Shown: positions 1 through 32,000 of the stretch, piece after piece | Numbering within the stretch: position 1 is the stretch's first letter | Layout: each line of letters begins with the position of its first letter | DNA from: Halomicrobium mukohataei DSM 12286 | GTDB lineage: Archaea; Halobacteriota; Halobacteria; Halobacteriales; Haloarculaceae | Assembly (NCBI RefSeq): GCF_000023965.1 | Contig: NC_013202.1 | Span: 3,060,001 to 3,092,000 of the forward strand | Direction: 5' to 3' | Length of the DNA stretch: 32,000 nt | Notes under the pieces: generated by a model | Told to the model about the DNA's origin: nothing | Databases searched by the model: none | The model's input: the letters and a program-made list of their open reading frames with translations, nothing else | Position numbers and translations under genes: made by a program

Positions 1-1
1 G

Positions 2-1228
2 ACCAGTGGCCGCGTCGGGCGCTTCGTCACCGACGACCCCTTCCTCGCCGACTACGGCGTCGACATCGCCGCCGTGCCGGAGTCGCTGCTCGTGGTTCCG
101 GTGCTCGCACACGTCTGTCCCGTCGCCTGGGCGACGGGGGCGACGGTCGCAGTCGATCGCGTCGACGCTGCGTTCCTCGACTCGCTCCGACACGTCGGCC
201 AGCGCCTCTGTGAGATGTATCCGGCGTTCATGCAGGGGGGCTCCGTCGTCTGTCAGCGGGCTGTCGAGGGCGACCGTGATCCCGGCGACCGCGACGGGAG
301 TGCGCTGCTGTTTACCGGCGGCGTTGACTCGACGGCGACGTACGTCCGCCACGAGTCCGAACAGCCCGACCTGATCAGCGTCAGAGGATGGGTGATGCGA
401 GAACGGGACCGCTGGCAGCGCAACCGCGAGTTCTTCGCCGACTTCGCGGCCGAGCGGGGCCTCGACGCGCACTTCGTCGAGTCGAACATGCTGTCGTTTC
501 TCGCGACGCCGCTGTTGCAGGCCCACTTCCAGCGGTACCTCGACGGCGCGTGGTACAGCTCCGTCGGCCACGGACTGGGGTTGCTCGGCCTGTGTGCGCC
601 ACTGACGGCGGTCGCGGACATCGGCCGGCTGTACATCGCAGCGACCCACACCGAGGAGTGGACTCGTCCGTGGGGCTCGCACCCGACGATCGACGACCGC
701 GTCCGGTGGAGCGGGACCCAGGCTGTCCACGACGGCTACGAGTCGACGCGCCAGGAGAAGATCGAGACCATCGCCGACTACGTGCGCGGCCGGTCCCGAG
801 AGATCACGCTCCGGACGTGCGTCCACGCCGAGGGTCCGCAGAACTGCAACGACTGCGAGAAGTGCTACCGGACGATCGTCGGTCTCCTGCTGGCCGGCCT
901 CGATCCGAACGACCACGGATACGACTACGACGCCGCGACGGTCCCGGCGATCAGAGACACCTTCGAGTCCGGCGGGAAACACCTCTCGGCACAGAAGCGC
1001 TACCACTGGGAGACGTTACAGGACGCCGCCCGCGAGGTCGAGGCGATCGAGGCACCCGGTGGCCGGGAACTGCTCGGGTGGCTCCGAGAAGCCGACTTCG
1101 GGCCAGCAGTCGAGCAGTCGGCTCGACCGCTCGGACAGCGCCTCCTGCAGGCGACGGCTCGTCAGATCCCGACGAGCGTCTACGCGACGCTGTACCCGGT
1201 CTATCGACGGCTGTCCGCCGATCGGTGA
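2..1228 (+). CDS. PP-loop (adenine nucleotide alpha-hydrolase)-like protein, 5' end cut by window edge
   Basis: The frame is open from nt 2 (TSGRVGRFVTDDPFLADYGVDIAAV...), so the GTG at 74 in the ORF track is probably internal. LLFTGGVDSTATY resembles the SGGxDS PP-loop. The C-terminal CNDCEKCYRT Cys cluster is like QueC/ExsB-type enzymes. Codon third positions are GC-rich and the protein is acidic. Confidence 0.5.
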   Translation, partial: TSGRVGRFVTDDPFLADYGVDIAAVPESLLVVPVLAHVCPVAWATGATVAVDRVDAAFLDSLRHVGQRLCEMYPAFMQGGSVVCQRAVEGDRDPGDRDGSALLFTGGVDSTATYVRHESEQPDLISVRGWVMRERDRWQRNREFFADFAAERGLDAHFVESNMLSFLATPLLQAHFQRYLDGAWYSSVGHGLGLLGLCAPLTAVADIGRLYIAATHTEEWTRPWGSHPTIDDRVRWSGTQAVHDGYESTRQEKIETIADYVRGRSREITLRTCVHAEGPQNCNDCEKCYRTIVGLLLAGLDPNDHGYDYDAATVPAIRDTFESGGKHLSAQKRYHWETLQDAAREVEAIEAPGGRELLGWLREADFGPAVEQSARPLGQRLLQATARQIPTSVYATLYPVYRRLSADR

Positions 1229-1289
1229 GCCCGAGTCGAGACGACGGCGTCGGCGACCCGCTCGGCCTCGCGGCGCGGGACCGACGGCG

Positions 1290-2048
1290 TCAGGCGTCGT
1301 CGACGACCGCACCGAAGTCGTACCAGCCGGGGTCGCGGCCGACGAGCCACTGGGCCGCGTCGAGCGCGCCCGCGGCGAAGACGCCGCGGTCCTCGGCGCG
1401 ATGGGACAGCGAGAGCACCTCGTCGTTGCCCGCCAGCACCAGTTCGTGCTCGCCGCGGATGTCGCCGGCACGGCGGGCGAAGACGCCGATCTCGTCGTCG
1501 GCCCGGGGCGCGTGGCCCTCGCGCCCGTACACCGGCTCCACGTCGCGCTGCTCCTGGACGGTCTCGAGGATCGTGTTGGCCGTGCCGGAGGGGGCGTCGA
1601 CCTTGCCGTTGTGGTGGCTCTCCATGAGTTCGAGGTCGTAGTCCTCCAGCGCGCCGACGGCCGCCCGAACCGTCCGCAAGAGCGCCTGGATGCCCCGCGA
1701 GAAGTTCGTCGCCTTCAGGACCGGGATCTCCTCGGCGGCCTCGCGTAGTCGCTCGGACTGGGCCTCGTCGAAGCCGGTCGTCGCGACCGCGAGCGCGACG
1801 CCGTTGTCGAGACAGCCCGCGAGCACGTCCATCGTCGCTTCGGGCGTCGAGAAGTCGACGACGGCGTCCACGTCGTACTCTTCGAGGACTGTGCCGGCCT
1901 CGCTGGCGGGACGCAGTGGCAGGTCGTCCGTCTCGTCGGCCGTGCTGGCGAAGCCGGCGACGACCTCCACGTCGTCACGTGCTCGTCCGGCCTCGACGAC
2001 CGCGGCCCCGGACCGGCCGGTCGCGCCACAGACGGCGATCCGCGTCAT
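1290..2048 (-). CDS. dapB: 4-hydroxy-tetrahydrodipicolinate reductase
   Basis: N-terminal Rossmann motif RIAVCGATGRSG. Signature ESHHNGKVDAPSGTA (E-x-HH-x-K-x-DAPSGTA) is present. The start overlaps the dapA stop by 4 nt. Confidence 0.9.
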   Translation of the reverse strand: MTRIAVCGATGRSGAAVVEAGRARDDVEVVAGFASTADETDDLPLRPASEAGTVLEEYDVDAVVDFSTPEATMDVLAGCLDNGVALAVATTGFDEAQSERLREAAEEIPVLKATNFSRGIQALLRTVRAAVGALEDYDLELMESHHNGKVDAPSGTANTILETVQEQRDVEPVYGREGHAPRADDEIGVFARRAGDIRGEHELVLAGNDEVLSLSHRAEDRGVFAAGALDAAQWLVGRDPGWYDFGAVVDDA

Positions 2049-2971
2049 CGCTCGGCCTCCGCGTACTCGGCTTCGAGGTCCTCGTCGGCGAGGTCGGCGA
2101 GGACGGCTTCGAGCCGGTCGACGTGTTCGCTGGCGAGCCGAGAGAGGGGCTGGCGCATGTGGGCCGGCCCGTACCCGCGGATTCGCATCGCCTCCTTGAC
2201 CGGAATCGGATTCGTCTCGACGAACAGCGCGCGAAAGAGCGGGCCGAGTTCGTGGTGGATCGCGCGGGCACGCTCGTAGTCACCGGCGATGGCCGCTCCG
2301 ACCATGGCACAGGTGCGTTCGGGTTCGACGTTGGCGGCGACGCTGATACACCCGTCCGCACCGATCGAGAGCATCGGCAGGGTCATCCCGTCGTCGCCCG
2401 ACAGCACCGAGAACTCCTCGTCGCGGGTCCGCTCGACGATCTCGGAGATCTGATTCATGTCGCCGCTCGCGGCCTTGAACCCCGCGACGTTCTCGTGGCT
2501 GGCCAGTTCGACGGCGGTGTCGGGCTCGATGTTCTGGCCGGTCCGGGAAGGGACGTTGTAGACGATCTGGGGGCAGTCGACGGCGTCGGCGATGGTCCGG
2601 TAGTGCTCGACGAGACCGCGCTGCTCGGGCTTGTTGTAGTACGGCGAGATGAGCAAGAGCGCGTCGGCACCGGCGTCGGCCGCCCGCTGGGACAGCGACA
2701 GCGCCTCGCGGGTGTTGTTGCTCCCCGTCCCGGCGATGACCGGTACGTCGTCGACGGCGTCGACGACCGCCTCGACGACCTCGATGTGCTCGTCGTGGGT
2801 CATCGTCGCCGACTCGCCGGTCGAGCCGGCCGGGACGAGGCCGTCGACGCCTGCCGCTTCGAGGCGCTGTGCGTCGCGTCGGAGTGTTTCGAAGTCGATG
2901 CTGCGGTCGTCGTCGTCGTGGAACGGCGTGGGAATCGCGGGGAACACGCCGGTGAGGTCGATGTGTGTCAT
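2045..2971 (-). CDS. dapA: 4-hydroxy-tetrahydrodipicolinate synthase
   Basis: DapA-type motifs are present: PAGSTGES, IAGTGSNNT, ISPYYNKP, VYNVPSRTG and the catalytic-Lys context GFKAASGD. I chose the ATG at 2969-2971 (MTHIDLTGVFPAIPTPF) instead of the longer track ORF reaching 3046. Confidence 0.9.
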   Translation of the reverse strand: MTHIDLTGVFPAIPTPFHDDDDRSIDFETLRRDAQRLEAAGVDGLVPAGSTGESATMTHDEHIEVVEAVVDAVDDVPVIAGTGSNNTREALSLSQRAADAGADALLLISPYYNKPEQRGLVEHYRTIADAVDCPQIVYNVPSRTGQNIEPDTAVELASHENVAGFKAASGDMNQISEIVERTRDEEFSVLSGDDGMTLPMLSIGADGCISVAANVEPERTCAMVGAAIAGDYERARAIHHELGPLFRALFVETNPIPVKEAMRIRGYGPAHMRQPLSRLASEHVDRLEAVLADLADEDLEAEYAEAER

Positions 2972-3398
2972 TGCTGTCGTGTGTGAGTAGTGGTCGAGGC
3001 GTCGATACCCGGCAAAAGAGCGACCGGCCCGAGACGGGAGCGCCACGCCCGCAGCGAGCCGTCAGAAGGGGCGCTTGCGCTTTTTCGGCGGCGTGGACGC
3101 ACTGCTTGCCACCCTGTCGAGACGGAGTCGTGCGTCCCGTCGCATACTGCACACGGGTCGGGCGACGGACTTATGCGTTGTGCTTGCCGGTTCTCGGGCG
3201 GCGAGTGCGACGACGGCGTCCGCCGCCGGAGATCGGTGCCACCTGGTAAATACCCTATAACAATGCCAGTATCGAGAGTCCGTGGAACCGCAACACAGAT
3301 GGTAGCGATGTTACAAACAGGAGTCTACCGGACGCTGGCGAGGGGGCTACCGGTATCGACCGTGGCGGAACCGACCAGAGACGGCCCGAGAGGTAGCG

Positions 3399-4313
3399 AT
3401 GTCTGACTGGGTACCCGGGGACGCCGAGTTCGCACTCTGTCTCACCCACGACGTGGATCGACCGTACAAGACCTACCAGTCGCTGTACTACACTGTCGCC
3501 GAGCGCGATCCCACACACCTGCTGGACCTGCTGCCGTGGCGCAACCCCTACTGGACCTTCGAGGACATCGTCTCTCTGGAGGAGTCGCTGGGCGTCAGGT
3601 CGGCGTTTTACTTCCTGTCCGAACAGTCGCTGTTCCGGGATCGATCGATCAGCGAGTGGACCGACGTAGAGAGCTGGCGGCTCTACGCCGGCCGGTACGA
3701 CCTCGGCGACCCCGACATCGCCCAGCTGATGTCGTCGCTGGACGACCACGGCTGGGAGGTGGGGTTACACGGTTCCTACGAGTCCTACCGGGAGCCGTCG
3801 ATGCTGGAGCGAGAGAAGCAGTGGCTCGAAGAGACCCTCGGACGGGCCGTCCGCGGCGGCCGCCAGCACTACCTCAACCTGGAGCGGCCGTCGACGTGGC
3901 GCTACCAGCGTTCGATGGGGCTCCAGTACGACGCGTCGCCCGGCTCGTCCGCCGAGTTCGGGTTCCAGGACGGCTACCACCCGTTTCGGCCGTTCGACGA
4001 CCACTTCGTCGTGTTTCCCACGGTGCTCATGGAGTGTGCGCTACCGAACCCCGGCGAGGCGTACGAACGCGCCTGGGCGGCCTGCCACAGACTCCTCGAA
4101 GAGGCGCGCGACCACGAGGGCGTGATGACGGTGCTGTGGCATCCCCGCTACTTCAGCTCCGACTACGACGGGTATACCGAACTGTACCGGGAGCTGATCG
4201 AGTGCGCGCTCGATCTGGGTGCGTGGATCGGACCGCCGGGGCAACTCTACGAGCACTGGCAGGCCGACAGAGCGCAGGTCCCGACGCCGGAGAGCGAACG
4301 AGCGACCCAGTGA
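3399..4313 (+). CDS. polysaccharide deacetylase-like (CE4-type) protein
   Basis: LTHDVDRPY, GLHGSYESY and RQHYL resemble the Asp/His metal-binding motifs of NodB-fold deacetylases. The protein is acidic with GC-rich third positions. Confidence 0.55.
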   Translation: MSDWVPGDAEFALCLTHDVDRPYKTYQSLYYTVAERDPTHLLDLLPWRNPYWTFEDIVSLEESLGVRSAFYFLSEQSLFRDRSISEWTDVESWRLYAGRYDLGDPDIAQLMSSLDDHGWEVGLHGSYESYREPSMLEREKQWLEETLGRAVRGGRQHYLNLERPSTWRYQRSMGLQYDASPGSSAEFGFQDGYHPFRPFDDHFVVFPTVLMECALPNPGEAYERAWAACHRLLEEARDHEGVMTVLWHPRYFSSDYDGYTELYRELIECALDLGAWIGPPGQLYEHWQADRAQVPTPESERATQ

Positions 4314-4366
4314 CTGGCGTAGGCGGTCGATAACAAAGCCCGAACGGACGGGTTCTCCGGTGAGAG

Positions 4367-5371
4367 ATGGAGATCGAACGACTCGATATCGACGAGTGGG
4401 GCGAGGCAGTTCCGGACTCGGGGATCGAACTCTTCCACCAGCCCGAGGCCCTCGAAGTGCTCGCGGAACACGTCGACGGCGACCTCGAACTGTACGGCGG
4501 GTTCAAGGGCCAGCAGGCGATCGGACTGCTCCCGGTGGTCACCGACTCGAAGCTCGTCGGGACGACAGTGACCTCGCCGCCGCCGTCGATGAACGTCCCG
4601 CGGCTCGGTCCCGTGGTGATGCCGACCAGTCCCAAGCAACGCAAGATCGAATCGGTCAACTCGAAGTTCACCGAGGCGGTGCTCGAGACGATCGACACCG
4701 GCGGCTCGCTGTCGCTGTTCCGGATGGTCTGTAACAGCCAGTACCTCGATCCCCGGCCCTACGTCTGGGCGGACTACGACCTCACGACGCAGTTCACCTA
4801 CCGCCTCGACCTCGCGGACGCGACGGCCGACGAGACGATGGCCGGCTTCTCCAGTAGTCTCCGCAGAGAGATCCGCTCGGCCAGAGAGCTGGACGTGAGC
4901 GTGAGCGTCGAAGGGCTGGACGGGGCCAGAGCGATCTACAAAGCCACCCGCGAACGCTACGCCGAGCAGGAACGGCCGTTTCCCATCGAGTGGTCGTACG
5001 TCCGCGATCTCGTGTCCGCGCTTGGCGACCGCGCTCGACCGTACGTCGTCCGCGGACCCGACGGCGCGTTCCTCGGGGGCATAACCGCGCTGTACTCGCC
5101 CGACGCCGCGTACTTCTGGCAGGGTGGCACCCGAAGCAGCTACGAGGGCGTCAGTCTCAACAGCCTCGTCCACTGGCAGATCATCGCCGACATCCTCGCG
5201 GACGACGCGCTCGCGTCGGTGACCGGCTACGACCTGATGGGCGCGAACACCGAGCGACTCTGCCGGTACAAGTCCAAGTTCGGCGCTGATCTGGTTCCCT
5301 ACTACGTCGTCGAGTCCGACGGGATCGGGATGGACCTCGCCAAGGCGACCTACAGCACGCTGAAACGGTGA
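4367..5371 (+). CDS. FemAB-like / GNAT-fold acyl(aminoacyl)transferase family protein
   Basis: About 330 aa. The C-terminal YFWQGG...RYKSKFGA is typical of the FemAB / BioF2-like acetyltransferase family. It starts 53 nt after the deacetylase-like gene on the same strand. Confidence 0.55.
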   Translation: MEIERLDIDEWGEAVPDSGIELFHQPEALEVLAEHVDGDLELYGGFKGQQAIGLLPVVTDSKLVGTTVTSPPPSMNVPRLGPVVMPTSPKQRKIESVNSKFTEAVLETIDTGGSLSLFRMVCNSQYLDPRPYVWADYDLTTQFTYRLDLADATADETMAGFSSSLRREIRSARELDVSVSVEGLDGARAIYKATRERYAEQERPFPIEWSYVRDLVSALGDRARPYVVRGPDGAFLGGITALYSPDAAYFWQGGTRSSYEGVSLNSLVHWQIIADILADDALASVTGYDLMGANTERLCRYKSKFGADLVPYYVVESDGIGMDLAKATYSTLKR

Positions 5372-5498
5372 CGCCGTTCGGTGAGTATAGAGAAACGATC
5401 TTCGAAAGCCCCGTTTTCGGCACGCACGCGTTCTCTCATGCGAAAATCGAAGTGCCGGGCCGACAGAACTACGTGGGTGCAATTGAGACAGTATCACC

Positions 5499-7085
5499 AT
5501 GTCTCTGCCAGACGTGGCCGAACTCGATCTCGCCACCAAAGTCGGACAGCTGTTCGTCGTCGGCTTCGAGGGACCGGAGCCGACGGAGGACCTCCGCGAA
5601 CTCCTCACCGACTATCGCTGTGGCAACGTCATCTACTTCAGCCGGAACATCGACTCGCCCGAGCAGGTCGCCGAGCTCAGTCGCGAGCTACAGACCATCG
5701 CCACCGAAGCGGGACCCGAGATCCCGCTGTTCGTGACGGCCGACCAGGAGGGCGGCGTCGTCTCACGGACCGACTGGGGGACCGAACCCCCGAGTCAGAT
5801 GAGCATCGGTGCGGGCCGGGACGCCGACCTCGCCCGTTCGGTGGGTGGCGCTGTCGGGGCGGAACTCGCGTCGATCGGCGTCAACTTCGATCTGACGCCG
5901 GTGCTGGACGTGAACAACAACCCGGACAACCCCGTCATCGGCGTCCGGTCGTTCGGCGAGGAGCCCGAACTCGTCGGCGATCTCGGCGCGGCGATGGCCG
6001 ACGGCATGCAGTCCGAGGGCGTGCTGGCCTGTGGGAAGCACTTCCCGGGCCACGGCGACACCAGCGCCGACTCGCACCACTCGCTACCCGTCGTCGACCA
6101 CGACCGCGAGCGTCTCGACGCCGTCGAACTCGCCCCCTTCCGCCGGGCGATCGACGCCGGGATCGACGCGATCATGACGACACACGTCTCGTTCCCGACG
6201 ATCACCGGCGACGACGAACTCCCGGCGACCGTCTCCCGAGACGTACAGACCGGACTCCTCCGCGAGCAGTTAGGGTTCGATGGCCTGGTCGTCACCGACG
6301 GAATGGAGATGAACGCCATCGCCGACGAGATGGGGACGCCGGAAGGGTGTGTCCAGGCCGTCGAAGCGGGCTGTGATCTCCTCCTGGTCTGTCACACCCC
6401 CGCGGTCCAGAAAGACTCGGTCGAGGCGGTCATCGACGCCGTCGAGTCCGGCCGCATCGACGAGTCGCGGATCGACGACGCTGTCGAGCGCGTCCTCGAG
6501 TACAAGGAGCGACGCGGCGTCGGCCAGCAGACGCCCTCGCTCGACCGCTGGGAGGCGACCAGCGATCGCTCCCGCGAGGTCGGTCGTGAGGTCGCCGCGG
6601 CCGGCATCACGGTCGCTCGGGATCGAAACGAGACGATTCCCTTCGACACCGGACGACCGCTTCACCTCGTCGGCTTCCCCGGCGGACGCGCTTCGCCGGC
6701 AGAGGACGACCGCTACGAGCCGACGCTGGTCGCCGACGCACTCGAAGCCGGCGGCTTCGACGTGGAACTGCACGAGGTGGAGACCGCCGACGCCCTGCCG
6801 TCGTTCGAGGGCGACGAACAGGTCGTGCTGGCGACCTACAACGCCGCTGGCGACGACGAACAGGTGCGAGCGGTCGAGCGACTGGACGAGGCCGTCGACG
6901 CCTTCGCCGCGCTGGTGGTGCGCAACCCCTACGACCTCGCTCGCTTCCCCGACGTGTCGACGGCGGTGTCGACCTACGACTACACGCCCGCGACGCTGTC
7001 GGTGACCGGCGAGATCCTGGCCGGCCGGCGTCGGGCCAGCGGTCGGCTGCCGGTGACGATCGCGGGCTTCGAGGCCGAGAACTGA
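5499..7085 (+). CDS. glycoside hydrolase family 3 (NagZ-like beta-N-acetylhexosaminidase)
   Basis: KHFPGHGDTSADSH motif, LVVTDGMEM nucleophile region and DQEGG substrate-binding motif. No signal peptide is visible. Confidence 0.8.
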   Translation: MSLPDVAELDLATKVGQLFVVGFEGPEPTEDLRELLTDYRCGNVIYFSRNIDSPEQVAELSRELQTIATEAGPEIPLFVTADQEGGVVSRTDWGTEPPSQMSIGAGRDADLARSVGGAVGAELASIGVNFDLTPVLDVNNNPDNPVIGVRSFGEEPELVGDLGAAMADGMQSEGVLACGKHFPGHGDTSADSHHSLPVVDHDRERLDAVELAPFRRAIDAGIDAIMTTHVSFPTITGDDELPATVSRDVQTGLLREQLGFDGLVVTDGMEMNAIADEMGTPEGCVQAVEAGCDLLLVCHTPAVQKDSVEAVIDAVESGRIDESRIDDAVERVLEYKERRGVGQQTPSLDRWEATSDRSREVGREVAAAGITVARDRNETIPFDTGRPLHLVGFPGGRASPAEDDRYEPTLVADALEAGGFDVELHEVETADALPSFEGDEQVVLATYNAAGDDEQVRAVERLDEAVDAFAALVVRNPYDLARFPDVSTAVSTYDYTPATLSVTGEILAGRRRASGRLPVTIAGFEAEN

Positions 7086-7165
7086 TACGGACGGTTGTAG
7101 GAATGTACCGGTGAGCGTCGCCACGGGGGAGACGCTCACCGGTAAGCAACTACAACTTTCCGTAT
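7085..7165 (+). terminator. long imperfect hairpin directly after the GH3 stop codon
   Basis: Nested arms pair as follows: ATACGGA 7085-7091 with TCCGTAT 7159-7165, GTTGTAG 7094-7100 with CTACAAC 7150-7156, and ACCGGTGAGCGTC 7107-7119 with GACGCTCACCGGT 7131-7143 (13 bp, perfect). A T-rich run (ttcttt) follows downstream. Confidence 0.35.
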
Positions 7166-7381
7166 GAGACGGACTGTCGCCGGCCTTCTTTGATCGGTTT
7201 CTCCCCCCGGAACCAGCAGAGACAGAGCGACGGGACTCCGTGTCGAGCGACGGGCGGTCGTGGCTGCGCGGATTCGGCCGATAGAGTCGGTTTGTATTTT
7301 TATTCTGATATCAAAATTTTACACGCCTCAGTGCCACTCGTGCGGACTTCACCGTCTCGCCTGCCTGTTTTGGGGACGAAC

Positions 7382-7388
7382 TTATATA
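7382..7388 (+). promoter_or_regulatory. putative TATA box for the BMP/ABC operon
   Basis: TTATATA lies 29-35 nt upstream of the ATG at 7417 in an AT-rich intergenic region. This fits a leaderless or short-leader haloarchaeal promoter. Confidence 0.3.
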
Positions 7389-7416
7389 CCTAGAAAATAG
7401 TTATATCCATATACCA

Positions 7417-8619
7417 ATGGTTTCAGAACCAGATCCAGACGGCGAATCGACGGCAGTCGACCAGCGGGGAGACTCCGACACACCGATCAACCGACGCGAC
7501 GTGCTCCGGTCGGGAGCGGCGGTCGCTATCACCGGCGGCCTCGCCGGTTGTCTGACCGGCGACGGCGGCGACGGTGCCGGTGACGGGGGCGACGGCGGCG
7601 ACGGCGACACGGAGACAGACACGACCGACGGCGGCGAGGGCGGGACGACGAACATCGCGATCGTCTCCAGTTCCGCCGGCTTCGGCGACCGCGCGTTCAA
7701 CGACCTCGCACTGGAGGGGCTGGAGAACGCCGCCGAGGAGTACGACATCGAACTCCAGCAGGTCGAAGAGACCAACCAGTCCAACTACGGGACCGTCCAG
7801 TCCCGGCTCGCAGAGAGCCAGAACCCCGACTACGACCTGATCGTCCTGGTCGGCTACCAGCACACCCAGGCACTGGAGACCAACGCCGAGGAGTACTCCG
7901 ACCAGCGCTGGATGCTGATCAACGACCACATCGAACGGCCAAACGTCGGCGGCTACATCTGGGCCAACCACGAGATGTCGTTCCAGGCGGGCGTCCTCGC
8001 CGGGACGATGACGACCCGAGAACTCACGCACGAAGGGAACTCCAACGACCCCGACGGGACCACCGTCGGCTTCGTGGGCGGCGTCGACGGGGCGCTGATC
8101 AACGCGTTCGAACGCGCCTACGTCGCTGGCGTCGAGTGGGTCAACGAGGACGTAGACGTGCGGGTCGGCTACATCGGCAACTACGAGGACACCCAGACGG
8201 CGGCCAACATCGCCTCCTCGCAGTACGACGCCGGGGCGGACATCGTCTACCAGGCCGCGGCGGCCGCCGGACAGGGCGTCTTCCAGGCCGCACAAGAAGC
8301 GAACCGCTTTGCAATCGGCGTCGACGCCGACCAGTCGGTGACGCTGCCGGACTACCAGGACGTGATCATCGGCTCGGCGATCAAGCGCATCAACGAAGGG
8401 ACCTACCGCGTCGCGGAGGGCATCGTCCAGGACAACTGGGACGAAGTCAGCGGTCGAAACGTCCTCGGCCTCGACCAGGACGCCGTCGCGGTCGTGCTGG
8501 GCCAGGCGATCGGCTCGAAGTTGCCCGACGCCGTGAGCCAGAACCTCGAAGAGTCGAAGCAGGCCATCGTCGACGGCGACGTGACCGTCCCCTGTACGGC
8601 CGCCGGCTGTCAGGACTGA
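7417..8619 (+). CDS. BMP-family (PnrA/Med-like) ABC transporter substrate-binding lipoprotein
   Basis: Tat-type signal with lipobox (RRDVLRSGAAVAITGGLAGC), then a GDGGDG/TETD acidic linker, then a BMP-like body (IAIVSSSAGFGDRAFND, GFVGG, AIGVDADQ). It is the first gene of the ABC operon. Confidence 0.85.
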   Translation: MVSEPDPDGESTAVDQRGDSDTPINRRDVLRSGAAVAITGGLAGCLTGDGGDGAGDGGDGGDGDTETDTTDGGEGGTTNIAIVSSSAGFGDRAFNDLALEGLENAAEEYDIELQQVEETNQSNYGTVQSRLAESQNPDYDLIVLVGYQHTQALETNAEEYSDQRWMLINDHIERPNVGGYIWANHEMSFQAGVLAGTMTTRELTHEGNSNDPDGTTVGFVGGVDGALINAFERAYVAGVEWVNEDVDVRVGYIGNYEDTQTAANIASSQYDAGADIVYQAAAAAGQGVFQAAQEANRFAIGVDADQSVTLPDYQDVIIGSAIKRINEGTYRVAEGIVQDNWDEVSGRNVLGLDQDAVAVVLGQAIGSKLPDAVSQNLEESKQAIVDGDVTVPCTAAGCQD

Positions 8620-8668
8620 AGCCACAGCCACCATCGCACGTTATGAGACACGACACCACCACACAGCC

Positions 8669-10222
8669 ATGAGCGGGAGCGGGGCACCAGCCGTCGAACT
8701 CGACGCCATTACCAAACGCTTCGGGGATGTCGTCGCCAACGACGGCGTCGACCTCACGCTCGAACGCGGGACGGTCCACGCGCTCGTCGGCGAGAACGGA
8801 GCGGGCAAGACGACGCTGATGAGCGTCCTCTACGGGCTCTACGAGCCCGACGAGGGGACGATCCGCGTCGACGGACAGCCCCGGACGTTCGACTCGCCGC
8901 GGGACGCGATCGACGCCGGAGTCGGCATGATCCACCAGCACTTCCAGCTCGTGGATACGATGACCGTCCTCCAGAACGTCGTCCTGGGCCACGAGCCGAC
9001 GGACAACGGGCTCGTCGATCAGGACAGCGCCCGAGCGGCGATCGACGAGGTCTGTTCGACCTACGGCTTCGACATCGATAAGCACCTGGACACGCGAATC
9101 GAGGACCTCGGCGTCGGCGTCCAGCAACGCGTCGAGATCGTCAAGAGCCTCTACCGGGGGGCAGACACGCTGATCCTCGACGAGCCCACCGCAGTGTTGA
9201 CTCCCCAGGAGGTCGACGAGCTGTTCGACGTGATGGCAGAGCTGACCGATCGTGGCCGGTCGCTGATCTTCATCACCCACAAGCTCGACGAGGCGATGGC
9301 CGTCGCCGACGATATCACCGTCCTCCGGGACGGCGAGTCGGTCGGGACTGTCGACGGAGCCTCGACGAGCGAGCAGGAACTCGCGCGCATGATGGTCGGC
9401 CGGGACGTGCTCTTCGAGGGCCAGGAACGCACGACCGAGCCCGGTTCGGTCACCCTCGACGTAGCGGATCTGCGCGTCCAAGACGACCGCGGGCTCGAAC
9501 AGGTCAGCGGGATCGACCTCTCGGTGCGGTCCGGCGAGGTGCTGGGGATCGCGGGGGTCGACGGCAACGGCCAGGCCGAACTCGTCGAGGCGATCACCGG
9601 GCTGCGGTCGGTCGAGTCCGGGGCAGTCACCTTCGAAGGGCGAGACATCACCGAGACGAGCCGGCGCGACCGCATCGAGTCGGGCATCGCCTACATCCCG
9701 GAAGACCGCCAGACCGAGGGGCTCGTCCAGGAGTACGACCTCGTCCGGAACGCCCTGCTCGGGAACCAGACCATCGAGCCGTTCGTCGAGAACGGCTTCG
9801 TCGACTGGGATCTCGTCCGCGAACACGCGGCCGAGATCGTCGCCGAGTACGACGTGCAACCGCCCCACGTCGAGGCCGACGCCGGCTCGCTCTCGGGAGG
9901 CAACCAGCAGAAGTTCGTCGTCGGACGCGAACTCAGACACGACCCGGACCTGGTGGTCGCCTCACATCCGACTCGGGGGGTCGACATCGGTTCGATCGAG
10001 TTCATTCACGGTCGACTCCACGAGATGCGCGACGAGGGGATGGCGATTCTGCTGGTCTCCTCGAAGCTCGACGAGGTCCAGAAGCTCTCGGATCGCCTCG
10101 CGGTGATCCACGAGGGCGAGTTCGTCGACGTGGTCGATCCGGACGCCGTAACCGAGGGGGAACTCGGCCTGCTGATGGCCGGGCGAGAGCGGGCGGCCGC
10201 CGACGGAGGTGTCGAGCGGTGA
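8669..10222 (+). CDS. ABC transporter ATP-binding protein with two nucleotide-binding domains
   Basis: Walker A GENGAGKTT, signature LSGGNQQK, Walker B ILDEPT. The 517 aa size with a duplicated ATPase is typical of sugar/nucleoside-type importers. Confidence 0.9.
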   Translation: MSGSGAPAVELDAITKRFGDVVANDGVDLTLERGTVHALVGENGAGKTTLMSVLYGLYEPDEGTIRVDGQPRTFDSPRDAIDAGVGMIHQHFQLVDTMTVLQNVVLGHEPTDNGLVDQDSARAAIDEVCSTYGFDIDKHLDTRIEDLGVGVQQRVEIVKSLYRGADTLILDEPTAVLTPQEVDELFDVMAELTDRGRSLIFITHKLDEAMAVADDITVLRDGESVGTVDGASTSEQELARMMVGRDVLFEGQERTTEPGSVTLDVADLRVQDDRGLEQVSGIDLSVRSGEVLGIAGVDGNGQAELVEAITGLRSVESGAVTFEGRDITETSRRDRIESGIAYIPEDRQTEGLVQEYDLVRNALLGNQTIEPFVENGFVDWDLVREHAAEIVAEYDVQPPHVEADAGSLSGGNQQKFVVGRELRHDPDLVVASHPTRGVDIGSIEFIHGRLHEMRDEGMAILLVSSKLDEVQKLSDRLAVIHEGEFVDVVDPDAVTEGELGLLMAGRERAAADGGVER

Positions 10223-11349
10223 GCACGGCCAGCGACCGGGCGCGTGCCGTTCTCGATCGAGCGGCCGATCGGATGCTGCGAGCCAGCGTCCTCGAACGGT
10301 TCGCGCTGGCGGTCGTCTCGACGCTGCTGGCGTTGCTGATCGGCTCGGTGATCGTCTGGGCGACCGGCTACGACGCCGTGGAGTTCGTCACGTCGCTGCT
10401 GTACGGCGCGGTCGGGAACCTCTCGAACGTCGCGTTCACGCTGCGTCAGTCGACGATGCTGATCCTGACCGGCGTCGCCGTCGCCGTCGCCTTCCGGGCC
10501 GGCGTGTTCAACATCGGCGTTCAGGGACAGTTCGTCGTCGGCGGGTTCGCGACCGCGCTGACGATCCTCTTTCTCGCGCCGCTGTTGCCCGGCGGCCCCG
10601 TCGGGGGCGTCGTGTTGATGGTCCTCGGGACGATCGCGGCGATCGTCGCGGGCGGTGCTTACGGGGCGCTTCCGGGCCTGATGAAGGCCTACGCCGACGC
10701 CAACGAAGTGATCACCACGATCATGCTGAACTTCATCGCGTCGGGCGTCGTCTACTTCCTCATCGACGCGTACCTCCGACCGTCGGGGACCTCCGCACCG
10801 AACACGGAGTCGTTCCCCGACTACGTCGACCTGCCCGGTTTCGCGTTCGGGAGCGGCTCGTTCTCGGTGATCGGGCTGGGGGTCGCGCTGGCGACGGCGT
10901 TCGGGGTCTACGTGGTCATGGCCCGCACGAGCTTCGGCTACGACCTCGTGACCAGCGGCTACCAGGAGTCCGCGGCAGCCTACTCCGGGGTCGACCCGAA
11001 GCGGACGGTCGTGACGACGATGGCCTTCTCGGGAATGGTCGCTGGCGTCGCCGGAGCGATGTTCGCGATCATGGTCCTGGGGTACTACAGCGATCCGAGT
11101 ACGTTCCCGACCTTCGGGTTCGACGCCATCGCCGTGAGCCTGCTGGCGGCGAACAACCCGCTTGGCGTGATCCCGGCGGGCCTGCTCTTTGGCGGTCTCG
11201 ACGCGGGCGGCCAGTACATCGGGTTCACGCTCGACGTGCCCTCGGAGCTCGTCGACGGCGTCATCGGTCTCATCGTGCTGTTCGTCGCCGCCCCGGAGCT
11301 GTTCCGAATGAGTGCCCGCCGCTTCGGACTCGGGGGTGACGATCGATGA
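10219..11349 (+). CDS. ABC transporter permease
   Basis: Multi-TM hydrophobic protein. Its GTG start overlaps the upstream stop (GTGA) and its own stop overlaps the next start. Confidence 0.85.
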   Translation: MSTASDRARAVLDRAADRMLRASVLERFALAVVSTLLALLIGSVIVWATGYDAVEFVTSLLYGAVGNLSNVAFTLRQSTMLILTGVAVAVAFRAGVFNIGVQGQFVVGGFATALTILFLAPLLPGGPVGGVVLMVLGTIAAIVAGGAYGALPGLMKAYADANEVITTIMLNFIASGVVYFLIDAYLRPSGTSAPNTESFPDYVDLPGFAFGSGSFSVIGLGVALATAFGVYVVMARTSFGYDLVTSGYQESAAAYSGVDPKRTVVTTMAFSGMVAGVAGAMFAIMVLGYYSDPSTFPTFGFDAIAVSLLAANNPLGVIPAGLLFGGLDAGGQYIGFTLDVPSELVDGVIGLIVLFVAAPELFRMSARRFGLGGDDR

Positions 11350-12401
11350 GCGTCGCCGACTACGCGGCCGAGCATCGCCTCGCCGTCGGCGGCGGGCTCG
11401 CCGCGCTCGCTGCCGTGGCAGCGATCACGCTGCTGGATCTGCCCGGCGCGGACCTGCTGACCGTCGGTGCCGCGGAGCGATCACTGCAGGCCGCGATGCC
11501 GATCGCGCTGGCCGCGATCGGCGGCCTGTACGCCGAGAAGAGCGGCGTGTTCAACATCGGTCTGGAGGGGTTCATGATCTTCGGGGCCCTGACCGCGGCC
11601 GCCGCGGCGTGGCTCATCTCCGGTGAGGGAGCGATCACGCAGGGCGACCTCTGGCTCGCGATCCTCGTCGCAGTGGCCTTCTGCGCGCTGTTGACGGTTG
11701 CCTTTGCCGTCCTGACGATCCGGTACAAGGCCGACCAGATCGTCGCCGGACTGGCGGTGTGGTTCATCGGCCTGGGCTTTGGGCCCTTCGGGGCGACGGT
11801 CGTGTGGGGCGGGGTCTCCAGCCCGACACTGCCGAACGTGAACAACGTCGTCGTTCCCGGGCTCGCCGAGCTACCGGTGCTCGGACGGCTGCTGTTCGAT
11901 ACGTCGCCGCTCGTCCTGTTGACGCTCGTCCTGACGGTCCTCGCGTGGGTCGTCCTCTACCGGACCCGCTACGGCTACTGGATCCAGGCGGCCGGCGAGA
12001 ACCCCGAGGCGCTGGACACTGCAGGCGTCGACGTGAACCGCGTTCGCTACGCGACCGTCATCTTCTCGGGAGCGATGGCGGGCCTGGCCGGTGCGACGCT
12101 GTCGATCGGCATCGGGAGCGGCTTCACCGGCACCGGCGTCACGATGGTCGACGGACGCGGCTGGATCGCCATCGTCGCCTACCTCTTTGGCAACTACAAC
12201 CCGATCGGGGCCTTCCTCGCGTCGCTGCTCTTTGGCGCGATGGACATGCTCCAGATCCAGCTCCAGACGGTCGGGATCTCGCTACCGGGCTCGATCACCG
12301 GACTGTTCCCCTACGTCGCCGTGCTCGTCGTGCTCACGCTGGTGGGCTACACGCGCGTGCCCGCCGCGGTCGGCGAGGCCTACGAGACGGAATCGGAGTA
12401 G
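11346..12401 (+). CDS. ABC transporter permease (second subunit)
   Basis: Multi-TM protein. The FNIGLEG motif parallels FNIGVQG in the preceding permease. ATGA overlap with the upstream gene. Confidence 0.85.
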   Translation: MSVADYAAEHRLAVGGGLAALAAVAAITLLDLPGADLLTVGAAERSLQAAMPIALAAIGGLYAEKSGVFNIGLEGFMIFGALTAAAAAWLISGEGAITQGDLWLAILVAVAFCALLTVAFAVLTIRYKADQIVAGLAVWFIGLGFGPFGATVVWGGVSSPTLPNVNNVVVPGLAELPVLGRLLFDTSPLVLLTLVLTVLAWVVLYRTRYGYWIQAAGENPEALDTAGVDVNRVRYATVIFSGAMAGLAGATLSIGIGSGFTGTGVTMVDGRGWIAIVAYLFGNYNPIGAFLASLLFGAMDMLQIQLQTVGISLPGSITGLFPYVAVLVVLTLVGYTRVPAAVGEAYETESE

Positions 12402-12461
12402 GACCAGTCCGGCCACCGCGAAGCCCCAAGAGCTATTCCCGGCGCTTCCCCACACAAAGAC

Positions 12462-12959
12462 ATGGTCGTCTCACATCCGGGACAGCGTGTCGGCGTTCTC
12501 GCCGACGCCCAGAACCTCTATCACACCGCCCGGAGTCTTCATACGCGAAACATCGACTACGAAGCACTGCTCGACGAGGCCGTCAATGACCGGGCGCTCA
12601 CCCGCGCCATCGCATACGTCATCCGAGCGAACTCGCCCGACGAAGAGAGCTTCTTCGAGGCGCTCGAAGACATCGGCTTCGAGACCCGCATCAAGGATAT
12701 CAAGACCTTCGGCGACGGCTCGAAGAAGGCCGACTGGGACGTGGGAATGAGCCTCGACGCCGTCTCGCTGGCCCCCCACGTCGACACGGTCGTGCTCATC
12801 ACCGGCGACGGCGACTTCGCCCGTCTCTGTCGATATCTCCGCCACGAGGGCGTCAAAGTCGAGACGATGGGCTTCGAGGAGTCGACGGCGGAGGAACTCG
12901 TCGAGGCCGCAGACCACTTCCGAAACCTTAGCGACGACGCCGAGCAGTATCTGTTGTAG
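12462..12959 (+). CDS. NYN (LabA-like) domain protein
   Basis: VGVLADAQNLYH at the N-terminus and LITGDGDF are the conserved acidic motifs of the NYN/LabA PIN-like fold. Confidence 0.7.
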   Translation: MVVSHPGQRVGVLADAQNLYHTARSLHTRNIDYEALLDEAVNDRALTRAIAYVIRANSPDEESFFEALEDIGFETRIKDIKTFGDGSKKADWDVGMSLDAVSLAPHVDTVVLITGDGDFARLCRYLRHEGVKVETMGFEESTAEELVEAADHFRNLSDDAEQYLL

Positions 12960-13226
12960 AAGCCTGATAGACCCGAGAGGGAGGAATTCGATAGCCCCAA
13001 CGGTAACGTTCACGCCCGCGATCTCGAGTATCTCTGTTTCCCAAGAACCAGTTATCGAGACTAGGGCTCATTCCATGTCAAAACACACTTCGATACACAG
13101 TCATAAAATATGATTAATACGATATCGTCGATACAGGAGACGGCGACTTTGGTCAAATGAACAATAGGGTGGAACCGATGAATATGATTGACCTTTCGGT
13201 GCGAGCAAATCGACAATACGCTCGGG

Positions 13227-13670
13227 TTAAGTCGTTTGTGGTTCACCACGACGGAATGGAGGGAGACGGCCAACAAAGCCACCAACCCGTGCACCGATAA
13301 CACTGATCAGAGAAAGAACAATGAGAGAGAAAACAAACCAGAGAGCTCCGAAAGCAATAGTTAGGACTGCAGTGACAGGCGATATCGCCCATCCAGAGGC
13401 GATGAGACTGGGGACGAGTAAAAAGGAGTCCAAAGCGCTAATCACGCCGATTCGTAAGCCAGCCTGTGTCGGAGAGGGTGATCGCATTTCATTACTGTAG
13501 TACAAACCTCCGAGAAATCCAGCGAACAGCGCTGGAGCCGCGTTGTATTCATATGGCAGCGTATTCCAAGAACTAAACAGTGTGACCGGAATTGTGACGA
13601 ATCCGAGTGCTGTTGCGGCTCGTAGATCCTTGGACAACAACCAACTATAGAGAATATTTATCACTGACAT
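13227..13670 (-). CDS. integral membrane protein (about 4 TM), low-GC island 1
   Basis: 147 aa ORF with several hydrophobic segments. It uses AT-rich codons, unlike the surrounding genome, and is divergent from the secreted-protein gene at 14086. Confidence 0.5.
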   Translation of the reverse strand: MSVINILYSWLLSKDLRAATALGFVTIPVTLFSSWNTLPYEYNAAPALFAGFLGGLYYSNEMRSPSPTQAGLRIGVISALDSFLLVPSLIASGWAISPVTAVLTIAFGALWFVFSLIVLSLISVIGARVGGFVGRLPPFRRGEPQTT

Positions 13671-13823
13671 TTTATCTGGTTTGGTTGTCGATCTTCATCA
13701 TAATATACATTTCGGATCGCAATAGGACGTTTGATTATTCATCCGATTTATATTTAATATAAATAATATATTTTTATTTAATAAATTAACTACTTTCCCT
13801 ACAGTTTACAATGTTGAACAGTC

Positions 13824-13950
13824 TGCTCTGTTGAATAGCAGTGTTGGCCGGAGCGGTCGAGATCTGAGTCGGCTTCTTGACCGTTGACGCTGTTGGTCCC
13901 AAGAACTCAATCAACTCACCGTGGCTCAGGGGCCGCTATTCAACACAGCA
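13824..13950. mobile_element. 127 bp MITE-like element with 16 bp terminal inverted repeats
   Basis: Left TIR TGCTCTGTTGAATAGC (13824-13839) matches the reverse complement of GCTATTCAACACAGCA (13935-13950) at 15 of 16 positions. A perfect 8 bp direct repeat GAACAGTC flanks it at 13816-13823 and 13951-13958. The core is GC-rich and sits in AT-rich DNA. Confidence 0.6.
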
Positions 13951-14085
13951 GAACAGTCCATTACACACTGTATTTCATCACACCCTGCAGATTCAGAAGA
14001 GATTTAATAGTTGGTAAGATTATTATAAAATATAGATAATTAATCCATACCGGTATATTTATTAAGATAGCATAACAGAGATTAA

Positions 14086-14719
14086 ATGATGTCTGAAAAA
14101 CACACCTTGAATGGACAAACTAGAAGAAGGACACTCCAAATGCTTGCCGGCAGCGGAGTCGGGCTTGGATTCGCTAGTAATGCAGCAGCGCAAGGGAGAA
14201 AGAGGGATGGTAAAATAGAAGAGGATGACTTGACACGCGCTGAAGGTACCTCTGGCTTTGTGACGAGTAATGAACAGACACCCGATTGGTTCACTATTAA
14301 AGACAATGGCGAATGGAATATTCAAGATCCAGAAGCCGTCCAAAACGGAGAATTTACCACTCAGGGCCATAAAAGTTGCTTAAATGACACTCTTGAATTA
14401 GGGTTTGAAAGGAAGATTAAAGGTGTTGAGTTCAAATTCCTCATCCACCACTCAGACATGTAAGTGGGGTCTCGACATCTCAGCCGTAGGCCAAAGTTAC
14501 GACTCTAGAGTTGTTGACAACTGTGACGTTGAAGTCGCTCTTGATTTCAACGCCGGAGTTGCAACTCTTGAGGGTACAGTAAGTGGACATTCGAATGGTA
14601 ATGATGTTATTGCACTGGTCGACTGGTGGGAAATTGACCTTACGGCTACGTGGTACGATCCGGACAAAGGTTGGGAATCAAAGACGGTGATGGCCTCAAT
14701 TGAAAACCCACTTACGTAA
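14086..14719 (+). pseudogene. Tat-signal secreted protein, apparently split by a frameshift
   Basis: ORF 14086-14463 starts with a twin-arginine signal (GQTRRRTLQMLAGSGVGLGFASNAAAQG). ORF 14405-14719 overlaps it by 59 nt in the next frame and has no signal or promoter of its own. Both use AT-rich codons. Confidence 0.5.
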
Positions 14720-14964
14720 GACTGTATGAAATATGGGCTCCATTGGAGTCCTTTTCGTAATCATTCAAAACGTCTTTGACTACCGAAAACAGTCGGTCTC
14801 GTCGTAAATATCATAACAAGTCTCGTGGGATTGTTATACATAAACTAATATTCCAATGGTATTTCGAAATATTGTGGCTTAAATAAGTCGGGGGACTCGA
14901 TCCCTTTGATTAATTACGACAATCGCTATCGGATCTCGAACCGAATGATTGACCAGAACCAATC

Positions 14965-15147
14965 TCAGACCGGGCGCTTGTCTTCCGAGGTGCCGACGAA
15001 CAGCGCACCGGCGGCCATTCCGAGCGCGGCGATCGAGGCCGCCCACAGCGGGAAACCGCTGCCTAACTGACCGGTGCCCAGAATGATCGCGCTGCTCGCG
15101 ACGAGCAAGACCGTGCCCAGTACGACTTTTCGCGTATCCGTTGCCAT
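14965..15147 (-). CDS. small two-TM membrane protein (60 aa)
   Basis: Uses the internal ATG at 15145-15147 (MATDTRKVVLGTVLLVASSAIILG...). Two hydrophobic helices and GC-rich codons. A TATA-like box lies about 25-30 nt upstream. Confidence 0.45.
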   Translation of the reverse strand: MATDTRKVVLGTVLLVASSAIILGTGQLGSGFPLWAASIAALGMAAGALFVGTSEDKRPV

Positions 15148-15171
15148 ACCCGGTACTAGCGGGTCATCCGG

Positions 15172-15177
15172 TATAAG
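15172..15177 (-). promoter_or_regulatory. putative TATA box for the 14965-15147 gene
   Basis: The minus strand reads CTTATA, 24 nt upstream of the ATG. This spacing is expected for a leaderless haloarchaeal transcript. Confidence 0.3.
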
Positions 15178-15343
15178 TTTCTCCAAAACCGCCCGACACG
15201 GCCGTGATAACTGGGACCAAACCACACAGTATCGGGGCGTTACGCGCTATAGTAACAATTGAAACGATTTACACACCGATCGCACTGCTGTCGTGCGATC
15301 GGGTGAACATTGAATTTCAATGGCTACTATAGTTTGCCGGATC

Positions 15344-15705
15344 GTGTTCAGATAAGCCACTGCATCTTCTGAGTTGTAGACACCGAAAGCCCTCGTCGCG
15401 CTCCGGCATTCTGTGACGGATATCTTCACTTCGTTCAGATAGTGCCGCCACAGAATGCCGGACCACGACTCGCCCTTTCATCCGCCAGGAGAGCACGCTC
15501 TCCTGAGCCTGTGCTCACCCTGTTCGCACAGACGCCAGGATTCGGCCGTTGAACCGTCTAGACCCTGGTGGATGAAAGGGCGAGCGCAGTTGCGGGAACC
15601 CCGACGATGCAAGCACCGACTGGAGCGCAGCGAGTCGCGGGACCGCAACTGCGCGAGGGCTTTCGGTGTCTGCACCACTACGCTGACAGTCGCTTATCTG
15701 AACAC
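15344..15705. repeat. nested-palindrome structured element, copy 1 (362 bp)
   Basis: GTGTTCAGATAAG 15344-15356 pairs with CTTATCTGAACAC 15693-15705. AGACACCGAAAGCCCTCG 15378-15395 pairs with 15654-15671 (18 bp, perfect). Three internal hairpins have stems at 15403-15419/15445-15461, 15469-15489/15564-15584 and 15585-15595/15643-15653. Confidence 0.8.
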
Positions 15706-15776
15706 TACCGTTTGCCGGTCGGTACTGCGACAGAGAGAACAGTCGACTTTTGGTCGGCGACGACCTTCGCCGGACA

Positions 15777-16262
15777 ATGAGCGAGCGAGCCACCGATCTC
15801 CTGACGCGTGTCGCGACCTACCAGTTCGGCCCCGGAGCCGACGAGGCGCTGTTCCCCGACGTCGACGGGCTGGACGTGACGACGACGCGTTCCGGGCGAC
15901 CGCGACAGGTGCGCGATGGCGACGACCGACTGCTGGAGTACGGCAGTGACGGGCGATTCACGCTCGGCGTCGCCGGTGGGCGACGCCTCCTCGACGGCCT
16001 CGACGACGCGCGCCATCAGGTCGTCGTCGGCGACGACAGCGAGCCGTTCGTCCGGGAGGGACGCAACGCCTTCGCGAAGTTCGTCCGGTCGGCAGACGAG
16101 GGCATCCGGCCGGGCGACGAGGTGCTGGTGGTCCACTACGATGGCGACCTCCTGGGCGTCGGTCGGGCCGAGTTACCCGGCGAAGCCATGCTCGACTTCG
16201 AGACGGGGATGGCGGTCAAAGTCCGTCACGGTGCCGGCACTGCGGACGCGTCCGAATCGTAG
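15777..16262 (+). CDS. PUA domain-containing protein
   Basis: The C-terminal [43 protein letters not shown] is a typical PUA fold sequence. I chose the ATG at 15777 (MSERATDLL) over the TTG at 15750. Confidence 0.7.
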
Positions 16263-16317
16263 CGAGCGTCGACGGCAGGTCGGTGTCCTTTTGACGGCGG
16301 CCCACGCACGGACGGGT

Positions 16318-16716
16318 ATGTTCGGAGGAGGCGGCGGCGGACTCAATCCGCGCAAGATGAAGCAGATGATGGAACAGATGGGCATCGACATGGAGGACAT
16401 CGATGCCGAAGAAGTGATCATTCGGACCCCCGACAAGGAGCTGTACTTCACCGACGCCGAGGTCCAGCTCATGGAGGCCCAGGGCCAGTCGACCTATCAG
16501 GTCGTCGGCGAGCCCGAGGAGCGAGCCCTCGAAGCCGGCGACGACGGTGAGAGCGAGGCCGACGCGTCGGCCGGCGACGCCGCCGGTGACAGCGGGATTC
16601 CCGACGACGACGTGGAGCTGGTGGCGATGCGTGCCGGCGTCGACGAGGAGACCGCCCGCGAGGCGCTCGAAGCGGAGGACGGCGACCTCGCTGGCGCAGT
16701 CGAGCGCCTGGAGTGA
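16318..16716 (+). CDS. nac: nascent polypeptide-associated complex protein (archaeal NAC)
   Basis: [37 protein letters not shown] forms the NAC domain. A C-terminal UBA-like segment is present ([34 protein letters not shown]). The ATG is internal to a longer track ORF. Confidence 0.9.
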
Positions 16717-17447
16717 CGTACCTCCTCATCCACGAGGGCGAAGACCGCGAGTACCTCCTCGCGGCCGGCGAGACCCTGGAGACCGATCTGGGCGTGCTGG
16801 AAGTCCCCGACGATCCCGAGCCGGGCCAGATCGTCGAGACGCATCTCGACGAGCCGTTCACCGTGCGCGAACTGCGCGGCCCGGACCTGTTCAACCACCT
16901 CGAACGCACCGGCGCGCCGATGATGCCACGGGACATCGGGATCGTCGTCGGCAAGACCGGCCTCCAGTCGGGCGACCGCGTGCTCGATGCCGGCACCGGA
17001 ACGGGCGTCCTCGCGGCCTACCTCGCGCGGATGGGCGTGACAGTGACGACCTACGAACGAGATCCGGAGTTCGCCGACGTGGCCCGCGAGAACATGGCGA
17101 TGGCCGGCGTCGAAGACCGAGTTGACGTGCGCAGCGGCGACGTGACCGAAGCCGTCGACGCCCTCGCCGAGACCGACTTCGACGTGGTCACACTCGACAC
17201 CGGGGACGCCGCGGCGGTCGTCGAGCGAGCGCCGGAGTTGCTCGTCCCCGGCGGCTTTCTGGCCGTCTACTCGCCGTTCGTCGAGCAGGCCCGCGAAGCG
17301 ATCCAGACCGCGCGGGACGCCGGACTACGGGACGCCGAAACGCTGGAGACGATTCAGCGCGCGCTCGACGTGAGCGACCGCGGCACCCGGCCGTCGACGC
17401 GGGGCGTCGGGCACACCGGCTACCTGACGTTCGCACGCAACCCCTGA
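16713..17447 (+). CDS. trmI: tRNA (adenine-N1)-methyltransferase, TrmI/Gcd14 family
   Basis: SAM-binding motif [16 protein letters not shown] and a C-terminal HTGYLTFAR typical of TrmI. The GTG start overlaps the nac stop. Confidence 0.8.
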
Positions 17448-17495
17448 CACCGCCGGCTGTCGGTCCGTGCGGACGCGACTACGCGTCGTCGAGGG

Positions 17496-18206
17496 TCAGA
17501 CGACGGCGATACCCGTCGCCAGCAGATTGATCCCGAGGTGTGCGATCGTGCTACTGGCCGTTCCATAGCGGTGTCTGAGGAGGCCGAGGACGACCGCGAT
17601 CACGACCAGCGACACGAAGCGGAACGTCGGTGCGCCGAGGTCGACGACGACGTGTTTCGCCACGAACGCCCCAGCAGTCACGGCAATCCCAAGCGCCGGT
17701 CCGTACGCGTCGACGAGTGCCGTCTGGACGACGCCACGCCAGGCCAACTCCTCTGCGATCGGGACGATCACACCGTTGACCAACAGGAGTGTCGGGACGA
17801 CCCAGACGGCCGTCTCGGCACCGCCTGCAGGCGTCGGCACTGAGGGAACGCCGACGGTGAAGACGTAGACGACCGCGAACGTCAGCAGCAGGGCGAAGTA
17901 GGCCACGACGCCGACGATGCCACCGGCGACGGCACCCGGAGACAGCTCGTAGCGCCAGCGATCGGGCCCGATACCGCTCCAGCGCCCGATCGTTGCTGCC
18001 AGGACAGCGAGAGTCGGAAACGTGATCGCGAGCAGGAGCATATCCGCGCCCTCACCGCTTCCGACCGCATCGGCGAGCAGTGGTGTTCCGCGACGGCGCA
18101 CGAGAAACTCCACTGTGACCCACGTCGCGACGACGACGGCCGCGAGCGCGCGCGGATCCGACAGCATACGCCCGAGTCTCCGGGCAGGAGCATCTGGTTC
18201 AGACAT
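17496..18206 (-). CDS. CPBP family intramembrane glutamic endopeptidase (CAAX/Abi-type)
   Basis: Multi-TM protein with the EELAWRG motif and downstream His motifs (FVAKHVV, IAHLGINL). Confidence 0.8.
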   Translation of the reverse strand: MSEPDAPARRLGRMLSDPRALAAVVVATWVTVEFLVRRRGTPLLADAVGSGEGADMLLLAITFPTLAVLAATIGRWSGIGPDRWRYELSPGAVAGGIVGVVAYFALLLTFAVVYVFTVGVPSVPTPAGGAETAVWVVPTLLLVNGVIVPIAEELAWRGVVQTALVDAYGPALGIAVTAGAFVAKHVVVDLGAPTFRFVSLVVIAVVLGLLRHRYGTASSTIAHLGINLLATGIAVV

Positions 18207-18331
18207 CTCGGTAGTCGTTCGATCGCACTTGGGCTCGCGTGTGGCCGGTCCGATTCACGATCCTCGTCTCGGAGTGTCGAAACAAAGGTGTTTCCTCGAC
18301 AGCGAGTGGTGCTGCCGAGAAGACACCGGAC

Positions 18332-18946
18332 CTACTCGATCGCCCGGATCAGATCGAGGAGTTCGTCGCGGTACTGTTGGCGCGTTCGCGTCAGCACCTC
18401 TGGTGGATCGTCGGTCTCGAGGATTTCGGCCACGGGGCGGGCTGGATACGCGCCGGCACCGATGCGAAAGCCATCGCCGTGCCAGACGCCGACCCAGCCG
18501 GCGATCGGCAGCGTCGCGTCCAGCCCCGACATCGGCAGTTCGGCCCGAAACTGCGTGAGCTTCGCTCGCTCGCCAGACGCGACGCGGACACGCTCCGTAC
18601 GGCCCCGTCCGATCGACTCGAAGCCGCGGTCTCGCAGCTCGGACTTGAAGGTCCTGTTGGCCTCCGAACGGACCGTCGGGAGGATCATCGCGGGGCCGAT
18701 GCCGGGCGACAGCGACGGCGTAAACGTCAGCTTCGTCGCGAAGAAAAACCGCCAGCGCTGGTCGAGGCCGCCGTGCTCGGCGGCCGCCCGACGAGTTCGC
18801 TCGTCACCGTACAGCAGCGTCGCGCCTTCGACACGGGTCCCGGGGAGCTGAAACACCGTCTCGACGGTCGCGTCCGTTCGGGTCCAGCCGCCGTCTTCGA
18901 GTCGCCGCTCGGGGACCGAGGGGTACCGCTCGTCGGAAGGTGACAC
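18332..18946 (-). CDS. hypothetical protein
   Basis: 204 aa ORF with a GTG start, GC-rich third positions and balanced composition. I recognise no motif. Confidence 0.5.
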   Translation of the reverse strand: MSPSDERYPSVPERRLEDGGWTRTDATVETVFQLPGTRVEGATLLYGDERTRRAAAEHGGLDQRWRFFFATKLTFTPSLSPGIGPAMILPTVRSEANRTFKSELRDRGFESIGRGRTERVRVASGERAKLTQFRAELPMSGLDATLPIAGWVGVWHGDGFRIGAGAYPARPVAEILETDDPPEVLTRTRQQYRDELLDLIRAIE

Positions 18947-18991
18947 ACCTCGTACTGGTGGCGGAACTCACCTAACAGTTCCGTCGAACGG

Positions 18992-19315
18992 TCAGTGGTC
19001 GTCTTCGCGCCACTTGTGGTCGCACTCGGTACAGGTGAAAAAGCGCGTCTCGGACTCGTCGGCGGCCCGGATCTGCTTCATCTCCCAGAAGGCCCGGTCG
19101 TTGCCACACTCGGGACAGTGTGCGTCCGTCGTCGGCCCCATGTCTTCGGCCTCGACCTCGGAAGTGTCGACGATCTCGCTCTCTTCCTGGCCCTGCGTGG
19201 TCACCATCGAACTTTCGTCCGCCGCGTCGCGGGCCCGCTCGGCACCGCAGCTGCCACAGACCCAGACGCCGTCTTCGGCTTTCATCATCGAACCGCAGTC
19301 GTCACAGAACTCCAT
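18992..19315 (-). CDS. tfs: transcription factor S (TFIIS/RpoM-like)
   Basis: N-terminal zinc ribbon MEFCDDCGSMM...VCGSCG and C-terminal zinc ribbon CPECGNDRAFWEMKQIRAADESETRFFTCTECDHKW with the acidic hairpin. The ATG at 19313-19315 was preferred over the track start. Confidence 0.9.
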   Translation of the reverse strand: MEFCDDCGSMMKAEDGVWVCGSCGAERARDAADESSMVTTQGQEESEIVDTSEVEAEDMGPTTDAHCPECGNDRAFWEMKQIRAADESETRFFTCTECDHKWREDDH

Positions 19316-19370
19316 GGTTGACTGGGATTGCAATCGAAGTGGTTTAAGCTCGGGGGTTCATCGCTCGGCG

Positions 19371-19682
19371 GTGTTCAGATAAGCAGCAGCACTGACTGAC
19401 ATATAGACACCGAAAGCCCTCGTGCAGTTGCGGTCCCGCGGCTCGCTGCGCGCGCTCCGCGTGCTTGCTTCGCCGGGGTTCCCGCAACTGCACTCGCCCT
19501 TTCATCCGCCAGGGTTCAGACGGTGAACCAGCCGATTCCTGGTGGATGAAAGGGCGAGGTGCGGTCGACGGTTCTGCGGCGGCACTATCGAACGCAGTGA
19601 AGATATCCGCCACAGAACCGCCGAGCGTGCCGAGGGCTTTCGGTGCCTCGACGATGCTACTCTCGATCTCTTATCTGAACAC
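19371..19682. repeat. nested-palindrome structured element, copy 2 (312 bp, inverted relative to copy 1)
   Basis: It has the same terminal 13-mers (19371-19383 and 19670-19682). The 18-mer stem is 19405-19422 with 19631-19648 (17 of 18 paired). Hairpins lie at 19493-19513/19538-19558 and 19569-19582/19607-19620. The internal order and loop sequences equal the reverse complement of copy 1. Confidence 0.8.
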
Positions 19683-19692
19683 TACCCATCGC

Positions 19693-20709
19693 TCAGCGTT
19701 CCAGCCAGCTCGAACAGGCGTCGAGGTCGTCCATGGTTCGCTCGTGGAGCTGGCAGTACGGCCTCGACTCGCCGTCTTCCATCACGTACTCGAAGTGTCG
19801 ACAGTTCCCACAGTACGCTTCGAGGGAGTCTTCGTTCTCGTCACCGTCGCTCGTCGAATCGAGGACGTCGTTGCTGAAGGCTGCGCCACCGGTCACCGTT
19901 CCGTCGCCTTCGATCACTTCGCCGCCGTCGGCGCTGGGTTCAGTCTGTAGTCCTCTGGAGTAGCCCGTGGCGGTGTCCGCGATGGGATCGAAGGACTCCG
20001 TCTGGGTGGCATCGGCCGACCGTCGATCGGCGGCCGGCGACCCGCCGTCGTCGGCCGCGTCGCTGTCGTCGCGTGTTGCGCCCGTGACGGTCGCGCCGTC
20101 GTGACCGGTCGACGCGGTCTCGCGGTTCGTCTGGGTCTCGACCTCGCCGTCGAGGTCCGTCCCGAAGAGGCCGACACCGCCAAAGCGGCCGAGCGAGCGG
20201 GCCTCTTCGACGAGCTGGATCGTCCCCTGGCGGGTGATCTCCATGCGGGCCGTCCCGCCGGGATCGTTGCGGGTCTTGAACGTCGCCAGTGCGACGAACA
20301 GACACCAGAAGATCGTGACGACGCCGAAGAAGTAGACGGCCGTCGTCGCCAGCGTCAGCAGCGGCGCGGCGGTGACCCAGTCGTAGGGATAGACGTGCTG
20401 GAACATGGCGACACCGATCGCCGTGATTCCCGTCCCGACGATTGCAGCCCCACGGACCGACCGCGACGCCGGGAGGACGGCGAAGACGCCGAGCAACACG
20501 GCCGGTAAGCCGAGTCCCGCGAGGACCCCCGCAAGCTCTCGGGCAGGATACCGCCCCAGCGACTGGACACCCACGTTCGTCGTCGCCAGCGCGATGGCAC
20601 CCACGACCATCGACCCACCGACGAGAAAGAGCGCGCTGCCGAGGAGCTGTTGTCGCCGGCTGGCCACCCGGCCGACGTTGCCCTCGTACACGTCTGTGAG
20701 ACTCGTCAT
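19693..20709 (-). CDS. membrane protein with acidic linker and C-terminal Cys-rich (zinc-ribbon-like) domain
   Basis: About 4 N-terminal TM helices, then a long D/E/T/G-rich low-complexity stretch, then YCGNCRHFEYVMEDGESRPYCQLHERTMDDLDACSSW at the C-terminus. Confidence 0.6.
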   Translation of the reverse strand: MTSLTDVYEGNVGRVASRRQQLLGSALFLVGGSMVVGAIALATTNVGVQSLGRYPARELAGVLAGLGLPAVLLGVFAVLPASRSVRGAAIVGTGITAIGVAMFQHVYPYDWVTAAPLLTLATTAVYFFGVVTIFWCLFVALATFKTRNDPGGTARMEITRQGTIQLVEEARSLGRFGGVGLFGTDLDGEVETQTNRETASTGHDGATVTGATRDDSDAADDGGSPAADRRSADATQTESFDPIADTATGYSRGLQTEPSADGGEVIEGDGTVTGGAAFSNDVLDSTSDGDENEDSLEAYCGNCRHFEYVMEDGESRPYCQLHERTMDDLDACSSWLER

Positions 20710-20903
20710 GGCACGTCATAGGGCCGCTCCCCTCAAAACTACCCGTCAGACGGGTGGCATACGAGGCGGGAGCGACCGCCTCGGAACACGCGAGCGGGAG
20801 AGCGAAACGACACGCGAGCAGCGGGACGGTCCTCGGTAGCGATCGCGTCGAACGACGCCAGCGTTCCGAAAACCCTAATCACGGCCGCTCGGAACGTGGG
20901 CGT

Positions 20904-21188
20904 ATGAGCGACGACGAGGAAACCGACGACGGGCCGGCAGTCGAACTCGGCGAGGGCGATTCGGTCGCCGGTGCGCCGCTGGCACGCGTGAGCTCCCGAC
21001 TCACCTGGGGTATCGAGCACAGCACGATCGTCGAACGCGAGGGCGACAGCGACATCCGTACGCCCGACGGTCCACAGCCACTCGCCGACCTGATGGCCGA
21101 CGTGGACGTGCCGTACTTCGAGCACCGGCGCGAGTTCGAGTCGGCCGTCCGTGGAGTGCTCGGCGACGGCCCGGTTGCGACCGAATAA
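20904..21188 (+). CDS. small acidic hypothetical protein (94 aa)
   Basis: Internal ATG at 20904 (MSDDEETDDGPAVELGEGD...). Acidic with GC-rich third positions. The upstream part of the track ORF is Arg/Ser-rich and unlikely to be coding. Confidence 0.5.
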   Translation: MSDDEETDDGPAVELGEGDSVAGAPLARVSSRLTWGIEHSTIVEREGDSDIRTPDGPQPLADLMADVDVPYFEHRREFESAVRGVLGDGPVATE

Positions 21189-21308
21189 CACAGCGGACTG
21201 TTCTGTCGCAGTCGGCGTTCGCGGAGTCCGCGCTGTCGGCCACGCCGTCGGTTCGGTCGGGGCGTCTCCGAGCACACGACGCCAGTGTGGTCCGTGTCGC
21301 CCTCGCGG

Positions 21309-21587
21309 TTACCCGTGAGAACCGTCGTCGGTCCGATCTCGACGGTCGTCGGCGGCGTCGCTGTCGGCGCTGGACTGCTGTTTTCTGAGCTCGTCGACTT
21401 CGCGTTCGAGTTCGGCGATGCGCTCGTCCGTGCCGTCGTCCGAGGACCGGCGGAAATAGCGGATCGCCAGTCCCGCAGCCACAACGACTGGCGCGGTCAA
21501 CAGGACGAATATCAGAAGGACGATAATCAGTTCTTGCGTACCTGGGAGACCGAGCTGGAGGGCAATCACGTCCGGCACATCTGTCAC
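21309..21587 (-). CDS. small single-TM protein with coiled-coil tail (paralog 2)
   Basis: The segment LQLGLPGTQELIIVLLIFVLL contains the TM helix. It is followed by RIAELEREVDELRKQQ and an acidic tail. GTG start lies 14 nt after the upstream stop. Confidence 0.5.
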   Translation of the reverse strand: MTDVPDVIALQLGLPGTQELIIVLLIFVLLTAPVVVAAGLAIRYFRRSSDDGTDERIAELEREVDELRKQQSSADSDAADDRRDRTDDGSHG

Positions 21588-21601
21588 GCCAGAACAAGAA
21601 C

Positions 21602-21805
21602 TTACTGGTCGTCGAGTCGATCCACCCGGCGCTGTAGCTCCTCGACCTGCTGTTCCAGTCGGTCGAGGCGTTGCTGGTCTGGCGAGCGGTTCTGCCGGAC
21701 GAGCAAGACGCCGCCGACGAGCGCGAGCGACACCACGAGAAAGAGCAATAAGAGCGCGCCGACGAAGAGCAGTTCGACGCCGACCGGGAGCTGTAGCGGT
21801 TCCAT
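21602..21805 (-). CDS. small single-TM protein with coiled-coil tail (paralog 1)
   Basis: ATG at 21803-21805 (MEPLQLPVGVELLFVGALLLLFLVV...), followed by RLDRLEQQVEELQRRVDRLDDQ. Same architecture as the next gene. Confidence 0.5.
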   Translation of the reverse strand: MEPLQLPVGVELLFVGALLLLFLVVSLALVGGVLLVRQNRSPDQQRLDRLEQQVEELQRRVDRLDDQ

Positions 21806-21846
21806 ACCGGCGTCTGGACGGCGAGGCGTATAAGCGCTGTCGGCGA

Positions 21847-23130
21847 TCAAAAGTCGGCCAGCGTCGACTGGAGTCCCGCGACCATGTCGGATTTGCGCCG
21901 GAGCGTCCCCAGCGACACCGGGAGCTGTTCGGTGACGGCGGTCACGGCGTCGCGGAAGCTCTCGGCGACGGCGGGCTGATCGTGATACCGGTGGTTCGCG
22001 TCGCCAGCACCCTCATCGAAGGCGTTTCGGACACCTTCGCGGACCTGCCAGACGCCGACGGGGGCCCAGTAGTCGTCGGTGACCTCTCGGAGGACGAGAC
22101 ACTTCGCCTGGCGGTCTCGCTCCTGGAGGTGTTCGAGCACGCCCAGCCGCGAGGCGTAGTACGCGCCGGCAGTCTCCTCGACGTAGCCGGTGCGGCCCTC
22201 GTAGCCCTCGTTAGCGCTGGCGAGGTAGTGAGTCTGGCCGGTCGGGTTCCAGACGCTCTCGGGGGCCTTCATCTCGACGAGTTCGAACTCCCACTGGCCA
22301 AGGGTCATGAGGACCCAGTAGCGGTTGCCCATGTACTCGTTGTACCAGACCTCGGTCTGGTCGATGGTGTTGCGGTTCTGGATCGTGCCCCGGAGATACT
22401 GCCCGACCGTGTCGTCGACGGCGGTGATCGACCACCGCGTCGGGACGAGTGTGCGCTGACGGCGCTGGCCCAGCGCACCCGCCGAGAGGATCGTGTTGAC
22501 CTCGTACACGTCGAAGCCACGGCGGTAGAGGTAGTTCATCGCGCCCTCTGCCTGCCAGTCGTCGTCCTCGAGGGTCTTCTCGACGGCGCGGGGGACGTGT
22601 GGGTTCTCCGCGAGGTCGGCGGTCGTCGCGTTGGCACGCGGCCCCGTGGGCGTGCCCACGTCGTCGAAGCGAACGTCCAGGTCCGGCGTGCCGTCGAGTC
22701 CGACCTCCACGTCGACGGGATGGTCGGCGATCGCGACCTCGCGCTGCGTGCCGACGAAGCCGTCCCACACGTCCGACACGTCGACGTTCGCCGAGCGCGT
22801 GCTGTTGAGCATCCCGGTCCGTCGCTGGAGCACGTCGTCGATCCCCAGCCCGTCCCGGTACCACTGGCCGCTGGTGGCGAACTGCTCGGCGTCGGCGTCG
22901 GACGCCATCGGCGAGAGCACGCCCGTCGACACGTCGGGATAGCCCGACCGGCCGACGAAGATCTCCGGCGCGGTCGAACCAAAGAGCGCGTCGCCCTGGA
23001 CGGTCTCCTCGAACTGCCGTTCGACGTCCTCGAGGTGGTTCGTGATCTCGTAGGACTTCTCTTCGGCGAGGCGACGCCGCTCGGCGGCCTCGTCGCGATC
23101 GAACCCCTCGATGAACTCGTCGAGACGCAT
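21847..23130 (-). CDS. nreA: Nre-family DNA repair protein
   Basis: 427 aa with the conserved N-terminal block FGSTAPEIFVGRSGYPDVSTGVLSP and a C-terminal PCNA-interacting-peptide-like motif QSTLADF at the very end. Confidence 0.75.
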   Translation of the reverse strand: MRLDEFIEGFDRDEAAERRRLAEEKSYEITNHLEDVERQFEETVQGDALFGSTAPEIFVGRSGYPDVSTGVLSPMASDADAEQFATSGQWYRDGLGIDDVLQRRTGMLNSTRSANVDVSDVWDGFVGTQREVAIADHPVDVEVGLDGTPDLDVRFDDVGTPTGPRANATTADLAENPHVPRAVEKTLEDDDWQAEGAMNYLYRRGFDVYEVNTILSAGALGQRRQRTLVPTRWSITAVDDTVGQYLRGTIQNRNTIDQTEVWYNEYMGNRYWVLMTLGQWEFELVEMKAPESVWNPTGQTHYLASANEGYEGRTGYVEETAGAYYASRLGVLEHLQERDRQAKCLVLREVTDDYWAPVGVWQVREGVRNAFDEGAGDANHRYHDQPAVAESFRDAVTAVTEQLPVSLGTLRRKSDMVAGLQSTLADF

Positions 23131-23196
23131 CGAGAGAGCGTTGGACGCTCGGCGATAAAACAGTGACTCTCGTGGCGGGCACGCCGACCGACGACT

Positions 23197-23568
23197 TCAC
23201 GCGTACTGATCGTAGAAGTAGAGCCCGACCGCGACGAGCAGCGCGAACGAGCCGACGGTGTCGATCGAGCGCATCTGCGGGACGAGCTCGAACCCAGCGA
23301 GACCCTGATAGGCGATCGACAGCCCGGCGATGCCGAGTGTCGCCACCAGCGCGACCGCGACGGGCTCCGTCTCGCGGGCGCGACTGATCCGCCGAGTGCC
23401 GACGCCACAGGCCAGTAACACGAGCACGCCGATGAGGAGGTCCGAGAGCGGCCCGGCGTAGGGATTCGTCGTCGAGAGTTCCGTGACGAACAGCGCCACG
23501 TACACCAGCAGCGCACCGACGACGATCTGTCGCTGGCGCTGTGAGCGGATCGCGAAGATGTCTGTCAT
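23197..23568 (-). CDS. small multi-TM membrane protein (123 aa)
   Basis: Internal ATG at 23566-23568 (MTDIFAIRSQRQRQIVVGALLVYVALF...). About 4 hydrophobic helices. The longer track ORF upstream is Arg/Thr-rich and implausible. Confidence 0.5.
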   Translation of the reverse strand: MTDIFAIRSQRQRQIVVGALLVYVALFVTELSTTNPYAGPLSDLLIGVLVLLACGVGTRRISRARETEPVAVALVATLGIAGLSIAYQGLAGFELVPQMRSIDTVGSFALLVAVGLYFYDQYA

Positions 23569-23716
23569 CGTCGGGCAATGGACAGGGGGAAAGATAACAG
23601 TGACGAGCACGAGGCGGTGCCAGCCGGCGACGTTCCGGACACCGGCGTCTCGCTGGTCGACGGCCCGACGGGACCGCCGTCGCGCTCGATCGGGACAGAA
23701 CGTAACGTATACCAGA

Positions 23717-24376
23717 GTGGCACCGACAGTGGCGTCTGTGCCCTCCAACACAGACAGCGACGGTCCGCGAGACGTAGCCGCCGTCGTGCGTCGATACCGA
23801 CGGCTCGAACGACCGATCAGCGCCGGCATCGCCGTCCTCGTCGGACTCGTCGCGGCCGTCGCGATCATCACGCTCCCGCTGGTGGTCGGCCTCGCGGTCG
23901 CCCTCGCCGTGTTCGTCGCCGTCCGCGTCCCCATCTTCGAGACCGGCGGGACGACGACGCTGTCGACCCAGCAGCGTCCCGACGAGGTGCGTGCGGCCTT
24001 CGAGAGTGCCAGCCCGCCGCCGCTGGTCTTCCAGTGGGGACTGGCCGACGAGGTCGAACAGACAGACGGAGGCTGGTCCTACGAGATCTCGTATCTCCTG
24101 GGACTGCGGTCGGTCCGACTGCACGTCGAGACCCACTCCGGCGACGACGCCGACCTCGAACTGGTGGTCACCGTCGGCGACCAGTCGTGGGGGACCTACC
24201 GCGTCGACATCGAGGCCCGCGACGACGAGACGATCGTCGTGATCGACACGACCTCGGATCGCAGATTCGGCCTCCGACGGCTGCCACAGTGGTTCGTGGG
24301 CCAGCGATACCGGGTGGCGGCGCTGTCCGCACAGGGCTACACCGTCGTCGAGCAGGACGCGCGACTGACGCTCTAG
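23717..24376 (+). CDS. hypothetical membrane-anchored protein
   Basis: Start provisionally placed at GTG 23717 (VAPTVASVPSN...). The segment ISAGIAVLVGLVAAVAIITLPLVVGLAVALAVFVAV forms a TM hairpin, followed by a soluble acidic domain. The start is uncertain. Confidence 0.45.
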   Translation: MAPTVASVPSNTDSDGPRDVAAVVRRYRRLERPISAGIAVLVGLVAAVAIITLPLVVGLAVALAVFVAVRVPIFETGGTTTLSTQQRPDEVRAAFESASPPPLVFQWGLADEVEQTDGGWSYEISYLLGLRSVRLHVETHSGDDADLELVVTVGDQSWGTYRVDIEARDDETIVVIDTTSDRRFGLRRLPQWFVGQRYRVAALSAQGYTVVEQDARLTL

Positions 24377-24627
24377 CGCCGCTCGACGACCCGGTCGATC
24401 GTCAGCCGGTCGTAGCCCAGCCCCTCGTGGACCGCGAGCTCCAAGGCGTTGACGAGATAGTGGGCGACGACGACCACGAGCAGGCTGTCGGTGAGGACGA
24501 ACCCGGCCGCCAGCGCCAGACCGAGCCCGCCGGTGACGAGCATCCCGACTCGCCCCTGCGCGCCGTGAGCGGCACCGAAGACGACCGACGAGGCTGCGTG
24601 CAGCCACGGCGAGAGAGAGAAGCCAGC
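24373..24627 (-). pseudogene. orphan 3' fragment of a CPBP/abi gene (duplicate of 26226-26480)
   Basis: Minus-strand translation is ...AGFSLSPWLHAASSVVFGAAHGAQGRVGMLVTGGLGLALAAGFVLTDSLLVVVVAHYLVNALELAVHEGLGYDRLTIDRVVERR*. Nucleotides 24395-24592 match 26241-26438 with 5 mismatches in 198 nt by hand alignment. There is no N-terminal part and no start codon. Confidence 0.75.
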
Positions 24628-24980
24628 GGTCAGCGCGCTAGGCGAGACCGTGACCGTCGAGAGTGTTGGCGACCATACGGGCGGCGAGGTCAGCCAGCTT
24701 TACGTGAAAGACCCCGTCAGATCGAAGGTCACGCCGTCCCACAAGATCTGTGGGGAAGAGTGCGTGCGTTTCGACGACAGTGAGTCGACGACCGTCAAGT
24801 TCGACCACACACCCACGATCGGGCAACCATCATGTGACCGGACGGCGAGAAGCACGTCGAGGCCGACAGCTTCGAACCGATCGTCGGCGAGGACACTGTC
24901 CGGCTCGAAGTCGCAGACAGAGTTATTTATAATCGATTATAGACGCTGTCTTTTTCTTCAAACACCGGAAATATATTCAC

Positions 24981-25808
24981 TCACAACACAGCCTCTGCCT
25001 CTTCTTGGTCTTCCGGATACGACCATGAATCCGCACCTGTATCAATATTCACCCCGAGCGGAGGATATGTAAGAACAACACTTTCTAAGAAATTAAGACC
25101 AGCATTCCCAAATACGCTCCAGGTGTGTTCGTATGTTCCTGCGATTCTGCCCGGTACCCTATCCGGGAAGTTTTGTTTGTTCAGAGTGAATTGGAGGCTT
25201 CCAACAATTTTCTCCGGATGCTGGAAGCTCAAATCATTATCACTTACTTTTATTCCAACTGCTGAGGCACCATCACTGCCGATAGGGTTGTCGTCAGGTT
25301 CTTCGGTTTTAATGTCTTCAACTTCTCCAGATGTGCTGTACCCCTGGCAACTATGTTCGATAGAATCACTACCATCTAATCCAAATTGGCTGTCCTCCCA
25401 TCCAATAACTACTCCATCTTTGGGTGGTGCTCCGTCAATGTCTACTTTTTCTTGGAAAAACAAGCTCCAGCTTAGCATAACATCAATCTTTTTGCCGAGA
25501 TCATTTGCCATAAATTGGCAATTTGATTCGCTTGAGTCATAATGGCTGAAAAAGTCTTGAGTTTGGACCGAATCTGATTTTTCACCCGGCGAGAATTCGC
25601 CAGTTAGATCATTTGCTTTGAGTTTAAAGCCCGCATGCTCAGCGAGAGCATACGCTTCCTCAAAGTTTTGGTTAGCAACCGCCGTCTGGATTTGACTCCG
25701 AATATGCTTTTTATGTCTCCCACGACTCCCTTGTCCCGAGACAGTTGCGCTAATGAATGGTACTGATAGGGCGGTACCTGCGGTCTTTAGAATCGATCTT
25801 CGATCCAT
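24981..25808 (-). CDS. Tat-signal secreted protein of unknown function, low-GC island 2
   Basis: The ATG at 25806-25808 gives MDRRSILKTAGTALSVPFISATVSGQG, a twin-arginine signal. The mature part is acidic and Ser/Asp/Gly-rich with a few Cys. It uses AT-rich codons. Confidence 0.6.
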   Translation of the reverse strand: MDRRSILKTAGTALSVPFISATVSGQGSRGRHKKHIRSQIQTAVANQNFEEAYALAEHAGFKLKANDLTGEFSPGEKSDSVQTQDFFSHYDSSESNCQFMANDLGKKIDVMLSWSLFFQEKVDIDGAPPKDGVVIGWEDSQFGLDGSDSIEHSCQGYSTSGEVEDIKTEEPDDNPIGSDGASAVGIKVSDNDLSFQHPEKIVGSLQFTLNKQNFPDRVPGRIAGTYEHTWSVFGNAGLNFLESVVLTYPPLGVNIDTGADSWSYPEDQEEAEAVL

Positions 25809-25915
25809 ATTGCAGATTGACATTCGTATAGACATGTATTAAATGTATGTAATTAGGATATAAACTCCTATAGTATATCACAAAATACTTATATGTGTTG
25901 ATAATTATTTTAGGT

Positions 25916-26098
25916 ATGGATGAAATCAAAGGATACCTATCAATTATAACAATTCTCCTCGGAATTCAGACACTCAACGCGGTTTCTGATAACACGAGCA
26001 GTCTTTTTACTGAAGTTGGAGCAGCCCTCTCCATCTTAGTGATACTTCTTGTCCCAATTTTCCTCCTCGGAAAAGCAGTCCACTCGAAATTGCGATAA
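25916..26098 (+). CDS. small two-TM protein (60 aa), low-GC island 2
   Basis: MDEIKGYLSIITILLGIQTL...ALSILVILLVPIFLLGKAV. It is divergent from the secreted-protein gene across a 107 nt AT-rich spacer. Confidence 0.4.
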   Translation: MDEIKGYLSIITILLGIQTLNAVSDNTSSLFTEVGAALSILVILLVPIFLLGKAVHSKLR

Positions 26099-26225
26099 TA
26101 TGATCTTCTGAGGAAGTTAAGCATGTGGTAACAAAGTGGCTCGTCGCGCGGCGATACCGCAACGAGCCGTTGGCCGCATAGGGGTACAGGGTCGTCGACC
26201 GAGAGACCGAGCTCTCGTTCGGAAG

Positions 26226-27038
26226 TTAGTCGATGAGCGTCTCGATCGTCAGCCGGTCGTAGCCCAGCCCCTCGTGGACCGCGAGCTCCAGGGCGTTGAC
26301 GAGGTAGTGGGCGACGACGACCACGAGCAGGCTGTCGGTGAGGACGAACCCGGCCGCCAGCGCCAGACCGAGCCCGCCGGTGACGAGCATGCCGACGCGC
26401 CCCTGCGCGCCGTGGGCGGCACCGAAGACGACCGACGAGACGACCGCGAGCAGCCACGGCGAGACGGAGAATCCGGCCGCCATCGCGCCGATGGCAGCGC
26501 CACGGAAGACGACCTCCTCGACGACGGCGACGGTCGGCAGCGCGACGCCGAGCAACAGCACCCACCCACCCAGTGAGTCGGGGGCGAGCAGTTCGCGGAC
26601 GGCCTCGTCGTAGCCCGCACCGGTGGCGTCGGCGACTGCACCCGCGGCTTCGTTGGCCAGCCAGAGGGCGACGCCGAAGCCGATCCCGACGGCGACGCCG
26701 GGGAGCCCACGGGCGAGCGCGGTCTCGGGGATCCCGAGCGCCCACGGCGGGATCGAGAAGTACACCGCGGCCCCGACGACGACCGCGCCGAACAGCCCCT
26801 GGGTCACGACGACGTTGGCGAGCAAGGCACCGGGCGACAGCCGCGCCCGCGGGTCCGCTACCGGCCGCTCGAAGCGCGGCACGACCGGGTCGGTCGGTCG
26901 CGGATCGCGTGGCGAGGGCTCCCTGAACCGGACTGGGTCGTCGTCGCCGCTCAGGGCAGACTGGGACGCTCTCGCGAGTGCGAGAAGCAAGAACAGAGAG
27001 AGGGCGAGCAGGCCGGCGAAGGCGGCCCACCGCGCCAC
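26226..27038 (-). CDS. abi: CPBP family intramembrane protease (Abi), second gene of the lonB operon
   Basis: EEVVFRGAAIG and FGAAHG motifs in a multi-TM protein. The GTG start is only 4 nt after the lonB stop. A lonB-abi arrangement is established for Haloferax volcanii. Confidence 0.8.
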   Translation of the reverse strand: MARWAAFAGLLALSLFLLLALARASQSALSGDDDPVRFREPSPRDPRPTDPVVPRFERPVADPRARLSPGALLANVVVTQGLFGAVVVGAAVYFSIPPWALGIPETALARGLPGVAVGIGFGVALWLANEAAGAVADATGAGYDEAVRELLAPDSLGGWVLLLGVALPTVAVVEEVVFRGAAIGAMAAGFSVSPWLLAVVSSVVFGAAHGAQGRVGMLVTGGLGLALAAGFVLTDSLLVVVVAHYLVNALELAVHEGLGYDRLTIETLID

Positions 27039-27042
27039 GGTT

Positions 27043-29124
27043 CTACTGCGGGCTGGGTGAGCCGCTCTGCTGGCCCACTTCGCGTTCGAGCGCTTTGCCG
27101 GTGATGGACTTGAGCCGGTCGACCAGCGAGTCCTTCTCGGGCTCGCCGGCCAGGGCCACTTCCAGCACCTCGGAGATGTGCGAGACCGGGACGATCTCGA
27201 TCATCTCCTCGTACTCCTCTTCGATCATCACGTCCTGGGTGTTTGCCTCGGGGATGATGACCGTATCGAGCCCGGACTTGGCCGCGGCCTCGATCTTGTG
27301 GGTCACGCCGCCGACGGGCAACACGTCGCCCCGCACCGACAGCGAGCCGGTCATCGCGAGGTTCTGCTCGATCGGAACGTTCTCCAGCGCGGAGATGACC
27401 GCCGTCGCGACCGTGATCGAGGCGGAGTCGCCGTCGACACCGCCCTCGCCGGCCTGAACGAACTGGATGTGAACGTCCTTCTCGGAGATGTCCTCGTCCG
27501 AGAACTTCTTGATGATCGCCGAGACGTTCTGGACTGCCTCCTCGGCCATCTCCTTGAGCTGGCCGGTGGCGATCACCTGACCGGGACCCTGCGAGGGCGT
27601 GACCTCCGCCATGACCGGGAGGACGATCCCGCTGTCCTCGCCCATCACGGCCAGACCGTTGACGCGGCCGACCACGTCGCCCTCGTTGACGGTCAGTTCG
27701 TAGTCCTTGCGGCGTTCGATGTAGTCGTCTGCGAGCTGTTGCTCGATGGAGCGACTCCGGCCTTTGGCCTGGAGCACGTCCTCGCGAGTGGTCACGTCCT
27801 GATCCTCCGCGCGGGCGATGTCGCCCGCGACGCGGACCAGTCCGCCCAGTTCGCGCAGTTTCAGGGTCAAGTGCCCTTTGCGGCCCGCGCGGCGGCGGGC
27901 TTCGAGGATGATCTCCTCGACGGCCTCGCGGTCGAAGTGGGGGAGTCGCCCGTCGTTCTCGACTTCCTGTGCGATGAAGCGGGTGAGCTTCCGGCGCATC
28001 TCCGGGGTGTCCTCGATGGTGTCGTCCATGTACACCTCGTAGCCGTACCCCTTGATCCGGGAGCGCAGCGCGGGGTGCATGTTCTCCATGGCGTCGAGGT
28101 TCCCCGCCGCGATCATGATGAAATCACAGGGGACGGGCTCGGTCTGGACCATCGCGCCCGAGGAGCGCTCGGACTGGCCAGTGATGGAGAACTCGCCCTC
28201 CTGGATCGCGGTCATGAGTTTCTGCTGGCTGCGGATGTCCAGCGTGTTGATCTCGTCGACGAACAGGACGCCCTTGTTGGCCTTGTGGATCGCGCCGGCC
28301 TCGACGCGGTCGTGGCTGGGCGTCTCCATCCCACCGGACTGGAACGGGTCGTGGCGAACGTCGCCCAGCAGCGCACCGGCGTGGGCACCGGTCGCGTCCT
28401 CGAAGGGCGCGGTGGTCTGGTTCGCGCGGTTGACCAGCAGGTTCGGGATCATCGAGTCGTTGCCACGCGAGCCATAGCGGAAGGCCAGGTAGATGACACC
28501 GGCCGCGAGGATCCCCAGCAGGACCGACCCCTGGATGATCAGCGCGTAACCGATGATGATGGCGATGATGATCCACATCAGGAAGGTCCGCATCTGGTTT
28601 CGCTTGCGGGCCTCCTCCTTGTGGGCGTCGACGATCTGTTCGCCCTTCCCGGCGGGGACGGTTCGAACCTTCGGCTCGTTTCCGTCGTCCGGGTTGTGGT
28701 AGACCAGAACGTCCTGTAGTTCCTCTTTCGGGAGCAGTTGGCTCATCGCTTTGGCCAGCATCGACTTGCCCGTCCCGGGCGAGCCGATCATCATCACGTG
28801 ACGGCGCTGTTTGGCTGCCTTTTTGATGACGTCACGGGCGTGGTCCTGCCCGATGACCTGATCGACGAGTCGGTCGGGGACTTCGATGTCGCTGGTCGAC
28901 TCGATGCCGAGCCCACCGAGGAGCCCGTCTTCGTCGTCGAGGGACGCGCCGCTCTCGACTTCGACCTCACTGCCGAGGTCGTCGAGGCCGCCACCTTCGG
29001 CCCCGCCACTCTCCACAGTGTCACCAGCGTCGTCGGCCGCGCTGTGGTCGTCGTCTTCGGGCGGCGTCCCGGTCACCTCCCGCTCGTCGTCGGGAGTGTC
29101 GTCGATCTCGGTATTGTCGCTCAT
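27043..29124 (-). CDS. lonB: archaeal membrane-bound Lon protease
   Basis: Walker A GSPGTGKSMLAKA. A TM insertion (FLMWIIIAIIIGYALIIQGSVLLGILAAGVIYLAF) lies inside the AAA+ module. The protease domain has MTGSLSVRGDVLPVGG (catalytic Ser) and KIEAAAKSG (Lys). Start taken at ATG 29122-29124 (MSDNTEIDD). Confidence 0.95.
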   Translation of the reverse strand: MSDNTEIDDTPDDEREVTGTPPEDDDHSAADDAGDTVESGGAEGGGLDDLGSEVEVESGASLDDEDGLLGGLGIESTSDIEVPDRLVDQVIGQDHARDVIKKAAKQRRHVMMIGSPGTGKSMLAKAMSQLLPKEELQDVLVYHNPDDGNEPKVRTVPAGKGEQIVDAHKEEARKRNQMRTFLMWIIIAIIIGYALIIQGSVLLGILAAGVIYLAFRYGSRGNDSMIPNLLVNRANQTTAPFEDATGAHAGALLGDVRHDPFQSGGMETPSHDRVEAGAIHKANKGVLFVDEINTLDIRSQQKLMTAIQEGEFSITGQSERSSGAMVQTEPVPCDFIMIAAGNLDAMENMHPALRSRIKGYGYEVYMDDTIEDTPEMRRKLTRFIAQEVENDGRLPHFDREAVEEIILEARRRAGRKGHLTLKLRELGGLVRVAGDIARAEDQDVTTREDVLQAKGRSRSIEQQLADDYIERRKDYELTVNEGDVVGRVNGLAVMGEDSGIVLPVMAEVTPSQGPGQVIATGQLKEMAEEAVQNVSAIIKKFSDEDISEKDVHIQFVQAGEGGVDGDSASITVATAVISALENVPIEQNLAMTGSLSVRGDVLPVGGVTHKIEAAAKSGLDTVIIPEANTQDVMIEEEYEEMIEIVPVSHISEVLEVALAGEPEKDSLVDRLKSITGKALEREVGQQSGSPSPQ

Positions 29125-29282
29125 ACAAACGTTGCTAACACCAGATTGGAGGGACTGTCCACTGATATACTTTCTCCCCGCGACCGTGCTTGCCACACGA
29201 GTGGAACCGCAAGAGGGGAGCCGATTGTAGAGGAGAGAGACCACTCGTCGGGTTTATCATTTCCGACACCCAGAGATGGGGT

Positions 29283-29831
29283 ATGCGGGGTTTCTATATC
29301 GGTCGATTCCAGCCGTACCACAACGGCCACCACACGGTCGTCGAGGAGATCGCGACCGAGGTCGACGAACTCGTCCTGGGGATCGGAAGCGCGGGCGACT
29401 CGCATACGGACCACGATCCGTTCACTGCCGGCGAACGGATCATGATGATCACGCGCGCGGTCCGCGAGTTCGAGCGTGCGAACGATCTGGTCACGTACGT
29501 GGTCCCCATCGAGGACCTGAACCGCAACTCGGTGTGGGTGAGCCACGTCCAGAGCATGTCGCCGACATTCGACGTGGCCTACTCCAACAACCCGCTGGTG
29601 ATCCAGCTGTTCGAGGAGGCGGGCATCGAGGTCCGACAGTCGAAGATGTTCGACCGAGAACGGCTGGAAGGCAGCGACATCCGGGAGGCGATGATCGAGG
29701 GGGACGCGTGGCGCGAACGCGTGCCCGACGCCGTCGTCGAGACGATCGAAGAGGTACACGGCGTCCAGCGGATCCGGACCGTCGCCAAAGACGACGTGGT
29801 CGAACGCTGGGAAGTCGGTGACGAGGAGTGA
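29283..29831 (+). CDS. nadM: nicotinamide-nucleotide adenylyltransferase (archaeal type)
   Basis: MRGFYIGRFQPYHNGHH carries the (H/T)xGH nucleotidyltransferase motif of archaeal NMNAT. About 180 aa. ATG at 29283 is internal to the track ORF. Confidence 0.85.
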   Translation: MRGFYIGRFQPYHNGHHTVVEEIATEVDELVLGIGSAGDSHTDHDPFTAGERIMMITRAVREFERANDLVTYVVPIEDLNRNSVWVSHVQSMSPTFDVAYSNNPLVIQLFEEAGIEVRQSKMFDRERLEGSDIREAMIEGDAWRERVPDAVVETIEEVHGVQRIRTVAKDDVVERWEVGDEE

Positions 29832-30595
29832 TGATCACCCTCAGTAGCGACTTCGGTTCGCCGTACCCCGCGGCGATGAAGGGCGTCATCCTCCGGGACA
29901 GCGACGCGCGCATCGTCGACGTGAGCCACGAGTTCCCGCGACAGGACGTGCCCGGCGCGGCGTTCTGGCTCCGAGAGGTGCTGCCGTACTTCCCGCCGGC
30001 AGTCCACTGTGTCGTGGTCGATCCCGGCGTCGGGACCGACCGGGCCGCGATCGTCGTTCGAGTCGGCGACCACGCGATCGTCGCGCCGGACAACGGCGTC
30101 GCGCTCCCGGCCGCCAGGGCGATCGCGGACGACGGCGACGTGATCGAGGTCTTCGAGATCGAGACCGACGAGCCGGCGAGCGCGACTTTCCACGGCCGAG
30201 ACGTGTTCGCGCCGATGGCGGCCGCCGTCCACGAGATCGGCGTCGACTCCCTCCACGAGGTCGCGGATCTCGTCCGGGCCGACGGCTACGAAGAGCTCGC
30301 CTTCCCGGAGCCGACCGTGAGTCAGACCGGAGCCAGCGGCGCGGTGCTCGTCGTCGACGGTTTCGGGAACGCGATCACGAACGTGCCGGGCGAGGCGATC
30401 GAGGACCGGTTCGGCCAGCAGGTCCGGATCAACGGTGAGCCCGCACCGGTCAGACGGACGTACGCGACGGTGGACCCGGGCCAGCGACTCGTCACCGTCG
30501 GCAGCCACGGCAACGTCGAGCTCGCGGTGAATCGCGGGCGTGGAGACGAGGCCTTCCGCGTCGGCGCTGGCGATCGGGTGGAGCTGTCGTACTAG
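29831..30595 (+). CDS. SAM hydrolase / SAM-dependent halogenase family protein (DUF62)
   Basis: MITLSSDFGSPYPAAMKGVI is the typical N-terminus of the family, and VVDPGVG and GNAITN motifs are present. The ATG overlaps the nadM stop (TGATG). The GTG at 29828 is an alternative start. Confidence 0.8.
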   Translation: MITLSSDFGSPYPAAMKGVILRDSDARIVDVSHEFPRQDVPGAAFWLREVLPYFPPAVHCVVVDPGVGTDRAAIVVRVGDHAIVAPDNGVALPAARAIADDGDVIEVFEIETDEPASATFHGRDVFAPMAAAVHEIGVDSLHEVADLVRADGYEELAFPEPTVSQTGASGAVLVVDGFGNAITNVPGEAIEDRFGQQVRINGEPAPVRRTYATVDPGQRLVTVGSHGNVELAVNRGRGDEAFRVGAGDRVELSY

Positions 30596-30650
30596 TTTTA
30601 GGCACTCCGAAAAACCGACAGGCTTATTACTTTTAGGCTGTCCTAAACAA
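30596..30650 (+). promoter_or_regulatory. promoter/operator module 1: two 7-4-7 palindromes flanking a TATA-like box
   Basis: TTTTAGGcactCCGAAAA lies at 30596-30613. CTTATTAC lies at 30623-30630. TTTTAGGctgtCCTAAA lies at 30631-30647. An ATG follows at 30651. Confidence 0.4.
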
Positions 30651-30825
30651 ATGCGTGGGTCGCCGACGGTCGTGATCGTTCCCTGGTTCCGGGAACACAC
30701 TCCGTGGAGACCGTCGAGCCCCACCGTCTCAGGTCCCAGTTGCATCGTCGGCCACCGTGGCCATACCCTGGCGGCTGTGGGCATCGCTGCCGCCACCGTC
30801 TGTCCCTCTATCCACCACCCCCAGT

Positions 30826-30883
30826 TTTTAGGCTCGCCGAAAATTCGACGGCCTTATGTACTTTAGGCGTGCCAAAATCACGT
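30826..30883 (+). promoter_or_regulatory. promoter/operator module 2: a duplicate of module 1, upstream of the lipoprotein gene
   Basis: TTTTAGGctcgCCGAAAA lies at 30826-30843. CCTTATGTAC lies at 30851-30860. CTTTAGGcgtgCCAAAA lies at 30861-30877. An ATG follows at 30884. The 35 nt site-to-site spacing matches module 1. Confidence 0.4.
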
Positions 30884-32000
30884 ATGCAACACAGAAGAGA
30901 CGTGCTTGCGAGTCTGGGCATCGCACTGTCGACTGCACTTGCCGGCTGTTCGGAAGACACCGACGGCGAGACCGACGGCGAGAGCAGCGACGAAGCGACC
31001 GAGACGGACCGGACACAGTCGAGTGGCCCCGAACTCGCGGCTTCGGCCCAGCTCAACGTCTACCGCGCCCGGCTCTTCGACGCCGTCGCGCTCGGTCGTG
31101 CCGGCCAGACCGCCGCGGGAGCGTCCGTCGCCCAGTCGATCTTCCAGCGGTTCGAGAACGCGACCGGGGAGTACGGCGCTCACGAGACGCTGGAACGGAC
31201 CAGCGAGTCGGCCTACGAGGGATTCGAGAGCGCGCTCGGGGAACTCCGGTCGACGCTCGAAGACGGCGACACCGACGCCGCCGCCGAGGCGGCGACGACG
31301 GCCAGCGACCAGCTCCAGATCGCCCAGCAGGCCCTGATCGGCAACGACGCCACGCGCGCACTCGACGCGCTCCTCCTCGGGAGCCGCGCCGCCAACACCC
31401 GCGTACTGGGCGAGGCTGGTCACTTCGAGGCGGCGGCGACCGTGGCCACCGAAACGACCGAGCGGTTCGAAGACACGCTCGTCCACGGCGCACTCGAAAG
31501 CGCCGACGGGGACGCCTACGAGGACTTCGAGTCCGGACTGGCGTCGATCCAGCGCGCCGCCAGCGAGGGGGACGCCGAGGGCGTGACCGACGCCGTCGCC
31601 GCGGCCCAGTCGGCGGCGGTGGCGGGTGCCTACGCGCTGGGAACCGAGTCGGTCGCCGGGACCGGTCACCTCGCAGCGATGCAGTCAGTGGGGTACGACG
31701 CCGCGGCACTCGCCGGTCTCGGCGGCCCGAGTGAGGCCCTCGCGCACGCGACGACGCTGACCACCTACCGGGCGCGGATCCGGGACGCGGCGTGGCTGGC
31801 CGACGCCGACGAGGGATCGACGGCGGGCACGGTCGTCGGGAACGTCTTCGCGGACTTCGAGGGTGCGCGTGCCCACGAAGCGCTGGAAGAAGCCGACCAC
31901 GAGGCCTACGAGGGGTTCGAGAGCGGCCTGGAGTCGCTCCAGTCGGCCGTCGAGAGCGGCGAAGGCGTCGACGACGCCCTCGCCACGGTGGACGAACACC
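30884..32000 (+). CDS. Tat-lipoprotein with internal ~95-100 aa helical repeats, 3' end beyond the window
   Basis: It is absent from the ORF track because no stop is reached. Hand translation from the ATG at 30884 is open to nt 32000: MQHRRDVLASLGIALSTALAGCSEDTDGETDGESSDE..., which gives a twin-arginine signal plus lipobox. Later blocks AHE.LE...YEGFES.L..L recur. The protein is acidic with GC-rich third positions. Confidence 0.7.
   Translation, partial: MQHRRDVLASLGIALSTALAGCSEDTDGETDGESSDEATETDRTQSSGPELAASAQLNVYRARLFDAVALGRAGQTAAGASVAQSIFQRFENATGEYGAHETLERTSESAYEGFESALGELRSTLEDGDTDAAAEAATTASDQLQIAQQALIGNDATRALDALLLGSRAANTRVLGEAGHFEAAATVATETTERFEDTLVHGALESADGDAYEDFESGLASIQRAASEGDAEGVTDAVAAAQSAAVAGAYALGTESVAGTGHLAAMQSVGYDAAALAGLGGPSEALAHATTLTTYRARIRDAAWLADADEGSTAGTVVGNVFADFEGARAHEALEEADHEAYEGFESGLESLQSAVESGEGVDDALATVDEH

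Follow-up and report, generated by a model that had tools for sequence, protein, structure and literature searches.

Archaeal insertion sequences (IS) of the IS6 family are about 700–745 bp long, carry terminal inverted repeats (TIRs) of 14–18 bp that mostly start with GG and have a G at position 7, and generate 8-bp target site duplications (TSDs) (PMC6807381, PMC7986276). For Halomicrobium mukohataei, ISHmu2 and ISHmu9 are on record, and ISfinder holds two IS6-family MITEs, MITEBth2 and MITEHarch3 (PMC6807381, PMC7986276). MITEs are a well-known kind of element, and those of haloarchaea are routinely curated. The MITEHsal1-14 families of Halobacterium and the HqIRS families of Haloquadratum share the definition that applies to the element described here, namely the TIRs of a resident transposon, a matching TSD and an unrelated interior; in both genera, mobile elements often insert into other mobile elements. 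None of the described MITEHsal and HqIRS families is assigned to the ISH14 group with the interior found here, and flipping of a core segment does not appear in the descriptions that were consulted. The searchable literature yielded no description of this MITE family and no named Halomicrobium MITEs.

The stretch of DNA that we analysed, called the window, comprises 32,000 nucleotides of H. mukohataei DSM 12286 and is identical in sequence to CP045142.1 (GCA_009217585.1). The original prediction had placed a non-coding nested palindrome at 15344–15705 and had offered a MITE or a structured RNA as explanations, without being able to name a family. An element is indeed present at this position, and the MITE option was the correct one, as judged from IS6-type TIRs and 8-bp TSDs; the proposed span was 4 nt too short at either end. 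The element, copy 1, extends from 15340 to 15709 (370 bp), its ends being set by the terminal 13-mers and the abutting duplications, and the four additional nucleotides per end were assigned to it because they are part of the terminal inverted repeat of the parent IS. The direct repeat seen in the flanks also exists, not as a 9-mer set off from the element by 3–4 nt but as an abutting 8-bp TSD, GTTTGCCG, located at 15332–15339 on the left and in identical form at 15710–15717 on the right. A longer flanking repeat of 15 nt, ACTAnnGTTTGCCGG, was rejected as a unit, as it is partly a coincidence: its ACTATA is part of a neighbouring mini-MITE. The family, too, can be named, since the TIRs and the 8-bp duplication place it in the ISH14/ISH15/ISH29 group. 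With the parent group nameable, most of the novelty claimed for the element is gone.

The IS6 family was considered because of the 8-bp duplication and the ends starting with GG. The left TIR of copy 1, GATCGTGTTCAGATAAG (15340–15356, plus strand, 17 nt), contains a 13-nt core, GTGTTCAGATAAG, which is also found at the ends of ISH15 (locus L043), ISH29 (L053) and other IS6-family elements. The right TIR, CTTATCTGAACACTACC (15693–15709, plus strand), recurs unchanged as the right end of ISH29, of a Halomicrobium urmianum copy and of an IMG/VR copy. ISH15 from Haloarcula marismortui pNG500 has the ends CGTAGTGTTCAGATAAGG... and ...GCTTATCTGAACACGATG, with the stop codon of its transposase located inside the right repeat. 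Ends of the general form GG(C)(G/A)GTGTTCAGATAAG and CTTATCTGAACAC(T/G)ACC are present in ISH29 (pNRC200), on a Halapricum plasmid, in Natrarchaeobaculum, in a frameshifted copy on a H. urmianum plasmid and in a copy on an IMG/VR contig. Clean 8-bp duplications flank three of these ISs as well: GATAGGCC for ISH29, GCGCAGCC for the Halapricum copy and GTCAAACC for an IMG/VR copy. The 17-bp MITE TIR, GG(T/C)(A/G)GTGTTCAGATAAG, is identical to these ISH15/ISH29-type ends, which belong to elements with a 211-aa transposase. Its outer 4 nt differ between copies, and the outer tetranucleotides GGCG, GGTA and GGTC are common to MITE copies and parent ISs. Written out as GGTAGTGTTCAGATAAG, the TIR has G at positions 1, 2 and 7 and TGTT at positions 6–9, and it fits the published description of archaeal IS6 TIRs.

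The elements ISH14, ISH15 and ISH29 form an archaeal IS6 branch of about 697 bp with a 211-aa DDE transposase (PF13610). They have the TIR core GTGTTCAGATAAG and the 8-bp TSD in common with the MITE, and their left subterminal sequence AAGGATTGAAGAGTGAGGCACGG resembles one type of MITE arm, the X-type arm AAGAGATCGAGAGT...GAGGCACCG. In contrast to them, the MITE has no transposase gene, and its interior of 240–290 bp, consisting of the inverted block IR18 and the hairpins A, C and B, is without a counterpart in the IS. Similarity between MITE and parent IS is limited to the outermost stretches, about 40 nt on the left and about 20 nt on the right. MITEHarch3 (halophilic archaeon DL31) and MITEBth2 (227 and 336 bp), compared by their descriptions, likewise have IS6-type ends, no transposase and a similar size; a blastn search of a plasmid collection with copy 1 gave no match in the DL31 plasmid CP002989. 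We consider it highly probable (about 90%) that archaeal IS6-family ISs of the ISH14/ISH15/ISH29 type gave rise to the family and mobilise it in trans. The assignment as an IS6-type MITE is made because of the 17-bp TIRs, the 8-bp TSD, the lack of a recognisable protein, the many unrelated insertion sites and an empty orthologous site.

A check for further copies showed that the element belongs to a multi-copy family. One scan of a species-representative genome collection for two conserved 12-mers located 55–85 nt apart returned 36 loci, 35 of them haloarchaeal. About 20 of these lie in Halomicrobium katesii DSM 19301 and 12 in the MAG Halobacteriales archaeon QS_4_62_28, and single loci were found in Halobacterium sp. 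KA-4, HArc-gm2, Halorussus litoreus and the MAG QS_9_67_15. A Sorangium locus looks like a chance match and was set aside. Complete copies were cut out by their terminal 13-mers, which yielded at least 18 further complete copies in H. katesii and others in the Halobacteriales MAG and in Halorhabdus. All extracted copies run on for 4 nt past the ends originally proposed, and the 17-nt TIR is present at both ends in 21 complete copies. In a scripted count, a perfect 8-bp TSD flanks 14 of the 22 complete copies and a TSD with one mismatch flanks 2 more; the duplicated sequences all differ (among them GTTTCTTT, GTGCAGTT, TGCGGAGT, CCAACTGT and ATCGCACG). Copy lengths range from 320 to 403 bp with two main classes, 320 and 370 bp, the latter having 50 nt more in the central loop, and additional loop insertions account for variants of 373 and 403 bp. 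Halorhabdus tiamatea has a shorter variant of 215 bp with the same TIRs and a recognisable hairpin B. Among viral contigs, a scan for TIR plus IR18 gave 0 matches, and a scan for the hairpin B motif returned only three low-GC chance matches.

The same ends bear on a different class of small element. Prominent subterminal and internal hairpins could also point to a PATE of the IS200/IS605 type, which would be moved as single-stranded DNA by a Y1 transposase, and both IS605-type elements and PATEs abound in haloarchaea (PMC3119063). PATEs and IS605 elements are, however, without terminal inverted repeats and without target duplication (PMC3119063), and the 17-bp TIRs and 8-bp TSDs of the family contradict this reading, to which we give practically no weight.

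For the second copy in the window, an empty site is available for comparison. Copy 2 (19367–19686, minus strand, 320 bp) is flanked by the TSD CATCGCTC at 19359–19366 and 19687–19694, as found by comparing the duplications. Alignment shows its core to be opposite in orientation to that of copy 1: the interior aligns with copy 1 in reverse orientation only, with 82% identity. The MAG locus L019 is syntenic with window positions 14987–19816; both window copies are absent from it, and its own copy sits in another spacer. When copy 2 and one TSD are subtracted, the spacer between the TFS and CdpA genes is colinear with the 58-bp spacer of the MAG (L019:7707–7800). On this alignment the copy 2 site is empty in a related genome, and copy 2 is an insertion and not ancestral sequence.

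The position orthologous to 19359–19694 was also seen in H. katesii (L057:~1075–1165), where only a remnant of about 80 bp is present, in which a TIR joined to IR18 is accompanied by an X-type arm and a further TIR. The remnant shares its right-hand duplication and its terminal GGCG with the window, the core is lost, and an X-type arm stands where the window has a Y-type arm; the upstream gene is ScpA at this locus and CdpA in the window. The locus represents a MITE-associated rearrangement. The gene context that had been noted for copy 1 holds: PUA/TGT_C2, NAC and GCD14/TrmI genes lie downstream of it, and Pfam matches confirm these neighbours as well as TFS and CdpA. Between trmI and a DUF6517 gene, the window contains a gene for an Rce1-like CPBP protease (17496–18206), which is missing at the corresponding position in H. 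katesii.

Movement of the MITE would require a transposase supplied from elsewhere. We propose that the 211-aa DDE transposase, of the ISH14 type, of an autonomous copy elsewhere in the cell binds and nicks both MITE ends, which it then joins to a target cut with an 8-bp stagger. From what is known about the IS6 family, transposition would be replicative and proceed via a cointegrate, which host recombination between genome copies may then resolve to a simple insertion. Haloarchaea, being polyploid, carry out such recombination with ease. Within the MITE, the short inverted blocks that are conserved act as points of recombination, as the outcomes of exchange in the copies show; candidate mechanisms are named below.

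Against the explanation as an IS6 MITE weigh the absence of an autonomous IS6 copy from the window and from the 8-kb MITE loci and the identity of copy 2 in two sequenced strains. In the window and in the MITE loci, tblastn with the IS26 transposase and with the ISH15 and ISH17 proteins found no IS6 gene. Two candidates for an autonomous parent were rejected: the lone TIR-like site at L004 flanks ordinary gene(s) and not a transposase, and the 2.7-kb TIR pair at L035 contains no transposase; the neighbours at L004 and L035 are a sensor kinase and a thermosome. A protein search with the ISH15 transposase found 2893 relatives, with no Halomicrobium entry among the 120 matches listed. ISs with matching ends come from five other haloarchaeal records or contigs and from the degenerate copy on the H. 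urmianum plasmid. A partner in the same cell is inferred from the literature record of ISHmu2 and ISHmu9 and from this degenerate copy in another Halomicrobium species.

The interior of copy 1 is built from nested inverted repeats, all parts of which are given here on the plus strand. The left TIR is followed by an arm spacer of the Y-type (..GCnnCTG..TAGA, 15357–15379), as assigned by comparison of the arm classes, and by the 5´ arm of the conserved inverted block IR18, ACACCGAAAGCCCTCG (15380–15395), which pairs with 15654–15669. Then come hairpin A (15396–15468, 73 nt, 24 pairs according to RNAalifold) and the central stem-loop C (15469–15584), identified by inverted-repeat search and alignment and composed of a 21-bp stem, CTCGCCCTTTCATCCGCCAGG / CCTGGTGGATGAAAGGGCGAG, and a loop. 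The loop of C includes the extra segment of 50 nt (15491–15540) that is missing in the 320-bp size class. Hairpin B (15585–15653, 69 nt) has 26 predicted pairs and the unpaired motifs GGGAAC, CAAGCAC and CGGGAC. It is followed by the 3´ arm of IR18, CGAGGGCTTTCGGTGTCT (15654–15671), found by repeat search and alignment, and by a second Y-type arm spacer (15672–15692), which leads to the right TIR.

Two details of the loops are worth recording. The 50-nt segment is bordered by an 8-bp direct repeat, CGCCAGGA (15483–15490 and 15533–15540), and may have arisen by slippage or as a short inserted sequence that made a duplication of its own. In hairpin A, the loop holds GTTCAGATA at 15433–15441, an internal copy of the TIR core, and other subfamilies have GTTCGGATA or GTCGAATA there.

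All stems that had been proposed for the element were found again by an inverted-repeat search, two of them within longer arms. The outer arms (15344–15362 / 15687–15705) are 19 nt long, those around AGACACCGAAAGCCCTCG (15375–15395 / 15654–15674) and the central ones (15469–15489 / 15564–15584) 21 nt each, and all three pairs are 95% complementary. The hairpin at 15403–15419 / 15445–15461 falls inside 35-nt arms with 80% complementarity (15385–15419 / 15445–15479), and the one at 15585–15595 / 15643–15653 falls inside 22-nt arms with 82% complementarity (15574–15595 / 15643–15664); the small GGAGAGC hairpin lies at 15486–15505. Folded as RNA, the plus strand of copy 1 reaches a minimum free energy (MFE) of -216 kcal/mol, compared with -126 +/- 5.8 for dinucleotide shuffles (z = -15.4), and the minus strand reaches -231.5 kcal/mol (z = -16.5); with DNA parameters, z is -15.2. 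The structure of copy 1 is far above chance, and the folding potential is equal between the strands, which is expected for DNA palindromes.

The hairpins are conserved as structures among the copies. With consensus pairs taken from RNAalifold and with 500 column shuffles and slid registers as controls, hairpin A shows compensatory double changes in 17 of 24 consensus pairs, with 96.7% of cells paired, and hairpin B shows compensatory changes in 15 of 26 pairs, with 94% of cells paired. For both hairpins, none of the 500 column shuffles matched the observed values, and slid registers were 24–49% paired. The palindromes are thus actively maintained, be it at the DNA or the RNA level. Covariation together with conserved unpaired motifs exceeds what a passive MITE needs and is a hint of an additional constraint, which the explanation as an IS6 MITE leaves unaccounted for.

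One such constraint could be that the element is, or carries, a structured non-coding RNA, for instance a regulatory or antisense RNA, whose hairpins are selected as RNA and for which the MITE is the vehicle. Besides the strong covariation with about 94–97% of cells paired, this is favoured by the unpaired motifs of hairpin B, which are kept from Haloarculaceae to Natrialbaceae while the stems change, and by the location of copies in promoter-proximal intergenic DNA. On the other hand, no Rfam family reached the gathering score in the whole window, and between 15200 and 15850 a threshold of E<10 gave only microRNA and snoRNA matches at chance level. A scan for promoters and terminators found no site inside the element, the consensus used being that of bacterial sigma-70 promoters and intrinsic terminators and not an archaeal one. 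Both strands fold equally well, and a strand assignment by counts of G.U versus A.C pairs was abandoned, since MFE-based and alignment-based counts contradict each other and the asymmetry is inconsistent across methods and hairpins, so that no strand is singled out. In addition, the core occurs in either orientation relative to arms and neighbouring genes, copies are inserted both ways, and the loops tolerate insertions of 50–120 nt. DNA-level processes such as hairpin-templated repair and gene conversion would also be able to keep palindromes. A role as RNA seems unlikely to us on balance. As to proteins, Pfam showed no match for open reading frames inside or crossing the element, and indels between copies, 50–83 nt long in the loops, are not multiples of triplets.

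A module resembling hairpin B was observed between GAAAGGGGC...GGGGCTTTC on three Natrialbaceae plasmids from different genera (L041:2400–2600, L046:~500–700, L047:~500–700). It lies in a conserved non-coding region about 450–560 bp upstream of a gene annotated as "DNA-binding protein", and the similarity between the plasmids ends directly after it.

The arm spacers between TIR and IR18 belong either to class X (..AGATC..GA[AG]G) or to class Y (..GCnnCTG..AGA), and most copies have one of each. Copy 1, with two Y-type spacers, is a Y-Y chimera that combines two subfamilies. The Correia or NEMIS MITEs of Neisseria likewise have long inverted ends that come in two sequence types and in all four combinations, and they form long hairpins; they differ in being bacterial, in their TA duplication, in their unrelated sequence and in the transposase family that moves them.

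Arms and cores were compared separately by script, copy against copy. In 29 aligned interiors, IR18, CACCGAAAGCCCTCG, and the stem of C, CTCGCCCTTTCATCC...GGATGAAAGGGCGAG, are nearly invariant, and the hairpins between them are variable. Within each of several arm subfamilies, some copies have the core, that is A-C-B, in one direction with respect to the arms and others have it in the opposite direction. Two H. katesii copies, L001 and L007, have arms that are 0.98–1.00 identical to those of copy 2 in one direction, whereas their cores are 0.99 identical to that of copy 2 in the opposite direction, and all three copies have intact TSDs. A flipped core likewise distinguishes L005 and L018 from L025, with intact TSDs for L005 and L025 and 8-mers that differ at 3 positions for L018, and also L011 from L022, the latter without a duplication. 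The exchange interval can be narrowed down to the 15-bp IR18 at most because the flanking sequences on either side differ. As an outcome recorded in these alignments, flipping of a 240-bp core between the 15-bp IR18 copies is well documented. A reading of the core as an independent transposon nested within the arms was considered and rejected: no duplication surrounds IR18, and the adjoining arm ends differ (AGG/AAG vs AGA).

Near-identical copies with intact TSDs that show both core orientations, with breakpoints restricted to a conserved 15-bp inverted repeat, bring to mind a programmed invertible switch. A site-specific recombinase would then flip the segment bounded by IR18 and thereby control flanking genes, in a manner like hin or fim, and in the window the PUA/NAC/TrmI genes and the TFS gene do have a copy upstream of them. 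We find this very unlikely. The copies number dozens and sit at unrelated sites, and no element encodes a recombinase. The copy 2 locus is identical in a second strain (RZNE01000001.1), including the core orientation, in the two strains compared. Furthermore, exchange is not confined to IR18 but has also taken place at the TIR core and the C stem and between different copies, which fits a general proneness to recombination and not a dedicated switch.

Two further H. katesii copies, L032:5694–6054 with X-X arms and L034:4929–5290 with Y-Y arms, lack a TSD, and the core of one is inverted with respect to that of the other. On both sides, the 8-mers that flank them are reverse complements, AGCCCAGC / GCTGGGCT and CTGGCGAA / TTCGCCAG. 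The two copies represent reciprocal products of a single chromosomal inversion, to which two routes can be envisaged. A single crossover between the IR18 of a "flip" copy and the IR18 of a "flop" copy fits all features. Intramolecular replicative transposition, a hallmark of the IS6 family, fits the same flanks and would need an extra exchange of arms.

Modules have also been exchanged among the MAG copies, where hairpins on either side of stem C are swapped and A is replaced, for instance, by a B-type hairpin in inverted orientation. Arms, too, have been reshuffled from copy to copy, and recombinants sit at sites of chromosomal rearrangement. Candidate mechanisms for flipping and shuffling are template switching at hairpins in replication, gene conversion between copies, cleavage of an extruded four-way junction and a site-specific activity. 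The conserved blocks of 15–22 bp (TIR core, IR18 and C stem), together with covarying hairpins that have fixed loop motifs, might constitute a four-way-junction module that is actively recognised, either by a structure-specific or site-specific recombination activity or because the module acts as RNA. We regard this as unlikely.

Other mobile elements lie close to or inside the MITE copies. A separate mini-MITE of about 87 bp is located directly left of copy 1 (window 15245–15333), with the TIR TATAGTAACAATTGAAA / TTTCAATGGCTACTATA and an inner hairpin CCGATCGCAC / GTGCGATCGG; its flanks probably carry a TA duplication. In H. katesii, five more copies with 87–94% identity are present (L005, L013, L021, L022 and L032), and at L012 an IS6-type MITE is inserted inside a copy of the mini-MITE. 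The third of these small elements, about 83 bp long (ATACGGACGGTTGTAGG...CCTACAACTTTCCGTAT), lies in the central loop of the MITE copy L015:1032–1353 and also truncates a mini-MITE copy at L032:~1360–1400, so that mobile elements are nested in mobile elements. Elsewhere in the window, a direct repeat of 210 nt with 95% identity (24383–24592 and 26230–26439, 1847 nt apart) with an adjoining 62-nt repeat was observed, which probably represents paralogous genes.

For annotation, these results remove a supposed unknown structured RNA and put in its place a MITE family, abundant in Halomicrobium and related Haloarculaceae, with exact boundaries, a TSD and a parent IS group. Its recombination behaviour and its covarying hairpins set the family slightly above a routine repeat. 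The flipped cores with intact TSDs, the X-X / Y-Y inversion pair and the rearranged orthologous remnant form a clean record from nature of how very short inverted repeats recombine. It can now be tested in what way palindromic repeats of this small size remodel the genomes of polyploid archaea, and whether the hairpins, conserved as they are, serve a separate function. If the hairpins and conserved blocks do act as a recognised four-way-junction module, this would make the MITE a portable flip-flop recombination hotspot that generates inversions and shuffles modules in polyploid haloarchaeal genomes.

Follow-up and report, generated by a model that had tools for sequence, protein, structure and literature searches.

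A putative IS6-family MITE with a three-hairpin core lying in either orientation in Halomicrobium mukohataei

IS6 elements generate 8-bp target duplications, carry GG tips and have known MITEs (PMC7986276, PMC6807381). ISH29 measures 697 bp and has 16/17-nt repeats (PMC7986276, PMC6807381); on pNRC200 its ends read GGCAGTGTTCAGATAAG and GGTAGTGTTCAGATAAG, and its duplication reads GATAGGCC. The IS6 members ISHmu2 and ISHmu9 have been reported in H. mukohataei (PMC6807381), and ISfinder lists two IS6-family MITEs, MITEBth2 and MITEHarch3 (PMC7986276, PMC6807381). The accounts of IS6 MITEs in PMC7986276 and PMC6807381 make no mention of core inversion or covariation.

We analysed a 32,000-nt stretch of the H. 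mukohataei DSM 12286 genome (hereafter the window), which holds two copies of one repeat element. The element class is ordinary, already known and common in Halomicrobium genomes, and this member is new or at least undescribed; a literal literature search for the terminal repeat sequence found nothing. Its sole unusual feature is a repeatedly inverting, covarying three-hairpin core. From the outside inwards, the layout comprises 4-nt tips, a 13-nt terminal core, a 24-nt arm, a 15-18-bp inner repeat and the three-hairpin core. The element is a set of nested inverted repeats, with arm 'a' resembling ISH29 IRL and arm 'b' resembling IRR. The features of the two copies and of the genes next to copy 2 are as follows.

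15332-15339 and 15710-15717: target-site duplication (TSD) of copy 1, GTTTGCCG; empty site in H. katesii
15340-15709, plus strand: copy 1 of the putative MITE, 370 nt; tips GATC and TACC, both arms of type b
18992-19315, minus strand: tfs (transcription factor S), Pfam Zn_ribbon_TFIIS, downstream of copy 2
19342-19347, minus strand: TATA-like TTAAAC between copy 2 and the tfs ATG, about 27-32 nt upstream of the ATG
19359-19366, no strand: left TSD copy of copy 2, CATCGCTC, 8 bp; follows the 8-bp rule (21/32 copies at no more than one mismatch)
19367-19686, minus strand (the core reads H1 to H3 on the minus strand): copy 2 of the putative MITE, 320 nt
19367-19383, plus strand: left terminal inverted repeat of copy 2, 17 nt, tip GGCG and core GTGTTCAGATAAG; core identical to the ISH29 ends
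19384-19407, plus strand: arm 'b' spacer, CAGCAGCACTGACTGACATATAGA, 24 nt; length constant family-wide, sequence sub-lineage-specific
19408-19422, plus strand: inner inverted repeat CACCGAAAGCCCTCG, 15 bp; left edge of the invertible core
19423-19630, minus strand: three-hairpin core, 208 nt; flipped relative to L007 and L027, arms identical
19423-19492, 19493-19558 and 19559-19630: H3, H2 and H1 of this core, in plus-strand order
19631-19645, plus strand: inner inverted repeat CGAGGGCTTTCGGTG, 15 bp; right edge of the invertible core
19646-19669, plus strand: arm 'a' spacer, 24 nt; its reverse complement AGATCGAGAGTAGCATCGTCGAGG resembles the sequence inside ISH29 IRL
19670-19686, plus strand: right terminal inverted repeat, 17 nt, core CTTATCTGAACAC and tip TACC; identical to ISH29 IRR
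19687-19694, no strand: right TSD copy of copy 2, CATCGCTC; covers two bases of the cdpA-like stop codon
19693-20709, minus strand: cdpA-like gene, 338 aa, Pfam CdpA_N and CdpA_C; its stop codon abuts copy 2

Ends, target duplications and parent element

The first-pass annotation had described terminal 13-mers, an 18-mer stem and a 21-bp central hairpin in copy 2, and all of these were recovered. The 13-mer GTGTTCAGATAAG lies at 19371-19383 with its complement (CTTATCTGAACAC) at 19670-19682, the stem lies at 19405-19422/19632-19649 (AGACACCGAAAGCCCTCG pairing with CGAGGGCTTTCGGTGCCT, one mismatch), and the central hairpin lies at 19493-19513/19538-19558 with one G.T pair. Two genomes stood out in a family scan with an 18-mer query that covered one genome per species: Halomicrobium katesii DSM 19301, with about 35 loci, and a Halobacteriales MAG, with about 22. 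All other matches were scattered in unrelated bacteria and were about as many as a hand-estimated chance level. At least 30 bounded copies were recovered at unrelated loci, with about 30 copies in H. katesii, and member lengths ranged roughly from 130 to 530 nt, including classes of 217-229 nt and 320-343 nt. The family shows presence/absence polymorphism, the copy 1 site being empty in H. katesii and presence differing among close strains, and the sequence of copy 2 has identical counterparts in CP045142.1 and RZNE01000001.1 (Halomicrobium), with which the window as a whole is also identical. Against plasmids, BLAST of the element yielded only partial matches, which covered the H3 module, together with one truncated relative from Halorhabdus. 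Neither a search of the element against a phage database nor a tRNA scan returned anything.

We extracted 32 bounded copies for the analysis of ends and TSDs. In these copies the four bases beyond each 13-mer are part of the element, and the left tips read GG-T/C-N (GGTA, GGCG, GGTC or GGTG), occasionally GATC. An 8-bp direct repeat stands directly outside the tips, perfect in 17/32 copies and with one mismatch in 4/32 more, and both window copies have perfect 8-bp TSDs. On each side, the true end is 4 nt beyond the position first given, which places copy 2 at 19367-19686 and copy 1 at 15340-15709. TACC, previously regarded as a spacer outside the element, is instead the right tip, the reverse complement of GGTA in the 17-nt terminal repeat. 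The duplication proposed around copy 2 is real (CATCGCTC, 8 bp), and its supposed length of 12 nt is not: the 12-nt repeats consist of the 8-bp duplication and a chance resemblance of the left tip to the downstream flank.

The empty-site comparison called for earlier could be made for copy 1, whose site is unoccupied in H. katesii, and it fixed both the ends and the 8-bp TSD. The empty site reads CTATA GTTTGCCG GTCGGTACTG (CTATA-GTTTGCCG-GTCGG), with a single 8-mer, and is without exactly 15340-15717. The single GTTTGCCG proves the insertion, the 8-bp duplication and the exact ends of copy 1. For copy 2, no empty site was found; H. katesii holds another family member there. These results show that the element is mobile and where it ends, and the TSDs of the 32 copies together with the copy 1 empty site bear out the original description of a mobile repeat with target-site duplication.

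Scanning metagenomes with GGTAGTGTTCAGATAAG gave more than 120 loci, most of them in hypersaline samples. The element that dominated these loci measures about 697 bp, shares the 17-nt ends, makes 8-bp duplications and has one ORF, of 211-221 aa. This ORF scored 201 bits against NCBIfam NF033587 (IS6 transposase; cutoff 125), also matched Pfam DDE_Tnp_IS240, and shared 94% identity with the ISH29 transposase and 79% with the ISH15 transposase. The right end of copy 2 agreed with ISH29 IRR at 17/17 positions, and the 13-nt core was identical at both ends. The window copies (320 and 370 nt) are too short for a transposase and contain no IS6 transposase homology by tblastn; tblastn with the IS6 transposase across the window found nothing. 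Among the 8-kb genome loci there was no full-length IS, only the degenerate remnant L068 in H. katesii. Since it shares its 17-nt ends and 8-bp TSDs with ISH29, the feature is best classified, on sequence grounds, as an IS6-family MITE of the ISH29 group. The tips of ISH29-type parents are unequal, GGCA/GGCG at one end and GGTA at the other, and the tips of the MITE are unequal in the same way. Transposases of ISH29, ISH15 or ISHmu type would mobilise the MITE in trans, presumably recognising the 17-nt terminal inverted repeats GG-Y-N-GTGTTCAGATAAG and leaving 8-bp target duplications.

Other assignments were tried and rejected. Kinship with ISH6 had been suspected from the GGT ends and the 8-bp duplication, and the transposase scored 25 bits on the ISH6 model against 201 on IS6. 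An IS200/IS605-type element or PATE with a TACC target was discarded on the 17-nt terminal repeats, the 8-bp duplication and the empty site. TACC as a PATE-type fixed tetranucleotide target was likewise dropped, the four bases belonging to the terminal repeat.

Copy 2 appears to have landed in the gap that separates the cdpA-like stop codon from the promoter of tfs. Its right repeat overlaps the stop codon of the 19693-20709 gene, as first noticed, with two bases of the codon covered by the TSD. The element had also been said to occupy the tfs promoter region; it ends 19 nt upstream of the TATA-like box, and the core promoter is intact. Copy 1 precedes a PUA-domain gene by about 60 nt.

The cdpA half and the tfs half of the site are separated by about 140 kb in H. 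katesii, each abutting a family member of another sub-lineage; the member at the cdpA-tfs site has the same tips as copy 2 and belongs to a different sub-lineage. The flanks read cdpA-GAGCGATG-[MITE]-GTCGGCAG ... GTCGGCAG-[74-nt deletion derivative]-GAGCGATG-tfs, that is, X-MITE-Y ... Y-MITE-X about 140 kb apart. The H. katesii flank patterns look like what an IS6-type cointegrate/inversion would leave, in this case from a transposase-less element. The different sub-lineage at the cdpA-tfs site is not explained by simple insertion plus inversion. A reciprocal inverted pair about 194 kb apart is also present in H. katesii.

Orientation of the core

Orientation was set by loop-specific probes, because summed BLAST scores are unreliable for an element that is nearly palindromic. 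The interior of copy 2 had been described as inverted, and indeed the whole interior aligns to copy 1 only as the reverse complement. The arms run in the order tip, 13-mer, 24-nt spacer of constant length and CACCGAAAGCCCTCG. Arm 'a' starts AGATCGAGAG or AGATCAGTGC and is similar to the DNA just inside the ISH29 left end, and arm 'b' has the pattern CNRCTG...AGA. The comparison of copy 2 with L027 of H. katesii revealed identical arms (41/41 and 41/41), with cores (208 nt) that matched at 206/208 positions as the reverse complement only (forward 135/222). The same pattern of matching arms and flipped core was found for L063 compared with L049 and L022, and for L039 and L044 compared with L031 and L075. 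Three sub-lineages contain the core both ways round between arms that are otherwise identical, and the configurations among 21 full copies were ab in 12, ba in 6 and bb in 3. The inversion breakpoints fall inside the perfect 15-bp inverted repeat CACCGAAAGCCCTCG. These alignments show at least three inversions of the core relative to the ends within the family, copy 2 being one such flip; the flips were seen by comparing copies at different loci, none having been caught at one fixed locus. One of the inversions (copy 2 versus L027) comes with only two substitutions, which indicates that flipping is not rare relative to point mutation.

DNA between paired inverted repeats can invert, and inversion of the core between the nested repeats would place TACC on the same side in both window copies despite their opposite interiors. 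The position of TACC had been seen as a bar to simple transposition; unequal parent tips and inverted inner segments suffice to produce it. The pairing of tips and arms also differs among sub-lineages, arm a being joined to GGTA in one and to GGCG in others, which suggests that inversion may occur between the 13-nt terminal cores as well.

An invertible segment bounded by inverted repeats, with both orientations common, is also what a phase-variable DNA switch served by a dedicated site-specific invertase would present. We consider such a switch extremely improbable, given that an element of this size leaves no room for a recombinase gene, that tblastn detected no IS6-transposase-like sequence in the window, that copies are dispersed at more than 30 loci, and that tips and arms also appear reshuffled relative to each other, which indicates a general process driven by repeats.

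The core bounded by CACCGAAAGCCCTCG might instead be an independent small mobile palindrome that inserted either way into an arms-only MITE. The core has perfect 15-bp inverted ends of its own, MITEs of this family do receive insertions of another small palindromic element (L041 and L060), and plasmids from other genera contain an H3-like module in other surroundings. Against this, the junctions and the 24-nt spacing are identical across all arms and sub-lineages, and no duplication flanks the core. With arms at 41/41 and cores at 99% in flipped and unflipped copies, separate insertion would need recent events at the same two junctions, as inversion gives directly. A separately mobile core is thus very unlikely, and inversion between the nested repeats is the reading that we retain.

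Hairpins, covariation and structural constraint

Folded as a single strand, each copy forms an outer stem around the hairpins H1, H2 and H3, with fold stabilities against shuffles of z = -10.5 and -13.2. The central loop is shorter in copy 2, in agreement with the earlier observation: copy 1 has 50 extra nt in the H2 loop (15491-15540), flanked by the direct repeat CGCCAGGA. Stems had been said to remain free of indels, which is mostly true; three copies have a 51-nt insert within the H3 stem. At the base of H1 (about 19566-19625), the changes on both arms with pairing kept were confirmed, and the number of pairs that differ from copy 1 was corrected from three to four.

We aligned 21 cores in core orientation and analysed them with RNAalifold, using column shuffles and slid partners as controls. 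RNAalifold recovered the outer stem and all three hairpins. Paired cells amounted to 98.3%, compared with 94.4% in column shuffles, and 14 pairs were changed on both sides, compared with 7.7 +/- 1.3 in the shuffles (0/500 shuffles reached 14); controls with partners slid by 1-3 columns gave 0-4 two-sided pairs. The larger-alignment covariation check that had been suggested therefore supports compensatory pairing, on a shuffle basis and across 21 copies. Four versions of the H1 base occur among the 21 cores; each is fully complementary, and broken intermediates are absent:

H1 base version 1: GGCGGTTC / GAACCGCC
H1 base version 2: CGGGGTTC / GAACCCCG
H1 base version 3: CGGCATTC / GAATGCCG
H1 base version 4: AACCAGATC / GATCTGGTT

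Within sub-lineages, off-majority cells were about three times less frequent in paired columns (0.66%) than in unpaired columns (2.1%, p = 2e-5). A singleton count over the whole alignment revealed no stem-loop difference; two divergent single-copy lineages confound this count. The loops of H1, H2 and H3 are well conserved, and none is individually flipped in the 21 copies. A T.G pair (T.G/C.A) at one H1 position is kept in 17/21 copies on one strand. About 24 nt inside the terminal repeat, the motif GAAAGCCC(TCG) is common to many otherwise different ISH29-ended MITEs (about 130-345 nt) and is absent from the parent IS.

The covariation in 21 copies, stems that are more conserved than loops, and the conserved loop sequences are features expected of a functional structured RNA, such as a small RNA or a 5' UTR (e.g. 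of tfs), whose folding is selected by the host. Both window copies also lie 50-60 nt upstream of start codons, and G.U-compatible cells number about 41 on the H1-to-H3 strand against about 21 on the opposite strand, a difference dominated by one inherited column. Several observations argue against such an RNA. Rfam 15 returned no match at the gathering threshold and chance-level matches only at E<=1, and the tfs TATA-like box lies downstream of the element, such that a transcript starting there would exclude it. The core occurs in both orientations relative to the ends and to neighbouring genes, and more than 30 copies at unrelated loci, variable among strains, are more readily understood as a selfish element than as a host gene; both this dispersed, polymorphic character and the core in either orientation speak against a host RNA gene. 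Template switching, moreover, also yields two-sided changes without selection (PMC8794818). A host-selected RNA is accordingly an improbable account of the core.

Template switching between inverted-repeat arms leads to spacer inversion and arm homogenisation (PMC8604942, PMC8794818), and it creates and maintains perfect hairpins without selection (PMC8794818). Both of its signatures, inversion and arm homogenisation, are seen in this family. The earlier proposal of selection on structure, in RNA or single-stranded DNA, consequently stands in part: pairing is conserved, and compensatory change alone does not establish selection, since template switching can produce it too. In its purest form, this alternative holds that the stems are complementary purely by arm-to-arm DNA copying (quasi-palindrome template switching or gene conversion), with no selection and with neutral hairpins. 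It predicts spacer inversion, which was seen at least three times (PMC8604942), and it agrees with the H1 variants, which are separated by blocks of transversion pair swaps and lack intermediates, and with the inserts of about 50 nt at identical positions in different sub-lineages, which imply frequent exchange between copies. It fits less well with the T.G/C.A mismatch that persists in 17/21 copies, since efficient arm homogenisation should have removed it, or with the conserved loops and hairpin order: loops that are conserved and never individually inverted are not predicted by a purely mutational template-switch model. The sharing of GAAAGCCC(TCG) by different MITEs and its absence from the parent IS further suggest a selected function in non-autonomous elements. 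We regard wholly neutral copying as a possible but doubtful explanation.

The account that we favour, and consider quite probable as a whole, combines an IS6 MITE and repeat-directed inversion of its core with better propagation of the copies that keep their hairpins. The inverted repeats would direct recombination or template switching during replication, from which the flips and most of the two-sided stem changes would arise, and copies that keep the hairpins would propagate better. Better propagation of such copies would place the constraint on the element's own DNA or single-stranded form and not on a host RNA gene. That the loops never flip singly is a hint that the core as a whole has a role specific to its sequence or polarity. 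A stronger proposal, for which we see only a small chance, is that the core together with its GAAAGCCCTCG boundary repeat is an orientation-independent functional module that haloarchaeal IS6-type MITEs have acquired and that is kept under selection. If this were true, its single-strand or cruciform structure could stall forks or recruit junction-processing enzymes, an element of about 300 nt could complete and resolve IS6-style replicative transposition, and the core would be flipping at a rate comparable to point mutation instead of serving as inert filler.

Comparison with known systems

As a class the element is routine, and its main use lies in the annotation of Halomicrobium genomes and in accounting for assembly breaks and rearrangements. 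Beyond this, it offers evidence from several lineages that a MITE interior flips between nested inverted repeats while the ends stay fixed, and its three covarying hairpins form a compact natural test case for structural selection versus template-switch mutation. These two aspects, together with the flank patterns resembling IS6-type cointegrate/inversion products of a transposase-less element, could be of interest to mobile-DNA specialists.

MITEHarch3 and MITEBth2 (227 and 336 bp), one of them from a haloarchaeon, are likewise short, with IS6-type ends, no ORF and similar sizes, in a comparison by class and size only and not by sequence (PMC7986276, PMC6807381). The closest relatives are ISH29, ISH15 and ISHmu2/ISHmu9 of the archaeal IS6/IS26 clade: the 17-nt repeat is identical (GGTAGTGTTCAGATAAG, the ISH29 right end), the tips are similarly unequal (GGCA/GGCG versus GGTA), the duplication is 8 bp, and arm 'a' resembles the sequence inside the left end (PMC6807381). 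Unlike the ISH29 group, the MITE has no transposase gene and an interior unrelated to the IS, and it contains a three-hairpin palindromic core bounded by the GAAAGCCCTCG repeat, which the IS lacks.

Correia/NEMIS, ERIC, RUP and BOX are, like this MITE, short multi-copy intergenic palindromes with terminal repeats and long hairpins, and they belong to other transposase families and hosts. The present MITE differs from them in having a three-way junction within an outer stem and a core in both orientations. In the flip/flop terminal palindromes of parvoviruses, an internal palindromic domain takes two orientations relative to fixed outer arms. Inversion of inverted-repeat spacers by template switching resembles the present case in that arm homogenisation and inversion occur together (PMC8604942). 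In contrast to the parvovirus and template-switch systems, this MITE is a chromosomal DDE-transposon derivative with no evidence of hairpin-primed replication, and the breakpoints of its inversion fall within 15-bp repeats separated by about 208 bp.

Reciprocal flanks of MITE copies in H. katesii

Two pairs of copies of the transposase-less element with ISH29-type ends (MITE) lie in H. katesii loci:

L039, 7360-7732: MITE copy, near-identical to the copy in L044
L044, 5414-5786: MITE copy, inverted relative to that in L039, ~194 kb apart from it
L060, 518-793: MITE copy at the orthologous cdpA-tfs site (KB905378.1, ~1.8725 Mb)
L214, ~2880-2955: MITE copy at the orthologous cdpA-tfs site (KB905378.1, ~2.0124 Mb)

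The inverted pair had exchanged its flanks, which read ACTCATAC...GTGGAGCC in one locus and GTGGAGCC...ACTCATAC in the other. This swap is the signature of inter-copy chromosomal inversion or of intramolecular replicative transposition.

The site corresponding to that of window copy 2, between the cdpA-like gene and tfs, carried two copies in direct orientation with ~140 kb between them, and their flanks were reciprocal (X-MITE-Y ... Y-miniMITE-X, where X is GAGCGATG and Y is GTCGGCAG). This arrangement looks like an IS6-type cointegrate or the insertion of a large segment. Both elements belonged to another sub-lineage than window copy 2, yet they had the same tips as that copy.

Insertions within the copies

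In the alignment of MITE copies (A3), hairpin-forming inserts of ~50 nt occupied the same positions in copies of different sub-lineages:

A3 columns 293-343: insert in L023, L039 and L044
A3 columns 364-413: insert in L023 and L084
A3 columns 451-503: insert in L059

These matching positions indicate that copies are mosaics or exchange sequence by gene conversion, or that additional tiny mobile inserts are present. The central loop of window copy 1 held 50 extra nt (15491-15540), shared with L023, L037 and L076 and bounded by an 8-nt direct repeat, CGCCAGGA (15483-15490 and 15533-15540); slippage, or insertion with duplication, could have produced them.

A second multi-copy palindromic element of ~85 nt, distinct from the MITE, was also observed, with the form (TC)ATACGGACGGTTGTAGG...hairpin...CCTACAACTTTCCGTAT(GA):

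Window 7083-7167: one copy
L041, 1150-1231: copy interrupting the H2 hairpin loop of a MITE
L060, 521-605: copy interrupting a MITE terminal repeat

At least 12 full copies were present among the H. katesii loci examined.

Elsewhere, the window contained a 210-nt direct repeat, probably a paralogous gene pair. Its units (24383-24592 and 26230-26439) are 95% identical and separated by 1847 nt, and a weaker match of 62 nt extends the similarity.

Related elements and an IS remnant

Two further loci contained related sequences:

L068, 7000-7147: degenerate ISH29-like IS remnant, H. katesii (35-aa transposase fragment, 51% identity)
L001, 1442-1658: 217-nt relative, Halorhabdus tiamatea pHTIA

In the IS remnant, the transposase fragment adjoined a terminal repeat whose tip was TACC. 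The 217-nt relative had the same terminal repeats as the MITE, lacked hairpin H1 and half of H2, and overlapped an annotated gene for an HNH endonuclease at that gene's 3' end; the relative's class (217-229 nt) was common in metagenomes. A module resembling hairpin H3 (GGGAACCCCGACGA.GCAAGCAC...GCGCAGCGAGTCGCGGGAC, flanked by GAAAGGGGC and GGGGCTTTC) was present in other genera, on plasmids of Natrarchaeobaculum (L002, 1470-1590), Natrinema and Natronosalvus, apparently without ISH29-type ends.

Follow-up and report, generated by a model that had tools for sequence, protein, structure and literature searches.

A low-GC islet at the 3' end of abi in Halomicrobium mukohataei: probable homology-driven insertion-duplication between overlapping genes

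In Escherichia coli, the cryptic prophage e14 (and phage 21) sits at the end of icd, and the gene stays intact because the element provides a new 3' end for it. e14 is 15 kb long, codes for its own integrase and excisionase (intE, xisE) and begins 165 bp before the icd stop; the displaced native end lies at its far end as the 165-bp icdC pseudogene. The two icd copies are known to differ mainly by silent changes. Other routes start from homology. Single-crossover insertion of the Campbell type leaves the homologous segment duplicated and, in homology-facilitated illegitimate recombination (HFIR), DNA that is homologous to the recipient on one segment only is incorporated through one homologous and one illegitimate joint, as has been established in bacteria (PMC3240628). 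HFIR usually deletes recipient DNA and seldom duplicates it. In haloarchaea, recombination within and between species has been reported to be frequent (PMC4500145), and low-GC flexible islands of variable content occur in high-GC chromosomes, flanked by core genes and polymorphic between strains. The replacement of such islands through their flanking genes normally leaves no duplication. In this group, abi has been described as the gene downstream of lonB in Haloferax volcanii (PMC7305310). The islet analysed here lies at the end of the lonB-abi pair of Halomicrobium mukohataei DSM 12286 and is probably best explained as a foreign segment inserted by homology-driven insertion-duplication at the abi 3' end. 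As a case of gene-end replacement it is clear and fairly ordinary, being unusual only in the absence of an integrase and in the recurrence of the same arrangement in a distant lineage.

A duplicated abi/X junction around a low-GC cassette

The window is the whole stretch of 32,000 nucleotides that was analysed (NC_013202.1:3060001-3092000); the coordinates of its relevant features are collected in Table 1.

Table 1. Features of the islet and of its borders, in window coordinates.
Feature	Position	Strand	Description
Gene X	23738..24376	+	Haloarchaeal conserved membrane protein, 212 aa
Orphan abi 3' fragment	24373..24631	-	About 86 codons, terminal residues TIDRVVERR; very probably the displaced native end
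Left core copy	24395..24592	.	97.5% identical to 26242-26439
Y' fragment	24632..24918	+	Pseudogene piece: last ~98 codons and stop region of a GH3 beta-glucosidase/xylosidase gene
Low-GC cassette	24919..26131	.	GC about 40-50%, versus 65-72% in the flanks
isl284	24981..25835	-	Predicted Tat-signal secreted, beta-rich protein
isl67	25916..26098	+	Predicted two-helix membrane protein, 60 aa, divergent from isl284
X' fragment	26132..26229	+	98-nt pseudo-fragment: last ~32 codons of a foreign X gene
Intact abi	26226..27038	-	CPBP/Rce1-like intramembrane protease, 270 aa
Right core copy	26242..26439	.	
lonB	27043..29124	-	Archaeal membrane Lon protease, upstream of abi; Pfam Lon_C and LonB_AAA-LID

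The duplication of the abi 3' end, first claimed from a hand alignment in a preliminary description of this DNA, was recovered by a direct-repeat search, in which one direct repeat (D1) pairs 24383-24592 with 26230-26439 (210 nt, 95% identity, offset 1847). Self-matches apart, the highest score of a direct match in the window is 371 bits, compared with at most 41.9 bits in 20 shuffles, and therefore the repeat is far beyond chance. Within it, the 198-nt core contains the five mismatches counted earlier; the 3-nt indel upstream of the core, which shifts the offset from 1847 to 1850 (D8), and the two differing tails are also as described. Between the copies, identity is 97.5% in the core, yet only about 70% in the tails and the X parts; in the flanks of the core it is about 70-75%. 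A real repeat had thus been seen, although its length of about 250 bp was set too short: the duplication extends over 24285-24638 and 26132-26488 (358 aligned columns, 83.5% identity overall), so that it goes beyond the stop codon of abi and takes in the last part of X (24285-24372 versus 26132-26225, about 70%; D7). In both copies the convergent abi/X junction is complete, and the stops overlap. At the other end of the orphan, which had been placed at 24627, the homology to abi actually reaches 24631. All five core differences are synonymous (P about 0.002), which indicates that both copies diverged as functional alleles.

Gene X is the native convergent neighbour of abi. Its product is 100% identical to a protein named 'MULTISPECIES Halomicrobium' (P0121), with 147 homologues listed in Halobacteria and no match in Pfam or NCBIfam. 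The stop of the orphan (24373-24375) overlaps that of X (24374-24376) as CTAG, just as had been reported. The intact abi matches PF02517 (E 2.9e-14; 53.6 bits against a gathering cut-off of 22.4), and its last codons (TIETLID, about 26226-26243) are, to judge from the alignments, the incoming replacement end. One assembly (L002) lists the orphan as a gene of 56 aa. The H. katesii orphan carries a 1-nt deletion and is therefore a pseudogene. The orphan, X' and Y' fragments should all be annotated as pseudogene remnants.

With regard to the insert, Y' matches residues 509-606 of the Y protein (tblastn), a GH3 enzyme according to NCBIfam, and is 74.5% identical (blastn) to positions 5952-5691 of the outgroup contig L010; a weak Fn3-like Pfam match is also found in it. 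At the joint between the orphan and Y' (24631/24632) there is no homology, the microhomology being at best GCGC. The product of isl284 has the twin-arginine motif MDRRSILKTAG, and its true start is likely the ATG at 25808, which gives 275 aa, the length in the L001 annotation. It belongs to a small family of 44 clusters, haloarchaeal where named, with no match among Pfam, NCBIfam or PDB sequences. Its AF2 model has a pLDDT of 63.5, and the top Foldseek matches are of the alpha-hemolysin type, with E about 1e-4 but TM of 0.25-0.27; at a TM of about 0.26, this lead to alpha-hemolysin-type toxins is too weak for use. The isl67 protein is 95% identical in H. katesii and falls into no Pfam or NCBIfam family. 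The reading frame of the X' fragment is interrupted by a TAG at 26179-26181, and at the end of the fragment the stop codons of X' and of the intact abi overlap. Finally, a promoter and terminator scan of the island gave the same result as shuffles, and the window has no tRNA or structured-RNA target.

Empty site in a close relative, junctions of two lineages and recurrence in a second lineage

An uninterrupted version of the locus, whose search had been proposed in the preliminary description, is present in a Halomicrobium metagenome scaffold (L009), whose two flanks share 98.5% and 96.5% identity with strain HM KBTZ05 (L006). In this scaffold, the island is absent and the order is nre-g123-X/abi-lonB, with a 4-bp overlap of the abi and X stops. 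The same overlap is also present in the outgroup contigs L010-L014, and the adjacency of X and g123 in L011-L014. The abi of L009 ends in TIDGVTERL, matching the tail of the orphan beside X, and this agrees with the earlier proposal that the orphan and X form the ancestral junction. As to which tail is ancestral, every island-bearing strain has the ET-type and the empty-site strain the TID-type, though the ET-type is the common one in the wider clade; the TID-type is native only to the Halomicrobium lineage. It had also been considered that the intact abi genes of relatives might all end in ETLID with the same downstream DNA, which would speak against the proposal; the tails of these strains do not bear this out. 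Alternatively, the site in L009 could have been occupied once and then emptied by excision.

The sequences on either side of the insert have different affinities. Downstream of 26241, the orphan side (window and H. katesii) follows L009 column by column, and the intact-abi side (window, H. katesii and L006) follows L010. The X' fragment shares 23 of 29 residues with the C-terminus of the L010 X protein, compared with 13-14 of 29 for Halomicrobium X, and the tails of L006 (TVETFAGDP) and L010 (TVETIAGDP) are nearly identical. In addition, the genes of L010 are ordered Y(GH3)-X-abi, and the insert (Y' fragment, low-GC cassette, X' fragment and abi tail) is collinear with them; in L010, X is intact and the cassette is absent. 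It is thus shown that the two junctions stem from different lineages, and the proposal that the 3' end now on abi came with the intervening DNA holds, given that both the ET tail and X' match L010. No donor genome with the order Y-cassette-X'-abi was found. The abi core of the window is 91-94% identical to that of L010 at the nucleotide level, and is thus conserved enough between genera to act as a homology anchor. At a finer scale, the window's intact abi diverges from L006 and L009 from about 26720, upstream of the duplicated segment, L006 and L009 have a private 10-site patch within the core, and informative sites indicate that the 3' third of abi is a mosaic differing between strains. A simple one-step model does not explain this fine mosaic, nor the contrast between the near-identical core and the diverged tails and X parts.

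The state of the island varies among these strains, being full in the window, split by an IS in H. katesii, decayed in L006 and absent in L009. The H. katesii copy is interrupted by an unrelated IS1595 transposase, the sole mobility gene seen, and the decayed island of L006 keeps only 18 nt of the native tail. Another example comes from a distant metagenome contig (L015), in which a homologous two-gene cassette (42-44% and 36% amino acid identity, the latter between isl67 and a 62-aa protein at the same position) has an abi 3' end on one side and an orphan fragment of abi on the other. In this contig, the orphan and a convergent MGMT gene share 4 bp at the stop of the orphan, and the abi copies are identical up to the tail. 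A relative of L015 (L020) has lonB-abi with an MGMT gene nearby and a PAS-kinase gene between abi and MGMT; it supports the neighbourhood of L015, but is not a clean empty site. The remoter isl284 family members P0243, P0245 and P0246 have no abi fragment on their short contigs, and scans of metagenome contigs with two alignments gave no isl284 relatives. The presence of the same cassette with the same topology in two lineages could point to a dedicated mechanism acting in trans.

Origin of the insert

That foreign DNA was inserted with replacement of the abi end, the orphan being native, is highly probable; that the route was homology-driven and independent of an integrase is favoured with more reserve. 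In this clade, the convergent X normally comes directly after lonB-abi, with stops overlapping as CTAG and zero intergenic space. The incoming DNA, of about 1.85 kb, was very probably a piece of the lonB-abi neighbourhood of another haloarchaeon containing, in this order, Y', the low-GC cassette with isl284 and isl67, X' and the donor abi 3' end. This segment probably recombined with the resident abi within the highly conserved 3' part of its coding sequence, the topology being that of an insertion-duplication (Campbell-like), so that the incoming end (TIETLID) now completes abi and the resident end (TIDRVVERR) has been displaced 1.85 kb downstream, as an orphan still fused to X. Given the overlapping stops, a duplication of the junction is the sole way to insert DNA without truncating either gene. 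The event might have been a single crossover of a circularised fragment; alternatively, only one end might have been joined through homology, and the other (24631/24632) by an illegitimate joint. As this model requires, a homologous segment is duplicated around the insert, and fragments of the genes flanking the donor abi lie in donor order (Y' and X' compared with L010). Host homologous recombination is the most likely enzymology, because the insert lacks a recombinase and carries foreign chromosomal flanks.

A different origin would be the site-specific integration of an element, decayed or non-autonomous, that was either e14/phage-21-like or a 'cis-mobilisable' remnant. Such an element would have had an abi 3' end in its attP, and the tyrosine or serine recombinase that inserted it would since have disappeared or would be encoded at another place in the genome. 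The topology does match that of e14 in E. coli K-12: the 3' end of the target gene is repeated around the insert (24373-24631 versus 26226-26488), the abi ORF is kept intact and the native end is displaced beside the native downstream DNA. Moreover, two distant lineages share the cassette at this gene end, with its orientation unchanged, and its presence is polymorphic between near-identical strains. However, the four island versions that were examined, those of the window, H. katesii, L006 and L015, all lack a recombinase; no recombinase or transposase was matched in Pfam or NCBIfam by the ORFs of the 1.5 kb between the repeats, and the L001 annotation shows no integrase within 10 kb on either side of abi. 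The collinearity of X' and Y' with a foreign chromosome is unexpected for an element with its own attP, and the upstream boundary of the repeat has no identical core, as the copies differ there. The duplicated abi segment is also unequal in length, about 259 bp in the window versus about 127 bp in L015, where the comparison is partial, the first copy being cut by the contig end. Neither viral contigs nor plasmid and phage collections (tblastn) contain homologues of the isl284 protein. This origin is unlikely, and the initial view, in which the repeats are the attL/attR scar left by an element whose integrase has since gone, finds no support in a locus with no recombinase, no conserved core and foreign chromosomal flanks.

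Somewhat more doubtful is the idea that the two-gene module and the abi 3' segment make up a self-contained, integrase-less mobile unit, whose toxin/immunity cargo would be functionally tied to Abi/CPBP. Such a unit would exit as a circle via the abi repeats and re-enter at the conserved abi 3' end of other genera, the end of a core gene serving as a portable homology arm. In this scheme, isl284 would be a secreted pore-former-like toxin and isl67 a small membrane immunity protein; the Abi/CPBP family is known in bacteria for bacteriocin self-immunity.

A Campbell-type structure is symmetric and does not by itself tell which side is resident. The history might therefore be mirrored, with the ET-tailed abi and X' native and truncated in place by the cassette, and with the orphan, X and possibly g123-nre imported. 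The ET-type tail is indeed the commoner one in the wider clade, and the abi of the window is, over its full length, closest to that of L010 (85% aa). On the other hand, lonB-abi-X-g123 is a conserved synteny in L011-L014 and L009, the Y-X adjacency of the insert occurs only in L010, and X is about equally distant (53-61% aa) among three lineages, the Halomicrobium X not being anomalous. The mirrored history also needs one more crossover, so far unseen, on the right of X and requires Halomicrobium to regain the ancestral gene order through import, all of which makes it very improbable.

A plain tandem duplication of the abi/X junction, followed by low-GC insertion and drift of the non-functional halves, would account for a direct repeat that brackets the insert and for one functional and one non-functional half in each copy. 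Nevertheless, the diverged flanks are not random decay, since X' and the ET tail match functional sequences of another lineage; all core differences are synonymous, Y' has no counterpart at the native locus and no relative has both copies without the insert, a state to which the preliminary description had drawn attention. Plain tandem duplication is on these grounds excluded, with barely any probability left to it. Insertion of an IS or transposon was likewise rejected, there being no transposase, no terminal inverted repeats reported at the insert ends by the repeat search, and a repeat of about 259-355 bp instead of the expected target duplication of <20 bp.

Significance and relation to described systems

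The locus is a nucleotide-level record of small foreign DNA entering between overlapping archaeal genes with neither of them damaged, the damage having been avoided through a duplicated junction and a substitute gene end. If the insertion was indeed driven by homology, conserved ends of core genes would be landing pads for integrase-free cassettes between haloarchaeal genera, and this role would help to explain the spread of small low-GC flexible islets. By the same token, a gene end repeated in the manner of attL/attR would be no sure sign of a site-specific integrase.

Compared with e14 at icd, the islet has the same substitute 3' end on an intact target gene, the same orphan formed by the displaced native end and the same direct repeat of the gene end around the insert. 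In contrast to e14, it is only 1.85 kb long and codes for no recombinase, it contains fragments of the neighbouring genes of a foreign chromosome, and its duplicated junction includes the end of the convergent gene. The islet resembles single-crossover insertion of the Campbell type in that the homologous segment ends up duplicated, and HFIR in that one joint lacks homology, although it shows the duplication that HFIR seldom leaves. The experiments that describe insertion-duplication and HFIR used bacteria receiving DNA by transformation or conjugation, whereas the present case is inferred from natural haloarchaeal genomes. Finally, the islet is similar to haloarchaeal flexible islands in its low GC within a high-GC chromosome, its polymorphism between strains, its variable content and its core-gene flanks; unlike them, it comprises two genes only, and the point at which it entered a coding sequence can be placed with single-nucleotide precision, next to a duplicated gene end that flanking-gene replacement normally does not leave.

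The duplicated abi/X junction

The repeat of the 3' end of abi, a CPBP/Rce1-like protease gene (26226-27038, minus strand), that had been noticed in the preliminary description does exist. A repeat search of the window recovered 210 nt in direct orientation (24383-24592 versus 26230-26439; 95% identity, offset 1847), with weaker extensions on either side in the same register, and self-comparison of the window extended the homology to 24285-24638 versus 26132-26488 (358 columns, 83.5%). Apart from the trivial self-match, the best direct match within the window reaches 371 bits, against a maximum of 41.9 bits in shuffles (n = 20). Pairwise alignment also upheld the core of 198 nt with five mismatches (24395-24592 and 26242-26439), the 3-nt indel just upstream of it in abi, and the different abi tails of the two copies; the earlier account had missed, however, that the repeat runs past the abi stop into a pseudo-fragment (X', translated KWLVARRYRNEPLAA*GYRVVDRETELSFGS*) of the convergent gene X (23738-24376, plus strand), held by the right copy. 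The stop of X' overlaps that of abi and, likewise, the stop of intact X overlaps that of the orphan, the displaced abi fragment (24373-24631, minus strand). Thus, each copy is a complete convergent abi/X junction, one with abi intact and the other with X intact. The orphan keeps an open 56-aa ORF with an ATG start (24373-24543, minus strand), which one assembly annotates as a gene (L002 12496-12666); it is frameshifted in Halomicrobium katesii, and is therefore probably non-functional.

The abi product, a PF02517 protease encoded downstream of lonB, maps exactly to Halomicrobium chromosome CP045142.1 and to RZNE01000001.1, each 100% identical to the window across the shared 15.8 kb; the lonB/abi pairing has likewise been described in Haloferax volcanii (PMC7305310). 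A second PF02517 paralogue lies ~8 kb from abi (window ~17496-18206; L001 18833-19543). X encodes a 212-aa membrane protein of unassigned function, widespread in Halobacteria. In several genera (L009-L014) its homologues, without family assignment, face abi convergently, the two stops overlapping by 4 bp, and the association may be functional. Between the repeats GC drops to ~40-50% from 65-72%, and no recombinase, transposase, tRNA or Rfam RNA was found in the insert.

Features of the insert and of related loci
Feature	Location	Strand or orientation	Remarks
GC-rich stretch (Y')	24632-24918		part of insert
isl284	24981-25835	minus	twin-arginine signal
isl67	25916-26098	plus	small membrane protein
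X' fragment	26132-26229		part of insert; 98-nt pseudo-fragment of X
IS1595-family IS copies interrupting isl284	L003 8525-9571, L007 11792-12838	inverted	H. katesii DSM 19301 scaffold KB905378
abi 3' end	L015 1-66
62-aa membrane protein	L015	opposite strand	36% identical to isl67
isl284 homologue (P0242)	L015		42-44% identity
Orphan abi 3' fragment	L015 ~1362-1488		stop overlaps convergent MGMT-type gene by 4 bp

Native and incoming sides of the insert

An uninterrupted version of the region is present in L009, a Halomicrobium metagenome scaffold whose two flanks are 98.5% and 96.5% identical to those of strain HM KBTZ05 (L006); against the window the values are 96% and 91%. This scaffold carries nre-g123-X and abi-lonB, with stops overlapping by 4 bp and without the island, and its abi ends ...GYDRLTIDGVTERL*, the same tail type as the orphan (TIDRVVERR). 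Because the abi/X overlap is also present in the outgroup contigs L010-L014, and g123 follows in L011-L014, lonB-abi/X-g123 is the ancestral arrangement. L009 may represent either a site that was never occupied or the outcome of an excision, and both fit an insertion. Two remoter relatives are without X and have g123 directly after abi, inverted in one (L004 7846-8208) and co-directional in the other (L005 1610-1930), so that the DNA just downstream of abi has undergone repeated rearrangement across the order.

Downstream of 26241, every variable column of a seven-sequence alignment places the orphans of the window and H. katesii with L009, and the intact abi copies of the window, H. katesii and L006 with the outgroup L010. 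All island-bearing strains have intact-abi tails of the ET type (TIETLID* in the window, TIETLTG* in H. katesii, TVETFAGDP* in HM KBTZ05), the last nearly that of L010 (TVETIAGDP). X' matches the C-terminus of L010 X at 23/29 residues, versus 13-14/29 for Halomicrobium X, and Y' represents the final ~98 codons, with the stop region, of a GH3 glycosidase gene, Y, which sits immediately beyond X in L010. Given these matches, the order Y'-cassette-X'-abi tail is collinear with Y-X-abi of L010, relative to which the cassette takes the place of the 5' 85% of X. The earlier direction of inference, with the orphan native and the end now attached to abi imported, was right. The mirror reading, with X' native and X imported, is less parsimonious: X-g123 is conserved synteny, and the X proteins of the three lineages are roughly equidistant from one another (53-61% aa).

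The five differences in the 195-nt core are all synonymous, whereas only 29% of random changes there would be (P ~0.002), so both cores diverged as parts of working abi genes. Such divergence is to be expected between a resident allele and an incoming one; duplication followed by pseudogene drift is not expected to produce it. From ~26720, a point upstream of the duplicated segment, the window's intact abi is 7-11% divergent from L006 and L009; 10 differences clustered at 26298-26364 are private to L006 and L009; and around 26465-26483 the intact gene is L010-like and the orphans are L009-like. These patterns clearly point to reshuffling of the abi 3' region by recombination among strains.

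The island itself varies. In H. katesii, one locus (L003) has the abi-X'-isl67 side in common with the window up to 25513, and another 1.7 Mb away (L007) has the X-orphan-Y' side up to 25456. Since inverted IS1595-family copies (1047 bp, 99.4% identical) lie one at each breakpoint, an IS-mediated chromosomal inversion split this island. HM KBTZ05 has a decayed version (L006 10820-12036), in which isl67 is kept, all but the final ~100 nt of isl284 is gone, ~0.55 kb of different low-GC DNA that includes an 84-aa membrane ORF (11562-11816) has been gained, and the native abi tail beside X is reduced to its last 18 nt (17/18 identical to L009).

Route of entry

As abi and X overlap, an insertion between them sparing both genes is possible only with the junction duplicated, as observed. 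Homology-driven insertion-duplication is the favoured route, its enzymology being inferred rather than demonstrated. The abi core (91-94% nt identity between genera) is conserved enough to serve as a recombination anchor, the insert holds donor chromosomal gene fragments in donor order, and interspecies recombination has been reported to be frequent in Halobacteria (PMC4500145). The orphan/Y' joint (24631/24632) looks illegitimate; it might mark where a circularised fragment closed or, alternatively, be the end lacking homology in a one-sided-homology event, the definition given for HFIR (PMC3240628). The duplicated-junction topology would also result from a site-specific integrase using an attP that includes the end of the gene, as e14 does in icd, and the preliminary description had framed the repeats as attL/attR. 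This framing is not supported, given the donor-order fragments, the absence of a recombinase from all four island versions, the lack of an identical core at the upstream repeat boundary, and a boundary that differs between the window and L015. Homology-driven entry is thus preferred over the integrase route.

Recurrence, cargo and known systems

The only close homologue of isl284, P0242, lies on the distant metagenome contig L015, where gene order and orientation relative to abi match the window. The two abi copies of L015 agree at all 65 nt that precede the tail, where they part (…RLG* versus …RLGA*); the duplicated length (~127 versus ~259 bp) and the native neighbour differ from those of the window. 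In L020, a relative of this lineage, lonB-abi is present and the MGMT gene follows after a single intervening gene. Remoter members of the isl284 family (30-34% identity) are in other contexts. The family is small (at 50% identity, 44 clusters in a set of 1.8 billion representatives, with named members from Haloferax larsenii and Natrinema halophilum), and its members carry Tat signals and are predicted to be mostly beta. The top PDB matches of isl284 in Foldseek are alpha-hemolysin-type pore-forming toxins, at a TM of only ~0.26 from a mediocre model and with no sequence support, so that the likeness is a lead only.

Other elements in the window include a first low-GC island (~12800-15400, GC 40-53%), adjoined by an NYN-domain gene (12462-12959), with no integrase seen and with small ORFs without families except one DUF5518 protein (13227-13670). 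A palindromic MITE-like element without Rfam match has two copies of ~340-365 bp (15344-15709 and 19371-19686), one at the right edge of that island; its termini are GTGTTCAGATAAG... and ...CTTATCTGAACAC, its internal arms are 81-96% complementary, and the distant MAG L004 carries a 91-bp piece of it at 95.6% identity.

Both low-GC flexible islets and promiscuous recombination have precedents in haloarchaea. Gene-end replacement with an orphan end is likewise known to follow integration into protein-coding genes: the e14 prophage of E. coli K-12 begins 165 bp ahead of the icd stop and has the 165-bp icdC pseudogene at its far end. New are the minimal, integrase-less two-gene cassette in this topology, the direct trace of its foreign chromosomal origin, and a second occurrence, again at the abi 3' end, in a distant lineage.
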